Positions 1 to 64,000 of a stretch of 64,000 bases of DNA are shown here, one piece after another. The stretch lies in NCBI GenBank assembly GCA_965113315.1, contig OZ220373.1; one strand, 5' to 3'. Each line of letters opens with the position of its first letter. Positions within the stretch are counted from its first letter, which is position 1. Source of the stretch: Podarcis vaucheri. Taxonomy: Eukaryota. Made by a program: the position numbers and the translations under genes. A model generated the notes under the pieces. That model was given only the letters and a program-made list of their open reading frames with translations. It was not told where the DNA came from and did no database searches.

Positions 1-659
1 CTTTATGTTAGGGGGACAGAACTGAGTTATCTGTGATGCAATTGGTCAGTTAAGTATTTTTATTTATTTGGTTGATTTAGGTGGGGCAGCTGCCCCCATC
101 CCGCACCCCCCTGGGTATGCCCATGGTTGCAAAAGAGCAGTATTCTCACTATTTATCTGGTTGTCTAATCATTTAAGGTTTAAAAATATCCAGGAAACTT
201 AATTTTTTTTTTAACAAGCTAAGAATCACTGCTGTGTGCATGCCATATAATTACCCTATGAGATTAATGGGTTTTCTTTCGGATTCCCTTTCTTGTTCAT
301 ATTGTGCTTTAATAAAATATTTTTAACATTTTCTTTTTTTAGCACAAGTACAAGCTCCTTCAAATAAGATGATTAACTTTTGATCATGAATTAAGGAACA
401 GCTGTGCTTCAGTGTCATGTGTTCCTTCCTAAGCTTGGAATAATTTTCTGGACGCAAAGGGAAGGAACTTAACTTCCTGTGATTTTATGCAGAAACAGAA
501 TTTTGCTCATCTGTAAAACAATAATGGGACAACCTAAACAAGATAGATAAATCATTTTTGATAGGGTCATAAAGCTTGTTTGTATCTTGGATGTGTGTTG
601 AAGAATAGCATTTTAAGCATATTTTGTTGCACTTCTTAATTTTTTGTTCTGTTCCGAAA

Positions 660-1018
660 TCTGACAGTCTCTGTGGCAAGGGGCGGGCAGATTTTCATTC
701 CTCTGAAGAGAAAAGTCTGCATTTTAGGAAGGAAACTGCTTCTTAGAATATTAGACATGAGTCGATTGAGATACAGTCCTGAAGCCTTCTTTCTGCTAGC
801 AAAATCAGTGCAGTACGCTTGCGGTTAACCTGGAAGAAAGCTGCTGACATTTCTTCGTGACAGCTAGAAGTGGAAGGACCCAAACTTGCAGTGCTCCCTC
901 CCCCAAGAGATTGTTAGTCCATTCCTTTATAGTGGCTCATTTGGGCTCTCTGTCATCACCAGGATGCTGCCACTGAATGTGTGTCATGGTTACAGTAGAA
1001 TGTGGTAACGTAACAGCC
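660..1018 (+). promoter_or_regulatory. Putative promoter/5'UTR of MAST4 first exon A
   Basis: Repeat-free segment upstream of a first coding exon, with a GC box (GGGCGGG ~681) and upstream ATGs at 964, 977 and 986. The TSS cannot be located from sequence. Confidence 0.45.
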
Positions 1019-1065
1019 ATGAAAGCCCAACGCGAAAGGCTGCAAATTCCAGGGCTGACCTTGGA
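1019..1065 (+). CDS. MAST4: MAST4 alternative first coding exon A (MKAQRERLQIPGLTL-D)
   Basis: GCC ATG AAA GCC CAA CGC GAA AGG CTG CAA ATT CCA GGG CTG ACC TTG GA|GTAAGT. Canonical donor, phase 2, joins exon 38502 (GA|T = Asp). Matches the recalled N-terminus of a short mammalian MAST4 isoform ([24 protein letters not shown]). Confidence 0.9.
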
Positions 1066-3910
1066 GTAAGTATTGTCTGCCTTTTAATATTTTAATGCTT
1101 TCTGCATGGCACTAGCTTTTGTGCGAGCTGTAGTTATTTAACATGCGTTTGTGCTGACAGGCTCAGAGCACTGCAGCTTTAGGTCGCAGGAACATTTTCA
1201 GAATGCATTTCAGTTGCTGTTCGCAAATGTGTGAGCCTAAAGCAAGGATATTGCAGTATATTTCAGATTAAAATATACTGCATATTTAAAATCACTGAAT
1301 GCATGAATGTGAGCATCCTAAAAGCATACTGTGAAATAATGCTTTGGTAGGCCACGGTGTTCGTTTCTCTCTCACACCCTTTCTGTTTCTGTTTGTTTAT
1401 CCCAGTGCTGCCTTTTTGAAAGGCCTCTTTCTCTGCTGAATAATAGAGAGCTCTGCAAGAGATTAGGGCATAAGAGGAATGCTATTTGTGAAAATTCATT
1501 GCGTATGATCCATGTTTTACTGTGTAGAGTACTGGTGAACTGTATTGCATTCTGACATTTCTGCTTGGTATTCTAGTCTTTGCATTAAATGTGCTTGTGT
1601 GGGTAAGGCTTTGTTTACTTAGTGATGTTTTAGGACTGATGGACTCATTTGAATGATTCCAGTTTGCATTTAGAAAACAGCTGCATAAAAACATACGTAT
1701 TTGATTTACAGTGAACATGTTGACCATAATGTCTGATTTTTAAAGTGCCAGTCCATTGATTCTGAATAAATCAGCCAGTGCAAAATGTGTTTATTTTTGT
1801 GTCCCACCACAATTTGCTGCATAGATATAGATGTGTATCAGCACACACACACACATGCAGTATTCTCTCAAGATGTTATTTTTGTAGGTATTGAATAGAT
1901 TTAATGTGCCAGTTGTTCTGCTTTCCTAAAGAGAATAGGTCATCTGTAAGGTCAGGTTACTTAGCTGTGAACCATTTTACCCATCTACAAAATAGATATG
2001 TTATTTGATATACGTTTGCATTTATGCATGTAGTGCCACTTCTAGTGAGTTGTAACTGATACAAAATATTAATTCTGTTAGTAAAAATGGCATTCTGGTA
2101 TCTTTGACCACCTTTGATAACTAGATTACAGAAACACTGACATTAATAAAGGTAGTAGTTTCTGTGTTTCATTTATTGTATGTGATGTGTAGATAGTACC
2201 CTGAAAGAATTACCTAAATTCACTGATAATGGTTTGCTTATTGTTTATTTTATTTGAGCATACCTTCCTTTAAAAAGATGGAGTCCAGTGTTTATACTTG
2301 GAGTTTTGCTTGATTGTAACTTAACCATATATAAAAGTAATAAATAATAGTAAAAAATTCTTGATTTTGTAAAGTATTGGGATGTGATTGTTTTTAGTCT
2401 CAACATTTTATTATTTTCTGTTATATAGCTTTTATGTCTGACTTAATGTTTGACATATTTAATTTACAAAGTTTCTAAGGTAAAAATGATCCATTACGTT
2501 GCATTGGCAACTTGATAAAATTCTAACTCTTAACTATTATTTTGGTCAATTTTAGACACAATGACAGCTGGCAAACTTTGTATTTTTTGTTACTAATTTG
2601 AAAAAATTATAGCTTTAACTCCATTTTGCAAACATTTTATTAATAATCAAAATAACAGTATTCCTGAAGGGAGCCATGGACTCCAGTAGGCATAGTTATA
2701 TCTTCTGTTTCCATACTGTCTCTGGCCTGTGTACCTCAGTTCTGCCCAGTTAACTATGATATTTGCCATTGTTCAGAATAATTTGGATGACATGGAGTTT
2801 TAATATTGGTAGTTGGCCTGTTGCCATTATTGTTGGTGTTATGACTGGTGGAGTTATATTAGTAGTATTTTAAGAAAATTCTCACTACAAACAATTTGTG
2901 CCAAGTTTACTAACACAAATAAACATAGGCTGGAATTAGGCACTATAATACAGATTTGATGTTTGCATTAGATTCAAGCACAGTGATGTTAAATTTTTAC
3001 AGATGTCTTTCTGGAACAAGTATTTAAGATATCAGGTATTCATAATTCAATGTTTAGACACTGCTGTTGTCAGTGACTGTACCATATTTTCACAAATGGC
3101 ATTCTCAAAACTAAAAATGAATAGTAATATTTTCATTATTATTTATTTTACTTGTATTTTCCTTTAGGCCTGTTGCATTTTTTATTTTGTAATTTTTCTT
3201 ATGTGTATGTGTTAGTGTCGCATTTAAAGTACTGAAATAAGTTTTCAATACTTCTTTCAGCCAATTTTCATTCAGCGTTTGCACAGTGCAATATTGTAGC
3301 CAATGAGGTTCATCTGAGGCATGATCATTGTTAATTGATTCCCCCCGCCCCACTGCATGGCAATTCAGAATTGAGGGCAATCAGTTCTCCTGAAAGTTAG
3401 CAGAATCTTTCTTTTGTGCATCAATTTGTGTACTCAAATTTGTGCTAATTTCATTTTTACAAGCAATTTTTATAACAAGATTTGTTTTTTTTTAAAAAAA
3501 TGCTCCGTGTGTTTGAACACTTTCTTATAATGAAAACATTTGCATGGTTAATCCCACCCCCCATTTAATTAGGAAGATACAGAAAAAATAGGGGTCTTTC
3601 AACATGATTTTTTTTTGTTTGGCTTTCCTCAATGTAGAGAAAATCAGTTTCCTGTCTACTGATTGTGCTTGAGGCCATACTCCCTTAATTCAGTCATACT
3701 ATAGGATTTTTACTCAACTTCTGTTTACTAGAGATGACATTATTTTAACTTTCAGTCTCACCCCAAGAAGCCTGAGCCCAACCCCAACAAGCCCTTGCAG
3801 TCCATGCAGTCCTCTGTACGCTTTTCATTTTTGGAGGTAAGCAACTAAACTTCCATTGTTGCAGTTCTCTGCCTTCCACATTGAAGAGGGGGAGTAGATA
3901 ATTGAAGCCT

Positions 3911-3939
3911 GTATGTATGTATGTATGTATGTATGTATG
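3911..3939. repeat. (GTAT)n microsatellite
   Basis: Direct reading. Other microsatellites: (ATC)n ~7192-7218, 17160-17183, 35496-35533; (TCTA)n ~8129-8157; (AATC)n ~55120-55144. Confidence 0.9.
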
Positions 3940-5390
3940 CATGCATAGTCAAGCAAATATTGGTAGCTTTAAAAATGTTTCCCCAAAGTAAATTAATTTA
4001 CATGTGTGGTAAGATAATACTGGTAGAGTTAGAGGTGGTGGCAGTCTTTGGATTTCTGAAGATTCAAGGTTTGTGAATAGCCTTACTAATGCACCAGTTT
4101 GGCCATCATGATAACATGTGATTTATCTTTTCAGAAATGATCTGTAGTGAGCCTTGGGTTCACACATTTCTTGTTTCCCCTCCTCCAGCACCAGAGGAGA
4201 TCTTACATTTTCATAATCCATAGTTTGAAGTTGACTTGTTTTAAACAAACTCTTAAAATTAACCAGAGTTTGTCATATTCGGACAAAAGAGCAAGATGCA
4301 GATAGTCTCGAACAGAAGCAAAATTTTCAATCCCGTGGCAAAATGAGCAACATACAAACTGAAGGCTTACCATGGCTTGTTTCAGTACCTGGTAGCTTTG
4401 CATTTACTGTACTCTGCTGTTCAGAATACTGTCAAATGCACACCATCTGATTTTATCAGTTAGTTCAACTTTTTTCCAGAAATTATTTGACCACTTGTGG
4501 TTGCCTAAAATTCAGTTATTCTTCTGGTCATTCATGATTACGATTGCCAACTCAAAAGTTTAGTACTTCATAGCTCTGTTCAGAATATTTTTGTATTCTG
4601 AAATGTTGTATTTGTCTGTGATGTTTTGGAATAATTTTTCAAAATTAGATAGACTTAATGTATTTGCTTTGCACAGGTTGTGCAGTAGTTCTTATATCTG
4701 TGCCTCCCACTCTCTGCGACGAGAGTCGCTAATTTGTGGTCTTCCAGATGTTGTTGGACTCCAACTTCTACCAGTCCCATTCAGCATGGCATATAATATG
4801 GAGTGATGGGAGTATTGGTTCAGCTCTAAGTTTAACACAACACAATGATTGAACAAATATTTAATAAACAACAATATTAATTGAGCACAGGGTTAATATT
4901 AAAGAAGAAGACGAGGAGAAAAAACCAAAGTTACTGAATTATCTTTCAGGACTGTCCTTGTTGGGTGCTTTGCGGGCAGTAATAATAGAGGTGAATTGAT
5001 CTGAACCTCAAGCAAAATCTTAAAAACCAAGTGTATAGTATATGGAGCAGGTATTATCATTGTCCACCAAACTGTTGCATTCCCACCTTGGACAGAATGG
5101 ATGGTTGTCTCAGCTGCTGGTTGGTTCATGAACTTTAAATTATAAACCGTCACACAAGGTCTGGAGTGTCCAGTTAACTGGAAACTGCTATGAATGGAAC
5201 CCATATTTTAGGACTTATGTGGGTAAAGATTTTTTCCCCCTTTCTGTCCTCAGACACTTCACAATGAGAGTCTACCAGAACTCTGGAGTAAAGTTCTGGG
5301 GGTATGAGTTAGGACTCAACTGTTCAGCCTTTCTGTAGTCCAGCTCTTAATGCTAGGAGAACAGATCCCCACAAGATGCACTAAATTGTT

Positions 5391-5630
5391 GTTGTTGTTG
5401 TTTAGTCGTTTAGTCGTGTCCGACTCTTCGTGACCCCATGGACCAGAACACGCCAGGCACTTCTGTCCTCCACTGCCTTCCGCAGTTTGATCAAACTCAT
5501 GCTGGTAGCTTCAAGAACACCATCCAACCATCTCATTCTCTGTCGTCCCCTTCTCCTTGTGCCCTCCATCTTTCCCAACATCAGGGTCTTTTCCAGGGAG
5601 TCTTCTCTTCTCATGAGGTGGCCAAAGTAT
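5391..5630 (-). mobile_element. BovB (RTE-clade) LINE, 5'-truncated 3' end
   Basis: Minus ORF YFGHLMRREDSLEKTLMLGKMEGTRRRGRQRMRWLDGV...AWRVLVHGVTKSRTRLND is the BovB ORF C-terminus. (CAA)n tail; TSD ACTAAATTGTT at 5380-5390 and 5646-5656. Confidence 0.92.
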
Positions 5631-8600
5631 AAACTAAATTGTATAACTAAATTGTTATGGTGCTGCAATTACCGGTACCAAGAGATGAGCACACATTTTT
5701 TTAAATTACCCAACAGAACTCATCTGCATTTTTCTGCCTTTATTTTAGTTGAATTTTATATGCATATAGTTTGGCAGGGTAAGAAATACTTTGCTGAATC
5801 ACTAGATTTATAGTGTTTGTTGAATTAAGAGATGGATGCACATTTTTATATTTAATAGTAAATAAAAATGGATGAGCAGTTTTTTAAAAGCAGATGCATT
5901 CAAATGATGTTTTATATATTTAACCAAGCTGCATATACAATTCTGCTTTGCTGTAAATTGTGACCTACTTTTGGATCATTGTGTAAAGTCAGGGAGTTTT
6001 GAACAAAATTAATGGTTCAGTTTTCTAATTGATCTGTGCTAATCATTGCCAACTCACAAATCAAACTACAATTTCTCCTGAAGCAAAATAGCAGCTGTTG
6101 TCACTGAAGCAGAGTGGTGGTTTCTAGACAGATCCCCATTGAAATGTTGGTTCAGTTTTGTGTGAAAACAGTTTCCCTTTACGCTCTTGTCATCCATCAT
6201 ATCAGTTGCCTACTACTTCCCCTAGCACCACCTCTGTGCTCTACTGCTTCACTTTTCTACATTGCTGTCTAATGAAAGTGCATTTTTGAAATGATAAGAG
6301 GCTAAAAATCGTCATGGGTTGGTAGTAGTTCTGGCCCGAGTGAGTACTCCCTTGTGCAGTCATCAGATCAACACACATGCTGTTCTTGTAATTCCCCCCT
6401 TATGCCAACACTTCTTGCTTCTGCTGGCACAAAGTTCCAATTGCAAGCAGTCAATAGAAAAGGAGATCAATTACTTCCATCCTCCCATCTTTTCCTTTTC
6501 CTTGGAAACTTGCCTGAATGCTGCTGCAAGTTAGGACGTTGGCAGTGGGAGAATGGGAGCAAAGTACTGGCACATTGTGGTAATGAAGGTCAGATGAGTG
6601 TTGTAAGTAGTGCAGAAAAGAACTTTGGCAGGTGGTTTCTTAATATGATTTGGTAAGACTGTATATTAGTCTGTTGCCTGGTAGGCTTTATCAGGTAGGA
6701 GCATGTTTGTTTTTTGCAGATATCCTTTTTTTTGCAGTAAGCTCTTAGTATATGTATGTGGGACGTAAGCATGATATAGGTTTGAATTCTGGCTGTGTTG
6801 GGTACTTTTAACAGCCTTTGGGCCTTTAAGCTTTGCAAGAATATTAGAAGGTAGTTGACAGTGTAAACTATATCAATACTGTGAAAATATGTAGGCATTG
6901 AAGTAGATTTATTAGTATAATGACTGTTTAGTCAGTTACTAACCTATATATAAGCATTGGATATGACCGTCGACATACTAATTGGAAATGGGGCATGGTT
7001 TTCACTGTGATGGACTTAGACCATCAATTTGTTTAATGTAAGCTACCAGCAACAAGCAAATACAAGGCCCCTTTAACATGTATGAGGAGGGGGTTTATTG
7101 GGTTGTTTTTATTATGCATTTTTTTGTTTTTTTTGTGATTTTATGTTGCAACTGCCCCGAAACCTGCTGGTATAGGGCGGTATACAAATATATCATCATC
7201 ATCATCATCATCATCATCAGGGGTGGTACTGACAGCTTGAAGTAGGCTTGTGTTCAGTTTTGTACCATTCCTCCAATTACCTTGTGTCTGCTGCTGAGAG
7301 GCAGGAGCTGCAGAAGATAGCAGCAACAGCCTGGATGAGGAAACTCCACCCACTGAGTGACTTCATCATTCTGATCATATTGTATTTTAAATATATTGTA
7401 AGTTAACTTGATGGTTCAGTAGTAGGTGGGGTATTAATATTTGAAATAATAAAATATGGGTGTATTTCTAGTCTACATGCTGAATTAATCTAGATTATCA
7501 GGTGATGCTTTAGCCTGGATGACAATATTACTAAAAACATTACTAAGAAACCTGTTACACAACAAGCTCATCAAAAAGGCTCACCTGTTAAGTACTTGAC
7601 ATCCCATCCATCCTATGTGCAGTTCTAGACATGCAACAAAAAACAGGAGACTTTGAAAGCTGCGGTGGCCTGGGCTGGGCTTGATGGGCCACAAGTTCTG
7701 CTGGCCTATATTAAAGTTTCCTTTTTCAAACTGAAATGCTCAGGGAATCTCCTCCTTACTGTGACCCTGCATTTATTCAGCTTCCCTCTATTTGTTAGCT
7801 TTTGGGTTATACCTGACAAATCATTAACATGTATTTGTCTGTTGAATACTATCTTATGAATGTGATCTACGTGTTGGTGACTGAGTGTTACAATGTTAAA
7901 TAGAGCTGTCATTAGGAAATAATTAAATGTAGCGCATGAAACATGTCTTTGTAAGCCTGTTGTTGCCTTGTAAGCTGTAACTTATTATTCTTTTGTATAC
8001 CTGTGAATGAATTAATGTTTCTTTTAAAGTTTTATCTTTGTCTTGCAGCTGCACTGTTCCGTTTCAAGGGCCTGGAGTTGGTGAGGGCTGAAAGGGAATT
8101 ATTGGTTATATAACAGCTATTTTCATCTGTCTATCATCTATCTATCATCTATCTATCTGTGGTTCTCTTCTATTTTATTTTGGAGGTGTATGTGGTGTGG
8201 CTGATTAGCTGGATTTTATGAAATGAAAACCACTGAGAGGACAGTGTTTAAATACGGCAACAAGTTTACCCAGCTCTTTTCCTTCTTCATCTTTCTATGT
8301 TTAATCTCCAGTTTAGTAATGTGTCCCGATTCTTGTGCAGGCAATATGGAGTCTATCCAGTGCTTCTTATCTTAAGTTCTATGGCTAGTTATTAAAGAAA
8401 ACACAATCTCAGTTCAATAAGCTTCTAGATTGGGGCTAAATTTGCAGAAGAGTCATTGAGATATCACAAATGGCCCATTGGCAACAGGGCCTTTAAAACT
8501 TGTTGGATTTCCTCCAGAAAGGGTAAATCTGGATTAGATGGGTGGTGGTGGTTATGGACTAGCATTTTGTTGTCAGTGACATTGTATGGGCACTACAAAG

Positions 8601-8949
8601 CACCTGAGTGCATGAGGAGCACTGCTACCAAAATAAAAACCCATATGGAAGTACCGTGACTGGCATTTGCATCAAAGTAGGTTGATTTACTTCAAACTCT
8701 AGACAGGCAGGATACCCTAATGTTCTACTGGCTTGTGTTATAATAAGCATATGAAGGGGGAAATAAACATCCAGAAATATCTGGATGCCCACAGAAGAGC
8801 TGGAATTGGCTGTGATTCCATGATACGTGTCCATGTTTGTTTAGTAACATACATTTCCTTTTCATGTGTCATCTTTTGCTGTGGCAAATATAGTGGAACA
8901 CTACCAACTTTAAAAGAGTCGCATTGTCTGTCAGGCCTCATTTGAAGGT

Positions 8950-9350
8950 GCTTATTAAGGCTCCCAAATGATTTCTCCCTAAATATCTGAAAGAACCCCT
9001 CATTTTATACCAGCCTGCCTAAAGAGGAAGCCCCATTGGTGGTCCTTTCACCAATCAATGATCACAATGCAAGGGTCTGAAGGAGGGCTTTCTCTGCAGT
9101 GAGCCAACAGCTTTGGAATAGCCCCCCCCAGGTATGCCACACCCCTACTTTTTTCCAGCTTCATTCCAATGACAGGTAAACATGCACACTTTCCTTTGCC
9201 CAGGCTTTGTGGAGCGATGAGTTTACAGTGATACTTCATTTCCAATTCTGCTGCATGTTTTATGTAAGATTGTTATTAATTTAATTATAGTGTTTGATTT
9301 ATTTTGTTTCAGATATTTAGTGTTAATTTTAATGTCCACTTTGTGCTGCC
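8950..9350 (+). mobile_element. Degenerate L2 LINE 3' fragment
   Basis: AGGGCTTTCTCTGCAGTGAGCCAACAGCTTTGGAATAGCCCCCCC encodes a RAFSAVSQQLWNSPP version of the L2 ORF2 C-terminal motif. Confidence 0.5.
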
Positions 9351-9439
9351 TTGAATGGCAGACTAGCAACACTTCCAGCAAGCAAACATTGTTTTATCTG
9401 AGTTGCCATGTAGAGTGTGAATATTGGGAGGGGGACATA

Positions 9440-9589
9440 CAGAATCATAGAATTGTAGAGTTGGAAAGGGACCCTGAGGGTCATCTAATCCAGTCCCCTG
9501 CAATGCAGGGATCTTTAGCCCAACGTTGAGTTCGAAGCCACAACCCTAAGATTAAGAATCTCATGCTTTACCAACTTAACTATCCCAGG
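9440..9589 (-). mobile_element. tRNA-Lys-derived SINE with CR1-type tail
   Basis: Reverse complement starts with a tRNA-Lys(CTT)-like head (GGTAAAGCATGAGATTCTTAATCTTAGGGTTGTGGCTTCGAACTCAACGTTGGGC) and ends in the CR1 3' terminus (GGTCCCTTTCCAACTCTACAATTCTATGATTCT). Confidence 0.75.
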
Positions 9590-10199
9590 TCCAGAGCAAC
9601 ATTGCTCTTGCTTTTGAGAAATGGAAAAGAAAATTTGAAGAGAAAACCTCCCATGAAATATTTTCTCATTTACATTGAATTGCTTTGATTGATTGATTTT
9701 TAATATAAGACAATCTTCCAGCTTGGTGCCCTCCACGTGTTTTGAACAGCATATCCCATCAGTCTTAGCAAAATCTATTGTTGGTGAAGACTGATCTAGA
9801 ATTCTGTGATACAACGCTCAAATCTTAGGTACATGTCTGAACCTAGTTGTGCTGCAGTCTTCATGAGATGACTACAGAGAGCCTTTGTTGCTTGGTAATC
9901 GCTACTTGCCTTCTTCTGGTGACCTTTGGTTTAGTTTAAAGCAAATATCTTGCTTCTGCTGTCCTTTTGAACTGGTTCATCTTTTCTGGTGAACCTTTTC
10001 ACCTCTCCCCTCGAGCAACTGTGACACAGACACCCTGCTATATAGATTGAGCAACAAGAAGCCTTTGCCCTGCCTTGCTGAAGGACAAAAAGATCATAAG
10101 GAGATGGGGTGGAAAATGAAAAAGGCCTGTTGTGAGTGCCAAAGCCTAAGAGGAAGATCAATATTTATTTGTTTTATACACATGTGAGGAATATATTTT

Positions 10200-11120
10200 G
10201 CCTTTTTAAGTGACAGGTATTGATGTAGCACTCCCACTGCTTTATTAGCATTAGATAGAAGGAAAGGTAGAGTTGAGTGTCATCTGGATATTGATGACAC
10301 TTAATTCCAAACCTCTGGATGACCTCACTCAGTGGTTTCATGTCCTTGAGTGCTTGGAGTTGGCTGACATCTACTAACTGGGACACTTTGTGTAGGAAAT
10401 AAATGTTGGCCACTAGCTAATAATTTATGTCTTTAGGATTAAAGGTGGGTTTGTGCAGGAATGGCCATGCCACAACATATTTCAAGGCAGCTCAGGCTAT
10501 TCCCACTCTGCAAGAAGAAGTTGCCACCTCCTGTACCTAGGTATACATTCCATCTCTGCTGGATATTAAGAGTGTGGTAATCAGCATACACTTGACCAAG
10601 ACTTCAGACTTTAATAACTGAAAGTCATCCAAAAAATACTGGACAAGATAGAGCTTTGGGCAGCCCATAGCAGTCATGAAGTCCTATGCCATCGCAGATT
10701 AGGTGATCATAACTTGGATGATGATACCTCAGGACAGCCATGCTAGGAATCCTCATCAAATCCAAGTCCATCTCTGTCATTTTAGGAAGGGAAACTGATG
10801 AGACAATTGGATAGGCATTATACTTGCAGAATCCCTAATCTGAGTGCCCAACACACAATATAAATATTCAAGAGTGAGACTCAAACAGATAGCCTTGAGA
10901 ACAAGATGAAATTCCTGTTGACCACAGTAATTTTCTTTCCCTTACTCCCAATTCTTTGCTGGGGCTGAACAGAATACAATATCTGGAAGCTGACAGACAG
11001 CTAGGACAGACTTAATCCAAAACATCCACCAAAGTCTTGGTAATTCTGGCCAGATCAGCCCATTCATTTACAATCAAATAATACATGAAGACTGTTATTT
11101 TGGACATTATACCATCAGAC
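10200..11120 (-). mobile_element. Degenerate L2 LINE ORF2 fragments (RT and endonuclease)
   Basis: Minus strand KPLSEVIQRFGIKCHQYPDDTQLYLSF (YADD RT motif) at ~10255-10345, and LIVNEWADLARITKT (EN DLxxITETW-like) at ~11030-11100. Confidence 0.65.
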
Positions 11121-11899
11121 TGAGGATAGACTGGTAATTCAACTACGGACCATTTGGTTCACGCAGAAACCAAAATAATGAATGGACAGAAGATGTATAA
11201 TATCACTTTCTCTTTCCTGGTTTATCACAGTCCAACAGCATATCTCCAGCTGCTAGTGTGCTTTTTCTTAATTTTCACTCTATTTTGCTTTTTAGCTGAG
11301 ATGTTGGTGGCAAGAATGTCTATAGATGCAGCCTCATACAATCAATGTTTCCCTGATATTCTTCTAGGTTAAGGTGTAAGATCCTTTTAATCCTTTAGAT
11401 GACAGGAGAGATAAACAGGTTACCACAAAACTATCTTCTATTTTCCTAACCCATTTGCTTTTTATTAAGCTAGTAGAACAGTGGAAGTTTGATTTGAACT
11501 CCAAATTGTTTGTTATGGATTGAATATAAATGGTTCAACTCATGCATAAATAGAGGTTGAACACATGTGATGTATAACTTGGAATTCATGTTCTCCAGAT
11601 TATAGTTCTCTCACTCTTCAGAGAAGAAATGCAGTGAATGTGGTAGAAATCTTGAAAAAGGTAGCAGTTAATTAACTGTAACCACTAGAGGGAGTGAAGG
11701 GTCAATCATTGTGATTAGGGTAAAACAGAAAGCATTCTATCTTCATTATATTTTCCTCTCATAACGTTGGTTTTTTATAAGTAGTCTTCAGTAGTGAAGC
11801 TCTAGTTTGAGCTTTGCTATGTTTTGCTATATATTTCCTGCCACATATTTGAATATGAAATGGTAAACTTCATAAGATTTTTCATATAGAAATTGTGTA

Positions 11900-12134
11900 C
11901 AGTGGTACCTTGGGTTACATACGCTTCAGGTTACATACGCTTCAGGTTACAGACTCCGCTAATCCAGAAATAGTGCTTCAGGTTAAGAACTTTGCTTCAG
12001 GATAAGAACAGAAATCGGCTGCGCGGCGGCAGCAGGAGGCCCCATTAGCTGAAGTGGTGCTTCAGGTTAAGAACAGTTTCAGGTTAAGATAGGACGTCCA
12101 GAACGAATTAAGTACTTAACCCGAGGTACCACTG
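11900..12134. mobile_element. Tc1/mariner (Tigger-like) MITE
   Basis: TIRs CAGTGGTACCTTGGGTTA / TAACCCGAGGTACCACTG, TA on the left flank, internal CTTCAGGTTA repeats. A second copy lies at 26577-26798. Confidence 0.85.
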
Positions 12135-13377
12135 TGTCTCTGTATGTGAAAGATTAAGTCCAGGGTTGCCATCCTTCTGGTCAGTTTCACAACCAGCTGT
12201 TCCAGGACATAGTAATTTAGAATTTTTACCTCTTTCTCTTGCCTGGAAGACAAATGTCCTCATTCTGTGTGGCGGTGATTGGAGTCACCTATTACTACAG
12301 CATTTTCTCTTTTGGATGTCTCATTGATTTCATTCTCCATCTCAAGATCACCCTGAGCATTTTGGTCCTTACACCTGAAGTACTTATTTACTCTTGGAGC
12401 CTAGTATCACCAACTACAGTGAATCTTGGGAGGATTCTGCCCCTTTGGAGATTTCCAGCTTGTGGGGCTCAGCCCCCTTTTAACATTCAGAGCCTCATCA
12501 CTGCACCATTTCCTTTCCTTCCTATAGAGTTTGTAAAGGTCTAATTTGTAAATGAGTTGTATAGTTTTCTGACAAATTTTAAGCTGCCGTTAAAAGGTTA
12601 AGCTTTTGGGGAGAATGAGGAGTGTGAGGCCCTTTCTCTCCAGGTTACCTGCACAATTTCCTATTCTTTTGGCACTTGTTTGAGGTGGTTGTATTGTAAT
12701 CTCAGTAAGGTTTAGCCGGAAGTGGTGGAACACAATCTGACACAGTACATGGCTTTGCTAACCCTCACAACGGCACTGTGGTTACTAAATATGTCAAACA
12801 TGCTCAGTCAGATCTTAAAATTGTCTTAGATATCGGGGGTGGTGTGTATGTATGTATGTATGTATTTTATTACATTTGTATACTACCCTTCACCCAAAGA
12901 TCGCAACATAAAAATATAAAATGAAAAAATAAAATGCGTAATAAAGATCAGTTCATATGGGGAGATGGTCCTTGAGGTATTGTGGTCCAATAAAAATTCT
13001 CCAGGAAGCTCATATTACTTTGAATTTGTAGAAATGTAGTTACCAAACAGCCTTAGGCAAGCCACTCTCTCTTAGCTTCAGTTCCCTCATCTGCAAAATG
13101 TTGGGGAAAGAATACTGTACAATTTTAATGCTTAAAAGCGTTGTACAAATGCTTAGCCAATTTTAGCCGCTGCTTACTAAAGCAATGGCTCTGTAAGGAT
13201 GGAGCAACCCCCCCCCAAGAAGTTAGCTTTACATTGTTTTGAACCTAAGCATGTTGTTGTTTATCTGCCTTTCACCCTAAGGGTCCAGGGCAGCAAATAA
13301 AACAACAATATTGAAAACAGTTTAAAATAACTTAAAATCACAGAAATAAGGTGGACATATATAAAAATAAATTTAAA

Positions 13378-13506
13378 AATGTCCCGTAGCACCTTAGAGA
13401 CCGAGAACCAACTTAGTTGGTCTCTAAAGTGTTACTGTACAATTTTGTTTATTTTTTTAATATAGTTCTACTGCGGCAGACCAACCCGGCTACCTACCTG
13501 AATCTA
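13378..13506. mobile_element. Penelope-like element terminal remnant
   Basis: Inverted GTAGCACCTTAGAGACC / GGTCTCTAAAGTGTTAC followed by GCAGACCAACCCGGCTACCTACCTGAATCTA, as seen at squamate PLE ends. A more decayed relative lies at ~53245-53338. Confidence 0.55.
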
Positions 13507-13529
13507 GAAATAAGGTGGGTTCTTAAAAT

Positions 13530-14010
13530 ATCCATCTGAAAAGCCAGGGTTAAGTGGTGCATCTTCAGCATTTCCCAAAACCCGTATAAAGAAGATGCCA
13601 GAAGCATCTCTGTGGGGCAGGAGATACACAACTTAGGGGCTAACAGGGAAGACACCCTCTCCTGTCCCCAAACTTCCGCAAAGGACCCCCTCTGCTGATC
13701 TTAGCATCTGAAAGAGTCTTTGGGAAAAGAGGCAGCCTTTGAGGTATTTTGGGCACAGGTCATTTAGGGCTTTAAATACTAACATGAGAATCCTGAATTG
13801 CACCCAGAAATGAACATTGGAGCTGTTTTAGAGCAGGGGCTGTTTGAGATCTAAACAGAACCCCATCCAGCAATCTGGCTGGTGCATTTTGGATCCTTTG
13901 AAGTTTCTGAGTTGCCTTCAAGGGCAACCACATGTAGAGCACATAATCTACCAGAGCATGAAGGACAAGTCATCTCTGTCCAAAAGGGGCTATAGCTGGT
14001 GAAGCAGCCA
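13530..14010 (-). mobile_element. Degenerate L2 LINE 3' fragment
   Basis: Antisense L2 ORF2 C-terminal sequence (GGTCATTTAGGGCTTTAAATACTAACA...TGAATTGCACCCAGAAA; GCATTTTGGATCCTTTGAAGTTTCTGAG). Similar to fragments at 17280-17560 and 28500-28760. Confidence 0.6.
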
Positions 14011-15786
14011 GAGCTGAAATAAAAAAAGGGAAATTGATTACATGCAGTTTCACAAGGGAGATAGGATTTGCTTTGCATCTCTTACTGCATCATGTGTGGT
14101 AGCCATGAGAAAATGCCTTTACATTTCCAATAGCAATGAAGATAAGTGCTGACTCTCAGTGAAGTTAGGATTGTAGCATTTGTCATGCTTAGAAATAATT
14201 TCTGTTCTAAGCATGACTAAGACTGTATCCAATTTACTGCTTTTGAAAATAGCCAGGCGTACTTCTTTGTACAGGAGGAAACTAGGGCAGCATTAGAACT
14301 AGGGTAACACAAGAATGGAAAACTGGAGAAAGGTGATAGAGCATGAACTGAAGTTAAAGGAACAAAGTGAGAATGAGAGATGATTCTGGCATATGAATCC
14401 AAATGCGGCTAAGGGTATAAAACTGCAAAGCTGCAAGAATTAGTATTGGGACTAATGAGTAGGTGCTCAAGATGCCTCCAAGTGGAAGAAAGTATGAGGT
14501 GTAGCTGTAGTTATTAAATAGTTTCTCCTGCCACACCCTGTATTCTGGCTTTTCTTTTTTCTTTTGTTTTTGTTTTCAGTGCTGGAATGAATGGGCAATG
14601 AGTTTTAGTTTTGAGATGGGTGGCAGGATACCTCTCCTCCCACTCTTGGTCTGTTCACCTCACCCATGGTACAGGTATTGCAGCTTTGCCAATTATTAAT
14701 AAGTTCCCAGCCGAGCAAGTAGAGTTACATCTGTTATTTAACAATTACAGATTTAACATGGAACTCCCTGGTGTCACTTTTCTTTAAGACAAACATACAA
14801 ATTTACTGGTTTTAGGTATGAATAGAATTCCTATTTTGCCTATTATATGTTTCATACAATAACACTTCTGGGGTGAATAACTTATTTTTTCTGCTTTGAA
14901 CATGAGTGGTGATCACACGATGAATAAGGCATCCATTTTACGTAGAAAAGGTGCTTCGAGTACCCTCTGGTTGGGGGGAAGGAAAGCTTTTTGCAAGCCT
15001 CTTACTGAAATCCTCTCCTTTTTATATAAGTGACTGCTAGAATTCTGGAAGAAATGTGTATTTGCAGTGGAAAGATTAAAGTTGGAAGATTTTTTCTTTC
15101 TTCTGCAGTAAAGGAGACCCTGATTTTGTTCACAGCCTCTCAATAATCAGGAAGATAGTATCAAAAGTGATAGGTTTAAGTCTTGGAAAAGTCTCTGAAA
15201 GATGATCTCATTTCTGAATCAGCATGGGGGGGGAACAACTGTGTGAACTTTGAGATTTATTCTTCATTAATACTAAAGGAATTAAACTGGCTATTTTGTT
15301 TATTTAATGAGACTTTTAAAATAAAATTCCACGTTGAAATTATGGCCACCAAGAAAGCTACAGAAAAAAACAAAGATTATAACCTTCCCCCCTTTGAATG
15401 AACCTGAATGGTATCTTCCAAACAGATGACAAAGTACCTTTGGCTGAATCACACGTACAAGGACAGGGTTTTCAGCAGAATGGGAGGGCTAAAACTATTG
15501 TAATTTTTATTTAAAGCTTGGCAGCATACGCATCAGATCATTTAACCAGAAAGGGAAAAGTTTTTTATTTATTTATAATTGAGAACAGAAACTTGTTCGC
15601 TACTAAGGAAGCCTATAGTATCCAGCTGCTTTGCTGTGCTTTAAAGTTGCCTTGAGTGGAGCTAATGTTTACATTTTCAGTGGGGAGAGGATAATCAAAT
15701 CGGGATTATTTCCCTTTTTTTCTTTTTGTATATATCCCTCCTTTTTTAAAGGGGAAAAACACAACTTGTGTGTTTAAGGAAGGAAT

Positions 15787-15878
15787 ATGGATATGTCTGA
15801 TCCACATTTTTGGACTGTGTTCTCAAGTTTTACAATGCCTCATTTGAGAAGTGGAAACAGACTCCGCCGAACACAAAG
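15787..15878 (+). CDS. MAST4: MAST4 alternative first coding exon B (MDMSDPHFWTVFSSFTMPHLRSGNRLRRTQ-S)
   Basis: ATG GAT ATG TCT GAT CCA CAT TTT TGG ... CGC CGA ACA CAA AG|GTAAAA. 30 codons + 2 nt, phase 2, joins exon 38502 (AG|T = Ser). Resembles the recalled MAST4 isoform start MDMSDPNFWTVLSNFTLPHLRSGNRLRRTQS and the MAST1 N-terminus MSDSLWTALSNFSMP...FRRTKS. Confidence 0.9.
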
Positions 15879-16759
15879 GTAAAAACTGAGTTCAGGAAGC
15901 TTATGCTTCTAGTTGTTTGTTGCCGTTCTTATAAAGTTTTCAAAATGTAAATAAATTTTGGCCGCATACAATTGCCGAATAGCTTGTAATGCAGGTAAAT
16001 ACTGCTTCAGCACTTCCGCCTTCTTTGTTTTGAGGTTTCATGCTACTTTTAACACTCAGTAGGCTATAATTAGTTTGTAGACTTATGGCTACCTTAACTA
16101 TAGGTAGAGGGAAAAAAGTTTCAGTATTTGGATTTGTGCATCAATGAAATCTAATCACTGAACGTTTTATTGTTTCAAGGTTAGTAAATACAGGTAACTC
16201 TTTTGTAGAGAAAGTTCAGTTTCAAATTAATGTTCTATATCTAATTCACTTTTTCCCAGAAAGGAGTTCTTTAACGGGGGGGGGGGGTGCCACTTGTTAA
16301 TACTGTGATTTTTCTGTTTATCAGAAAATGTTTTTCTGGAAGACAATTAAAATAACTAGAGAAATGTGGCATGTAAATAAAGTTTGGATTATTATTTTTG
16401 AAATGATTGCATTAATCTGGTGCTTTTGCTTAACCTGTGATAATGGGCTCCTTTTTTGTTGAGTGACAGCTTGATTAGTATTTAATCAGTTTTTTTTCTG
16501 AATTTTGGCAGGATATTTTCATTGGTCTATGTTTTGATACTACTTGTGTGTCAAGTATTAAGATACATTTCTGTAACTACAGCTTTTCTCGCTTCAGTCA
16601 GAAGCAATAACAGAATAATGACAAGATCTAATCTGAAGTACATAACTAGTGAATTTGATAGAAACTAGAAACTAGAGCTATGTTAGAAGAAACAAAAAAC
16701 TGATTAGAAATGAGCTAACAAGTATTTTTTACACTATGCATCACATGTAGTTATGTATG

Positions 16760-17590
16760 TATTTTTAGACTTCCTTTAGCTAGAATCCCAGGGTGGGTTT
16801 GAAAACAATCAAATAAAAGATACACATCATACAATCATATTAAAATATATAAACATTATATAAAACAAATTACAATAAAAAATAATAATATAGCAGTAAC
16901 AACTCATCCACTTTTGGAATTCAGTTAATGCACAACTTCCAAAGTTTGAAGGGAAACCATAGATCTTCAGCTGGGACCAGAAGACCACCAGTGAAGGAGA
17001 CAGGTGCACATCCATAGAGAGGTAATTCCACATCCAGGGCACCACAACAGAGAAGACTCATTTTAGTACTTAGGCTAGTGTAACTCATGGTTTACTGATG
17101 TGTAAATAGTCTATTGACTCTTGGAAACTTTGGGTACAGTCTGCATCTGTTTATGGATACATCATCATCATCATCATCATCATCAATAATAAATCACTTT
17201 ATTACCTGCCCTTCACCATAATGTCCCACAAAAATACATAATAAAAAACAGCAACCAGTACCCACCCCCTCCCCAACACATTTTAAAAGGGCATTGGATA
17301 TCAGTCAGCCAAAGGCCTGGTTAAAGAGGGACATTTTTGCTTGGCACCTAAAGGTGTATAGTGAAGATGGTCTTTCATATATTTGAGGACTAAGTCATTT
17401 GGGAATTAAACATGAATGTGATCACCTTGAATTAGGCCTAGAAACCAACTGGCAACCAGTACAGCTGTTATAAAGCAGAGATAACAATAGCAATAAATGG
17501 AACCCTAGGCAGGAATCTGGCTGTTGTATTTTGAACCAGTGGAAGTTTTTGAGTCAATTAAATGCTACCCCGTTTAAACTGAACCATAGT
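16760..17590 (-). mobile_element. Two adjacent L2 3' fragments
   Basis: Minus ORF VVPWMWNYLSMDVHLSPSLVVFWSQLK resembles L2 VAPxLWNSLP...F...LK. The second fragment begins at an (ATC)n tail at 17160. Confidence 0.6.
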
Positions 17591-17629
17591 TAGCATGGAT
17601 GTGGACACATTGCTAAACTCTTGTTATGA

Positions 17630-18105
17630 GCATAACTAAAGCTGCGGTGAACTCAGACCAGGGTCTACTTAGTCCAGCTTTCTGTTATCAGAATGGCCGA
17701 TCTGTGGGAAGCCCAGAAGCAGTCATGATCATAATAACACTCTTCCAATAGTTTGCCAGCAATTGGTATTCAGAGGCACATACTTCTGATAGAGGCAGTA
17801 TATATAGCTATCATGACTAGCAGCCATTAACAGCCTTTTTCTCCATGAAACTTTCTAATATTTTTTTAATATTTTCCAAATTGGTGGCTATCAGTACATC
17901 TTGTGGTAGCTTGTAGCTTAACTATTAGCTATACAAAGTAATACTTCTTTTTATCTGTCCTGAATCTCACACTGTTCAGCTTTGGATTACCCTAGGTTCT
18001 AGTGTATATGAGAGGGTGGAAAACTTAATTCACTTTCTTCATACCATTCATAATTTTCCTGTCCCATACATTTCTTGTATGTGTTTTTTTTCTAAACTAA
18101 AATGT
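17630..18105 (-). mobile_element. CR1 LINE 3' fragment
   Basis: Reverse complement of the CR1 3' region at 49550-50230 (e.g. TTTATCTGTCCTGAATCTC vs GAGATTCAGGACAGATAAA; TCTCCATGAA vs TTCATGGAGG). Confidence 0.8.
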
Positions 18106-18183
18106 TTTGGGGCTGGATAATGTCTTATGGCTACTTGGGGGAGGGAACCCTCTGGAACCACAAAGACAGTTGTGAGTTGCATA

Positions 18184-18443
18184 AAGATAAAGGGACCCCT
18201 GACCATTAGGTCCAGTCGTGATCAACTCTGGGGTTGCGGCACTCATCTCGCTTTATTGGTTGAGGGATCCGGCATACAGCTTCCGGGTCATGTGGCCAGC
18301 ATGACTAAGCCGCTTCTGGCGAACCAGAGCAGAGCACAGAAATGCCGTTTATCTTCCCGCCGGATCTACTTGCACTTTGAGGTGCTTTCGAACTTCTAGA
18401 TCCTAGGCTCTGTGGTTTAACCCACAGCGCCACCCGCCTCCCT
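18184..18443 (-). mobile_element. Sauria SINE (lacertid type) with internal deletion
   Basis: Homologous to the 61955-62325 copy. 14-bp TSD TTGTGAGTTGCATA at 18170-18183 and 18444-18457. Confidence 0.9.
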
Positions 18444-18588
18444 TTGTGAGTTGCATAGGGATAGAGAAATCCATGGAAATAGCTTCATTGCCCTTTCCTC
18501 CAGCAGGAAGCCTTTTCATTTGCACAAGAGCAAGTCTGAATCCAGCCCTGTGTTTTACATAGGCCCCTTAATGTGCATGACTAATAAG

Positions 18589-18697
18589 GTAAAGGTAAAG
18601 GTACCCCTGCCCGTACGGGCCAGTCTTGAGAGACTCTAGGGTTATGCGTTCATCTCACTCTAGAGGCCGGGAGCCAGCGCTGTCCGTAGACACTTCC
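18589..18697 (-). mobile_element. 5'-truncated Sauria SINE
   Basis: (AAAGGT)n is the antisense (ACCTTT)n tail. Perfect 14-bp TSD GCATGACTAATAAG at 18575-18588 and 18698-18711. Confidence 0.9.
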
Positions 18698-18829
18698 GCA
18701 TGACTAATAAGCTTGGCTAAATCCAAGGCTTAAACCTATAGAAACATTCATTCTGATTATCATGTCAGATTACAAAATATTTTGCTATTGCACTGGCTGA
18801 AAAAAGAATATCATCTTTCCCGATTAACT

Positions 18830-19540
18830 TGAGGAGTGCCATTTGTGGCCTGACATGGTGAGGGGAGTGGCCAGTGTCTCAGGCTCGTTGTGGGAAAATG
18901 GGGGCTGGATGGGACTTCAAGGAGCTAGCTGGGTGTCCTGAGGGCGCTGAGCCATGGAGCAGACCAGACAGAAGACTTTGTTCCACTTGGTCCGCTCCTG
19001 GCCTATAGAAGGCATGCCTTGTTTGCTTGCCTAACCAGTTGCACTGGGCTTTTTTTCAGCCTCCCACCCCCTGTTTAATTTACCTCTTCTTTGCAGGAAT
19101 GGGTTTGCTGACCAATGACTTTCCTATGGACTGCTGGTTTCAGGGCTGGGGAGAAATTTTGCTCACAAGAAAATTTGCTTTGGCTTGTGGCTTTAGCCTA
19201 CCTCATAGCAATCGTCACAACATTTGATGGCGAGAGAGACATTTGGCTGGATCCTTAGTTGGGAAAGATAGGGAAGGGATTGTGGAGGTGGTGCTTTTCA
19301 TCCTGAAGCCCAGCTCAGGGGCTGATGGGCCATAGTATCCCTGCCAGTGGCCAAATCAGGTCTACTAGAAGTAGGTCACATCGTGAACCAATCCCCACCT
19401 GTTGGCTGACAGCATATCAGCCAGCAAGTGGACTGGTTGAGTAATGGATCCATGCCTAATGCTTATGTTAAACCTATACTTCTGTAATCAGTAAAGTTGT
19501 GGCATAATTTTAATCCACACGGCTCTGTGTCATTCTTTGC
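18830..19540 (+). repeat. GC-rich LTR/DIRS-like terminal repeat relic
   Basis: GC-rich island ending GGATCC...CAGTAAAGTTGTGGC. Similar ends occur at ~23960-24010 (GGATCC...AATAAAGCTGTGGCC) and ~60415-60460 (GGATC...AATAAAGCTG). Family uncertain. Confidence 0.35.
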
Positions 19541-20479
19541 TGCCTGCTCATCCACCCACAACTTCACTGCATGGGAGCCCACAATTGATTAGTGTGCTTA
19601 GAGACCAAAAGGGTGTGCCTTTCCCAAGTAGGGCTGCTTCATTATGGCACATAGCAGGTTGGCTTGGAAACACAAAGTTGGAAGTGTTAAATGGCAACCG
19701 TGTATGATATTAATCCAGTGTTTTAATGTCACATGCCACATATAAGTAACAGATTATTTTCTTTTGTGTTCCAGTCTAACTTTAGTATTTAATTTTTGTA
19801 TTGGTTCTGTATAATCCACCATTGGCTCAGCCAGTGAAAATAATCATTGGGCATATGCACACCTATTTTCTACTTTGCTAAGGATAGTTCTTTCTGCTTG
19901 CACTGTTTTTCTACGTCCTGATCCTCCACTGCCCAGGGGGCTGTTTCCCTTTGAAGATTCAGAACCCCAGACCTCAGAAAGCTTGATAGGGCCTAAGCTC
20001 CCCCTTCCCAATGGTACAGTTACCTCTTCCAGGCTCTTGAGGCACCACATTGGTGACATACTATGGAGTCATGGGTGCTTGGCATGAGTGATGCTTCTTC
20101 CAGATACAGGATAGGAGCCTGAGACTATAAAAAGAACACCAAATGCAGTGTTTGTGGGAAGACCACACGTGACTGTACTACAGATGAATCAGTAAACTGG
20201 GGTGCTTTTCTTTCCCTTCTATCTCTAAAGTGTGCCGTGCAAACTGTTGATATGAAATGGCCTCCTTCAGTGGATGGGAAATGTTAGCCCTGCCACTTCA
20301 TAAATATGAATGTGTTTTTAGTTTTTATTCCGTTTTAGATTTATGCTTGTTTAAATGCATGTGCTGTTTTTTGTAAGTTGCTTTGAATTACTTTTCATTT
20401 AAAATGTCACTAATAAACAAACAAGCAATGAAAAGCTTTCTGTTTGCTTGTTAGTTTTGTCCTTGGTATGGTAGTGCAT

Positions 20480-20990
20480 TGATCCATTTTGCGTATATTG
20501 CTAAGCCAAACTATGATTTTATGCAAATGTGTGACTTCCTGATGTAAAGATCTTGGCTGCAGTGGTTCTCCCCAAGGCTGGCTGCGGCTGTGCTATTGGG
20601 GGCTAAGCCATGGTTTGGCTTAGCAGTACCTTTGAACCTTGGTTTGTCTTGCTGCAGATAAAGCACAAGCTGTAATCAAACTTTATTTTGGCCAGAGCTT
20701 TTTTTCAGCCAGAACTGATTGGAACTCAGTTTCGGCACCTCTCAGGTGGGTGCCACTGCCATTATATGAGAACAAGGGAGGTGTTCCTGGTGAGTTCTGG
20801 CACCTCTTAAGTAGCACAGCTTACGGCTCAGAAAGACAAAAATGTAAACCTTGGTTGAGCTGTAACATATAGTCAATCCATGGCTCAGCCCCAGGTAGCA
20901 TGGCAGCTGCAGGAACTGAGACTGAAGGCAGTCGCATCTGCTCAGTTATGCTAAGCCATGGTTTGACTTAATGCTAAGTGTGAATGGGGA
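20480..20990. repeat. Old palindromic DNA-transposon relic with a nested MITE fragment
   Basis: Repeated hairpin motif GCTAAGCCATGGTTTGGCTTAGC (~20602) and variants (~20500, ~20950). A nested segment at ~20695-20810 has a duplicated GGCACCTCT motif. Confidence 0.45.
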
Positions 20991-22744
20991 CATTATTTCT
21001 CAAGTGGTGAATTTGGTGGGGGGGTTTTGAGGGAGGAATTGCACAGATTTGTATAACTTTTAAGAACTTTAAATAATTTACTTTTTGTTTATTTTGTGAC
21101 ATCACCATATAATTGTGTTGGGTTGTTGCGTTTGGCAGTTGGTCTGAAAAGCAGAACATCATTTTTTGTGATTATATGAGAGCTGAGTTTATTAACAACA
21201 TTGGTATATCACTGAGGACAAATTTGGTTGTTCAGTATATTTGAAGTAACCCATGTTTATTTGCCAAAGAGTTCCTTTTGGGATTGTAGGTTTTATATGA
21301 GATTTTAGAGTGATTGTTAAAGACTCTGCTTTATCTTTATTGTTAATTTCTTTCCTCATGAATCTTTAAGGTGTTGGCTTTATTTATAGCTTTTTTGTTT
21401 TTGTATATTACATATCCTAACTTGCTGGCTTAAAAAAAAAAAATACAATAGATGCCAGGCTATTCCATGTACAGTCAGACCAATGGTTAATCTAGTCTTG
21501 ACTTGCCTGTGTTCATCAAGTGGATTTAATCTCACATCTAGAATAATTCTTAGGTGTGGCCTCTGCTTTCATACAACAGTTTGCACTTTAAGTCAGTCTA
21601 TTATTTGTATTAGCAGGACATTTGCTTTAAACAAATTTGGATATATGGAAATGGAAATCAAGATTTGATAAGGAATAAGTTTATTCCCGTACACCAGTTC
21701 CTAATATTATTCATTTTCTCAGAAACCACAAGCTTCACATTTTCAGATTAAGTAATTACAAGCTGCTCCAGATGCTGGTATTCATTGATACTACTTTTCA
21801 GAACCATTGAGTGTAATTAACATTCACATCCTTTATGATTACTTAGACCTGCTGTGGTAGAACACTTTGTTTCAAACCTGAATAAAACGGAAGGGCAAAA
21901 CAGCTTGTGGTGAAATCTTAATCATCAGGGGAAAAGAGACTTGTGATTCTGTTGAAAATGATCCAGCAGAGAAACAGCAGATGTAGAATAGTAGCAGTTT
22001 GAAGATAGGCACTGGTCCCAATAGATAGAAACAAGTTTCAGAAGTTTGGGACACTAAGATTACTTCCATATCGATTTGCCCATTGGAGAAGGTTCAAAAA
22101 AGCAAACTGTACTGCAGTTTATCTGTACTAGCTGTTATTGTCTGAAGGTGTTATTTCATCAGGTCTGGTGTCAGTAAAAATGCCATAGTTCATTTTCTTC
22201 CTTAATTGTCCCTACACAATTTTCCCCCAATGCATATTATTCCTAAAATTTTATAATCCATATTCATTTCAACACAGTTCTGAATTAATTATTCTAGGTT
22301 GTATCTAATTGTGTTTGCACACAAGTGGGAACAGATGTCTTGTTACTGCAAAAGGACTTGGACTTCCTCACTTCTCCACTGCAGCATCCCCCCCCAAAAA
22401 AAAAATGTACTGGAAGGCTGGGAAGGGGATTGTAGGGGGAGGAGAGGATACTAAATTGTGTGAATGGAAGGCAATGTTGGATTTAACCCTCTGTAATTAA
22501 AATAAATTACTTCCCTTTTCACTAGTTCATGTGTCTAAATGCTCAGTTGTTTAAAATGTTGCAATGTACATTGATTACTGTACTACAAAATCACTTTACT
22601 GGTTAATTTTACCCAAGAATGCAGTACAAGTACCTTAAAACAAGTGCCACAGTTACCCCTCAGTGGCCATTCATAGGCTTACACCTAAGTAAACACACAT
22701 AGGCTTGGAACTAAATGTGAAATGAAAAGGTATGTGAGAATCTA

Positions 22745-23155
22745 TGGTTGGTTGGCATCCGTTTGTCCTGAGAGACAGTGAAAGAATACACCTTTGGGGG
22801 TGATGTCAAACTTTCGGAAAGTTACAGGGCCTGCACTGGCTGTAAACACCAATACAGGAGAGACATGTTTTGTTGCACTTGGAGCAAATGAAGGTGTCCG
22901 GTTGTCCTGATGCAGGTGTACCATGGCATTTCTTCTTTCTGCGTTCTTTCCTGTGGTCATTCCTCCTTTGGTCCCTGCTCTGGATACAGAACTTATTTTC
23001 AGGCACTGCAGTTTTCTGCAAGGGATTCGTACATCGCGGGGTTAATGTTGTCAGCCTTCATGTCACATTTGCATACATCTTTGTGACACAGAGTTGGTCT
23101 GCTAATGGCCCAGTGCCTGAAGCCAGCTCCCAATAGAGCACTTCCTTGGGGATCA
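22745..23155 (-). mobile_element. RTE-clade LINE 3' end (non-BovB)
   Basis: Minus strand IPKEVLYWELASG...RPTLCHKDVCKCDMK... and the C-terminal FICSKCNKTCLSCIGVYSQCRPC (CxxC..SRIGLxSHxRxC-like). Short-repeat tail. Confidence 0.8.
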
Positions 23156-26100
23156 CATAACACAACTTAGTTCTTATTAGTACTGGTGGAATGGCTACCT
23201 GATCACCAAGAGTCAATCATACTTTTTAGCAAGTAAGCTAAATGGATTTTAAACACTAAGAAGTCTGAATTAAAAAAAAAGTATTTATGCAAAGTAGTAC
23301 TAGGCTGTACAGTAATACTAAAGCAGTTGTTTGAATGAGCATGAGTTTCCATGAGCATGGCAAAAAGTATGTTGAGTATAAAACACAGATCAATTTCTTA
23401 TTACTTCCCATTCTTAAAATAGTGGTGGCCACCATATTTGGCAAACATGTCACAAGCTTGAGGTCGAAATTATGACTCTGCAGTTCTTAGTGTGCAATAA
23501 ACTATGTATACAGCTCATACCTGGGGGTGGCTTGTCTTCTACTGTTACTGAGCTAGAAATAGAAGCAAAGCAGTACTGAAGAAGCAAACAAGGGCATAGA
23601 CCTGATTCTAATCCATAGCCAGACTGGTGAGCCCTGCAGCCAGATCTGGGATCTGGGATCTGGGTGTGGACCAGGGTGAAGCCTGTGCTGGCCTTTATGT
23701 GCACCTGGGCTATAAAACCTGGGACTGCAGCAGCCCTGAAGCTTCTGAAGCCACCACCAACTGACTCACCTACTCTCAGTGAAATACATGGGGGGGTGTA
23801 TCAAACAGCTGTTGGTTGATAGGGCTGGGAAGCAACTTTATCTATGGTTGAAACTGATCCACTGTGTGGTGGAAAACCACCTGCTGGAATCTCGTCAGGT
23901 TGCCCAAGGAGGCAGGCTGGATGAGAGATTGGGCCAGCTGGTGGACTGCCTGGAAGAATGGATCCTTGCCCCATGCCATGCCCAAACCCCAATAAAGCTG
24001 TGGCCTCGTTTTTCGCCCATATCCTGCCTTTGTTTGGTTCTTGCTCACACTTGCCTGCCTCCCCCGTGCTTGGTGTGCAATAGGTCTTAACTCTTCTCTC
24101 CAAACAATGACGACTACATTTAAATGTTTTTGTAGTAAAGTCAGTTTGGTGACTCATAACCTTATGAGCTGGAGTCATGCTTCTTCCTTTTACTTTGTTT
24201 CCTAATGCCTTATTCCTCCCAATATCTGTTTTGCAATGAAGAAGCCTGCATTTAAACTGCGTAACAGTGAGTAAAGGGTGTTTCATCTAGTATAAGGTTG
24301 TCTCCTAGAGAAATGTTTTCTGTCGAGTATTTTTGGCACATTAGAAACTTCGTATCAAAAGAAATCTACCTACTTCAGAAACACCCGTTTCGTTTGGAGT
24401 AAAGTCCAACATTATAGATAATGATTATTTTTAATGTTGACTAGGAGTACCATATGTTGTCCAATGGAAAGCAAATGAGCACCACAGAGTTCTATTTCTT
24501 TCTCATCTATCTAAATATGGTGTTTCAACTTTTTAAAGAAACCTTTGTGACCATGTCTCTGATTCTGCAGCTTTTTATTTTTCAACTTAAATAAAACAAC
24601 ATTAGCAACATAATTTCTCGCATATAATTTTGATGCCATAAGCACTTGCTGCTTGAAAGAGAAGGAAAAGTAGTTAAGCAAGTTTTGTGGCTGTCTGGTT
24701 TTCACTTAGAAGGCTTATGCCAAAGCACATGACTGGTGCTGTGCCACCCAAAGATTATTAATGAATAGGCCATGCCTTCCTTTGCTGAGGGCACAAGAAG
24801 GGACATGTAGAAAGCAGGAGAGTTTTTACAAAAGTTTCTTCTGACTTCAGGCAGGATTACTCACTGCTTTCCCCCTGCTACTTCCTCATGTTAAAATGAG
24901 CATAGCATGATGTAATTGTCTTGTCATATAATCTGTGAGGTAGTTTCAGAGCTGAACTGAATTTTTCCATTTATACCATCTTCTATTTCCTATTTGTACA
25001 TTCAGCAGAGGACTTAAGAGTACTAGTCATCTGTACTAAATCAGGTAGCTTCAGTAAACTAGAAAACTGGGAGAGGCCTGTGTGGTAGAAGTTTTTTTGT
25101 TCTTTTCTCTCTCCAGAGTTTTTTGTTGCTAGGGTTGGTGGCAAGCAGATATTCAAGCTGTGAAACTTCTTATGTTAATTGACAAATGCCCTTACCATTA
25201 AATTTGTGTTAAGCAACTATTAAAGAGCTAGAACCCCACCATTATGAATTTGAAGTCTTCATTAAAGGAAAGTAGTTTAAGGTCTGCTAGAAAAAAAGTT
25301 GCAACATTACATACTGGCTTGAATTAAAAAACCAAGAACTTATATGAACATTCATGTGGTGGTTTTTTTTTGGGTGTTTTTTTTTTATAAAAAAGTTGGT
25401 ATAATATGAACATCAGAGTCCTTTTAGTAATAGGAAAAGGTTCATTTAGAACCAACTTAACTGCCATTTTCTATCTGTGGGCAATATACAACAAAATAGC
25501 ACAATGGGACTTCCCCCTCACCCTTTCCCTCTGTGCCATCCCCATGCTCCAGAGAGTTTTCAACATATCCTGTTTTCACTGTTGCTATAATGAAATGAAA
25601 AGAAAAACAGAACCCTTTGATCTCTTGCTAATATTGCTCCTTTTCCAAGAAAGAAGTGTCAGGATATCATTCTGCAAGAAAACCCAGACAGTTTTCACAC
25701 AATTTTGTGAGACTGGATGTTTTGGCTAGGTTATGCATTGTCATGGCAAGCTGTGTGGCAGTTCATATACTTCTAAGGTTTAATACATAACAGGGGGAGT
25801 AACGAGAGCGGTGAGTGACATGCAATGCCGAAACAAAAAAAGTTCCATTAACCGTGTTATCACAAGACACAGAATACATCAGTTGATACCATGAACTGGG
25901 TTGTTGTCCTTGTGTTGTGCTTTGAACTGCTCCTTGAGCATGGTTTACAGTCATATTTTCTCTCATGGGTGTTGTTAAATTAGAGTAAACACTATGTCTA
26001 ACAGTTGCTAAACAGTGTGTTGGATAAAATTAATAGTGTTTAGGTGGAAAATTCTTGATTGTAAAAATGCTGACCAAAATATATATTAAAATAAAACATT

Positions 26101-26576
26101 TGAATGAATTTGTCATTCTGTATGGCAGAAGTTGTGAAAGATACATCATGAAAGCTGCTGTTTACCAAATTTCTCTAGGTTAACAGTCTCTGAACTCAGT
26201 TATCCTGTGGCTTGTGTACACAAAGTATGACTCAAAGCTTGGAGTGAGTAGAGTGTCTAGAAAGAATCCCTAAGCTAGAACAAGGAACCTTAACTCATCT
26301 CTTTTCTTCATGATAAGTGATCATGAAAAGTAAACAAAAGGATAGCTATATTTGATAGTTCACAAGACAGCAGAAAAACACAATGGCCTGTGAATGTTTA
26401 AAAATGGTCAGGGGAAGAATGGTAATTGTGTAAACACAGTCTATGCCAAGGAGCCTTCTAAATATGTAGAAGGAGCTCCTTGAACATAAAAGGTGTTGTG
26501 CTACTATTTCAATTAGGGACAGTTATTACTTGCATGCAGGAATTTTCTCAGTATATACCTAAGATAGATTGGTGTA

Positions 26577-26798
26577 AAGTGGTACCTCGGGTTACAGACG
26601 CTTCAGGTTACAGAAGCTTCAGCTAACCCAGAAATTGTACCTTGGGTTAAGAACTTTGCTTCAGGATGAGAACAGAAATTGTGCAGCGGCGCCAGCGGGA
26701 GGCCCCATTAGCTAAAGTGGTACCTCAGGTTAAGAACAGTTTCCGGTTTAAGAACGGACCTCCAGAACGAATTAAGCTCTTAATCTGAGGTACCACTG
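26577..26798. mobile_element. Tc1/mariner (Tigger-like) MITE, second copy
   Basis: TIRs (C>A)AGTGGTACCTCGGGTTA / TAATCTGAGGTACCACTG with TA on both flanks. Collinear with 11900-12134. Confidence 0.85.
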
Positions 26799-29700
26799 TA
26801 CAGTATATGGCACAGGACAACTGCAGTATGGGACATTTGGTTTTGCATTTGCATTTAACTTTGTTTTTAATGTAAGGAAGTTTTTACAGTCCTATTCCCT
26901 CCATCCTATCTACCCAATCAGATACCAGTCAGATTGTTTCATATCTTAATAACTTAAGCTGTCATTTTAAAAGGAACAAAACAAAGCAGACGCAGTATAT
27001 GGCTGTTATGAAAGTGTGTGGGTGGAAGCCTGCAAATGCTTCAGCTGTGGTGAATTCTGACAGCAAAGATGTTATAGGGATCCTTAATTGCATCATTCCT
27101 TAACTGTATCATTCTATTTCCATTGTTAGATTCTTGAAACAGTGTTGGGGATGAGAAGGTTTTTGCAATTTAATTGAACCAAAATTAAATGTTGGGATTT
27201 CACACAGCACCAGGTCAGATATAATTTTTCTCATGAGAATGGTATGGTTGAACTCAGATACTGTCACCTGTGTGAACCCTAACTCATTGTTACCTGATAC
27301 ATTTCAGTTCGATAAATTCTCAGTAAAAGGAAACAACGTTTGAATGAAGATTCAATTTATTTTGGACATAATGTTAAGAGATGGCTTTACTTGTGCCTTG
27401 TGTGTTTCAACCAACATCAGTATATCACATCTTTTGTTATTGTGACATCCTTGTTGTACCCCTGCTTTACACTTCATTAGCATTTGTTGCTTGTCTATAT
27501 TTAGTAATCTTATTTGCAGTCACATATGTTTCTTTCCTGGCACATTTCGGACTGTTCTTGGCAGCTCTAATTAAAGTTTGATTTTTCTTACATAATACTA
27601 TTTTAAATGTTTGATTTAAGAGGGGAAATGAAATAAATGTTGTAATTGGGGAAGACATCACGCCTTTCCATATATAACTTATTGCAAACATTTATGAACA
27701 AAGAGAATACATAAGACAGAGCCTATGCATAAAACACAATAGTTTTATTGGGTCACTGGGAAGCTGAATCCATGTTTTCCTTGGTGATGGGCAAGTTTCC
27801 AGGAACTGGCTTTTGTTGATTGGATTTCACTGGTTTGTTTATTTAGGACTCATAAGTGTTTGCCCACACTACACCCTAAAAATAATGGCAAATTATAAAG
27901 CCAAAGTGTGGTGTTTACATGGTATAGAAATAATTGAGAGATCCAAAGAAAAAGACTCTTACCAGTATCAAGATGTAAAAGTAACTGAGCTTTCAAAACT
28001 GTTTCTGTTTAGGAGAATGATAGGGTGACATATAAATATATTGCCTTGGAATATAAATGCAAGGGCAGGTCCTCAAAATAAACAGTAAGTTTTTGCGGAA
28101 AGTTTTCCCCAAACTGTAGCACTGGGGAACAGCCTTTTGGACCCTTGGCAATCATGCTGTGGATGTTGCAGGGCTATCAATTATCTCCGGTACTATTTAA
28201 TAGCTGTATGAAGCCACTGGGATAGATCATTAGGTGATTTCTGGCTTGATGTCATTGACACACTGATGACACACAGCTCTCTTTTTCTGTAACGTCTGAG
28301 TCAGAAACTATTTGGATGGTTGGTTCTCACATCTGGGAGCTGGTCAGTTACATGTTCTGGATTGGGTTGCTTTTACTCTTAACAGAACAGGCTTGCAGCT
28401 TGTGAGTGCTTCTAGATTCAGCTTTGTTGCTGGGGGACCAAGTGTCTGCATCTTCTGCCAGCTTTAGCTGGTATATCAGCTCTGGACTTTCCAGGAAAAG
28501 GATAACTTGGCCACAGTGGTGCATGTCTTAGTAATAAACATCAGATTGCTGTGTTGGGGATGTTTCTTTCCAGAAACTACAGCCAGTGCTAAATGCAGCA
28601 GTTGGTTCCTTTGCATGATGACCTTTTGTCAGAGTATATCACTATTGCTGAAAGAGTTGGCCTTTTCTATACACTATTGGGCTAGGTTTAATGCTTACTT
28701 ATTGTTTATAAACCATGAAAAACTTAGGACCATGTTATCTTTAAGATCTCTTGCTCCCCATGCTACCACCCAGTCTTTATGTTCAGGGATGAGGTTGGTC
28801 TATACATTTATTCCATAAATAAATACATTTATTAATTACAAATAATCTTCCATGTTTTGTCTTTTCCTGTTAGTTCACTATAAAGCAGAGATATAAAAGA
28901 ATATACACCCAAGCTAAATTGTTTGATACCATCTAGATGTTCAGACAATAAAATTCTTAAATCTCACTCTGTAGCCCAACTTGGAAATCATAATAGATCA
29001 TATAATCTTATAGTAACATATTCTTGTTCTGCTATAAGTGTCTAATCTGGTTTATATCAAGATATAGAATGGCCTGATAAGGTTCTTTAATATCAAGATG
29101 AAAGTATTCTTTCTTAATAGGTACGTTTGTGGATACTCCAGACAGCCAGCTGTCCCCACCATAAAAATGATAAGATTTGAGCATAATTGGTAATATCAGT
29201 AGAGGCAGTGAATTGAATATGATAGTATTATTGTATGCTGTTGATATTTTCTGAAGCATCCGAAGAATTTTACCAATGAACAGCCTAGAAATATACTAAA
29301 TAAATTGAATGGGCTGAGAAACAGTGAACTGTTAAAACCCTCTTTGTGACAATAAATGTTCCTAGGCTATTAATTATTAACCATTTAGCTTCCTTTTGTT
29401 AAAATGGCCTTAATAAATATTTTAGAATAAATAACTTTAGCTTTGGACTGTTTTGGCCACCTCCTAAGAGCAGAAGCTGGATGTCATTTAATGGATCCAT
29501 AGAAAGTATAAGAATATGATATCGACTCAAGGAGGTATGTGGTGGAAATACTGTTGAAAACTGTCTATTCATAAAGGCATCAATGTATAAAATTGGCTGG
29601 TTGCCTAATTCTGTCAAGTGCACCCTGTCACATAGTAAATTGGCTTATATAGCAGCTAATCATATAACACCATATATTTTACTAGTCACATATTCAGCTG

Positions 29701-31032
29701 AAGTCTATATCAAGCAGTACTCCAGATTATGTAACAGGATATTTAAAAATCCAAGGAAATGTATCATTCTCACTGAAATGTCATGTTGACATAATACAAA
29801 ATGACAACACAAAAAAATTGTACAGGAGCAGCATAAGCCATAGTCTTCTAGAAACCCTTCTAATAATGTTACAAACAAAGATAGGTTAAATTTATGATGG
29901 GATATGAGGAAAGCTTTTTAAAAAGTTTGTTTCCTTTGTTTATGCATATAACCCATTCCATAGACCTCTTCTTTGCAATCAACCCCCCCTTTCCTGTCCA
30001 AAAGTGGAAATGTGTTAATGTGCAAAGCAGGTACTTGGTGGCAGATTTAAGTGCTCATAAGATGTTTCAGGATTATTTCCACATCATTAAAATTTGACTG
30101 CACTAATTTTTCATATGTTTCTCACTTGGGCCTTATCTAGCTTGAAAGGTAACATTTGAATCAAAGGGCAGTTCCCTAACTGTTTAGATTTGCATATGTG
30201 CTGTGATGCTAGGTCTTTTGCTGTGAAATAATTAAGGTTAATTCTGTCAGTGTGACAAGATGCGTGACTTTGGGGAGGTAGAACTCTCAGTGTTCGTCAG
30301 TACAAAAATTAATCAATAGTACGCTAGTAATTTATATTTAATGGACCAGTGCAGCATTTTGATGAAATTGTAAATGTAAACTTTCAATAAGATGCATTAA
30401 TAGAGGGTACAATGAAAAGTAGCTTGTGGGATTTTAAAAGCATGTTACAGAAGTTTAGTTATTTGCTGACAAATTGTGTTTTGTTCCATTTTAAGAATAT
30501 ATAGTGGAATGCAAATTTTTGTACTGCATGTCATTTTCTCCTCTGCTAATAGAGCAATCTCAGCAATGCCTTTGGAGCTCTCTCTTCAATTCTCCCTCTA
30601 ATCGGTTTGTCTTTTTGCTGCATTTTTTGTTTTCTTTTTTAAAACCCATCTTCAAAAATCAAAACATGCCAACCTACTTTGCTGAATACTTAAAGATGAG
30701 CAAACAAGCGAGAAGTGGGGGGTGCACAGTCAAACTCTGCTCTCTCCAGCACATCACCTGTACAGTGTACACTCTTTAGAGCCCTTCATGAGTTTCATGA
30801 TGGAGCACTGAGTGGGGAGTGCCCTCTTCTTGTGTGGCCGTTCCCTGCGCAATTTAGAACCCTGCACAGCCAGGATTTTAAATCAGGCATGGAGTCTCCG
30901 TGGAATCAGATAGAAGTTGCTCCCCACTGCAAACTTTGCCCTCAAACTCACAGAGGGTTCTAAACTATGAAGAAATGTCCAAATAGGCTTATGTGAGGTA
31001 CCTGTGAGAAATATGAAATGAGCTTGTATAAT

Positions 31033-31286
31033 GAGAGTCAGTGTGGTGTAGTGGTTAAGAGCGGTAGATTCGTAATCTGTGGAACCGGGTTCGCTTCCCC
31101 GCTCCTCCACATGCAGCTGCTGGGTGACCTTGGGCCAGTCACACTTCTCTGAAGTCTCTCAGCCCCACTCACCTCACAGTGTGTTTGTTGTGGGGGAGGA
31201 AGGGAAAGGAGAATGTTAGCCGCTTTGAGACTCCTTTGGGTAGTGATAAAGCGGGATATCAAATCCAAACTCTTCTTCTTCTTCTT
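31033..31286 (+). mobile_element. tRNA/CORE-type SINE (Squam3-like) with (CTT)n tail
   Basis: A-box TGGTGTAGTGG, B-box GGTTCGCTTCC, CORE-like GGGTGACCTTGGGCCAGTCAC, L2-like end GCCGCTTTGAG...AAAGCGGGATAT, and a (CTT)n tail. Confidence 0.85.
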
Positions 31287-31787
31287 AAAATAAGGCGATT
31301 GTTGCCTGAAAGCTGACACAGCATTGCAACTTAGAGACTGTTATGAATCACAATATCTTTGGAAACTATACAGCAAAATGTAAACCTATAATTGTGGATG
31401 CTGTAGATGATGTGCTCCATGGCATGTGTTGACAATTGCAGAGGAGAAGGGGAGCTATGTATGCAAGGCTTAATACCTCTTTAGGGACAGATTTTTCCGT
31501 ATTTGCAAATAAAGGATTAACGTACAGTAAATATTGAAAGCCTAGAGATGAAAACTGCTAAGGAACTGACCGCTGTAATTAAAATCATGCTTCTTTGGGA
31601 TAACTTGTCCTAGTCTTGCGATTCGGCATGGAATTATTGTTTTGGTTTGCTTGATTTCTCCAGCATGAAATCAAGACAAAAGATACAGAAAGAAGAATAA
31701 ATATTAGAATTCGCTAGGGAAATATGTACAGTTGATGCCAGGAACAAGCAATTTGGGTCTCTTTCCCACCTCCCAAAGTAAACTACA

Positions 31788-32425
31788 TAAACACTGATTC
31801 ACCATTTCCAACAGGTGGTTGTTTTCCAAGGCAGCCGCCACTCTCTCTTTGTCAGTCAGTTGCTTGTTTACTGCATGCTCTGAGGCATGTGTTCCAGGGG
31901 TTATGTGGACATCCACCTTAAACCTTTTAGGGGGGGGGGAATCTGATCAGCTTCACTTTGATCGAAAGGCCAATTAGCACTGCCATGCTGCAGTAAGAAA
32001 TGGTGAGAGTGAATTCCACTGAAACAGTGCTCTCAGCATCATTTAACTCAGGGGTCAGCAACCTTTTTCAGCTGTGTGCCGGTCCACCATCCCTCAAACC
32101 ATGTGGTGGGCCGGACTATATTTTTTGGGGGGAAATGAACGAACTCCTAGGCCCCACAAACAACCCAGAGATGCATCTTAAATAAAAGCACACATTCTAC
32201 TATGTAAAAACACCAGACAGGCCACACAAATAACCCAGAGATTCATTTTAAATAAAAGGACACATTCTACTCATGTAAAAACAGGCTGATTCCCGGACCG
32301 TCCGTGGGCCGGATTGAGAAGGTGATTGGGCCGGATCTGGCCCCGGGGTCTTAGGTTACCTACCCCTGATTGAACTTGACTCGAACTTGTTCTGCAACTT
32401 GGGCCGTTGATGCAATGAATGGGAA
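31788..32425 (-). pseudogene. CIAO2B: CIAO2B (FAM96B/MIP18) retro-pseudogene, antisense in a MAST4 intron, interrupted by a hAT MITE
   Basis: Minus strand reads IHCINGP//VAEQVRVK-[MITE][34 protein letters not shown](poly-C frameshift)[47 protein letters not shown]. Human CIAO2B reads IRSINDP...[93 protein letters not shown]. No introns between these segments. Disabled by a deletion, the MITE insertion and a G10-run frameshift at 31930-31939. Confidence 0.92.
32049..32368. mobile_element. hAT MITE inserted into the CIAO2B pseudogene
   Basis: TIRs CAGGGGTCAGCAACCT / AGGTTACCTACCCCTG. 8-bp TSD ATTTAACT / ATTGAACT. Internal ~60-bp duplication. Confidence 0.88.
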
Positions 32426-33717
32426 TAAGAAAGTGAAGGAAAAACACTCTACCAGCCAAGCACAGCCAGGCACAAAGCCACAGGCCCTTGGCTGTTTGAA
32501 GGGTCCTTGGGAGGCCATCTATTCCCACCTGCCTGTTCAGTGCAAGATTTTGCAGCTTCAGCCTCCCTGCCACGAAGACCACCCAGCTGCCGAGGGTCCA
32601 CGGTGAGAGTATCAGGCTGAGGAAAAAGTCCCCACAGAGCCCCAAAAGTCACCAGGAAGGGTGGGATGGCTGCATTGTGAAAACAGTATGCACTCTTGTT
32701 AATAAATATATAAAGTAATAATAAGTTGGATCATCGAAACTTTGCAGTGTACAGAATAATATAGCCATTGCCTGCCTTCATCTGTTCTACCTTCTTAGCT
32801 CATGAAGTTTTTACATTTCAATAAATATTGATTCAGCCAACTAGATGTTAACTAAATGATAACCAGAGACCTGAAAACCCTGCCATGCTATAAATTCTCT
32901 TGGGGGTAATGCTTGTGTCATACGGTGTTTCTGCTCAGTTGAGATCTAAATGTGAAGCACATAGCTGTTGAATAAAATTTAATATATATTTCTATATTAC
33001 TGTTGCAGTATTTTGCACCATTCTTTGCTTTATTTCTGATATTTTCATGTGTGCTTTATAAATATTTTAAGATTTGTTTAAGACTGCAGATTGGGAATCT
33101 TGGGCTATTACTATTATTTTAATTGCAACTAATCTTAGTGGTATATAGGCACAGAGAACCCAGCCACCTTGAAAGTATGGCAGGCCCCACCAGGGTCAAA
33201 CTACGTTTCATGAGCACATGGCACTTCTAAAATAACCCTGTTCAGAATATTACCCTCGTGTGTGAGACAAGTGAGTAAGCTTTTTAAAAGCCAGGGATGT
33301 AGGCCATAAGGCAAAGAGGCAGTATAGCTTGGCAGGCAAGCAGAGGACAGATGAGGAAGCAACTGGGAAATAAAGAGACTGAAGGGACTTGGGGATCCTC
33401 ATAGAGGAAAAGTCCAGTAGGAACTTTCAAGGGTGATGGAAAGGATGTCTCTCTCTCTCCCTCACCCCCAAAGGGATCCCAGAAAAAGAAGAAATGCCCT
33501 CTGGCAGGCCCATACAGGGGTGGGGAGCAGCTGGGTATACTTTTCCTGGGCATTGGAAGGCAAAGCTGGGGGAGGGGGTGCCAGGGGCCTGGTGGACTTG
33601 CACTGTCATGCTAAGAATGTCCCGGGACAACTGGGGACTTAATGGGCGAAATGGCCGTGCCTGTCCATCTGCATTGCAAGGCTTCAGTAGTAAAATCTGG
33701 ACCTGTGTTACTGCGTA

Positions 33718-33878
33718 CAGTCATACTTTGGGTTACAGACGCCTCAGGTTGCATTTTTTCGGGTTGCGGATGCGCCGAAACCCGGAAGTACCGGAAGTAC
33801 ACTTTGCGCATGCGCAGACGCTGCGGGTTGCAAACGTTCCTCCCGCATGGATCACATTCACAACCCGAGCGTCCACTG
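33718..33878. mobile_element. Tc1/mariner-type MITE, CpG-rich
   Basis: TA-CAG...CTG-TA ends and imperfect TIRs (CAGTCATACTTTGGGTT / AACCCGAGCGTCCACTG). Shares GGTTACAGACGC(C/T)TCAGGTT with the 26577 MITE. Confidence 0.75.
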
Positions 33879-35193
33879 TACTAGCATGTAGCGTTAGGTC
33901 AGATTAGGTGCTGCGTCTCATGGACAAGACTCTTGCCCCAGGCCTAAGACAAGCCCTGCGTGGGCCTGCCCTCTGGGCTCTGCCCTGTTAGCTTCATGGG
34001 CTGAATCAGTTTAACATGCACATTTCAGCTCCCAACCTGTGTTCCCAATTATCAGCATGGTCAGTTATTTCTTTTGAAACAAACTTCCACTTAATACGTC
34101 ACAAAAATAGCCATTAATGCTTTTCTCCTCAATATATGAAATGCACCCTGCAGATACAAAGATACAGGTTTCTTCACACATTTTTGGATATCGCCCTGGA
34201 ACTGAAAACCAAGGTCTGGCATAAATTTAAGCTGTTAAAAAAAAAAAAAAGCTCAGTTTTTGCCCTTAAAGACAGAGGCGAGGCAAAATATTTGTGTACT
34301 GTGAAATTAAGTTTGCTGAAAGTAGCAACGTAGTTATGAAACCAACCATGCTTTGTAAATCCTTGCGTAACAAGAATATGGTACTAAACATTCATGCCCC
34401 ATTGGAGTTAAATTTTAACATTTATGTGTTTTTTCATCTTGTGTATATTTGCATTACATGGATAATAAACTAAAAATACGATGCAGACTAAGGCAGGGCT
34501 CAGGAACAATTTACTGTGCTGATAGTCTGACTTCCTATATAATTTTATTTCATTGTGCATGTGTGTAAGGCATGGAAAAGGAAGATTTAACCCTTCTCTC
34601 ACAGTCAGGAGCTTGATGACAAATAGCAGAGCCAGTCCTAAACCAAATTGTACCCAGGGAAAGTATGTCTTCACCTCTCTCCAATTTAAACTTTAGAATT
34701 ATATATATTGTTTGTGTTTGTAAAACAGGCTATCAAAATGTGGTTTGCTCTTCCGATGTTTATCTAGCTTTAGTTAGACCAAAGCAAAGTTCCTAGAGTT
34801 TTGGTGTAGGAGGAAATTGTGCTTTAAGAAAAAGTGAAACCAGAATGTTTCAATCTCCTTGCATATGGAGAGGGCAAAGGGAAGCACATGATTTTGAGGT
34901 ACACCAAGGTGTGTTTTCATAACAAGTAACCATAGGTTTGATCTAAGCAAATGGCTTTAACTAGTAGTACTTAAGCTAGTATTTTATAACTAGTAATAGC
35001 TTTAACAGCTATTGGCTTCAAGATTGTTTTATAGATGAAAAGCCTTTTTGTCTGAAGTTAATAAGGATGCTGAAGTAAAATAGTTTTAAAAGGTGCAAAC
35101 ATGTTGGCATAATTTTTGCCAATAGATTTATAGAGGCTTTGTTCCAAAAAAATTGCTGCGTCCTTTGTCACTCTCATAGCCTATGTTGAACAG

Positions 35194-35495
35194 ATGATCT
35201 GAAGGAGTGTCTCCACCCCCATCGTTCTACCCGGACACTGAGGTCCAGTGCTGAGGGCCTTCTGGCGGTTCCCTCACTGCGAGAAGCCAAGTTACAGAGA
35301 ACCAGGCAGAGGGCCTTCTCGGTAGTGGCACCTGCCCTATGGAATGCCCTCCCACCAGATGTCAAAGACAACAACAACTACCAGACTTTTAGAGGACATC
35401 TGAAGGCAGCCCTGTTTAGGGAAGCTTTTAATGTTTGATGCGTCACTGTATTTTAATATTGTGTTGGAAGCCACCCAGAGTGGTGGGGTATAAAT

Positions 35496-35533
<38 letters not shown>
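35194..35533 (+). mobile_element. L2 LINE 3' end with (ATC)n tail
   Basis: Translates LKECLHPHRSTRTLRSSAEGLLAVPSLREAKLQRTRQRAFSVVAPALWNALPPDVK...FRGHLKAALFREAF, the L2 ORF2 C-terminus. Confidence 0.88.
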
Positions 35534-35534
<1 letters not shown>

Positions 35535-37198
35535 TGCACCTTAGGCTGCTGTACCATAAACAGAGTTGGCACTCTGGAATCTGTGCTTAGCAAAGCAAAT
35601 AAATCTGAAGTCAACTTTCACATCATGTTGAATATAATGTAAACTTATCTAGTGTAAACAAAGTGGACACATACCATATCTTGCCAGAGGTAGCCTACCT
35701 CTGTGAGATGATGTTTAGCTGTACATTTTTAATAGTAAAAAAGCATGAAGCCTCCATCCTCTACTCATTCATCCTTGCCTGTATCACTTTATATTGTGTT
35801 CCTACATGACATTTGGAATTTAAAATTGGTTTAGAAAGCACTTCATTTGTTGTGCTTTCCAAATACAAAGACCCATACTCTTTTAAAGCTTTATCTTCTG
35901 CTCAACCAGCAAGCACATTACAATGACAACAAAATTAAGGGATATATTACAATAGTCAGTGTATACTGTTAAAGGTTCTGCCATAATAGTTTACAGCCCA
36001 TATATCCATCTTCATTACAAGTGTAAATATTAATAATTAAGGATGTTAAAATGAAATTATTATAAATGATTAAAACAGATGTCAGATTTCAAGTGAAAAG
36101 CGTGATAAAAAGCAATTGCTGCCAGCACATTCCTTTCACCCAGCTCTTTTTAGCAATTAACCTTTATTGCCAGTAATTTACCCATGTATTCATAGTAAAC
36201 GACTCTCTCTGAAGAAGAAACATTAATGGTAGCATACCTAACAGGGCCATTATCTGTGCTGCTGATTGCCTTATCTTGAAAGCTGCACTTAGTAGCACCA
36301 CATTGCAGCGTGATTGTATGTAAATATTGATTTATGGGTCCTTATGTGTTTGATCTGCTCCCTTGGTATATTCACGTAATATGAGGGGTTTGACAGAAGG
36401 CTGTTGGTGGTTTGAGTTGTGATGACCTCTTACCCAATGTGCAACCCCCCCCCAGCTAGTTGAGCCTTCCCTATAGCCACTAAATGATGATCAAAGTGAT
36501 TGTAGCCCATGTTTGAAACAGTGTGAAATGGGGAGGGCATAAGAATTGCTAGTGGTTTCTTAGTAACAATATTCAGTTTCAAATGTGACCTTTCTCACCA
36601 GCGCTAAGTTGATTTTAACAGTTAATAGGCAATTAAATTGGGGGGCATGTCTTTTTACATGTAGAAACAGACATGCCATACTTTTCTTTTTAATAGACAC
36701 CTGACATTTAAATATAAGCTGTTCTGAATATAGCAGTGTTTTAAAGCAAAACGATAATGTGATAAATGGTCCTCATTTAGCAGAACTGGAAAACAAAAAC
36801 AAAAAACCTGTGGTTTGAACATTTAAAATTGGATCCCCAAGTGGTGAGTGGTGAAAGTAGTTTACAGGAAATATATGTGAAGGTATATGTTTGCCTAGGA
36901 GTACTGAGTAGGCTATGGTTCCTTAACAAGAGTACTCAAATACTTTGGTTTCTTTAAGGAGCTAGAAACTTTTGAAAGGCATTTGAAGTTCTGACACCAC
37001 TGCTGTAGAACACTCATGTTCAGAGCCCTATCTACCACTTGTTTTCGGAGCAGATAAACTCCTACTTCAGTTTGGTTTTTATTTGTGTTATTTGGGAGAT
37101 GGCTTCTCTCATTGAAATCATATTATTGGCCTTCAGGGATGGATTTCGCTTACATGGGGTTGTAACTCCACAACTATGCCACCGCAAAAACAGATTGA

Positions 37199-37320
37199 GT
37201 GGTATCCAACTAAGTCATGCTCTTTGTAGGTCCATTGAAATTAATTGATTTAGAATGAATTTATTGTAAGTCTGTTTACTTCAACGGGTTTACTCTGAGT
37301 ATGACTTAGCTGGATACCAC
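37199..37320. mobile_element. Foldback MITE (Harbinger/Chompy-like)
   Basis: 24-bp TIRs GTGGTATCCAACTAAGTCATGCTC / GAGTATGACTTAGCTGGATACCAC with an internal CCATTGAAAT motif. Confidence 0.65.
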
Positions 37321-37467
37321 CCTTCTGCAGGAACTTGATCAGTGTTTTATTTCCTTGCCTATAGAAGTGTGAGCTATTTGTATTTTTGTTGCTTGTGTGC
37401 ACGCATGTATGTGTTTGAAGACTTACAGTGTGAATTCAATGTATGCATTTACCCTTCCTTAGTTTAA

Positions 37468-37698
37468 GCAGACCATAGCTCACTGGCAGAGCATATACTT
37501 TCATTTCAGAATGTCCCAGGTATAGTTCCCAATATCTTCAGTTAAAAAGAATCAGGTAGCAGATGATGGGAAAGAACTGTGCCTGATACCCCAGAGAGTC
37601 ACTGTCAGTCAGAGTACTAGGCTAGATTGACAAATAGTATGACCTGGTATAAGGCAGTTTCCTATAGTATGACCTGGTATAAGGCAGTTTCCTATGTT
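37468..37698 (+). mobile_element. tRNA-derived SINE with CR1-like tail
   Basis: Head ATAGCTCACTGGCAGAGCA, tail GGTATAAGGCAGTTTCCTATGTT. An antisense relative lies at ~50830-51020. Confidence 0.65.
37634..37693. repeat. Perfect 30-bp tandem duplication
   Basis: ATAGTATGACCTGGTATAAGGCAGTTTCCT x2. Confidence 0.95.
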
Positions 37699-38501
37699 TA
37701 TTCTGAAGATGTAATGGAATAATTTGTATTCCAAATGTTAACATATTTGATGCACACATTTTTGCTCATTCACAATTTCATTATCTTAGGGGAAATAATT
37801 TACATGTGTGTTTCAAGGTGGAAGATGATATTCTTAGGTGTATTTGATTATAATTACAAGAGTATGAATTCACTTAAAGCTGCAGAGGTCCTGCTTTTTA
37901 GTAGATGTATGCATTTGCCATTCATGTCATCATTATCTGTAATGGAGAAAAATAGTGATTTGCAGTGCTTGAGATGAAAAATGTATGAGTGAAAGAACAC
38001 ATTTATCTTTGTAGGATGTGCCTGGTCTATTTACAAAAAGACGCAGATGTGAAATTTGCTTCAATAATTAGATTTTTAATTAGTATATCATAAGATAGAT
38101 AGATTATTGCCCTGGATGGAATTAGGAAATCCATGTATCAAATGGTGGTTCTAAATGGTCATCTTTTTTTCTGACATTTTTATGTATTATAAATAAGACT
38201 GTTGTTCTGTATCAGATAAAATGTCAGTGTTAATAGTGTAATGTCATAGTGGCAGGTGGATTTCTTTGGGGATAATATCTGCATTAAAATTGTGGTTATA
38301 ATTAACCTTAATGCATTTTCTCCTGCTGATATATGGGATATAACTCATTTAACATTCAGTGTGTGGTCTAATTCTAGGGTTTCTCCCCTCCCCTGAATTC
38401 AGAATGCCTATCATAAGATAGTAATTCTGAGTTAAATAGAGGGTTGGGATGCTACATATTTGAAACATTTGTGCTTTAAGTATTCTCTTCTCTTCCTACA
38501 G

Positions 38502-38590
38502 TTGCCGGACGAGTAACAGAAAAAGTTTGATATGCAATGGGCAGTCCCCAGCTATGCCCCGGCCCCATTCGCCACTTTCAGCTCATGCAG
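38502..38590 (+). CDS. MAST4: MAST4 shared internal exon ([30 protein letters not shown])
   Basis: Polypyrimidine tract + CAG acceptor, G|GTAAAT donor, 89 nt, phase 2 to 1. Near-identical to MAST4 [30 protein letters not shown]. Confidence 0.96.
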
Positions 38591-41059
38591 GTAAATTCCA
38601 CTGTTTCCATAGACTTAAGAGAGAAATATTGTAGTCTGTAATTACACAGCATGACTGGGTTGGGGTACCCTAGCGCTTCCAACGATCACTTTGGAACCAG
38701 ACTAGAATGAAAGTTTGAAATTTTAGTTTTTAATGCTGGTTTAAACACATTAATGGTAAGTTTTAGCAGCAGCAACACCAGAAAATTCCTTAGGTAACAA
38801 AGTCCAGAGGAAATAAAAAGCTATTTGCCTGTTGCTCAGACCAGACAAATTTCATAAAAAAGGTGCTGCAACAGAGAAGGCCATCCCTCTGGTCCTTGCC
38901 CACCTCATTTCAAATAGCAGAGACACTGAAAATTATTTCCAGATTATTGCTGTACATAGACAGGTTGATGAGTAAACTAATCTTTCTCTAGGTCCTCAGT
39001 CTTAACAGTGTTTCACAGGAAAAAACACCAGCATGTGGGGGTGGAAATAAAGGTATCATCAGGTTGTGGAGCTGACATTTTCACAATAAACCTTTTGGTT
39101 TTAAGTGATTTTCAATTTGCATTTGTATAGAAAAAAGATTCTACATAGCTGATCGCACACATAATATCTGATCACAAATATATATTCATTTCCATTCACA
39201 GTTAGTGCCTAAATAATTGATACTGGTTCCTAAAATGGAACTGTTTTTCCAGCTCTGGGTTGAAAGCTTCGTGCACATAAAATGCTCAGTTCACACAATT
39301 CAAATGAAAGAAACAAGAGACAGCAGTGTCATATAGAAATACATTTAAGCAAAGTATGGAGTCTTTAAGCATTAACATAAAACATGAGGACAGAAGGAGA
39401 GACAAGAAAATAACATTATGGTTGTAATTTTAAAGCAATTGTACTATGACAGAACTTCTCTGAAACATGAATACTTGATAAGTTACACATTGATTTCACT
39501 GCAAATCTTACTAAAGTTTATCAAATCAAAATGCCTATACAACAAAATTATATACCAGAAATATATTTACAGTTTGGGAACTGTCATTTTCCAGTCCTGA
39601 TTTTATGCTTTTTTTTTCATTAGGAGACATAATATAGACCAACTGAAATATGTAATAGAAATAAATTGTAGTACTGTACTGACAGCCACTAACATTTCTG
39701 TAGGTTCAAATTTTCCCAAACACTCTTTCCCAGGGGCTTGTTTGGAGACATTGAATTGAAAGCTTTCTTCAAAGCAAGCCTGCTGCTAGTGCCACAAGGC
39801 CACTTAGTGAAAAACTAACATTTTCCTTTCAGAAATTATGTGTTCTGATAGATAATCAGATATAAGAGATAGGAAACTTTCCTGTAGTGAGTTCTGTTAT
39901 CTTCTGGGATCATCTACATTTCATCAAGCAACATATTCTGAAACCTTTTCCCACATAAATCATCTGGCAGTTTCTTGGAAAATTATTTTTCTGCCATCTG
40001 CAGCATAGTTACATTCTAGGGTGTCAAAACAGAGACGATAACTTCCTGGATAGTTGCCTGAATTATAAAATTTGCCAGATTACTACAAACTAATAAATTT
40101 GAATAGTTACTAGTATATTTTATGGCTATAGTGATAAATGCGGATAGGCATTAAAGAGAGTTGTCAAGTGGTAACAACAAGGTTTCTAACTGATCCTGTG
40201 TATAATCTAAAAGATCAGTTATTATTAATCTTCCTTAGTACTGTCTGTGTATCAAAACACTTGTTCCAGGCACTAAAGCACAGCAATAATCTATAGTCAG
40301 TGCAATAGTTGCTCTCTCAGAGTTCTTCAGGATTTCTGAAGCTCTTCATTCTGAATATATTCACATAATGCAATATGTATGCAACACAGCTCCTAATATA
40401 TTGCCATTAAATACAGTATTTTGAAATACTGATTACTTGCTCTCAGTGTTTGCCTCTCCCTGGAGATTGCAGTGTTAATTATACAATGCCTGACCCTACC
40501 AATCAGGTTTACTTTATCTGGCCAGAAACGTCAGTAGTAGTCTCGACAGCAAATGAAATGTGTGAAAGCTGAAACAGCCAGCAAAATCCCTGAGAACAGC
40601 AGGATTTGAGTAATAAGGAAGCAGTGCACATATGGGCAGAGAATTAACTGGCACTGGTTGTCATTTGAAAGCCTCTCAGGTATTGACTTGCAGATAGGTG
40701 GATGAGTACTGAGAGAAATGCTGTGAGCGATGAAGGTCACAGATGAGACTCCAGTTGCTTTTCTGAAATGCCACGCCTTAAATTGTGGCAGCAGTATGAT
40801 TCCTATTCCTATTGTCTCTGGGTTTTCTTGCCCTCTGTTTGAGTTATTTGAATACTTAAACGAGTCAGCTGTGCCGCATGCTGTGAACTCTTTTGCATCT
40901 AAATATTGAGTTTAGTGGCTGGCAAAGGCAATAAAGTTTTAAAAGAAAATCAATATATTCAGCAAAAGCAAATCTTCAGCTGTAGGGATGTGTGTTCTTC
41001 CAAGCATCTTCCTCATAAGATTTCTGCTTAAGATCTATTTGCCCCAAGAGTTCAAGACA

Positions 41060-41520
41060 AGATTTTCTAATGAAGTGTGGGCTGATGTTACCAACTTTTC
41101 CCTCCAGAGGTGGACCCCCAGTTAGGATGGTCAAACCCCCAAAACTTATGGATTCTGATGGATTCCTGACCATTCTGGGGGGTTTTCTGGTGGATAAAGC
41201 TGGTGATCCTTCTGAGGCCCTCATCTTGCTGTGAAATGGCATGATGCAAAGGGCCATAAGTACAATCACTCCTGAGTGTCCTCTCTGAGAATATGGAACA
41301 CATTCTCTGCCCCTGGTATACCGGGGAGAGATGTGCTATGAAACAGGCTAAACAATGTAGAACACAGGTGGTGAATGCCCTGCTATGAAGAAAACCAAAT
41401 GTGTGTTGGAGCACATAACCATGTGGGCAGTGAGCAGGGCCAACTTTGCTGCTTCCGTCACTTCATTGTGTAATCAGCCATTAGAGCCCTTCAGGGTGGA
41501 CCATAGAGTGTCGACACCAA
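41060..41520 (+). mobile_element. L2 LINE ORF2 internal fragment
   Basis: Translates (with frameshifts) MV.P.KLMDSDGFLTILGGFLVDKAGDPSEALILL*NGMMQRAISTITPECPL...APWYTGE...MKQAKQ, resembling the squamate L2 EN-RT linker. Confidence 0.7.
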
Positions 41521-42956
41521 ATTGGTTAATGGAGGCCGGAACACCTCTGAGAGTTGCTTTGATGACCAAAATTAATCTTGAGGAATGACTATAATAGAAT
41601 AATTATACAGTAGTTGAATAATTAACATTTTCTAGTAGAACTCTAGTGTTTATTATGACCACTGGTTAATTACTGTTTAAGCATCTGCAGTGCATTACTC
41701 TTTAGTACACACACTGGATAATTATTTGCTACCTTTAAAACTAAATAATGTTGTCAAATAGAAAAAGACGAACCTTGCGTGCAATAACTCAACTTTATTC
41801 CCTTGAACAGTGTAATCTTGTTTCTATATATTGGACTGTGTGCTTATCAAAAACTTAGTGGGTTGTGTGTTTCTCTAGAAAGATGATTATGTATTTCTTG
41901 ACAGACACCACTGCTCATAAAAAGAACATTCTTACTTGTGTCGCCTTTACGTTTCCCCTGTAGACAGACCACATGCTCTAATTATGCATGCTGAGAGGCA
42001 GGCTGGTATAGTGGCGAACTTTCCCTCAACAGCTGCCTGCCAAGCTTTCTCAGTGTTCAGCAGCAGGTTGAGTGGTCTAATGTGAGAAAGTAACAAGGCC
42101 CCAAAGGAAATGTTCTCTTCACAATGAGCAGTCACATCTTCATATCATTTAAGATCACCTCCCCATGCCTTGTTCTTGCCAGTCCTGGGAATAACTTTCT
42201 ATCTAATTTTCATGGTTTGCTTGTTGCCATATAGAATGGTTTTTAAAAGGGGGGGGGGGGCGGCAAGAAAAATGTTGAGAAATAACATTTTTAAACTGTG
42301 GATATCAGTGTTTATTGCAAACGTCCTTAAATGCTGATATATTGAGAACAGATATATACATATTTTATGTACTTTTTTAAAAAAAGCAGAGTTTCAGTCT
42401 TAATATTCCGCCCCCCCCAAAACAGAAATATTTCTGTAGCTGTGGTGAACTACTTTTTGGTTGAGATGATGTAATAATTGTTTTTGTTTTTTTGTTATGT
42501 CTTTTGTGTTCTCGTTTTGTATTTTTATGTTATATATTACATTTTTATGTTATATTTAAATATTTAGATGAAGGGTGGTATACAAATTCAATGAATAAAA
42601 TAATAAACACATAAAAATATATTGAGAGAACCAGAGATGGAAAGCAGGATGGAAGTTAAGAGTCTAGCTTCCATTTTATTTACATTTTAGATAATTATAT
42701 TTTATTTATTTACTTTATATGCCACTCCATAACAAAAGCAGTCAGGGCAGCACAAGGTGAGTCAATGTATATGGATGGAATAGAACTTGAAGGTTACACT
42801 ATTTGACCAACTTTGTCATTAAGCACGATACACATTGCGTGCTATACAAACAAATGATAATCAGAGCAAAATAGGTTTCTGAGGATTTTCACTGAGTCTA
42901 ACTATGATTGTATGACACTTTACATAATTTTCTTACTTTCTTCTGTTTCTCACCAG

Positions 42957-43026
42957 GGAGCAGTCCTCAAGATAGCCCTAGAAATTTTTCTCCTAGTGCC
43001 TCAGCCCACTTTTCTTTTGCACGAAG
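42957..43026 (+). CDS. MAST4: MAST4 exon (GSSPQDSPRNFSPSASAHFSFAR-R)
   Basis: TTTCTCACCAG acceptor, AG|GTAGGA donor, 70 nt, phase 1 to 2. Matches MAST4 SPQDSPRNFSPSASAHFSFARR. Confidence 0.96.
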
Positions 43027-43379
43027 GTAGGATGGGTTTGTGTGTATTTGATGTGTCATAATTCATAGTTGGGAATCATGCTTCACTTTGCATTTATGCA
43101 TCTATAATATGCTGGTGGAGGTAAGAAACACCAATATATGTTGCCTTAAAATGCAATTCAATTTATAATAGTCTTCGCAACTTGCTTCTTGATACTGCTA
43201 ATTTCTTGCAATATCTAAAGTTCATTTATATAAGAACCAGGATTATCACCTCTTTCCCTTCCTTCGTAGTAATTTAATTTAACTTAATTTAATTAATTTT
43301 AAAAAGACTAGAAAATACGTATAGAATTTACAACGGCCTGTAATCCAGCCCTTGCAAAACTGTATTAGTGAATTATAGA

Positions 43380-43520
43380 AACCCAGAATTGTAGAGTTGG
43401 AAAGGACCTTGAGGGTCATCTAGTTCAACCTTCTGCAAGGCAGGAATCTCACCTCGATCAGATGGCCATACAACCTCTGCTTAAAAACCTCCAAGGAAGG
43501 AGTGCCCATCACTTCTCATG
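43380..43520 (-). mobile_element. CR1 LINE extreme 3' end
   Basis: AGAATTGTAGAGTTGGAAAGGACCTTGAGGGTCATCTAGTTCAACC...CAACCTCTGCTTAAAAACCTCCAAGGAAGGAG, an antisense CR1 terminus. Confidence 0.7.
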
Positions 43521-46460
43521 ATAGGTATCAGTACATTCTAAAACCTTCCACTCATAAATTGGTATGTGCTATTTAATGCGGCATCTTGAGAGAGAGTCCT
43601 TTGACTTCAAACTAGCTCTTCCACAACTGTAATGATACGTGTGTTGTTATGGGAAATACTGAATGAGTTTATCTACCCCAGTGATTTCCAAAACCAGTTT
43701 CCTACTACACTGAAAGGAGCCAACTGGGGTGGAGTACAGTATGGGAATCTGTCAAAAGAGATTGTCACTACATTGTCATTCTGCAGAACTATTAATTAAG
43801 CCACAATGCTGTGTAGTGAGTCACCCAGAGAAGAGCTGCCATTGTTGATTAGGGTGACTCTACTGATGAAGATGCCCCTAGCAGAACAAAATCCAGAAAA
43901 TAAGACAGAGTGAAAGTTGTGTTAGAAAAAGAGTGGATCCTGCCTCATCTGGCATAGTACCTCAGAGATTAGAATGTAAAAGAACCAATGACTACCCTGA
44001 AGAGAGTGCTAGGTTTTGTCTACCCAGGAACACCTTTGTGAGGATTAATTTTTGTATAGTTCTTGGAAGATGCATTTGTGATTGTATAGTACTATTGCAT
44101 CAGTATAAGTGATCTGTTGGTCACCTGAAGTATTTGACTAATCCGAAGCATAGGATTACATTTACTTGTGAATACATTGCGGGTTGGTTAATGGGTACTC
44201 AGCTGTATCAGAAAATGAACCCATTCTATATAAAGGAAACCAGTGTTTTCTAAAAAAATGTTATCTGAAGCATGCACAGATAACCAGTGTAGCTGATACG
44301 TAGCATGAAGTTCAAATGCTACACCTTCCTCCCCACCTGTCTCGGCAACCATAAATAGATGTGAAAATAACATTAAAACTGGAATGTTTGAACATGATAA
44401 TTGTCAAATGCTGGACAATGACCCCAATTTCTCTAGTGGATTCAGTACCCTGGGTAAGAAATACCTCTTCTCCAAATAACTGCAGTCTCCTGCAGTTTTT
44501 GCCTGTGATCCTTTCTCTTTTTCGGTGATTGGAGTGAGAAGAAAGCCACAAACCTGAATACACTTCCATTTGTCATGGCCTTATAGAAATCATATAAGTA
44601 TTAACGTTGGGAGGGACAGATGCATAAAATGTTACATCTTGATTATATACAGATTTATTTGAAAATTCTGATTGATTTATCTTGCAGTTTCTATTCTTTC
44701 AACATTTTCTTTAAGGATATACTATTCCTTCCCAATTTATTTCCCATCTTCTTTTCATATTTGCTCAGAAACATAAACCACTACTATGTATTTCAGAATA
44801 GCCGATTGAAAACTAATTTACATTGTGTGCCAGTTTTATACACCAGAGGAAATACCAATAGGAAAAAATAGAACTGTAGCATAATAAATTGCATTGATTC
44901 TCTGAGTTGTAACTATTACCATGAACAAAATTCAAAGCCAGGAATGCAGGAGTTACCCCTTCTTCTATTTGTATATAGTAATTTCCCATTGTAAAGACTA
45001 AGTTTTGCCTTGCTCATAGAATAAAACAGAGGATCTTATGCACATGTGTTTTATTGAAAGCCCAGCCTAAGAGTTTTGGGAATGGAAAGTAATTGGTTCA
45101 TCCTAACTTTGCTCATTTAAAAGAACTGTACATCTCAAAAATCTGAAAAAAGTCTACCTAACTACTGTCATTACGTGTTTAGGATATGTGTTTTAAATAT
45201 TTAACATTATATATTTGTGCTCATTGAAATGTTTCTCTCTGAATTACTACTTTCGGCAACAATCTATTTTTCAGTGAGGAAATAATTTGTTCTTTAGAAA
45301 GAGGTTCTCGTTCCCCCGCCTTCTAGATTAGAGCAAGTCTTACACAATGCATTTTCTTCATTGCTTTGTTTTCATAGCTTAATGAGCATGCTAGAAGTGG
45401 CAAAGTGCCATTATACCAGCACTCCCTTCTATTTACCCCTCTGCAATATGAGTAAAATTGTCATCACTCTAGCTGACTGCTGTGCATATAGTAAGGATCC
45501 TGAAATACATGTGAGGATACATCACAATATGAGACTTAGTTCTCATACCATGCAAGTGAGAAAGTTGGCAGAGCAAAAAACATAGTATGGTAACATGAAA
45601 GGGGTGACTGTCTAGTCCACAAGACCATCAGTTGTCCATTAATTTCATTTAGATGGTCTTTGGCATGCTTGTAAAAATACAATTAAAAACATTACAACAT
45701 CTAGCACAGCACGTTACAATTGCTCCAACAACTAGAAAAATAATTAAGTGGTCCACCAAGACAACCAAGTGGTCCACAGGGGGGGAAATTGGGAACTACT
45801 GATCTATTCAGCACAGCAGTTTTCTTTAAAACACAACAAATTTCTAATAAGCAAAAGTTCATACATCCTATTACTGAATGGATGCCACTGGTTGCTCTTC
45901 TGGCCTTCTCTGGAAACGTAGCACGACTGGCATCTCCCTATTTCTTCATGGGAAATAGGACTTCATGGGACTTCCACTTTAGAGGTCGCCTTGGTCTGAC
46001 ATCACATTGTTGTAGCATTATGAAAAAAAATCATCAACAGGGTGTTTGTGTAAATAGAAGCAGATCATTGCACTGACCAAAGTTGAGTAAAAGATAGAGA
46101 ACGGGCCTTGAATAAACAACGAAGTTGCATCATTCAGTTATGTCAGGGATGGGGAACCCGAGACCCTCCTTATGTTGGACTCCCAACTCCCTTCAGCCCC
46201 AGCTGCCATAATTATTGATCAGGGGTTATGTGAGTTGTAACCTGACAAAATCTGGAGTACCACAGATCCCCCACCCCAGAGTTGTGGTTTTTTTTTACAT
46301 CTGTTGTAAAATTGGAAGATCTTTTGCAAAATGCCATGCAGGGTACGTCCCCATATATTTTGAAGCTGTCTATGCTGATTGTCATGCTCTTATATTTAGA
46401 AAGTTGTTGTTCTACTTCTTCATTTGTTTTTTAAATATACTTTGCACAATTATAATGCAG

Positions 46461-46481
46461 TCATGGGCATCGAAACGAGAG
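46461..46481 (+). CDS. MAST4: MAST4 21-nt alternative microexon (S-HGHRNE-R)
   Basis: T-rich tract ...TTTGCACAATTATAATGCAG|TCATGGGCATCGAAACGAGAG|GTAACT. Phase 2/2 and frame-preserving. Gives FARSHGHRNERTDGRRW, paralleling MAST2 ARSHSHRADRTDGRRW. Confidence 0.8.
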
Positions 46482-47262
46482 GTAACTGTCACGAAAACTT
46501 ACTACTCTGTTTTTGTGGTTTGTTAATTTGATTGTAAATTTCTGACTAGGATTGCCAACTGCCTAGAAACAAACCAGCCATGCCAGGTTTTTCCTTTTTC
46601 TCAGAACAGTGTTGCTGAAGTGGGGTGGGGAAAGGGGATTAACTATTAGTTAAGCAGCGCTGTGTAACCTTGTTGCATATACGGGTCACATGGGTCACAA
46701 AAATGTAAAAGGCCACTGGAGCCCAGGAAGATAGCATTGAAGGAGCTCTCTTCACCATTGTGCTGGCAAGCTTATCTGCTCTCTCTCCCCCCCCCCCCCC
46801 GCACTGATTAGCAATCACAGAGCTATCAGTTGTGTTGGATGCAGACAGTGCATATCATGTGTATGTTATTTTCTACTTTTGTCTGTGAAACAGTTGTAGC
46901 CTCCTGTTAGACATGGATGGTAGTGCTGTAGCAGAGGAATTATAAACACAGGCACTAACTGCACATGTTACATCAGCAGAGTATTTAGGCTTCATCCAGC
47001 TGAAAATTTGAGTTGGCAGTCCTATGTCTGAATGTGGACTACATGTAGCAGAATTTGAAATTGTCCTACATGGTAAATGTTTTGTTCTACCAAAATTTAT
47101 AATTTTATGAAAATGTTTAGTTTTGCAAGTCACGTTGCTGTAATTCTTGGTTCATTTTATATACATTTCCATGTGCATTCAATTTTCTAGCCTATCATGG
47201 TTGTGCATCGGTCTCTCCTCCATCCTGTTCCTGTTTTGCATTGTCTCTAACCGATATCCTAA

Positions 47263-47547
<285 letters not shown>

Positions 47548-48489
47548 TAGATAGATAGGTAGATAGCTTCTGCTTGTAATATATTCTCAGATTCAGCCCT
47601 TGTAAGATTTCAAACAATAATGTAGATTTCTACTAGTATCTACAGTAGGGGTAGGGTTATAGGGAGATAGGGGGAGGCTCTATCCCAGCAATACCATCTA
47701 TTAACATTTTAAAGGATTTTGATTGGGTTGCCCACTATGCTTGTCAAAATATTTACTATTTTAACTTTTCCTGGCAATTAGTTCCCCCCTCCTTTCTCAT
47801 AATTCATACAATAGATGCTGTCTCACTGACATAATTGAGAACTTGCACTGATCCTCTGCCCAAAAATGCTATTCAAGTAGAGCTGTATTTCTAACGAATA
47901 CACTTTTTCTGTTATTGTCCCTCTTTCAACAGACACACTGTGTGTTATAACCACTGTTGATTTCCCTTCCTTCATATAATATACAGTACAACATGATAGT
48001 ATATTTTATATATGCCAGAAGGTACTTTGTATCCTCCCATAACTCATTTTCACTTTGAAATTTTTATTTAGCAGGATTCCATGCATTGCTTAGCTATAAT
48101 ACAAATGTTATTTTTCCCGTTACACAGTTTGGGGCCCATTTTCCTTGTAGTAAATCCATGTTCTATTGAAGCCTATCATTTTCACTGCAAGATAGGTTTG
48201 GGTGCCTGAATAATTACATATTCATATCTTGATAGGTACAACCTGGCTCTTCATACTAGTTTTTAAGATTAGGTGATGTTTAGATAACTATAAGAAAATA
48301 CGAACCACAGTTAATCTACTGGTAGGTTGTTAAGAGATCACAGCATAAATTGTCATATTCTGTTATTGCTTTAAACCTTCTGGAAAATAGTTTCATGTAA
48401 ACTGTTATGTTGAGAAAATTAAGAAAAAGCCTTTGAACTATCTGTCATTGGGAAGATGGCTCTGAATAATAAACATAGATAAAATAAAA

Positions 48490-50230
48490 ACTGACAAATT
48501 GCCAACTGGGTCCAGATGGCATTCGCCAGAGAGTTCTCAAAGAACTCAAATGTGAAATGGCTGATCTTCCAACAGAAATATGTAACTTGTCACTCAGATT
48601 AGCCTTCATACCAGAGGACTGGAAAGCAGCCAATATAACACCAATTTTGAAAAAGGTATCCAGGGAGATCCTGGAAATTACAGGCCAATTTGCTTAATGT
48701 CTGGCCTGGGAAAACCAGCAGAAAGTATTTTTAAAGATAAGCTAACCAAGCATATAGAAGAACAAGCCTTGCTGAAGCAGAGCTGGCATGGCCTCTGCAA
48801 GGGCAAGACCAGTTTCATGAGCCTATTAGAGTTCTTTGAGATTATGAACAAGCTCACAGGGGTGATCCAGTTGGCATAGCATACTTGGGCTTTCAAAAAG
48901 CTTTCAATTAGGTCCCTCACCAAAGTCTCCCGAGTAAGCTTAGCAGTCATTGACTAAGAGGAGAGGTCATCTTGTGGGTAATTAACAGAAAACAGAGAGT
49001 AGGAATAAATGCGCAGTTCTCTGAATGGAGAAAGGGGAGTCCCCCAAGGATTGGTATTGGAACTGGTGCATTTTAACTTGTTTATAAATGAATTGAAGTT
49101 AGGGGTGAGCAGTGAGGTAGCCAAGCATGCTGATCTGATGATATTGTTCGGGTTTGTTAAAGCAAAAAAGATATTGTGAAATGCTCCAACAGAAATGAAT
49201 GGACAGTAAAACGGCAAATGCAGTTCAGTGCAAACAAGTGTAAAGTGATGCAAAACATTCTAATTTCACACAAACATATATATGCTCATGTAGTCTGAAC
49301 TTGTAGTGACTGACCATGAATGAGACCTTGAGGTTGTAGTGGACAGCTCAATAAAGATGTAGTTCCAGAGTGTGGCAGCTGTGAAAAAGCATTATGACAA
49401 TCTCATAATGCTGTTATACAAATCTGTAGTGTGACCACAACTGAAATACTTTATACAGTTCTGGTCTCTAAACCTCAAGAAGAATATTATAGAGTGGGAA
49501 AAGATTCAGAAAAGGGCATCCAAAGTGATTGAAGAGATGGAGCAATTCTCCTGTGAGGAAAGGTTGAAGCATTTGGAACTTTTTAGTTTAGAGAAAATGC
49601 AAATAGGAGGTGACATGAGAAAAGCTTATCAGATTATGTATAACATGGAGGAAATAGGTAGAGAAAAACGTTTCTGCCTCCTTCTTATTAAACCAGAACT
49701 CATGAACATCTAGTGAAGCTGAATATTGGGAGATTCAGGACAGATAAAGGAAAGTGTTTATTCACACAGTGCACATTTAAACTGTGGATCTATGAGCACC
49801 AACTTAGATGGCTTTAAAAGAGGATTAGATAAATTCATGGAGGAGAAGGCTATCAGTGGCTATAAGTTGTGATGGTTATGATTTACCTCTTCTGTCAGAG
49901 GCAATATGCCTCTGAAAACCAGTTGCTGGCAATTGTAGGTGGGCAGAGTGCTGTTGCGCTCAGGTCCTCCTTGCAGGCTTTTCACAGGGAGTGGAGGACC
50001 TTGGGGTCTCAAATTTCAGCAGTGCCCTGTACAACTGCCAGAATTGGCGTTCCCCACCTCTCATATTCCATTCTAAATCATAGTTGTGGCATTCCCAAGG
50101 CTCCAGACCTAGTGTGACCAAACAGTCACACTCCCCTAAATCTGCCACAGCCTTGTGGTTGGCCACTACCTGAGCAGGATGCTGGACTATAAGGGCCAGT
50201 GACGTGATCCAGCATGACTCTTCTCACACT
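48490..50230 (+). mobile_element. CR1 LINE, degenerate RT + 3'UTR
   Basis: GPDGIRQRVLKELK, EDWKAANITPI.KK, GNYRP, HGLCKGKT..LLEFFE, GVPQG.VLELVHFNLFINEL, and a CR1 3' end (GGATGCTGGACTA...GATCCAGCA). Many stops and frameshifts. Confidence 0.9.
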
Positions 50231-50237
50231 TTTTAAC

Positions 50238-50373
50238 CAGGCATAGGCAAGCTTGGCCCTCCAGATATTTTGGGACTGCAATTCCCATCATCCCTGACCA
50301 CTGGTCCTGTTAGCTAGGGATGATGGGAATTGTAGTCCCAAAACATCTGGAGGGCTGAGTTTGCCTATGCCTG
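50238..50373. mobile_element. Hairpin hAT MITE
   Basis: Near-perfect ~57-bp inverted arms CAGGCATAGGCAA...CATCCCT / AGGGATG...TTGCCTATGCCTG. 8-bp TSD TTTTTAAC / TTCTTAAC. Confidence 0.88.
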
Positions 50374-50829
50374 TTCTTAACTGATCAGTCTGAAGCTGTC
50401 AGCACAAATCACTTAACTTAAGGATTGTATGTAAGCATAGGTAAGGTAAAATTAATAGAAAACTCCTTTGCTCATTGCTTTTTCATCCTAGGTTTTAAAC
50501 AAAGAGGATAGTATTTCAAAAGAAAATCTATTCATAGTAATATTCAAGCAAGCAACTATTTTGGTCTTCAAGATTTATACAGATGTTTGCTTTGTGAATC
50601 TGAATAATTGACTGAACACATGCTTGGAGACTGGATAGGAAATTTCAGTAAGGCATTTCTCCAGAAAGGTGAAGTGTTGCTGCCTCAGGATTTAGAAGCA
50701 GCAGCAACCTGTTAGAAGGAAACTAACTGTTGTTCCCCATCATGTGTTCCTTCTGCAAAGCAAATGTGCCTCTTTACTACACCAAAATAAATATCCATGT
50801 AGGACAGTGTATTAAGTGGAGTGATTCTG

Positions 50830-51020
50830 GAACATAGGAATATAGAAAGCTTCCTTATACCAAGCCAGTCCATCAAGCTCAGTAACGTTGACCCTCACTG
50901 ACAGCAGCATTTGGAGGTTTCCAGTAGGAGTTATTCCCAGCTCTACATGGGAAACACCAGGGGTTGAACCTGGGACTTTTCATATGCAAAGGAGGTGCTC
51001 TACCACTGTGCTATAAGCCT
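50830..51020 (-). mobile_element. tRNA-derived SINE with CR1-like tail (antisense)
   Basis: AACATAGGAA...AGCTTCCTTATACC tail, plus GGTTGAACCTGGGAC...GCTCTACCACTGTGCTAT as the antisense tRNA head. Confidence 0.7.
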
Positions 51021-51447
51021 TCCTCAAAATTGCTTCTGAAAATTGCTTCTGTAACTTTCCAACGCATCATCTTGATAAGTCACCTTCTGCACCAAATTAT
51101 CTTTAAAGTTGCATTACAGCACAGCAAATAAAAAAGGATAGCGGTAGTTAATGGATGATCATGTTATACTATTTTCATACATATGCTTAGCAGTTTTGTC
51201 TGTTTTAAATCCAAGGGCTGAGAGAATACACAGGAAGGGTCCTTGAAATTGCAAGGCTGTATCTGTACAGATGCATATAAAGTGTTTGCATGATGTTATT
51301 GCTTCTATAATCTATTAAGGTTGCATTTTTATTTTCTGTGTTCAGAAAGTTTAGGAATAAGGAAGTTATTCTGTGTACAATCCATACAAATGTTTAACAT
51401 GACTTTAGGGTTATGGTACGAATTTATCTTCCACACGTTTATTGCAG

Positions 51448-51605
51448 TCATCCTGTTCCTCCCAAGAGAAGTTGCACCAGTTACCATACCAACCAACTCC
51501 AGACGAACTACATTTTTTGTCTAAACATTTCTGTGCCACTGAAAGCATTGCCAGTGATAATAGATGTAGGACCACTCAAATGCGGCCGCGATCCAGAAGC
51601 CTGAG
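51448..51605 (+). CDS. MAST4: MAST4 exon ([53 protein letters not shown])
   Basis: TTGCAG acceptor, AG|GTGGGT donor, 158 nt. The LSKHFC.TESIA..NRCR segment is MAST4-specific. Confidence 0.97.
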
Positions 51606-53679
51606 GTGGGTTGACCTGCCAGGAAATTGAAATGATACCTTCATGTGGAAACTCATGAGAAACTATACTTTTTATGCACGTTACTATAACATTGTTTTAT
51701 ATTTTGTTACCTTGTTTAAAAGCATTTCTAAATCTCTTAATGTAAAACATGAAAAACAGTAAGGCAATACAATAAATACAGAGATTCAAAATATACAACA
51801 GGGTCCAAAATTGTGTGTCAGGGAAAGTCTGGATAAAATGGTAAATTTTTTGTGTGTGTGCTTGTACTAATGTTTGAATTGTAGTAAAATATAGAGCTAA
51901 TTGTGTCTTATGCTTTTTTAAAAAATGCACATTAGTTTTCAAATGGTCTTCCACTAGCCTTGCCCTTAGAAATGTGAAATCATGACCTTCACAATTAAGT
52001 TTATAATTTTCATTTCAGTTGCTTCCTAGCTTAATAATCTTCAAAATGTTCTCAGTATATCTATTGAAATGATTGAAAATGTGCTGCGTGGCAACATAAA
52101 TTATTCAGAATTCCTACCATCACAAAAAGTATTTAGTTTAAATTTCTTCCTCTCCCAAAGTTCTGAGTACATTATGGTGATTAATAAAAAAGCTACATTC
52201 ACAATCTGTAGAGAATTAGACTACTTGTTGAGAAACCAAATTATAGGGTGATAGGTTTGCTCTTTTCAAGAGTTTGAAGTTCTCTTGTTCTCAGTAGAGG
52301 TGAAGCTTGTCAACAAAGAGAAAGAAATATAGGTGATCTTTTCATTTGTTCAGAACTAAATCAAAATATTTAAGGTATTAGTTTAATATAAAACTAGTGT
52401 CTCCAGAAACTACAACTTGCAGACATTTCCTGCCTTAGCTCCATAGATTGAAATGTTACATTCTTCTGATTCCCAGTTATCTGAGAAGGATAAATTTTAT
52501 TCTGAACTGTGTTGCATGTATCCTGGAGGCTGTGGTCACTCTCTAGATTTAATGAAACAGCATCTCCATATGCAAAAACAGTGAGTTGTAGTGTTAGTGT
52601 CAGCGTAAACAAGTCAGTCTAATGTACATATGCACTTGGCTCCTCTTGTACCACCCCCCACTCCTTAATTTCCCTTAGCCATGTAGAGGCTTGAGAGGGG
52701 ACAAAATGCAATAAGCAAATAGATTCTGGATGAAGTAGGAGGAGGACAGTAGCTGGTAGAACCTGTCTAGAGTGACATAGCTGGTGTGCAAGAGTCACAA
52801 CTGGGTCCTGTTATTCAGAGGTCAGTAGGCTCTGTTGCATAAAATGGAACTCCAATAGTCAACATATATACTTATCCTGAAATTCAGTGTCTTTTGCACA
52901 GCCCCCCAATGAAAATACAGTGCAACTACATTACATTATATTTCATTATATTACATTACATCTTACAGAATTTGGCCGTAGGCCTAACAAAACAGAGCAG
53001 AGATTCTACTTTAAAGATAGTTGATGAGGATTTAGTGATATGTGTGTACTAGAACCTGTTTTCCCAGGTCATGTAAACCTGCTTTATAAAGTTTCAGAAC
53101 CCACATAAATTATTTTGATATCAGGTGCCTAGCCTTAGGAAATACATACTCGCTCGTTCCCCTTTTCTTATAAAGTGGGAAAGGTGGAAGCAGCCTTTTG
53201 CATCTGCAGTATTTAGGACTGAGCTCAAAAATATTGTGCCCCTCAGACTAGCAAATTAGTCTTAAGTTAGTCTTAAAATGTCACAAGACACTGTTGATTT
53301 TGCTGCAGCAAACTAACATGCCTACACCTCTGGAAACTGGGAGTGGACTGACTCCCAGCTCTTGAAAACATTGTTTTTATCAGTTTACAAAAAAGCATGT
53401 TCAGAGGTCAAGCTGGCTGACATGGCAAGGTACAGGGGACAGGACAGAAAACCAGGTTGGAGGGTTGACTAGAATGGAGTATTGCAGAGGAAGGCATGGC
53501 AGACAGACTACAACAGTGACTAAGACCTCTTCACTCTGCCACATTTTGTTGCAGCCCCCTTTGTCATGTAGTAATAATAATACTGACTGCCTACAGAAGA
53601 GAGTACATAAATTATAGACCTCATTTTCAGTTCATTCAGTACAAGATCCAAGGGATGATTGGCTTTGCTTTACTTGCAG

Positions 53680-53755
53680 CCCTGGACGTTCTCCTGCCTG
53701 CTGTGACCATGAAATCATTATGATGAACCATGTATACAAAGAAAGATTCCCAAAG
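53680..53755 (+). CDS. MAST4: MAST4 exon ([25 protein letters not shown])
   Basis: TTGCAG acceptor, AAG|GTAAAG donor, 76 nt. Identical to the recalled MAST4 segment. Not in the ORF track (too short). Confidence 0.97.
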
Positions 53756-55111
53756 GTAAAGATGAATATTCACTGCATTCTAAAGCTGACTTGATAAGAA
53801 ATCTGTGTTCTAAAAAAAGGTGTTCTGTTATATTTGGTATATCAGATTAATTTAAGCCAAAAATGCTATCATAAAGCAACAATATTCTTTAAAATATTTG
53901 TCAGCTGATCTGCAGCTGATCTGTCTCAGAAACAATCATGCCAAAGTTGCATTATAGTTCTCGTCGCTTTCCAAAAAGCTTTGGTTTTATGGTAACAGTT
54001 ACACAGGGTACATAACTTTCTAGAAGGTTCTTTGGCAGTGTAAGATGCAATGACAGGACACACAACCCAGATAGTTCCTTGCAAATACATGGAATCCTGG
54101 TGGAAGCAGCATGTATAACTTTGTGGAAGCAACTTTTGCAAGTGTGTGCTTTAGAAATATATGTTTATTTTTAGTGTAGATATTATTAGTATTGAATTAT
54201 CAGAGTAACAGGGTTTTTTTGATTGCTGTACAATTATGAAATGGAATTCCTCTAGCATTCAGGAAGACCCACGTCTTAAATTTAAAAAGGAGGTTTTAAA
54301 AACCCTTCTTTTCTCAAAACATTTGATTTGTGCATTGGAGAGTTAACTGCATTTAACTGGAGTATGGTTGTTACTGCTTTATGCTAGTGGTTTTAATGTT
54401 GTTTGTTTCGCTGACTTGACTATGTGCTTTAAAAGGTACAGTCCATTTTGTGGAGGATTTCCTCTAAAGAGAGTATAAATCTCTTAAATAAATGCGAGGT
54501 CGTTTGAAAGAGGGATAAAATTTTACCTCTTTCTACAGCCCAGTTTGCACACCACATTAAACCATAGTTTAAAAGAAGCTGATTTGATGTGAATGAGCAG
54601 TGTGCTTTTGTATGCTGGTCAAAAGTTTGCAGGATACTCTTTCCCCACTCCTTCTGCACTGTAGCTAAAACAAGCTAAAGTGATTACTTCTGGTGGTTTG
54701 TTTGGAGGAAACAAACCACAAGTCCCTTCTTTGGACTACATGACAAGTCAGACTCTGGCTGGTTTTGCCCTCTGTGTGGTAGCAGCACAAACAGGAGAGG
54801 AGTGCCACAAGAACTTTTGAGTAACGTGCACAAGCACATTGCTTGTTCACATTAAACCATAGTTGGTTTTAAACTATGTTTTCATGTAACGTGAAAGCCA
54901 GGCTAGTATGTATGGCCTATATGATCACCATCTGTGGCCTTTTTAGAAATGGGCAGGCTATATATTTAAATAAATTTATTAAAGATTTCCTTTGGTTACA
55001 AAAGTACATGTATTGTCTCTTTTTGATGCATTTCTTTATTCTCCTATGTGGGGGTTGTTGCCTGGTTGGTTGGTTGTAAGTTGCTTTGAGTTGCCCTGGG
55101 CAAGATAAAGC

Positions 55112-55145
<34 letters not shown>

Positions 55146-55255
55146 GTAAGTTTACAGGTTCAGTAAACTTCTATTTTGTCTTGCAAGGATTTTAATTTAA
55201 ATCTGAAGTATGTTTAATAGCTTCTTGATTAAACCCATAAAACTTATTTTGATAG

Positions 55256-55465
55256 GCTACTGCTCAGATGGAAGAGCGGCTTCAGGAGATTATCACCAAC
55301 TACTCTCCTGATAACGTCCTTCCCTTGGCAGATGGAGTTCTCAGTTTCACCCACCACCAGATCATTGAGCTGGCTCGTGATTGCTTGGATAAATCTCATC
55401 AGGGCCTCATCACCTCGCGATACTTCTTTGAGTTACAGCACAAATTGGATAAGCTCCTACAAGAG
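55256..55465 (+). CDS. MAST4: MAST4 exon ([13 protein letters not shown]...DKLLQE), DUF1908
   Basis: TTTTGATAG acceptor, GAG|GTATGA donor, 210 nt (70 codons). Overlaps track ORF 55268-55471. Confidence 0.97.
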
Positions 55466-56213
55466 GTATGAACCACATAAATATGGTTTAGAAATTGCTG
55501 AGATACGTTAGTTGAAGAAAATGCAGCTCTGGAGATAGTTATGGCAACTGACCTATAAAAATAAATACATAAGACACGTACAGCTCTTTAAGTGGGTCTG
55601 GTCAGTTCAGTGACCTTTGCGGTTGTCTAAGGGACCTTAAAGCATATGACTCTATATAATTGGTTTATGAAGTATCTGAAAGCTAGCTTATTTTATCCTA
55701 GAATGTAACTTAGGCAGTCCCTCTCTGCCTCAGATGAAATAGTCTTATACTCTCCTCTGTCGTAGACAAAAGGAATATTATATCCAAGTTTAATTTTGTC
55801 CAGTCTAATAATTTTGGCTAATTTTATCCAATCTAGTAATAATTGTGTGGTTAAGGAAAAGCTATACAAAAGAATGTGAATGTGAAATTCATTAGACTTG
55901 CAGAAGGCATTGAAAATCTGCACTACATGTACCAAGCCCTTCCACCAGCCAGATTTCCTCTTAGTATATTTCGCTCCACCATGTTGGCAAGGTGGCTCCA
56001 AGTGTATAATTGCATCATTCATTTGCCTCCACCCATCAAGATTTTTGCTCATTCAGCAAGAGCAGCAGCTGCTCCAGCAGCATTTTCCTTACATGTGCTT
56101 CTGCAGAAAGTCAATCAGTTGGCTACATGGGTTAGTCCCAGTATCTTTCTAAGCCTTATAAGGTGGATTTTTATGCTTTGGCCAAGGCAGCATGCATGAT
56201 ACATGTTTTATAG

Positions 56214-56523
56214 AAGGGGTCAGCGAAGTTTTTGTGGCTGGGGCTGGTTCACAGTCCCGCAGATGCCGCAGTGGGCTGGAGTGTGTGTGCTGCATGCACG
56301 CACGCGCAAACACTATTTCTGGCACTCCTTCTGGTGCGGAGGAGGCGTGCGCAGCTTCCCATTGGCTGCAGCCAATGGGAAGCTGGCTAGCGTCACAGAA
56401 GGCAGTCCCCGCTCTGCTCCGCGCTCGTTTAGTGTGGTGCACGGGAGCCAACCGAGCGGGCAGCTGGTTAAACAACCCCCATGGGCTACTTGTGGCCCAT
56501 GGGCCTTAGGTTGCTGACCCCTG
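56214..56523. mobile_element. hAT MITE (TIR shared with the 32049 element)
   Basis: TIRs (C>A)AGGGGTCAGC / GCTGACCCCTG. TSD TTTTATAG / TCTTATAG. CpG-rich interior with a 34-bp palindrome. Confidence 0.85.
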
Positions 56524-58606
56524 TCTTATAGCATGTTCTCCTAGTTCAGAAGGCAGACCTCCATTTTAGATGAATCAGCTTAGGTATATCGCACCTGATG
56601 TCGTTTACATGCTTGAGGGAAGAGACCATTGGTCCTTATCTGTGAATTTGTTTACTGTATTAACAAATCATTGAACATTTTGATGAAGATGAGTACAGGC
56701 AAAATTATTACATGTAGTTTAAGTGTATCACAGACCTGGGTATGCCTTCTGTCCAAGTACAACGTGAAATAATATTTCTGAATTGTCCATGGTCAAGTGC
56801 TATTAAAATGTTAGCAAAAATAATAAGGTTTTTGAATAATGCTGGAGTTTTTAAGAACATTTTGGAATTTTTAAAAAAAGGCTTGGGTTTGCACGATGTT
56901 TGGTAACATTAAATTATTGATAAGAAAATTGATTCCTAAGTACACTTTTAAACAGTATCTTTGAGCTCAAACTGTGCTTTTATGGTTTTTATATAGGTGT
57001 CCTTTATTCCCAAGTATGAAAACTCCAATTTTTGCTACCTTTATAGTGTTCATTTCAACATAAATCCTTGCAGGAATGCCTGCTGTTTGCTGGAACTAAA
57101 TTGTGGGAACACACTTTGGATTTCTGATGATGCAATTGTTGTCAGTTCCCAGCTGTGACATTCAGTGGATGGCTGTGTCTCCTGCTGCTTGGCACATTGT
57201 TATTGCTTTGCATGGCTAAGGGAAGTCACAAGGCATCTGAGCAGCTTGATTTAGCTGACATATTTGTATTAAGGTCAAGGTCAATTTGAGTTTAATGTTT
57301 TCTTGGAGCAACCTCCTTTTACTTTCCTGGGATCTTTTTGTTCACAAGCTCACCTAGTATTGCAGGTTTAAGCATCTGATACAAATAGTAATGCATTCAA
57401 CATACTAATGTTTGCTAGACTGGAATAGTGAAAATCATTTCTCCCGTTTCGTTTCTTCTCTCAAATTTCCCATACAATAAAAGGCAATAAGCTATACATA
57501 CCGCCTTTAAACTACTAGGTATTTAAAAAAACTATCATGAACTTAATTTTTCATATTGTTTTAATTAAGAGTTAACATGTATGGGATTTTAACTCACAAG
57601 TAAAAAAATATTTTGAAAAGTAAGTCTCTAGTAATGCAATCAACCATCTAACTTGGATTGATTCAGATTCACACTCGTGGATATCTACCAGTACACTGGA
57701 GAATAAGTTGTGAATGTAATTTGAACTTTATCCTGCAGCTTCTATTATTCAGACAAAGAAGTGGCTTTTTTGCGATATGAACAAAGGAGCGTCAATAACC
57801 TTCAGACAGGAGAAGCAACATATGGCTTCTTTGCATTCATTAGGTCTCTGAAGTCTATTCTTTGTTACTAGACAAAAAAAAGTTTGAAAGAAATTTGGAA
57901 TGCAGTACAAAACCTCTTGCAATTTCTTTCCCAAGCTTTTTCTTTCTTCAAAAAAGTGCTCTTTTTGTTCCCATTCTTTCACATTATACTTTCAATTTCT
58001 TTTCTGATCATCTACTGAATTTGCCATCCCAGTAATTCTGCTTAGATTACTCACCTGCTATTTTCCCCCATGTACATTTTATTTGCTGCTGCTTCCACAG
58101 ATAGAGGTAAAATGTTTACTCCTAAGGCAGATGATTGCACAGCTCATAGCTAAGGAAATTTGCTCTCATCCAGCAGTGGCAGTCCATGTGCAGAAGCAAG
58201 ATTCCATCCATAGATTGCTTTGCTAAACATAATCTGTGAGCACATAAACATACAGTGTTGGGGTTTGTTTTTTTAATAAAAAAAATCTTTAATCCAGCAC
58301 CTATGCTATTCCAGCAGTGATTCTTAATGAACTGAGTTCATATTTCTACCACATGTATACAGTTGGACAGATGTTCACCCTAAGATGCACATAGCAAAGG
58401 CAAGATTCAGGTCATGCATTTAACAACAGAGGCATTGGTATTACTTGTGTCAACATGGTGGCTATGTTGAGATGGTAACCCATGTGACTGTAGAAATGAT
58501 TGTGTTGGAAGAATATACAGTTCATTTCACTGTATTACGTTTGGTTTGTCATATTAATTCTTTCTCTATGTCCGTATATAACATCAAGTCTCTTTTTCTT
58601 TATCAG

Positions 58607-58708
58607 GCCCAAGAACGATCAGAAAGCGGAGAACTGGCATTTATTAAGCAGCTCGTTCGAAAGATTCTTATTGTCATAGCACGTCCTGCTCGCTTACTGG
58701 AATGTTTG
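58607..58708 (+). CDS. MAST4: MAST4 exon ([34 protein letters not shown])
   Basis: TTTATCAG acceptor, TTG|GTAAGA donor, 102 nt. Contains the conserved RPARLLECL motif. Confidence 0.97.
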
Positions 58709-60812
58709 GTAAGATTATGCTTATTTTAATCAGTTGGGTTGCTGTTGAAGGTCAGTGGAAGGGCTCCAATGAATGAGCGCTTTTCATTCAATATTGTTGC
58801 TTTTAGTACATTTTTAGTATGCCCCACCCCCCCAACAACGAATTGCAGTCATAGATTGGGATACTGTGTAAGCATTCAATAGTGGTGAAATTGTTTTTTA
58901 TTTGCCTTTCTTGATCTCTGGGAGCAAGTGAGTGAAAGCTAGGAAAATAGAATGCAAATGTTTGAACCATGTGGTCTGTGGATTGAATGCATATGTTCTG
59001 CTTTATCCACTCTATTGGTTTATTGAAAGATAGTGTTTTGGCTGGTAGGTGTGTAGTGTTTTTACACCCTTTGTTTATCTTTTGTCATTTTCAAAGTTAA
59101 GGTTTTATTTCTTCACAAGCATAGGTTTCTGTGTATTATTACCTGTATGCCAGAAGTCCATGCTCTTACATTTTAGAGTAATGATTATATATATACCTGT
59201 TTGGGAGACACTCTGCAGGTCTCCGTGAAATCAGTTGCTTACCGTGGAAAAAGATTGCAGCCAGCCTCATATTTTACTAAGCTCCAAGTGGCTTATCACT
59301 TCATGTATTTATAGGTGTTTGGGATGAGGGTCATGGTGAGGAAAGCTTATTAGTAGCAATAGGTGAATTCTCTAGTGGTCTGGTTTGGAATGGGTCCATT
59401 TAAATCAGATTATTTTAATGGATGTTTGCTAAATGTCCCAAACAAATACTATATAAAATCAGATTTGTTCCAAGTTTATTAGGCACGAGTATTTTCCTCA
59501 CAATGTAATTGGGGATGAAATGGGGTCTAGAGATTTCCCTGCCGCACCCATTTATGTGGGGTGGGGGCAGTAGAAAAAAAGGTGTTGCATAACCATTATG
59601 GCCTCTAGTAGTAGTAATAGTAGTGGTAGCACTAGTAGTTGTTATTTTACAATTGTTATCAAAGTAATTCAAACAAAGCAGTGCAATAAAAATAATGGAA
59701 GTACAAATACAAATAAACAAAATGAAAAAGCAATTCAGTATAGCTGGAAGAGACTTAAATCATATGAGGAAAGGTTACAACGTTTTAGAAAAAGGCAAGT
59801 AAGTGGGAGCATGATGGGGGTGTATAAGGAGCAAAGAAATTTTGCATCAGCTGTTAGGTGGCTCTTACCCAGTGCACATCAGCGTCGACTGCTGTCACAG
59901 ATATCCCTTTAAGGAGTCTTGTATGCACTTCCATTTTTGGACTGTCTTCTGTTTTGAAAGAGAGAAGGAGAGGTGGTTTTGATGAAACAGACTGATAAAA
60001 ATGGGGAACAATAAATCACCTTCAATACATCAGTGCCATCACAAAATGATTAGGTGGGGGTTTGTGGAGGAGAGAGAGAGTGTGTGTCTACAGCTGGCTT
60101 TGGCACTGAAAGGATTTTGCCTTCCCCATATCAGTAATCAGTCATAGGTGCTAATAGAACTTTAACTTGTCACCATGTTTGTTGTGAGCATTGAGGAGAG
60201 GCAGGACTGAGGAGGATCACCATAAGAAGTCTTGCGGGAGTCACACGATGGCCCCAGGTTGGAGAGCTGCTTTTGGCCACAACATACCCAGGTTGCTCAC
60301 AGAACCCTCAGAAGGGGCCATAGTAGGCTTAGGAGTCAGAAAACTCCCTGAAGATTTACACTCGGGATGGTGACAGGGGCAGCAACGTCAGCCAACAAAC
60401 AGGTTGCTCCGTGTTTGGATCGTTGCAAAACTCTGGCAAGCTGTAATCAATAAAGCTGCCTTCAGTCAGTCTACATTTAGCCATTGCCCCAAACAATAGA
60501 ACTAGCTGTGCACGGTACACAAATATATATGAACGGAAACATTTGAATTGCAAAAGGGAAATAATGTGAAATCTGCTAGAATAAAACTGAAATAAGAGGA
60601 ATTTGTACACTCTCTAAAGTTTAGATTTTGTTGTTCTTTCCCTTTGATTGCAATGATAAGCCATTCCACAATGGTTGTGGCAGTGGTGGTGTTTGTAGCG
60701 TGTGGGGATGCTATGCATCAAGATTGTTACCATAAGAAAGGCATCTTAATGACTTGCAAACAAATTAAGTAAACACAGAAGATCTCTGCAGTGATTTTTC
60801 TTTTCTTTTTAG

Positions 60813-60945
60813 GAATTTGATCCTGAGGAATTTTACTATCTTCTTGAAGCTGCTGAAGGACATGCAAAAGAGGGACAGGGCATTAAAACTGACATTCCTA
60901 GATATATTATCAGTCAACTGGGATTGAATAAGGATCCTTTGGAAG
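60813..60945 (+). CDS. MAST4: MAST4 exon ([45 protein letters not shown])
   Basis: TTTTCTTTTTAG acceptor, G|GTATAA donor, 133 nt. Identical to the recalled MAST4 end of DUF1908. Confidence 0.97.
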
Positions 60946-61954
60946 GTATAAGAATGCCATGGACTAATAATAAACAGCTCTTAAATCAAGTTTATTATGT
61001 TAGCTGGTTCTACTTTCTTTATCTAGTTTACTTCAACCTTTATAATGATGTACAAACAGCATGGAATAAAATATATAATATTTTATCTATCAAGTGTTAG
61101 AAAATAGCAAGTTGTTAGCAAGAAAAAGGAAGATAAAGGATAAAGCCAGTTCATTTTTCATCTCAGGAGGTGCATTGCTGATAAAGGAAGATACGACTGA
61201 GCTTCTCAATGCCTTCCCTCATTAAATGTTTTCATGGTGGAAATTTGTGGTGCGACGTTAATGGTTTTGAGAAAAGCAGGGACAGCTGCAGGTGAGGTCA
61301 AGTCATAGGGCAGGATAAACGAAGGATGATGTGAATATAAGTTATATTAGAGCATATCAAAACATTCTTGGATAGTCTGGATAATTTTAATATGATTCAC
61401 TCAGAGAACCAGAAAGAAGTCATTGGGCAAATCTCAGTAGTAAAGGGGGTAGCAGCATAGATAAAAGTAACGCTTTTGAGATGGGTTTTTGTATGTTAAT
61501 CTGATTTAAAAGAAAAATTCAGGGCAGTCCAGAGGTATAAAGTAAGTGTGCATAGAATTTCAGCCTTATATTTAAGTAAGTGATCACACTCTCTATCCTT
61601 GTATTTATATAGAACGAGCCACACAGAAATCTGTCTCTAAGCAGATACAATTCTTCAGAACAAAAGACATATAGACTACATGGCCAAAGCTTTTGGATTA
61701 TGGTCCTAGGTTGCTATTGACTACTTAGTTTTATACCAAAACGTTAAATATGGCATGCATTCCTCTCTAGGAAATGTATTAACCTCCCATGGGAAACAGT
61801 TAGGTTAGTCTTCTTGCCTATTTAAATCAGTATAGCAAATTGCCCTGGTTTAAAACAATCCTTTGGTTGGCACGTGGAGATAGAACATGGAAATACACCA
61901 CTTATTGACCTTCTTTAGTATTCTTTAGTATTTTTGAAGGATGAGGACAGCTTG

Positions 61955-62325
61955 TAAAGGTAAAGGTAAAGGTACCCCTGCCCGTACGGGCCAGTCGGGT
62001 CCGACTCTAGGGTTGTGCGCTCATCTCACTTAAGAGGCCGGGAGCCTGCGCTGTCCGGAGACACTTCCGGGTCATGTGGCCAGCGTGACGAAGCTGCTCT
62101 GGTGAGCCAGCACCAGAGCAGCACACGGAAACGCCGTTTACCTTCCCGCTATAAAGCGGTACCTATTTATCTACTTGCACTTGGGGGTGCTTTCGAACTG
62201 CTAGGTGGGCAGGAGCTGGGACTGAAAGACGGGAGCTCACCCCACCGCGGGGATTCGAACCGCCGACCATACGAGTGGCAAGTCCTAGGCACTGAGGTTT
62301 TACCCACAGCGCCACCCACGTCCCT
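61955..62325 (-). mobile_element. Full-length Sauria SINE
   Basis: Antisense (ACCTTT)n tail, B-box GGTTCGAATCC and A-box TGGCGCTGTGG on the minus strand. 13-bp TSD TGAGGACAGCTTG at 61942-61954 and 62326-62338. Confidence 0.93.
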
Positions 62326-62525
62326 TGAGGACAGCTTGGCTTCCCCGCAAAAACATGCAGTTACCTGTTTGCGTACAGATTCTTAAATAATTTAGCCACA
62401 TAGTTAATTTATTGCAAGGTTTCATTTCTCCAGGCTAATCAAACAGTGATTTAAGCCCACTTGCCTTTTTAATGTTAAAACCATATAAACAAAATTGGAC
62501 TTTGAATAGGATTGTACTGTAATTA

Positions 62526-62980
62526 CCGTATTTTTCGCCCCATAGGGCGCTCCGGCCCATAGGGCGCACCGGCCCATAGGGCGAACCTAGTTTTGGGGGG
62601 CGGAAATAAAGAAAAAAAAATAAAGAAAAAAAGCTTCCCCAGCCCCCAGAACAGGCTGCTATCTGCAAGCCTAGAGAGCCTGGTGGGAAGTCGCGGCCGG
62701 TTCTCCCCAGGCTTGCGGGTATCTGCCCGAAGCCCGGGGCGCGTGCCCCAGGCTTTGGGATGCAGGCAGCTCTCCGCAAGCTATGGGAGCCCGGCGCGCT
62801 CCCCAGGTTTCGGGCTGCAGGCTGCTGTCTGCAAGCCTTGGGAGCCCGGCGGGAACTCCTGCGGGCTCCCAAGGCTTGTGGATAGCTTCCTGAAGCCTGC
62901 ATTCTCCCCATAGGATGCACACACATTTCCCCTTCATTTCTGGAGGGGAAAAAGTGCGTCCTATAGGGTGAAAAATACGG
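62526..62980. mobile_element. TcMar (Tc2/pogo-like) MITE
   Basis: TA TSD. TIRs CCGTATTTTTCGCCCCATAGGGCGC / GCGTCCTATAGGGTGAAAAATACGG. GC-rich interior with repeats and a hairpin. Confidence 0.85.
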
Positions 62981-63159
62981 TATGCATGTTACAACAACGT
63001 TAGCATGCAGTGGTGCTTTCTGTTGCATAGTTCTGAAACTTATCTAAAGAAACATGCGATCCCATCTGCAGATTTTGAAGCTTGTTAATAATTTCAGTGG
63101 TATGTAAATTCAGACACATTGAAATAAAAGTTCAATAAGTATAGTTCCCCTATGAAACT

Positions 63160-63460
63160 ATAGGGGAGACTCCCGTTGCTCTGTCCCAGCTTCTGACAAC
63201 CTAGCAGTTAGAAAGCATGCCAGTGCAAATAGATAAATAGGTACCGCTGTGGCGGGAAGATAAACAGCGTTTCTGTGCGCTCTGGTTTCCATCACGGTGC
63301 TCTGTTGCACCAGAAGTGGTTTAGTCATGCTGGCCATATGATCCAGAAAGCTGTCTGTGGACAAACGCTGGCTCCTGAAAGCAAGATGAGCGCCACACCC
63401 CATAGTCGCCTTTGACTGGACTTAACCATCCAGGGGTCCTTTACCTTTACCTTTTACCTT
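63160..63460 (+). mobile_element. 5'-truncated Sauria SINE
   Basis: CTCCCGTTGCTCTGTCCCAGC...GTCATGCTGGCCATATGA...GGGGTCCTTTACCTTTACCTTTTACCTT tail. Confidence 0.88.
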
Positions 63461-64000
63461 CATTGTTAGTATCAGGTCAGCTCTAGTTGACTAAGTTTAT
63501 AAAAACAAGTTTATAACAAGGATATATTTTCAGTTGTAAGCGAGTGAGCCTCTTAAGACGACAATGAAATTTGTTTTCCAGTAATTGTGCTTAGGATTTC
63601 AGCCTTTATGTTTTTCCTCCTTTTTATTATAGTTTCTAAAGTATCTTTTCTTCAAGTGAAATGATGCATGCAGTACTTCAAGATAATGCCAGATAACCTA
63701 TACTGTACTGAAAGCAATAGCACAACAGATTCATCATTTATTGGAGCCTGGTTGTTGTATTTCAGAAATGTTCCCTGGGGAGAAATGTTTCCCCATGGCT
63801 TTTAAATTACCATCTTTACCTTTTTGAATCATGAGTCTTTAGAAATGGTTTAAATCAATGGAATAAAAAAGCAGATGTTTAATGGTATTTAGATGAGTTT
63901 TAAAAAATGTCTTCAGGCATTGCAAAATGGTTCCTTAACTTCCTGCTTCAAAAGCTGACTCGTGGTTTCATTCCATTACTACCTACTGTTTACAAATAAT

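Follow-up and report, generated by a model that had tools for sequence, protein, structure and literature searches.

A decayed, reverse-transcribed CIAO2B copy in Podarcis vaucheri that probably keeps the 3′ end of a minor (U12-type) intron

The window considered here is the whole 64,000-nt stretch of Podarcis vaucheri DNA that was analyzed (GCA_965113315.1, contig OZ220373.1), and its minus strand carries, at ~31788-32425, a dead and decayed copy of CIAO2B that was produced by reverse transcription and has lost the ordinary introns of its parent. The copy is probably an old, partially processed retropseudogene in which the last ~60-75 nt of an AT-AC, U12-type intron 1 have been kept next to exon 2. 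Partially processed retropseudogenes are an established category, described for rodent preproinsulin I (Soares 1985) and in later surveys (Baertsch 2008; Zhang 2014), as cited in PMC5470649, and the CIAO2B copy is a further case of it.

Coding remnants and loss of the downstream introns

Reading of 31400-33000 gave CIAO2B-like coding pieces in three frames, all on the minus strand. The exon-2-derived sequence (32369-32425, minus strand) consists of P IHCINGP (32420-32400), a deletion of ~30 nt accompanied by a frameshift, and VAEQVRVKFN (~32398-32369), the deleted part being EHPLTLEEL, which should follow INGP. The exon-3-derived sequence (31933-32048, minus strand) comprises 38 residues ending in KVKLIRFPP, with 77-79% identity in tblastn, and is followed near 31930 by a frameshift and a stop codon. 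The last coding exon is represented by 48 residues through MVNQCL (31788-31931, minus strand), which are 94% identical in tblastn to residues 118-165 of XP_077787889.1, the CIAO2B isoform X1 of Podarcis muralis. In the contig comparisons, the exon 4 stretch at 31798-31908 showed additional depth corresponding to ~3-4 further copies, with the extra depth ending at ~31795, and the exon 3 stretch was covered in related genomes by one extra contig, which is probably parental.

Between the exon 2 and exon 3 pieces lies a high-copy MITE of 320 bp (32049-32368, no strand assigned), with terminal inverted repeats CAGGGGTAGGTAACCT ... AGGTTGCTGACCCCTG and an internal 70-bp tandem duplication. It is flanked by an 8-bp target duplication, AGTTCAAT at 32369-32376 and AGTTAAAT at 32041-32048, the downstream copy of which lies in the exon 3 piece. 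In four related genomes, the summed depth of the MITE was 1e5-1e6; each run aligned ~13,000-17,000 contigs there, their loose ends falling at 32049 and at 32365/32368. This copy number, together with the target duplication, rules out the possibility that the 320-bp interruption is parental intron 2. The positions of the parental introns, as deduced from four mis-spliced public gene models, are K|VND for intron 2 and before (K)(V/L)DVHITPG for intron 3. The exon 2/3 junction AAG|TT falls at 32375/32374, within the upstream target duplication; after subtraction of the MITE and one copy of the 8-bp duplication, exon 2 and exon 3 are contiguous and read GTC AAG TTC AAT GAT GCT, equivalent to parental V-K-V-N-D-A, and the exon 3 and exon 4 sequences are joined in the window without an intron. 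With the MITE at 32049-32368 and both downstream exon junctions seamless, the copy is therefore derived from RNA. An earlier sequence-only reading had described CIAO2B homology running from IHCINGP to VNQCL on the minus strand without introns; the pieces are all there and introns 2 and 3 are absent, as that reading had supposed, but the run is broken by the MITE, the ~30-nt deletion, the frameshift and the stop codon.

The 5′ and 3′ ends of the copy are less distinct. For exon 1, no match was obtained with peptides of five reptiles against the whole 64-kb window, or with three (two squamates and tuatara) against 32494-32900. A match of SFDDPTYYYF to exon 1 at 32741-32712 was weak, lies in AT-rich DNA and was judged to be due to chance. 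Beyond the lost stop codon, 31661-31787 (minus strand) is presumed to derive from the 3′-UTR, as it lies between the last coding homology and an A-rich stretch, gagaaatcaagcaaaccaaaacaataa, at 31634-31660 (minus strand), which may be the decayed poly(A) tail and is the sole candidate for one; no AATAAA was seen at the 3′ end of the copy, and it is uncertain where the insert ends on this side. Around the copy, the best candidates for a target-site duplication were no better than those of shuffled sequence with either possible 5′ boundary, in agreement with the sequence-only reading, which had also reported none. An undetectable target-site duplication is to be expected of an old insert and does not speak against a retropseudogene.

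Intron 1 sequence beside exon 2

Immediately upstream of the exon 2 piece, a segment corresponding to the 3′ end of parental intron 1 occupies 32426-32493 (minus strand), with homology that is robust over 32428-32485 and plausible to 32501, and with the intron/exon 2 boundary between 32426 and 32425. The homology was recognized through isoform X1 of P. muralis, the first 54 residues of which are not exon 1 and run directly into exon 2. In these comparisons, which set the window against single-frame gene-model translations of the parental intron, residues 29-62 of XP_077787889.1 were found to align to 32501-32400 in a single frame that crosses the boundary, with 56% identity (tblastn, E = 1e-8), the model reading ...LLLCAWPCFAGGVFFLDFLH|LIRSINDP and the window ...LWLCAWLCLAGRVFFLHFLIP|IHCINGP. 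When the intron residues alone were compared by frameshift-tolerant alignment of their degenerate back-translation, they matched 32501-32428 with a score of 62.4 versus 25.6 ± 3.3 for shuffled peptides (z = 11), the robust core being 32485-32428. Similarly, a 19-residue intron peptide from which the branch site had been left out had its best match, among all six frames of the 64 kb, at 32501-32445 (E = 0.001). No parental contig aligned to 32390-32500 at 80% likeness, and in organism A (the window species) and organism G, another of the lacertid genomes compared, no extra contig was seen over 32390-32493.

The segment carries remnants of splicing signals. The U12 branch-point-like motif that had been noticed at 32433-32444 is present as TTTTTCCTTCAC (32444-32433) and is the only motif of this type within 32426-32900; the homologue of the parental branch site, TCCTTCAC, lies at 32440-32433 with one mismatch (G to C). 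No ATATCCTT-like U12 5′ splice site was found in 32426-32900, as had also been reported before. The terminal AC of the intron has become AA in the copies of relatives and is altered further in the window, which fits the earlier description of the 3′ splice dinucleotide as unclear. Thus, in the sense strand, organisms B, C, and G read CTA AAT CTC versus YTA C|AT CTC in the parent (32427, 32425, 32422). Their orthologous copies are also parent-like in having GAC (D) at 32404, CGT (R) at 32416, and TTT (F) at 32457. At 32491-32493 (minus strand) there is an indel site, where 27 additional nt occur in the orthologous copies of organisms B and G but not in organism A, and no insertion is recorded for organism C. 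With the 5′ site and the terminal dinucleotide lost, the intron remnant of the copy is a relic rather than a functional intron.

It has been reported that intron 1 of human FAM96B (CIAO2B) is unaffected by a U4 morpholino and accumulates with a U6atac antisense morpholino, i.e., that it is U12-dependent (PMC4010461). In squamates, the same character is suggested by public gene models that read through the intron. The Lerista model reads REIFD|ILWLRREG...(78 residues)...CLFFLDFLH|LIRS, implying an intron 1 of 234 nt, and the Gekko kuhli model reads REIFD|ILGKG...(89 residues)...FFVLH|LIRS, implying 267 nt; the Crotalus model has REIFD|ILW..., and the Varanus model ...AAFLDFLH|LIRS. At the 5′ end, D-I-L back-translates to G|AT ATC CTN in Lerista, Gekko kuhli, and Crotalus, which fits an ATATCCT / ATATCCTT 5′ site. 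At the 3′ end, FFLD back-translates to TTYTTYYTNGAY, compatible with TTCCTTGAC near the end of intron 1, and the fuller FFLDFL-H of Podarcis, Lerista, and Varanus to TTYTTYYTNGAY TTY YTN C|AT, i.e., TTCCTTGAC, 8 nt, and a terminal AC. The H that precedes LIRS means that the last base of the intron is C and is followed by exonic AT, so that intron 1 splits the Asp codon; in the window, likewise, the intron sequence joins exon 2 at the G|AT boundary, in agreement with the statement of the sequence-only reading that exon 2 of human CIAO2B begins inside this codon. On the evidence of back-translated gene models, squamate CIAO2B intron 1 would be an AT-AC, U12-type intron of ~234-267 nt, for which the 5′ splice site is deduced from species outside lacertids and dependence on the minor spliceosome is demonstrated in human only. 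The earlier statement that intron 1 is a minor intron stands on experiment for human and on read-through models for squamates. When the N-terminus of isoform X1 was compared with the Lerista intron translation, the likeness was not significant (score 30 versus a null of 27 ± 6), so that isoform X1 cannot be proven to be unspliced, and an alternative 5′ exon is conceivable.

The GC-rich block and the competing readings

The intron segment lies at one end of a block of ~55% GC (~32426-32672) with AT-rich flanks of ~32% GC. The sequence-only reading had drawn attention to this GC-rich sequence and to its failure to encode exon 1; both points were borne out, but the block is composite and not single, being made up of the intron tail and a separate, joined piece of 167 nt (32494-32660, minus strand), which is GC-rich and has a low-copy paralogue elsewhere in the genome whose likeness ends sharply at 32494. 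Thus, a contig of 1956 nt in organism G covers precisely 32494-32660 (22 differences, 11-nt gap) and matches nothing on either side, and in organism A an extra contig covers 32494-32588. It was also found that the piece matches no Rfam family, the search of 31400-33000 giving only two sub-threshold chance hits, and that neither open sense frame of 32452-32700 had protein hits, although one of these searches also missed the retrocopy model and its sensitivity is doubtful. In the window itself, self-blast revealed no further copies of the GC-rich block, the MITE or the neighboring GC-rich patches; a blastn of the block against a phage collection, an uninformative target, gave nothing either. Part of the piece, 32525-32494, may resemble a common sauropsid repeat motif, a likeness that copy number does not support, as there are only 1-2 extra contigs there. 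An apparent internal duplication (32618-32496 versus the intron tail and exon 2) had E = 0.87 and was put down to chance. The 167-nt piece could be prior host DNA, a second template of reverse transcription, or a parental exon that is not known.

The extent of intron 1 in the copy is the point on which the readings differ most directly. It had been proposed that ~230 bp of intron were retained, with truncation inside the intron, so that the whole ~230-245 nt of the block (32426-32670) would be parental intron 1. Such a block of ~245 nt would be close to the full intron lengths of 234 nt and 267 nt deduced from the Lerista and Gekko models, its GC content is uniform throughout, the divergence of ~13-20% between 32494-32660 and its paralogue is of the order expected of parent and retrocopy, and there is a weak translated likeness to the Lerista intron at 32643-32518 (E ~0.005 in a 1.5-kb search). 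However, residues 1-28 of isoform X1, the part of the model that immediately precedes the matching residues, found nothing in 32502-32760 (z = -0.8) and were still unmatched after the 27-nt stretch seen in organisms B and G had been restored; the Lerista and Gekko introns match only the last 35-60 nt in frameshift-tolerant alignment; the similarity falls sharply at ~32490, from ~87% to none; the paralogous contig ends at 32494 without intron tail or exon 2; and a ATATCCTT-like 5′ site is missing. It is very unlikely, then, that the entire block is intron, and the retention that can be demonstrated is limited to ~60-75 nt, the 167 nt upstream being unlike the introns of Podarcis, Lerista, and Gekko. 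The wider proposal that major introns were removed and the U12 intron retained is upheld insofar as introns 2 and 3 are gone and the 3′ end of intron 1 is kept, but most of the block is not demonstrably intron.

Two further readings concern how the intron tail came to adjoin the 167-nt piece. Cryptic splice sites become activated around inefficient minor introns, and the template could have been a fully processed transcript, either one that started within intron 1 or one in which the 167-nt piece was an exon that the major spliceosome joined to a cryptic 3′ site lying ~65-70 nt before exon 2. At the sharp boundary of 32494, where the similarity to the second locus stops, the sense strand has an AG (...caaacAG|ccaagg), as would be expected of a spliced-in exon; isoform X1 of P. 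muralis is itself a parental model with an upstream-extended exon 2, and alternative splicing around minor introns is documented (PMC8034651). Against this, the N-terminus of isoform X1 is unlike the 167-nt piece and no known parental isoform is so built, nothing places the piece in or near the CIAO2B locus, and the 27 extra nt in the copies of B and G mean that the present junction of the window is not the original one; a processed template of this kind is considered improbable. The other possibility is a sub-case of the partially processed retropseudogene, in which the enzyme would have switched from the intron-retaining CIAO2B RNA to another cellular RNA; the 167-nt piece would represent the 3′ portion of that RNA, and the low-copy paralogue its gene. 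The piece has the retrocopy on one side and the AT-rich host flank on the other, and its single-copy-like paralogue covers just its span, which is consistent with this, and chimeric retrocopies formed by template switching are a known class (PMC5470649), two unrelated blocks standing head to tail with a sharp junction within the inserted unit, as here. Unlike in that class, however, the 5′ block is not a recognizable small RNA or mRNA, having neither Rfam nor protein match, and an insertion beside pre-existing DNA would look identical; GC-rich patches are common in the host region, so that the piece may predate the insertion, and no target-site duplication surrounds the piece and the retrocopy together. 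A template switch is unlikely as the particular route, and the reading of the copy as a partially processed retropseudogene with the tail of intron 1 is preferred with or without it.

Age, formation and relation to other retrocopies

The retrocopy stretch was found in at least seven related lacertid genomes, organisms A to G (word shares 0.41-0.90), and in P. muralis. In P. muralis, a gene model separate from XP_077787889.1 represents the orthologous retrocopy, with FFLSLILS...GRLKLQN...DGLPRTLQ and MITE-derived residues as in the window; this species thus has both an intact parental model and a retrocopy model, and extra CIAO2B-like contigs occur in the related genomes. With this distribution, the copy, the MITE and the 30-nt deletion are older than the divergence of these species.

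The history of the copy may be pictured as follows. The template would have been a polyadenylated CIAO2B transcript from which the two downstream U2-type introns had been spliced and in which the AT-AC, U12-type intron 1 was present at least in its 3′ part, as a retained intron and presumably not by an internal start. Reverse transcription, presumably by a LINE enzyme, would have run from the 3′ end of the RNA and halted, or switched template, ~60-75 nt into intron 1. Such a stop or switch inside intron 1 would account for the absence of exon 1 and of the U12 5′ splice site. The 167-nt piece would then have been host DNA before the insertion, or else a further template taken up in the course of reverse transcription. 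Subsequent decay would have brought the ~30-nt deletion in exon 2, the frameshifts, the stop codon and the insertion of the hAT-like MITE exactly at the exon 2/3 junction, and later lineage-specific substitutions would have wiped out the 3′ splice dinucleotide. The specific scenario, that germline cells of an ancestral lacertid contained a polyadenylated CIAO2B mRNA freed of its major introns but with its AT-AC intron unspliced, and that this mRNA met LINE reverse transcription, is possible but doubtful in its full detail.

The copy resembles partially processed retrocopies such as that of rodent preproinsulin I in being derived from RNA, with some parental introns gone and sequence of another intron beside its exon. 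It differs from them in that the kept intron is of the AT-AC, U12 type and is represented by its last 60-75 nt only, and in that the copy is 5′-truncated or chimeric and thoroughly disabled. Introns 2 and 3 lost, exon 1 missing, neutral decay and sharing by descent are features in common with an ordinary LINE-mediated processed pseudogene, as would be the A-rich stretch at the 3′ end if it is the remnant of a tail. Unlike the CIAO2B copy, an ordinary processed pseudogene would have neither intron 1 sequence nor an unrelated 167-nt piece at the 5′ end, and in the copy neither a poly(A) tail nor a target-site duplication was demonstrable. Compared with CIAO2B/FAM96B intron 1 itself, the copy still has TCCTTCAC as close to the start of exon 2 as expected, but has a mismatch in the branch site, has lost the terminal AC and has no 5′ splice site.

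Minor (U12-type) introns are thought to be slowly spliced and to form a bottleneck in gene expression, and this known biology would naturally give rise to a retrocopy in which a U12 intron is kept. No description of such a retrocopy was found in the literature searched, the coverage of which was incomplete. A retrocopy that has lost its major introns and kept part of a minor one would be a small, independent trace of the splicing delay in germline cells, and, if the germline scenario above holds, it would be physical evidence for the persistence, and probable export, of transcripts that retain a minor intron. To see in the copy a fossil of germline splicing in which the minor intron set the pace is a reasonable reading, though a single decayed copy is insufficient to establish it. 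A lone dead pseudogene is an anecdote, and the value would lie in a systematic survey of the retrocopies of minor-intron genes: if these retrocopies, genome-wide, keep U12 introns more often than U2 introns, such fossils could be used to gauge the delay of minor splicing over evolution. In addition, a warning attaches to the annotations used here, since in several public gene models of squamate CIAO2B the AT-AC intron 1 is either read through or wrongly spliced.

A hAT-like MITE within the retrocopy

The dead, minus-strand CIAO2B retrocopy is interrupted by a 320 bp MITE (32049-32368), which is inserted exactly at the exon 2/3 junction of the copy. The element is present at very high copy number; about 13,000-17,000 contigs per genome match it at 80% likeness or more in four lacertid genomes. 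It has the terminal inverted repeats CAGGGGTAGG.../...CTGACCCCTG, contains a 70-bp tandem duplication internally, and is bordered by a target duplication of 8 bp. Other copies have a flank consensus of ...CTCTAGAG/C, suggestive of a hAT-type element. The MITE is also part of P0002 (UniRef A0A670JKQ5_PODMU), an Ensembl-type model of the orthologous retrocopy in P. muralis, in which 32627-32496 (window coordinates) is spliced to 32116 onward; that is, the model is spliced from piece X, the GC-rich sequence at 32494-32660 adjoining the intron 1 remnant, into the MITE and then continues through the retrocopy. This is a hint that transcription and splicing may carry the dead copy into some RNA in P. 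muralis.

Surroundings of piece X

Where the intron remnant meets piece X (32491-32493), an additional 27 nucleotides (sense TGTGCAAGGAAGGAAGAGGAGGCAGTTGC-like) are present in the orthologous copies of two related lacertids, organisms B and G; the window species is without them, and none are listed at this position for organism C. This difference is a lineage-specific indel and provides a usable phylogenetic marker. Other GC-rich patches (50-58% GC) occur at 30700-31300, 33300-34000, and 35200-35400 of the otherwise AT-rich host intron, so a GC-rich patch beside the retrocopy is not unusual; no second copy of these three patches was found within the window, and they are probably old transposable-element fragments.

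Further CIAO2B copies and public gene models

Surplus contig depth corresponds to about 3-4 further copies per genome for 31798-31908, which stems from the final coding exon of CIAO2B, and to about one copy for the exon 3-derived part of the retrocopy; in addition to the parental gene, these lizards may therefore have more retrocopies or fragments that originate from CIAO2B. In public CIAO2B models from several squamates and a bird (P0151, P0152, P0153, P0245, P0001, and P0006), the AT-AC intron 1 is read through or mis-spliced, which is a systematic annotation error at this minor intron; the models gain spurious peptide as a result, for instance 78 residues in the one from Lerista and 89 in that of Gekko kuhli.

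Follow-up and report, generated by a model that had tools for sequence, protein, structure and literature searches.

As the discussion of PMC13598245 points out, the genes of the MAST kinases are implicated in neurodevelopmental disease, and how these kinases become activated is unexplained. In that work, a 10-residue motif around S90 of mouse MAST1 is identified as a PAK4 site and, jointly with S161, as the dock of a 14-3-3 dimer; S77 is a further target of PAK4 in vitro. The phosphorylated N-terminal DUF1908 region has been considered a possible regulatory hub in PMC12732324, the accessible part of which leaves the exon treated here unmentioned.

Regarding splicing, table S2 of PMC8797185 distinguishes two Srrm3/4 classes and puts a 9-nt mouse Mast4 exon (MmuEX0028014) in the milder, eMIC-sensitive one and a 21-nt Mast2 exon (MmuEX0028003) in the eMIC-dependent one, while a 21-nt Mast3 exon (MmuEX0028009) is listed as an ordinary alternative exon. 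The 21-nt human MAST2 exon HsaEX0037980 rises from PSI 23.6 to 81.6 (+58) upon SRRM4 overexpression (PMC7935315), and Mast2 serves as a Srrm4-dependent microexon in PMC11283458. For zebrafish, PMC12626424 gives a 21-nt mast3b exon with a neural dPSI of +91.8 and a change of -24.8 in the eMIC mutant, together with a non-neural ortholog exon in human MAST3 (dPSI -2.1); its zebrafish neural-exon table contains no short mast4 exon, only one of 81 nt. Within the 12 of 19 supplement files covered for PMC7935315, the human SRRM4-target sheet has no MAST4 row; no MAST rows are present in file 6 of that paper or in the 12 of 18 files covered for PMC9303857. The printed sequence of human MAST2 exon 13 puts it at the same junction; breast cancer lines include this exon, and its inclusion is controlled by ZRANB2 and SYF2 (PMC7049692). 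The general architecture of such microexons is defined in PMC12871342 and bioRxiv 2024.09.17.613571, where UGC is typical and not required, and the accessible text of which names no MAST gene; according to the preprint, UGC occurs in 74-79% of targets and is neither necessary nor sufficient.

Results and Discussion

Gene Context and Splice Signals

The window, a stretch of 64,000 nt from the lizard Podarcis vaucheri, contains part of a MAST4 gene, as proposed in the initial annotation. This identity is confirmed by protein search and by tblastn, in which the Podarcis muralis RefSeq MAST4 protein XP_028605058.2 matches eight window segments at 89-100%, and the MAST4 clade is joined with chicken and monkey MAST4 at 100/100 in the tree. 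XP_028605058.2 has the DUF1908-kinase-PDZ arrangement, with the Pfam DUF1908 match covering residues 282-562. The insert discussed below occupies its residues 302-309, near the beginning of the DUF1908 match and within what PMC13598245 calls the disordered N terminus.

The features are collected in Table 1. The microexon, TCATGGGCATCGAAACGAGAG, lies in phase 2/2 between a CAG acceptor and a GAG/GTAACT donor. Its 5' neighbor (70 nt) ends in GCACGAAG followed by GTAGGA, its 3' neighbor measures 79 nt, and the introns on the two sides have 3434 nt (5') and 972 nt (3'). Inclusion turns FARRTDG into FARSHGHRNERTDG, a single R being replaced by SHGHRNER with a gain of seven residues; reading across the junction gives a 12-residue stretch when the exon is skipped and a 19-residue stretch when it is included. 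With its AG..GT borders, preserved frame and lack of a stop, it falls within the 3-27 nt class of vertebrate coding microexons. The last AG before the acceptor is found at 46402-46403, and the AG-free zone that follows is 54% T. Pyrimidines account for 72% of positions -45 to -20 and for 53% of positions -20 to -3, so that the tract is set back from the AG; this, combined with the long AG-exclusion zone, is the SRRM3/4-type architecture. A TGC occurs near the acceptor at -18, which is a weak sign given a 30% background, while a second TGC at 46456 (-5) is part of the acceptor TGCAG itself. The acceptor AG at 46459-60, the 21-nt length, the GTAACT donor, the 55-nt zone, the TGC at -18, the phase 2/2 and the residue change had all been given correctly in the initial annotation, as had each of its coordinates, and its description of a frame-preserving microexon agrees with the signals, the frame and the gene models of relatives.

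Table 1. Coordinates of the MAST4 features around the microexon in the window
Feature	Position	Strand	Basis
MAST4 coding exon 5' of microexon, GSSPQDSPRNFSPSASAHFSFAR, ends phase 2	42957..43026	+	100% match to XP_028605058.2 residues 279-301
Extended acceptor region, T-rich, AG-free, 55 nt	46404..46458	+	top 3% of window YAG sites (67/2244)
TGC at -18, candidate SRRM3/4 enhancer motif	46443..46445	+	in 30% of all YAG sites
Acceptor AG (CAG)	46459..46460	+	sequence
21-nt cassette microexon, phase 2/2, R to SHGHRNER	46461..46481	+	splice signals, conservation, tblastn
Donor GAG/GTAACT	46482..46487	+	sequence
MAST4 coding exon 3' of microexon; Ser codon 47473-47475 = MAST1 S90 equivalent	47454..47532	+	motif named in PMC13598245

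The weight of these signals was estimated against every + strand YAG site in the window, donors being scored on a crude 9-position consensus of our own rather than with MaxEnt and accepted at a score of at least 7/9. An AG-free zone of at least 50 nt precedes 67 of the 2244 sites, and only two of these 67 are then followed by an in-frame exon of 3-27 nt with an accepted donor, the microexon being one of the two. Within its own intron, it ranks first of 40 stop-free in-frame candidates. The TGC was discarded as a stand-alone proof, as 664 of the 2244 sites (30%) carry one at -25 to -6. The external match is decisive: tblastn sets SHGHRNER of XP_028605058.2 exactly on 46459-46482, and the microexon is therefore almost certainly a real exon of lizard MAST4.

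Of the 24 listed runs, four from a related organism were aligned to positions 42700-52000, two of them as raw RNA reads and two as assembled contigs. No exon-exon joint at these exons is present among the joints listed; the bins of the flanking exons have a mean depth of 0.1-2, and repeats dominate. One contig crosses the microexon unspliced (46427-46685), which is uninformative on splicing.

Conservation in Jawed Vertebrates

Conservation was read at the protein level from computed gene models, and the paralogs were compared at the DNA level. A plain-exon query gave the 7-residue insert in 6 of the 120 matches listed (four sharks or rays and two teleosts). In a search aimed at the insert, the counts of which reflect a shark query and give no estimate of frequency, the motif was present in 118 of the 120 matches listed and the insert in all 118 of these. 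The exact SHGHRNER is found in 8 of these 120, all of them squamate MAST4 (Sceloporus, Crotalus, Hemicordylus, Paroedura, Liasis, Heteronotia, Anolis and Podarcis), and SHGHRNDR in 27 (24 birds, two turtles and the marsupial Dromiciops); the remaining matches are teleost and cartilaginous-fish variants, MAST2 and shark MAST1-like proteins. The pattern S-H-x-x-R-x-[DE]-R is kept from sharks to lizards, and both sequence and position of the exon are conserved in other vertebrates. The comparison across species that the initial annotation had named as a check is positive at the protein level, with identical inserts in other squamates and homologous ones in birds, turtles and beyond.

Proteins with and without the insert coexist in Gallus (five and one among the six listed) and in Dromiciops (two and three among those listed). 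The 15 listed members of the lacertid cluster comprise seven with the insert, all from P. muralis and P. raffonei, seven without it and one without the motif; the seven listed isoforms of Zootoca and Podarcis lilfordi all do not have it. The expectation that the exon would be easily missed by annotation is largely unsupported, inasmuch as public models of eight squamate genera include it. The microexon is already annotated in public gene models, and its relatives are present in mouse, human and fish splicing catalogues.

Paralogs and Origin of the Exon

The downstream exon matches four loci in the lizard genome. A MAST2-like gene, named by its flanking sequence, carries at the same junction a 21-nt AG..GT exon encoding SHGHRADR (G000:C25:54455327-54455347), and a MAST3-like gene carries another, encoding SHAPRTDR (G000:C40:12634567-12634587), a peptide identical in swift MAST3 (XP_051495352.1). 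The three lizard exons share 12-14 of 21 nt, and when those of the MAST2-like and MAST3-like genes are used as blind queries, 46459 is the best site in the MAST4 intron for both. The MAST1-like gene (G000:C39) has at this place a 6.3-kb intron with no matching exon candidate; a degenerate copy was sought there and rejected, the best ungapped match being 14-17/25 without proper AG/GT. Similarly, the insert is missing from all ten catfish MAST1 proteins with the motif (13 listed), but shark MAST1-like proteins carry it, and these group with catfish MAST1 at 100/99 in a midpoint-rooted tree of 15 rows of our choice.

The MAST1-4 duplication is linked to the vertebrate genome duplications. Since all four ohnolog lineages have the exon somewhere, an origin before this duplication is suggested, which would make the exon older than any of the four vertebrate MAST genes; it appears to have been lost from the lizard MAST1 studied here and from that of the sampled catfish. 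Among invertebrate MAST proteins, sampled thinly in isoforms and with lamprey, hagfish and amphioxus unrepresented, no homologous insert was found in the 43 of 150 representatives with the motif; it is also absent from scallop (5/5) and tick (1/1) MAST. The initial annotation had spoken of an ancestral MAST-family microexon, in agreement with the MAST2-like and MAST3-like lizard exons and the inserts of other vertebrates. The MAST2 insert that it named, SHSHRADR, matches human MAST2 exon 13 as translated by eye from Fig S12 of PMC7049692.

A Shorter Insert in Placental MAST4

In a mostly mammalian search, 17 of the 120 matches listed have an insert of three residues (15 NDR, one NER and one IDR), the carriers being primates, rodents, bats, one carnivoran and one ruminant. 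The 7-residue form is found in three of the same 120 (Dromiciops and two turtles), and the rest comprise 97 without insert, two with one extra serine and one aberrant protein. Across eight placental clusters, NDR is present in 18 of the 118 listed members, the 7-residue form in none, and seven members do not have the motif; two marsupial clusters (30 listed) give one 7-residue form and no NDR. Furthermore, no placental MAST4 is present among the 120 matches listed of the insert-aimed search, where it would score like Dromiciops, and among the proteins compared neither the long nor the short insert was seen in afrotherians or sloths. The 3-residue NDR insert that the initial annotation named for human MAST4 was found in the 'isoform 5' proteins of chimpanzee and orangutan, in other primates, rodents and bats; the single human protein compared does not have it.

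Because NDR corresponds to the final three residues of SHGHRNDR, the simplest reading is that only the final 9 nt of the ancestral exon survive in placentals. Trimming in boreoeutherian MAST4 likely proceeded through an acceptor AG inside the exon, a route suggested by the CAG that precedes the last 9 nt in the lizard MAST2-like exon; the same position reads TCG in lizard MAST4.

Splicing Regulation

Control by SRRM3/4 is a trait of the family, gained or lost by paralog and by species. No TGC is present within -30 to -6 of the lizard MAST2-like and MAST3-like exons, nor in the 36 nt preceding human MAST2 exon 13 as read by eye in PMC7049692. The neural SRRM3/4 control claimed in the initial annotation has indirect support, from the mouse, human and zebrafish relatives. 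The lizard exon has the AG-free zone and a TGC, but the TGC is common, and the mouse Mast4 exon belongs to the milder class. In view of the full architecture and of an SRRM3/4-sensitive mouse counterpart, the lizard exon is probably neural-enriched and helped by SRRM3/4.

The Putative PAK4/14-3-3 Site

The 10-residue motif of MAST1 S90 is identical in the exon 3' of the lizard microexon, which ends eight residues before the equivalent serine. The adjacency to a phospho-motif (the RRWSLASLP region) pointed out in the initial annotation is thereby borne out, the motif being known from PMC13598245. Positions P-7 to P+5 are unchanged by the insert, whereas P-8 and beyond are changed; the core motif remains intact. 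The possibility that the insert shifts the two 14-3-3 sites relative to each other was rejected, as the distance to the serine of the second site, RSRSLS, is 70 residues in all MAST4 forms. What moves is the serine of an upstream F-S-F, which lies at P-11 in the skipped form, P-14 with NDR and P-18 in the 7-residue form. Since it lies at P-13 in lizard and catfish MAST1, it fits S77, and by this spacing the two serines would be equivalent. A search of PDB sequences with the downstream exon gave 0 matches, and no solved structure holds the peptide, which falls in the disordered region and whose 14-3-3 binding would depend on phosphorylation. A measurable effect of the insert on the phospho-site is rather unlikely.

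Alternative Explanations

It is very improbable that the 21 nt lie by chance between an AG and a GT of the intron and are never spliced. The 40 in-frame AG..GT candidates and the lack of a junction read among the RNA alignment joints listed leave some room for this, but the identical peptide in eight squamate genera, its homolog in sharks and the paralog exons at the same junction stand against it, and conservation refutes it in substance. A different question is whether a real microexon could be under broad or non-neural control, of the ZRANB2/SYF2 type or in several tissues, with little role for SRRM3/4 in lizards. The inclusion of human MAST2 exon 13 in breast cancer lines, its response to ZRANB2/SYF2 and the PSI of 24 in control cells are compatible with such control, as are the mouse and human MAST3 exons, neither neural nor eMIC-regulated, and the commonness of TGC among the window YAG sites. 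All seven models listed for P. raffonei and P. muralis contain the exon as well, a possible sign that it is broadly included. On the other hand, the 9-nt Mast4 exon of mouse is eMIC-sensitive, SRRM3/4 acts on the exons of MAST2 and of zebrafish mast3b, the lizard exon combines a long AG-free zone with a TGC, and there are 0 AGGTAA in the 300 nt on its 3' side, its own donor region aside. Broad control is judged unlikely.

With respect to function, the spliced exon may act apart from the phospho-site, as a new short linear motif for another partner or as a nearly neutral linker, and we give this slightly less than an even chance. It is consistent with the constancy of P-7 to P+5 and of the distance separating the two 14-3-3 sites, with the conservation of sequence, beyond mere length, over four paralogs, with the loss of SHGH from placental MAST4 and of the whole exon from lizard MAST1 at no evident cost, and with the weak phenotypes of most single microexon deletions in zebrafish (PMC12626424). 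The location of the insert speaks against it: it sits between the equivalents of S77 (assigned by spacing) and S90, two serines of MAST1 that PAK4 phosphorylates in vitro.

Proposed Explanation

Collectively, we consider it quite probable that this is a MAST4 cassette microexon conserved in jawed vertebrates, likely neuron-preferential with the help of SRRM3/4, which would tune the flank of a likely PAK4/14-3-3 site. The splice signals, the frame, the peptide in gene models of relatives, the two forms in chicken and Dromiciops and the paralog exons are directly observed. A single 21-nt exon would have arisen before the MAST1-4 duplications, been kept in the MAST2, MAST3 and MAST4 lineages and been lost in lizard and catfish MAST1, and boreoeutherian MAST4 would have been trimmed to the final 9 nt (NDR), likely by an internal acceptor AG. 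By analogy with mouse Mast4, mouse and human MAST2 and zebrafish mast3b, the lizard exon would be included preferentially in neurons with SRRM3/4 help, and the most likely effect of its seven residues would be a modest adjustment, by way of the distal flank, of how the site is phosphorylated or loaded with 14-3-3, leaving the kinase fold unchanged. It is improbable, in our estimate, that the insert would go further and work as a length-tunable dial (set to seven residues in most vertebrates, to three in MAST4 of placentals and to zero in MAST1 of amniotes) acting on PAK4 phosphorylation and 14-3-3 loading, with SRRM3/4 splicing directly setting neuronal MAST2/3/4 regulation and with placentals having re-cut the exon via the internal acceptor while keeping SRRM3/4 sensitivity.

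The exon itself is not a discovery; the fresh points are the evolutionary series and the place beside a newly characterized regulatory site. The joined picture of a four-lineage exon, its 21 to 9 nt change, the MAST1 loss, paralog-specific regulation and a PAK4/14-3-3 neighbor was not found in the literature searched, supplements and most subscription journals being outside its scope. With the two natural MAST4 isoforms, it can be tested at low cost whether an S90-type site is tuned by splicing, and the series of 21, 9 and 0 nt shows cleanly how the length of a microexon can evolve and provides a handle on MAST regulation.

Comparison with Known Systems

The S90 site is shown for mouse MAST1 only, and the text of PMC13598245 contains no 'splic' and leaves the exon untreated; the MAST1-like gene of the lizard, unlike its MAST4, is without the microexon. 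Among the closest systems are the squamate RefSeq MAST4 models (XP_028605058.2 and those of Anolis, Sceloporus, Crotalus and others), which are computed and in which SHGHRNER and its junction are identical, with no difference from the window exon at the protein level.

The 21-nt MAST2 exon (human exon 13) shares junction, length and phase with the lizard MAST4 exon and encodes a similar peptide. It differs in having no TGC near the acceptor and an internal CAG before the last 9 nt, which is absent in lizard MAST4; it is SRRM4-responsive, with substantial non-neural inclusion and ZRANB2/SYF2 control. Human exon 13 is presumably HsaEX0037980, given its length and the offset between genome builds. 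The 21-nt MAST3 exon (DreEX0045163, MmuEX0028009, HsaEX0037994) is neural and eMIC-regulated in zebrafish and neither in mouse or human; gene and length suggest that these VastDB events occupy the same junction, where swift and Salminus MAST3 carry a homologous insert.

Finally, mouse MmuEX0028014 belongs to the same gene and has a comparable layout, with introns of about 4.3 and 1.4 kb versus 3.4 and 1.0 kb in the lizard. It measures 9 nt instead of 21 and is devoid of SHGH; rodent MAST4 proteins have NDR at this point, and from its length and intron layout this mouse exon appears to be the NDR exon.

Paralogous microexons and the MAST4 junction

The MAST2-like gene and the MAST3-like gene each carry a 21-nt microexon, preceded by an AG-free zone of 53 nt in the former and 101 nt in the latter; neither microexon has a TGC near its acceptor.

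Coordinates of paralogous microexons and further MAST4 exons
Feature	Location	Strand	Remark
21-nt microexon, MAST2-like gene (L005)	G000:C25:54455327-54455347		paralogous to the MAST4 21-nt exon
21-nt microexon, MAST3-like gene (L006)	G000:C40:12634567-12634587		paralogous to the MAST4 21-nt exon
Alternative first coding exon, MAST4 (MDMSDPHFW...)	window about 15787-15878	+	match to P. muralis isoform X13
81-nt MAST4 cassette exon, AG..GT	window 3756-3836	+	LTPRSLSPTPTSPCSPCSPLYAFHFW

At the MAST4 microexon junction, one added serine (RSRTDG) is observed in the sloth protein cluster P0352 (8 of 13 members) and in the pig protein P0321, and likewise one in P0197 (bird), P0045 and P0101 (both teleosts). 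This residue likely reflects a 3-nt tandem acceptor of the downstream exon. Cluster P0300 groups four erbin proteins, tallied as "no motif" in the MAST4 insert counts, with primate MAST4, probably owing to a fused gene model. Short interspersed repeats at about 43380-43515, 49700-49900 and 50250-50380 of the window, on which thousands of partial RNA reads pile up in read mapping, have no connection with the microexon.

The 81-nt cassette exon

Among the lacertid gene models sharing the same upstream exon, the 81-nt exon is present in three and missing from three; its inclusion adds several S/T-P sites. Neural exons of 81 nt appear in the mouse (MmuEX6060041, PMC8797185) and zebrafish (DreEX0045172, PMC12626424) exon lists, and, because the lengths are equal, the lizard exon is likely their counterpart.
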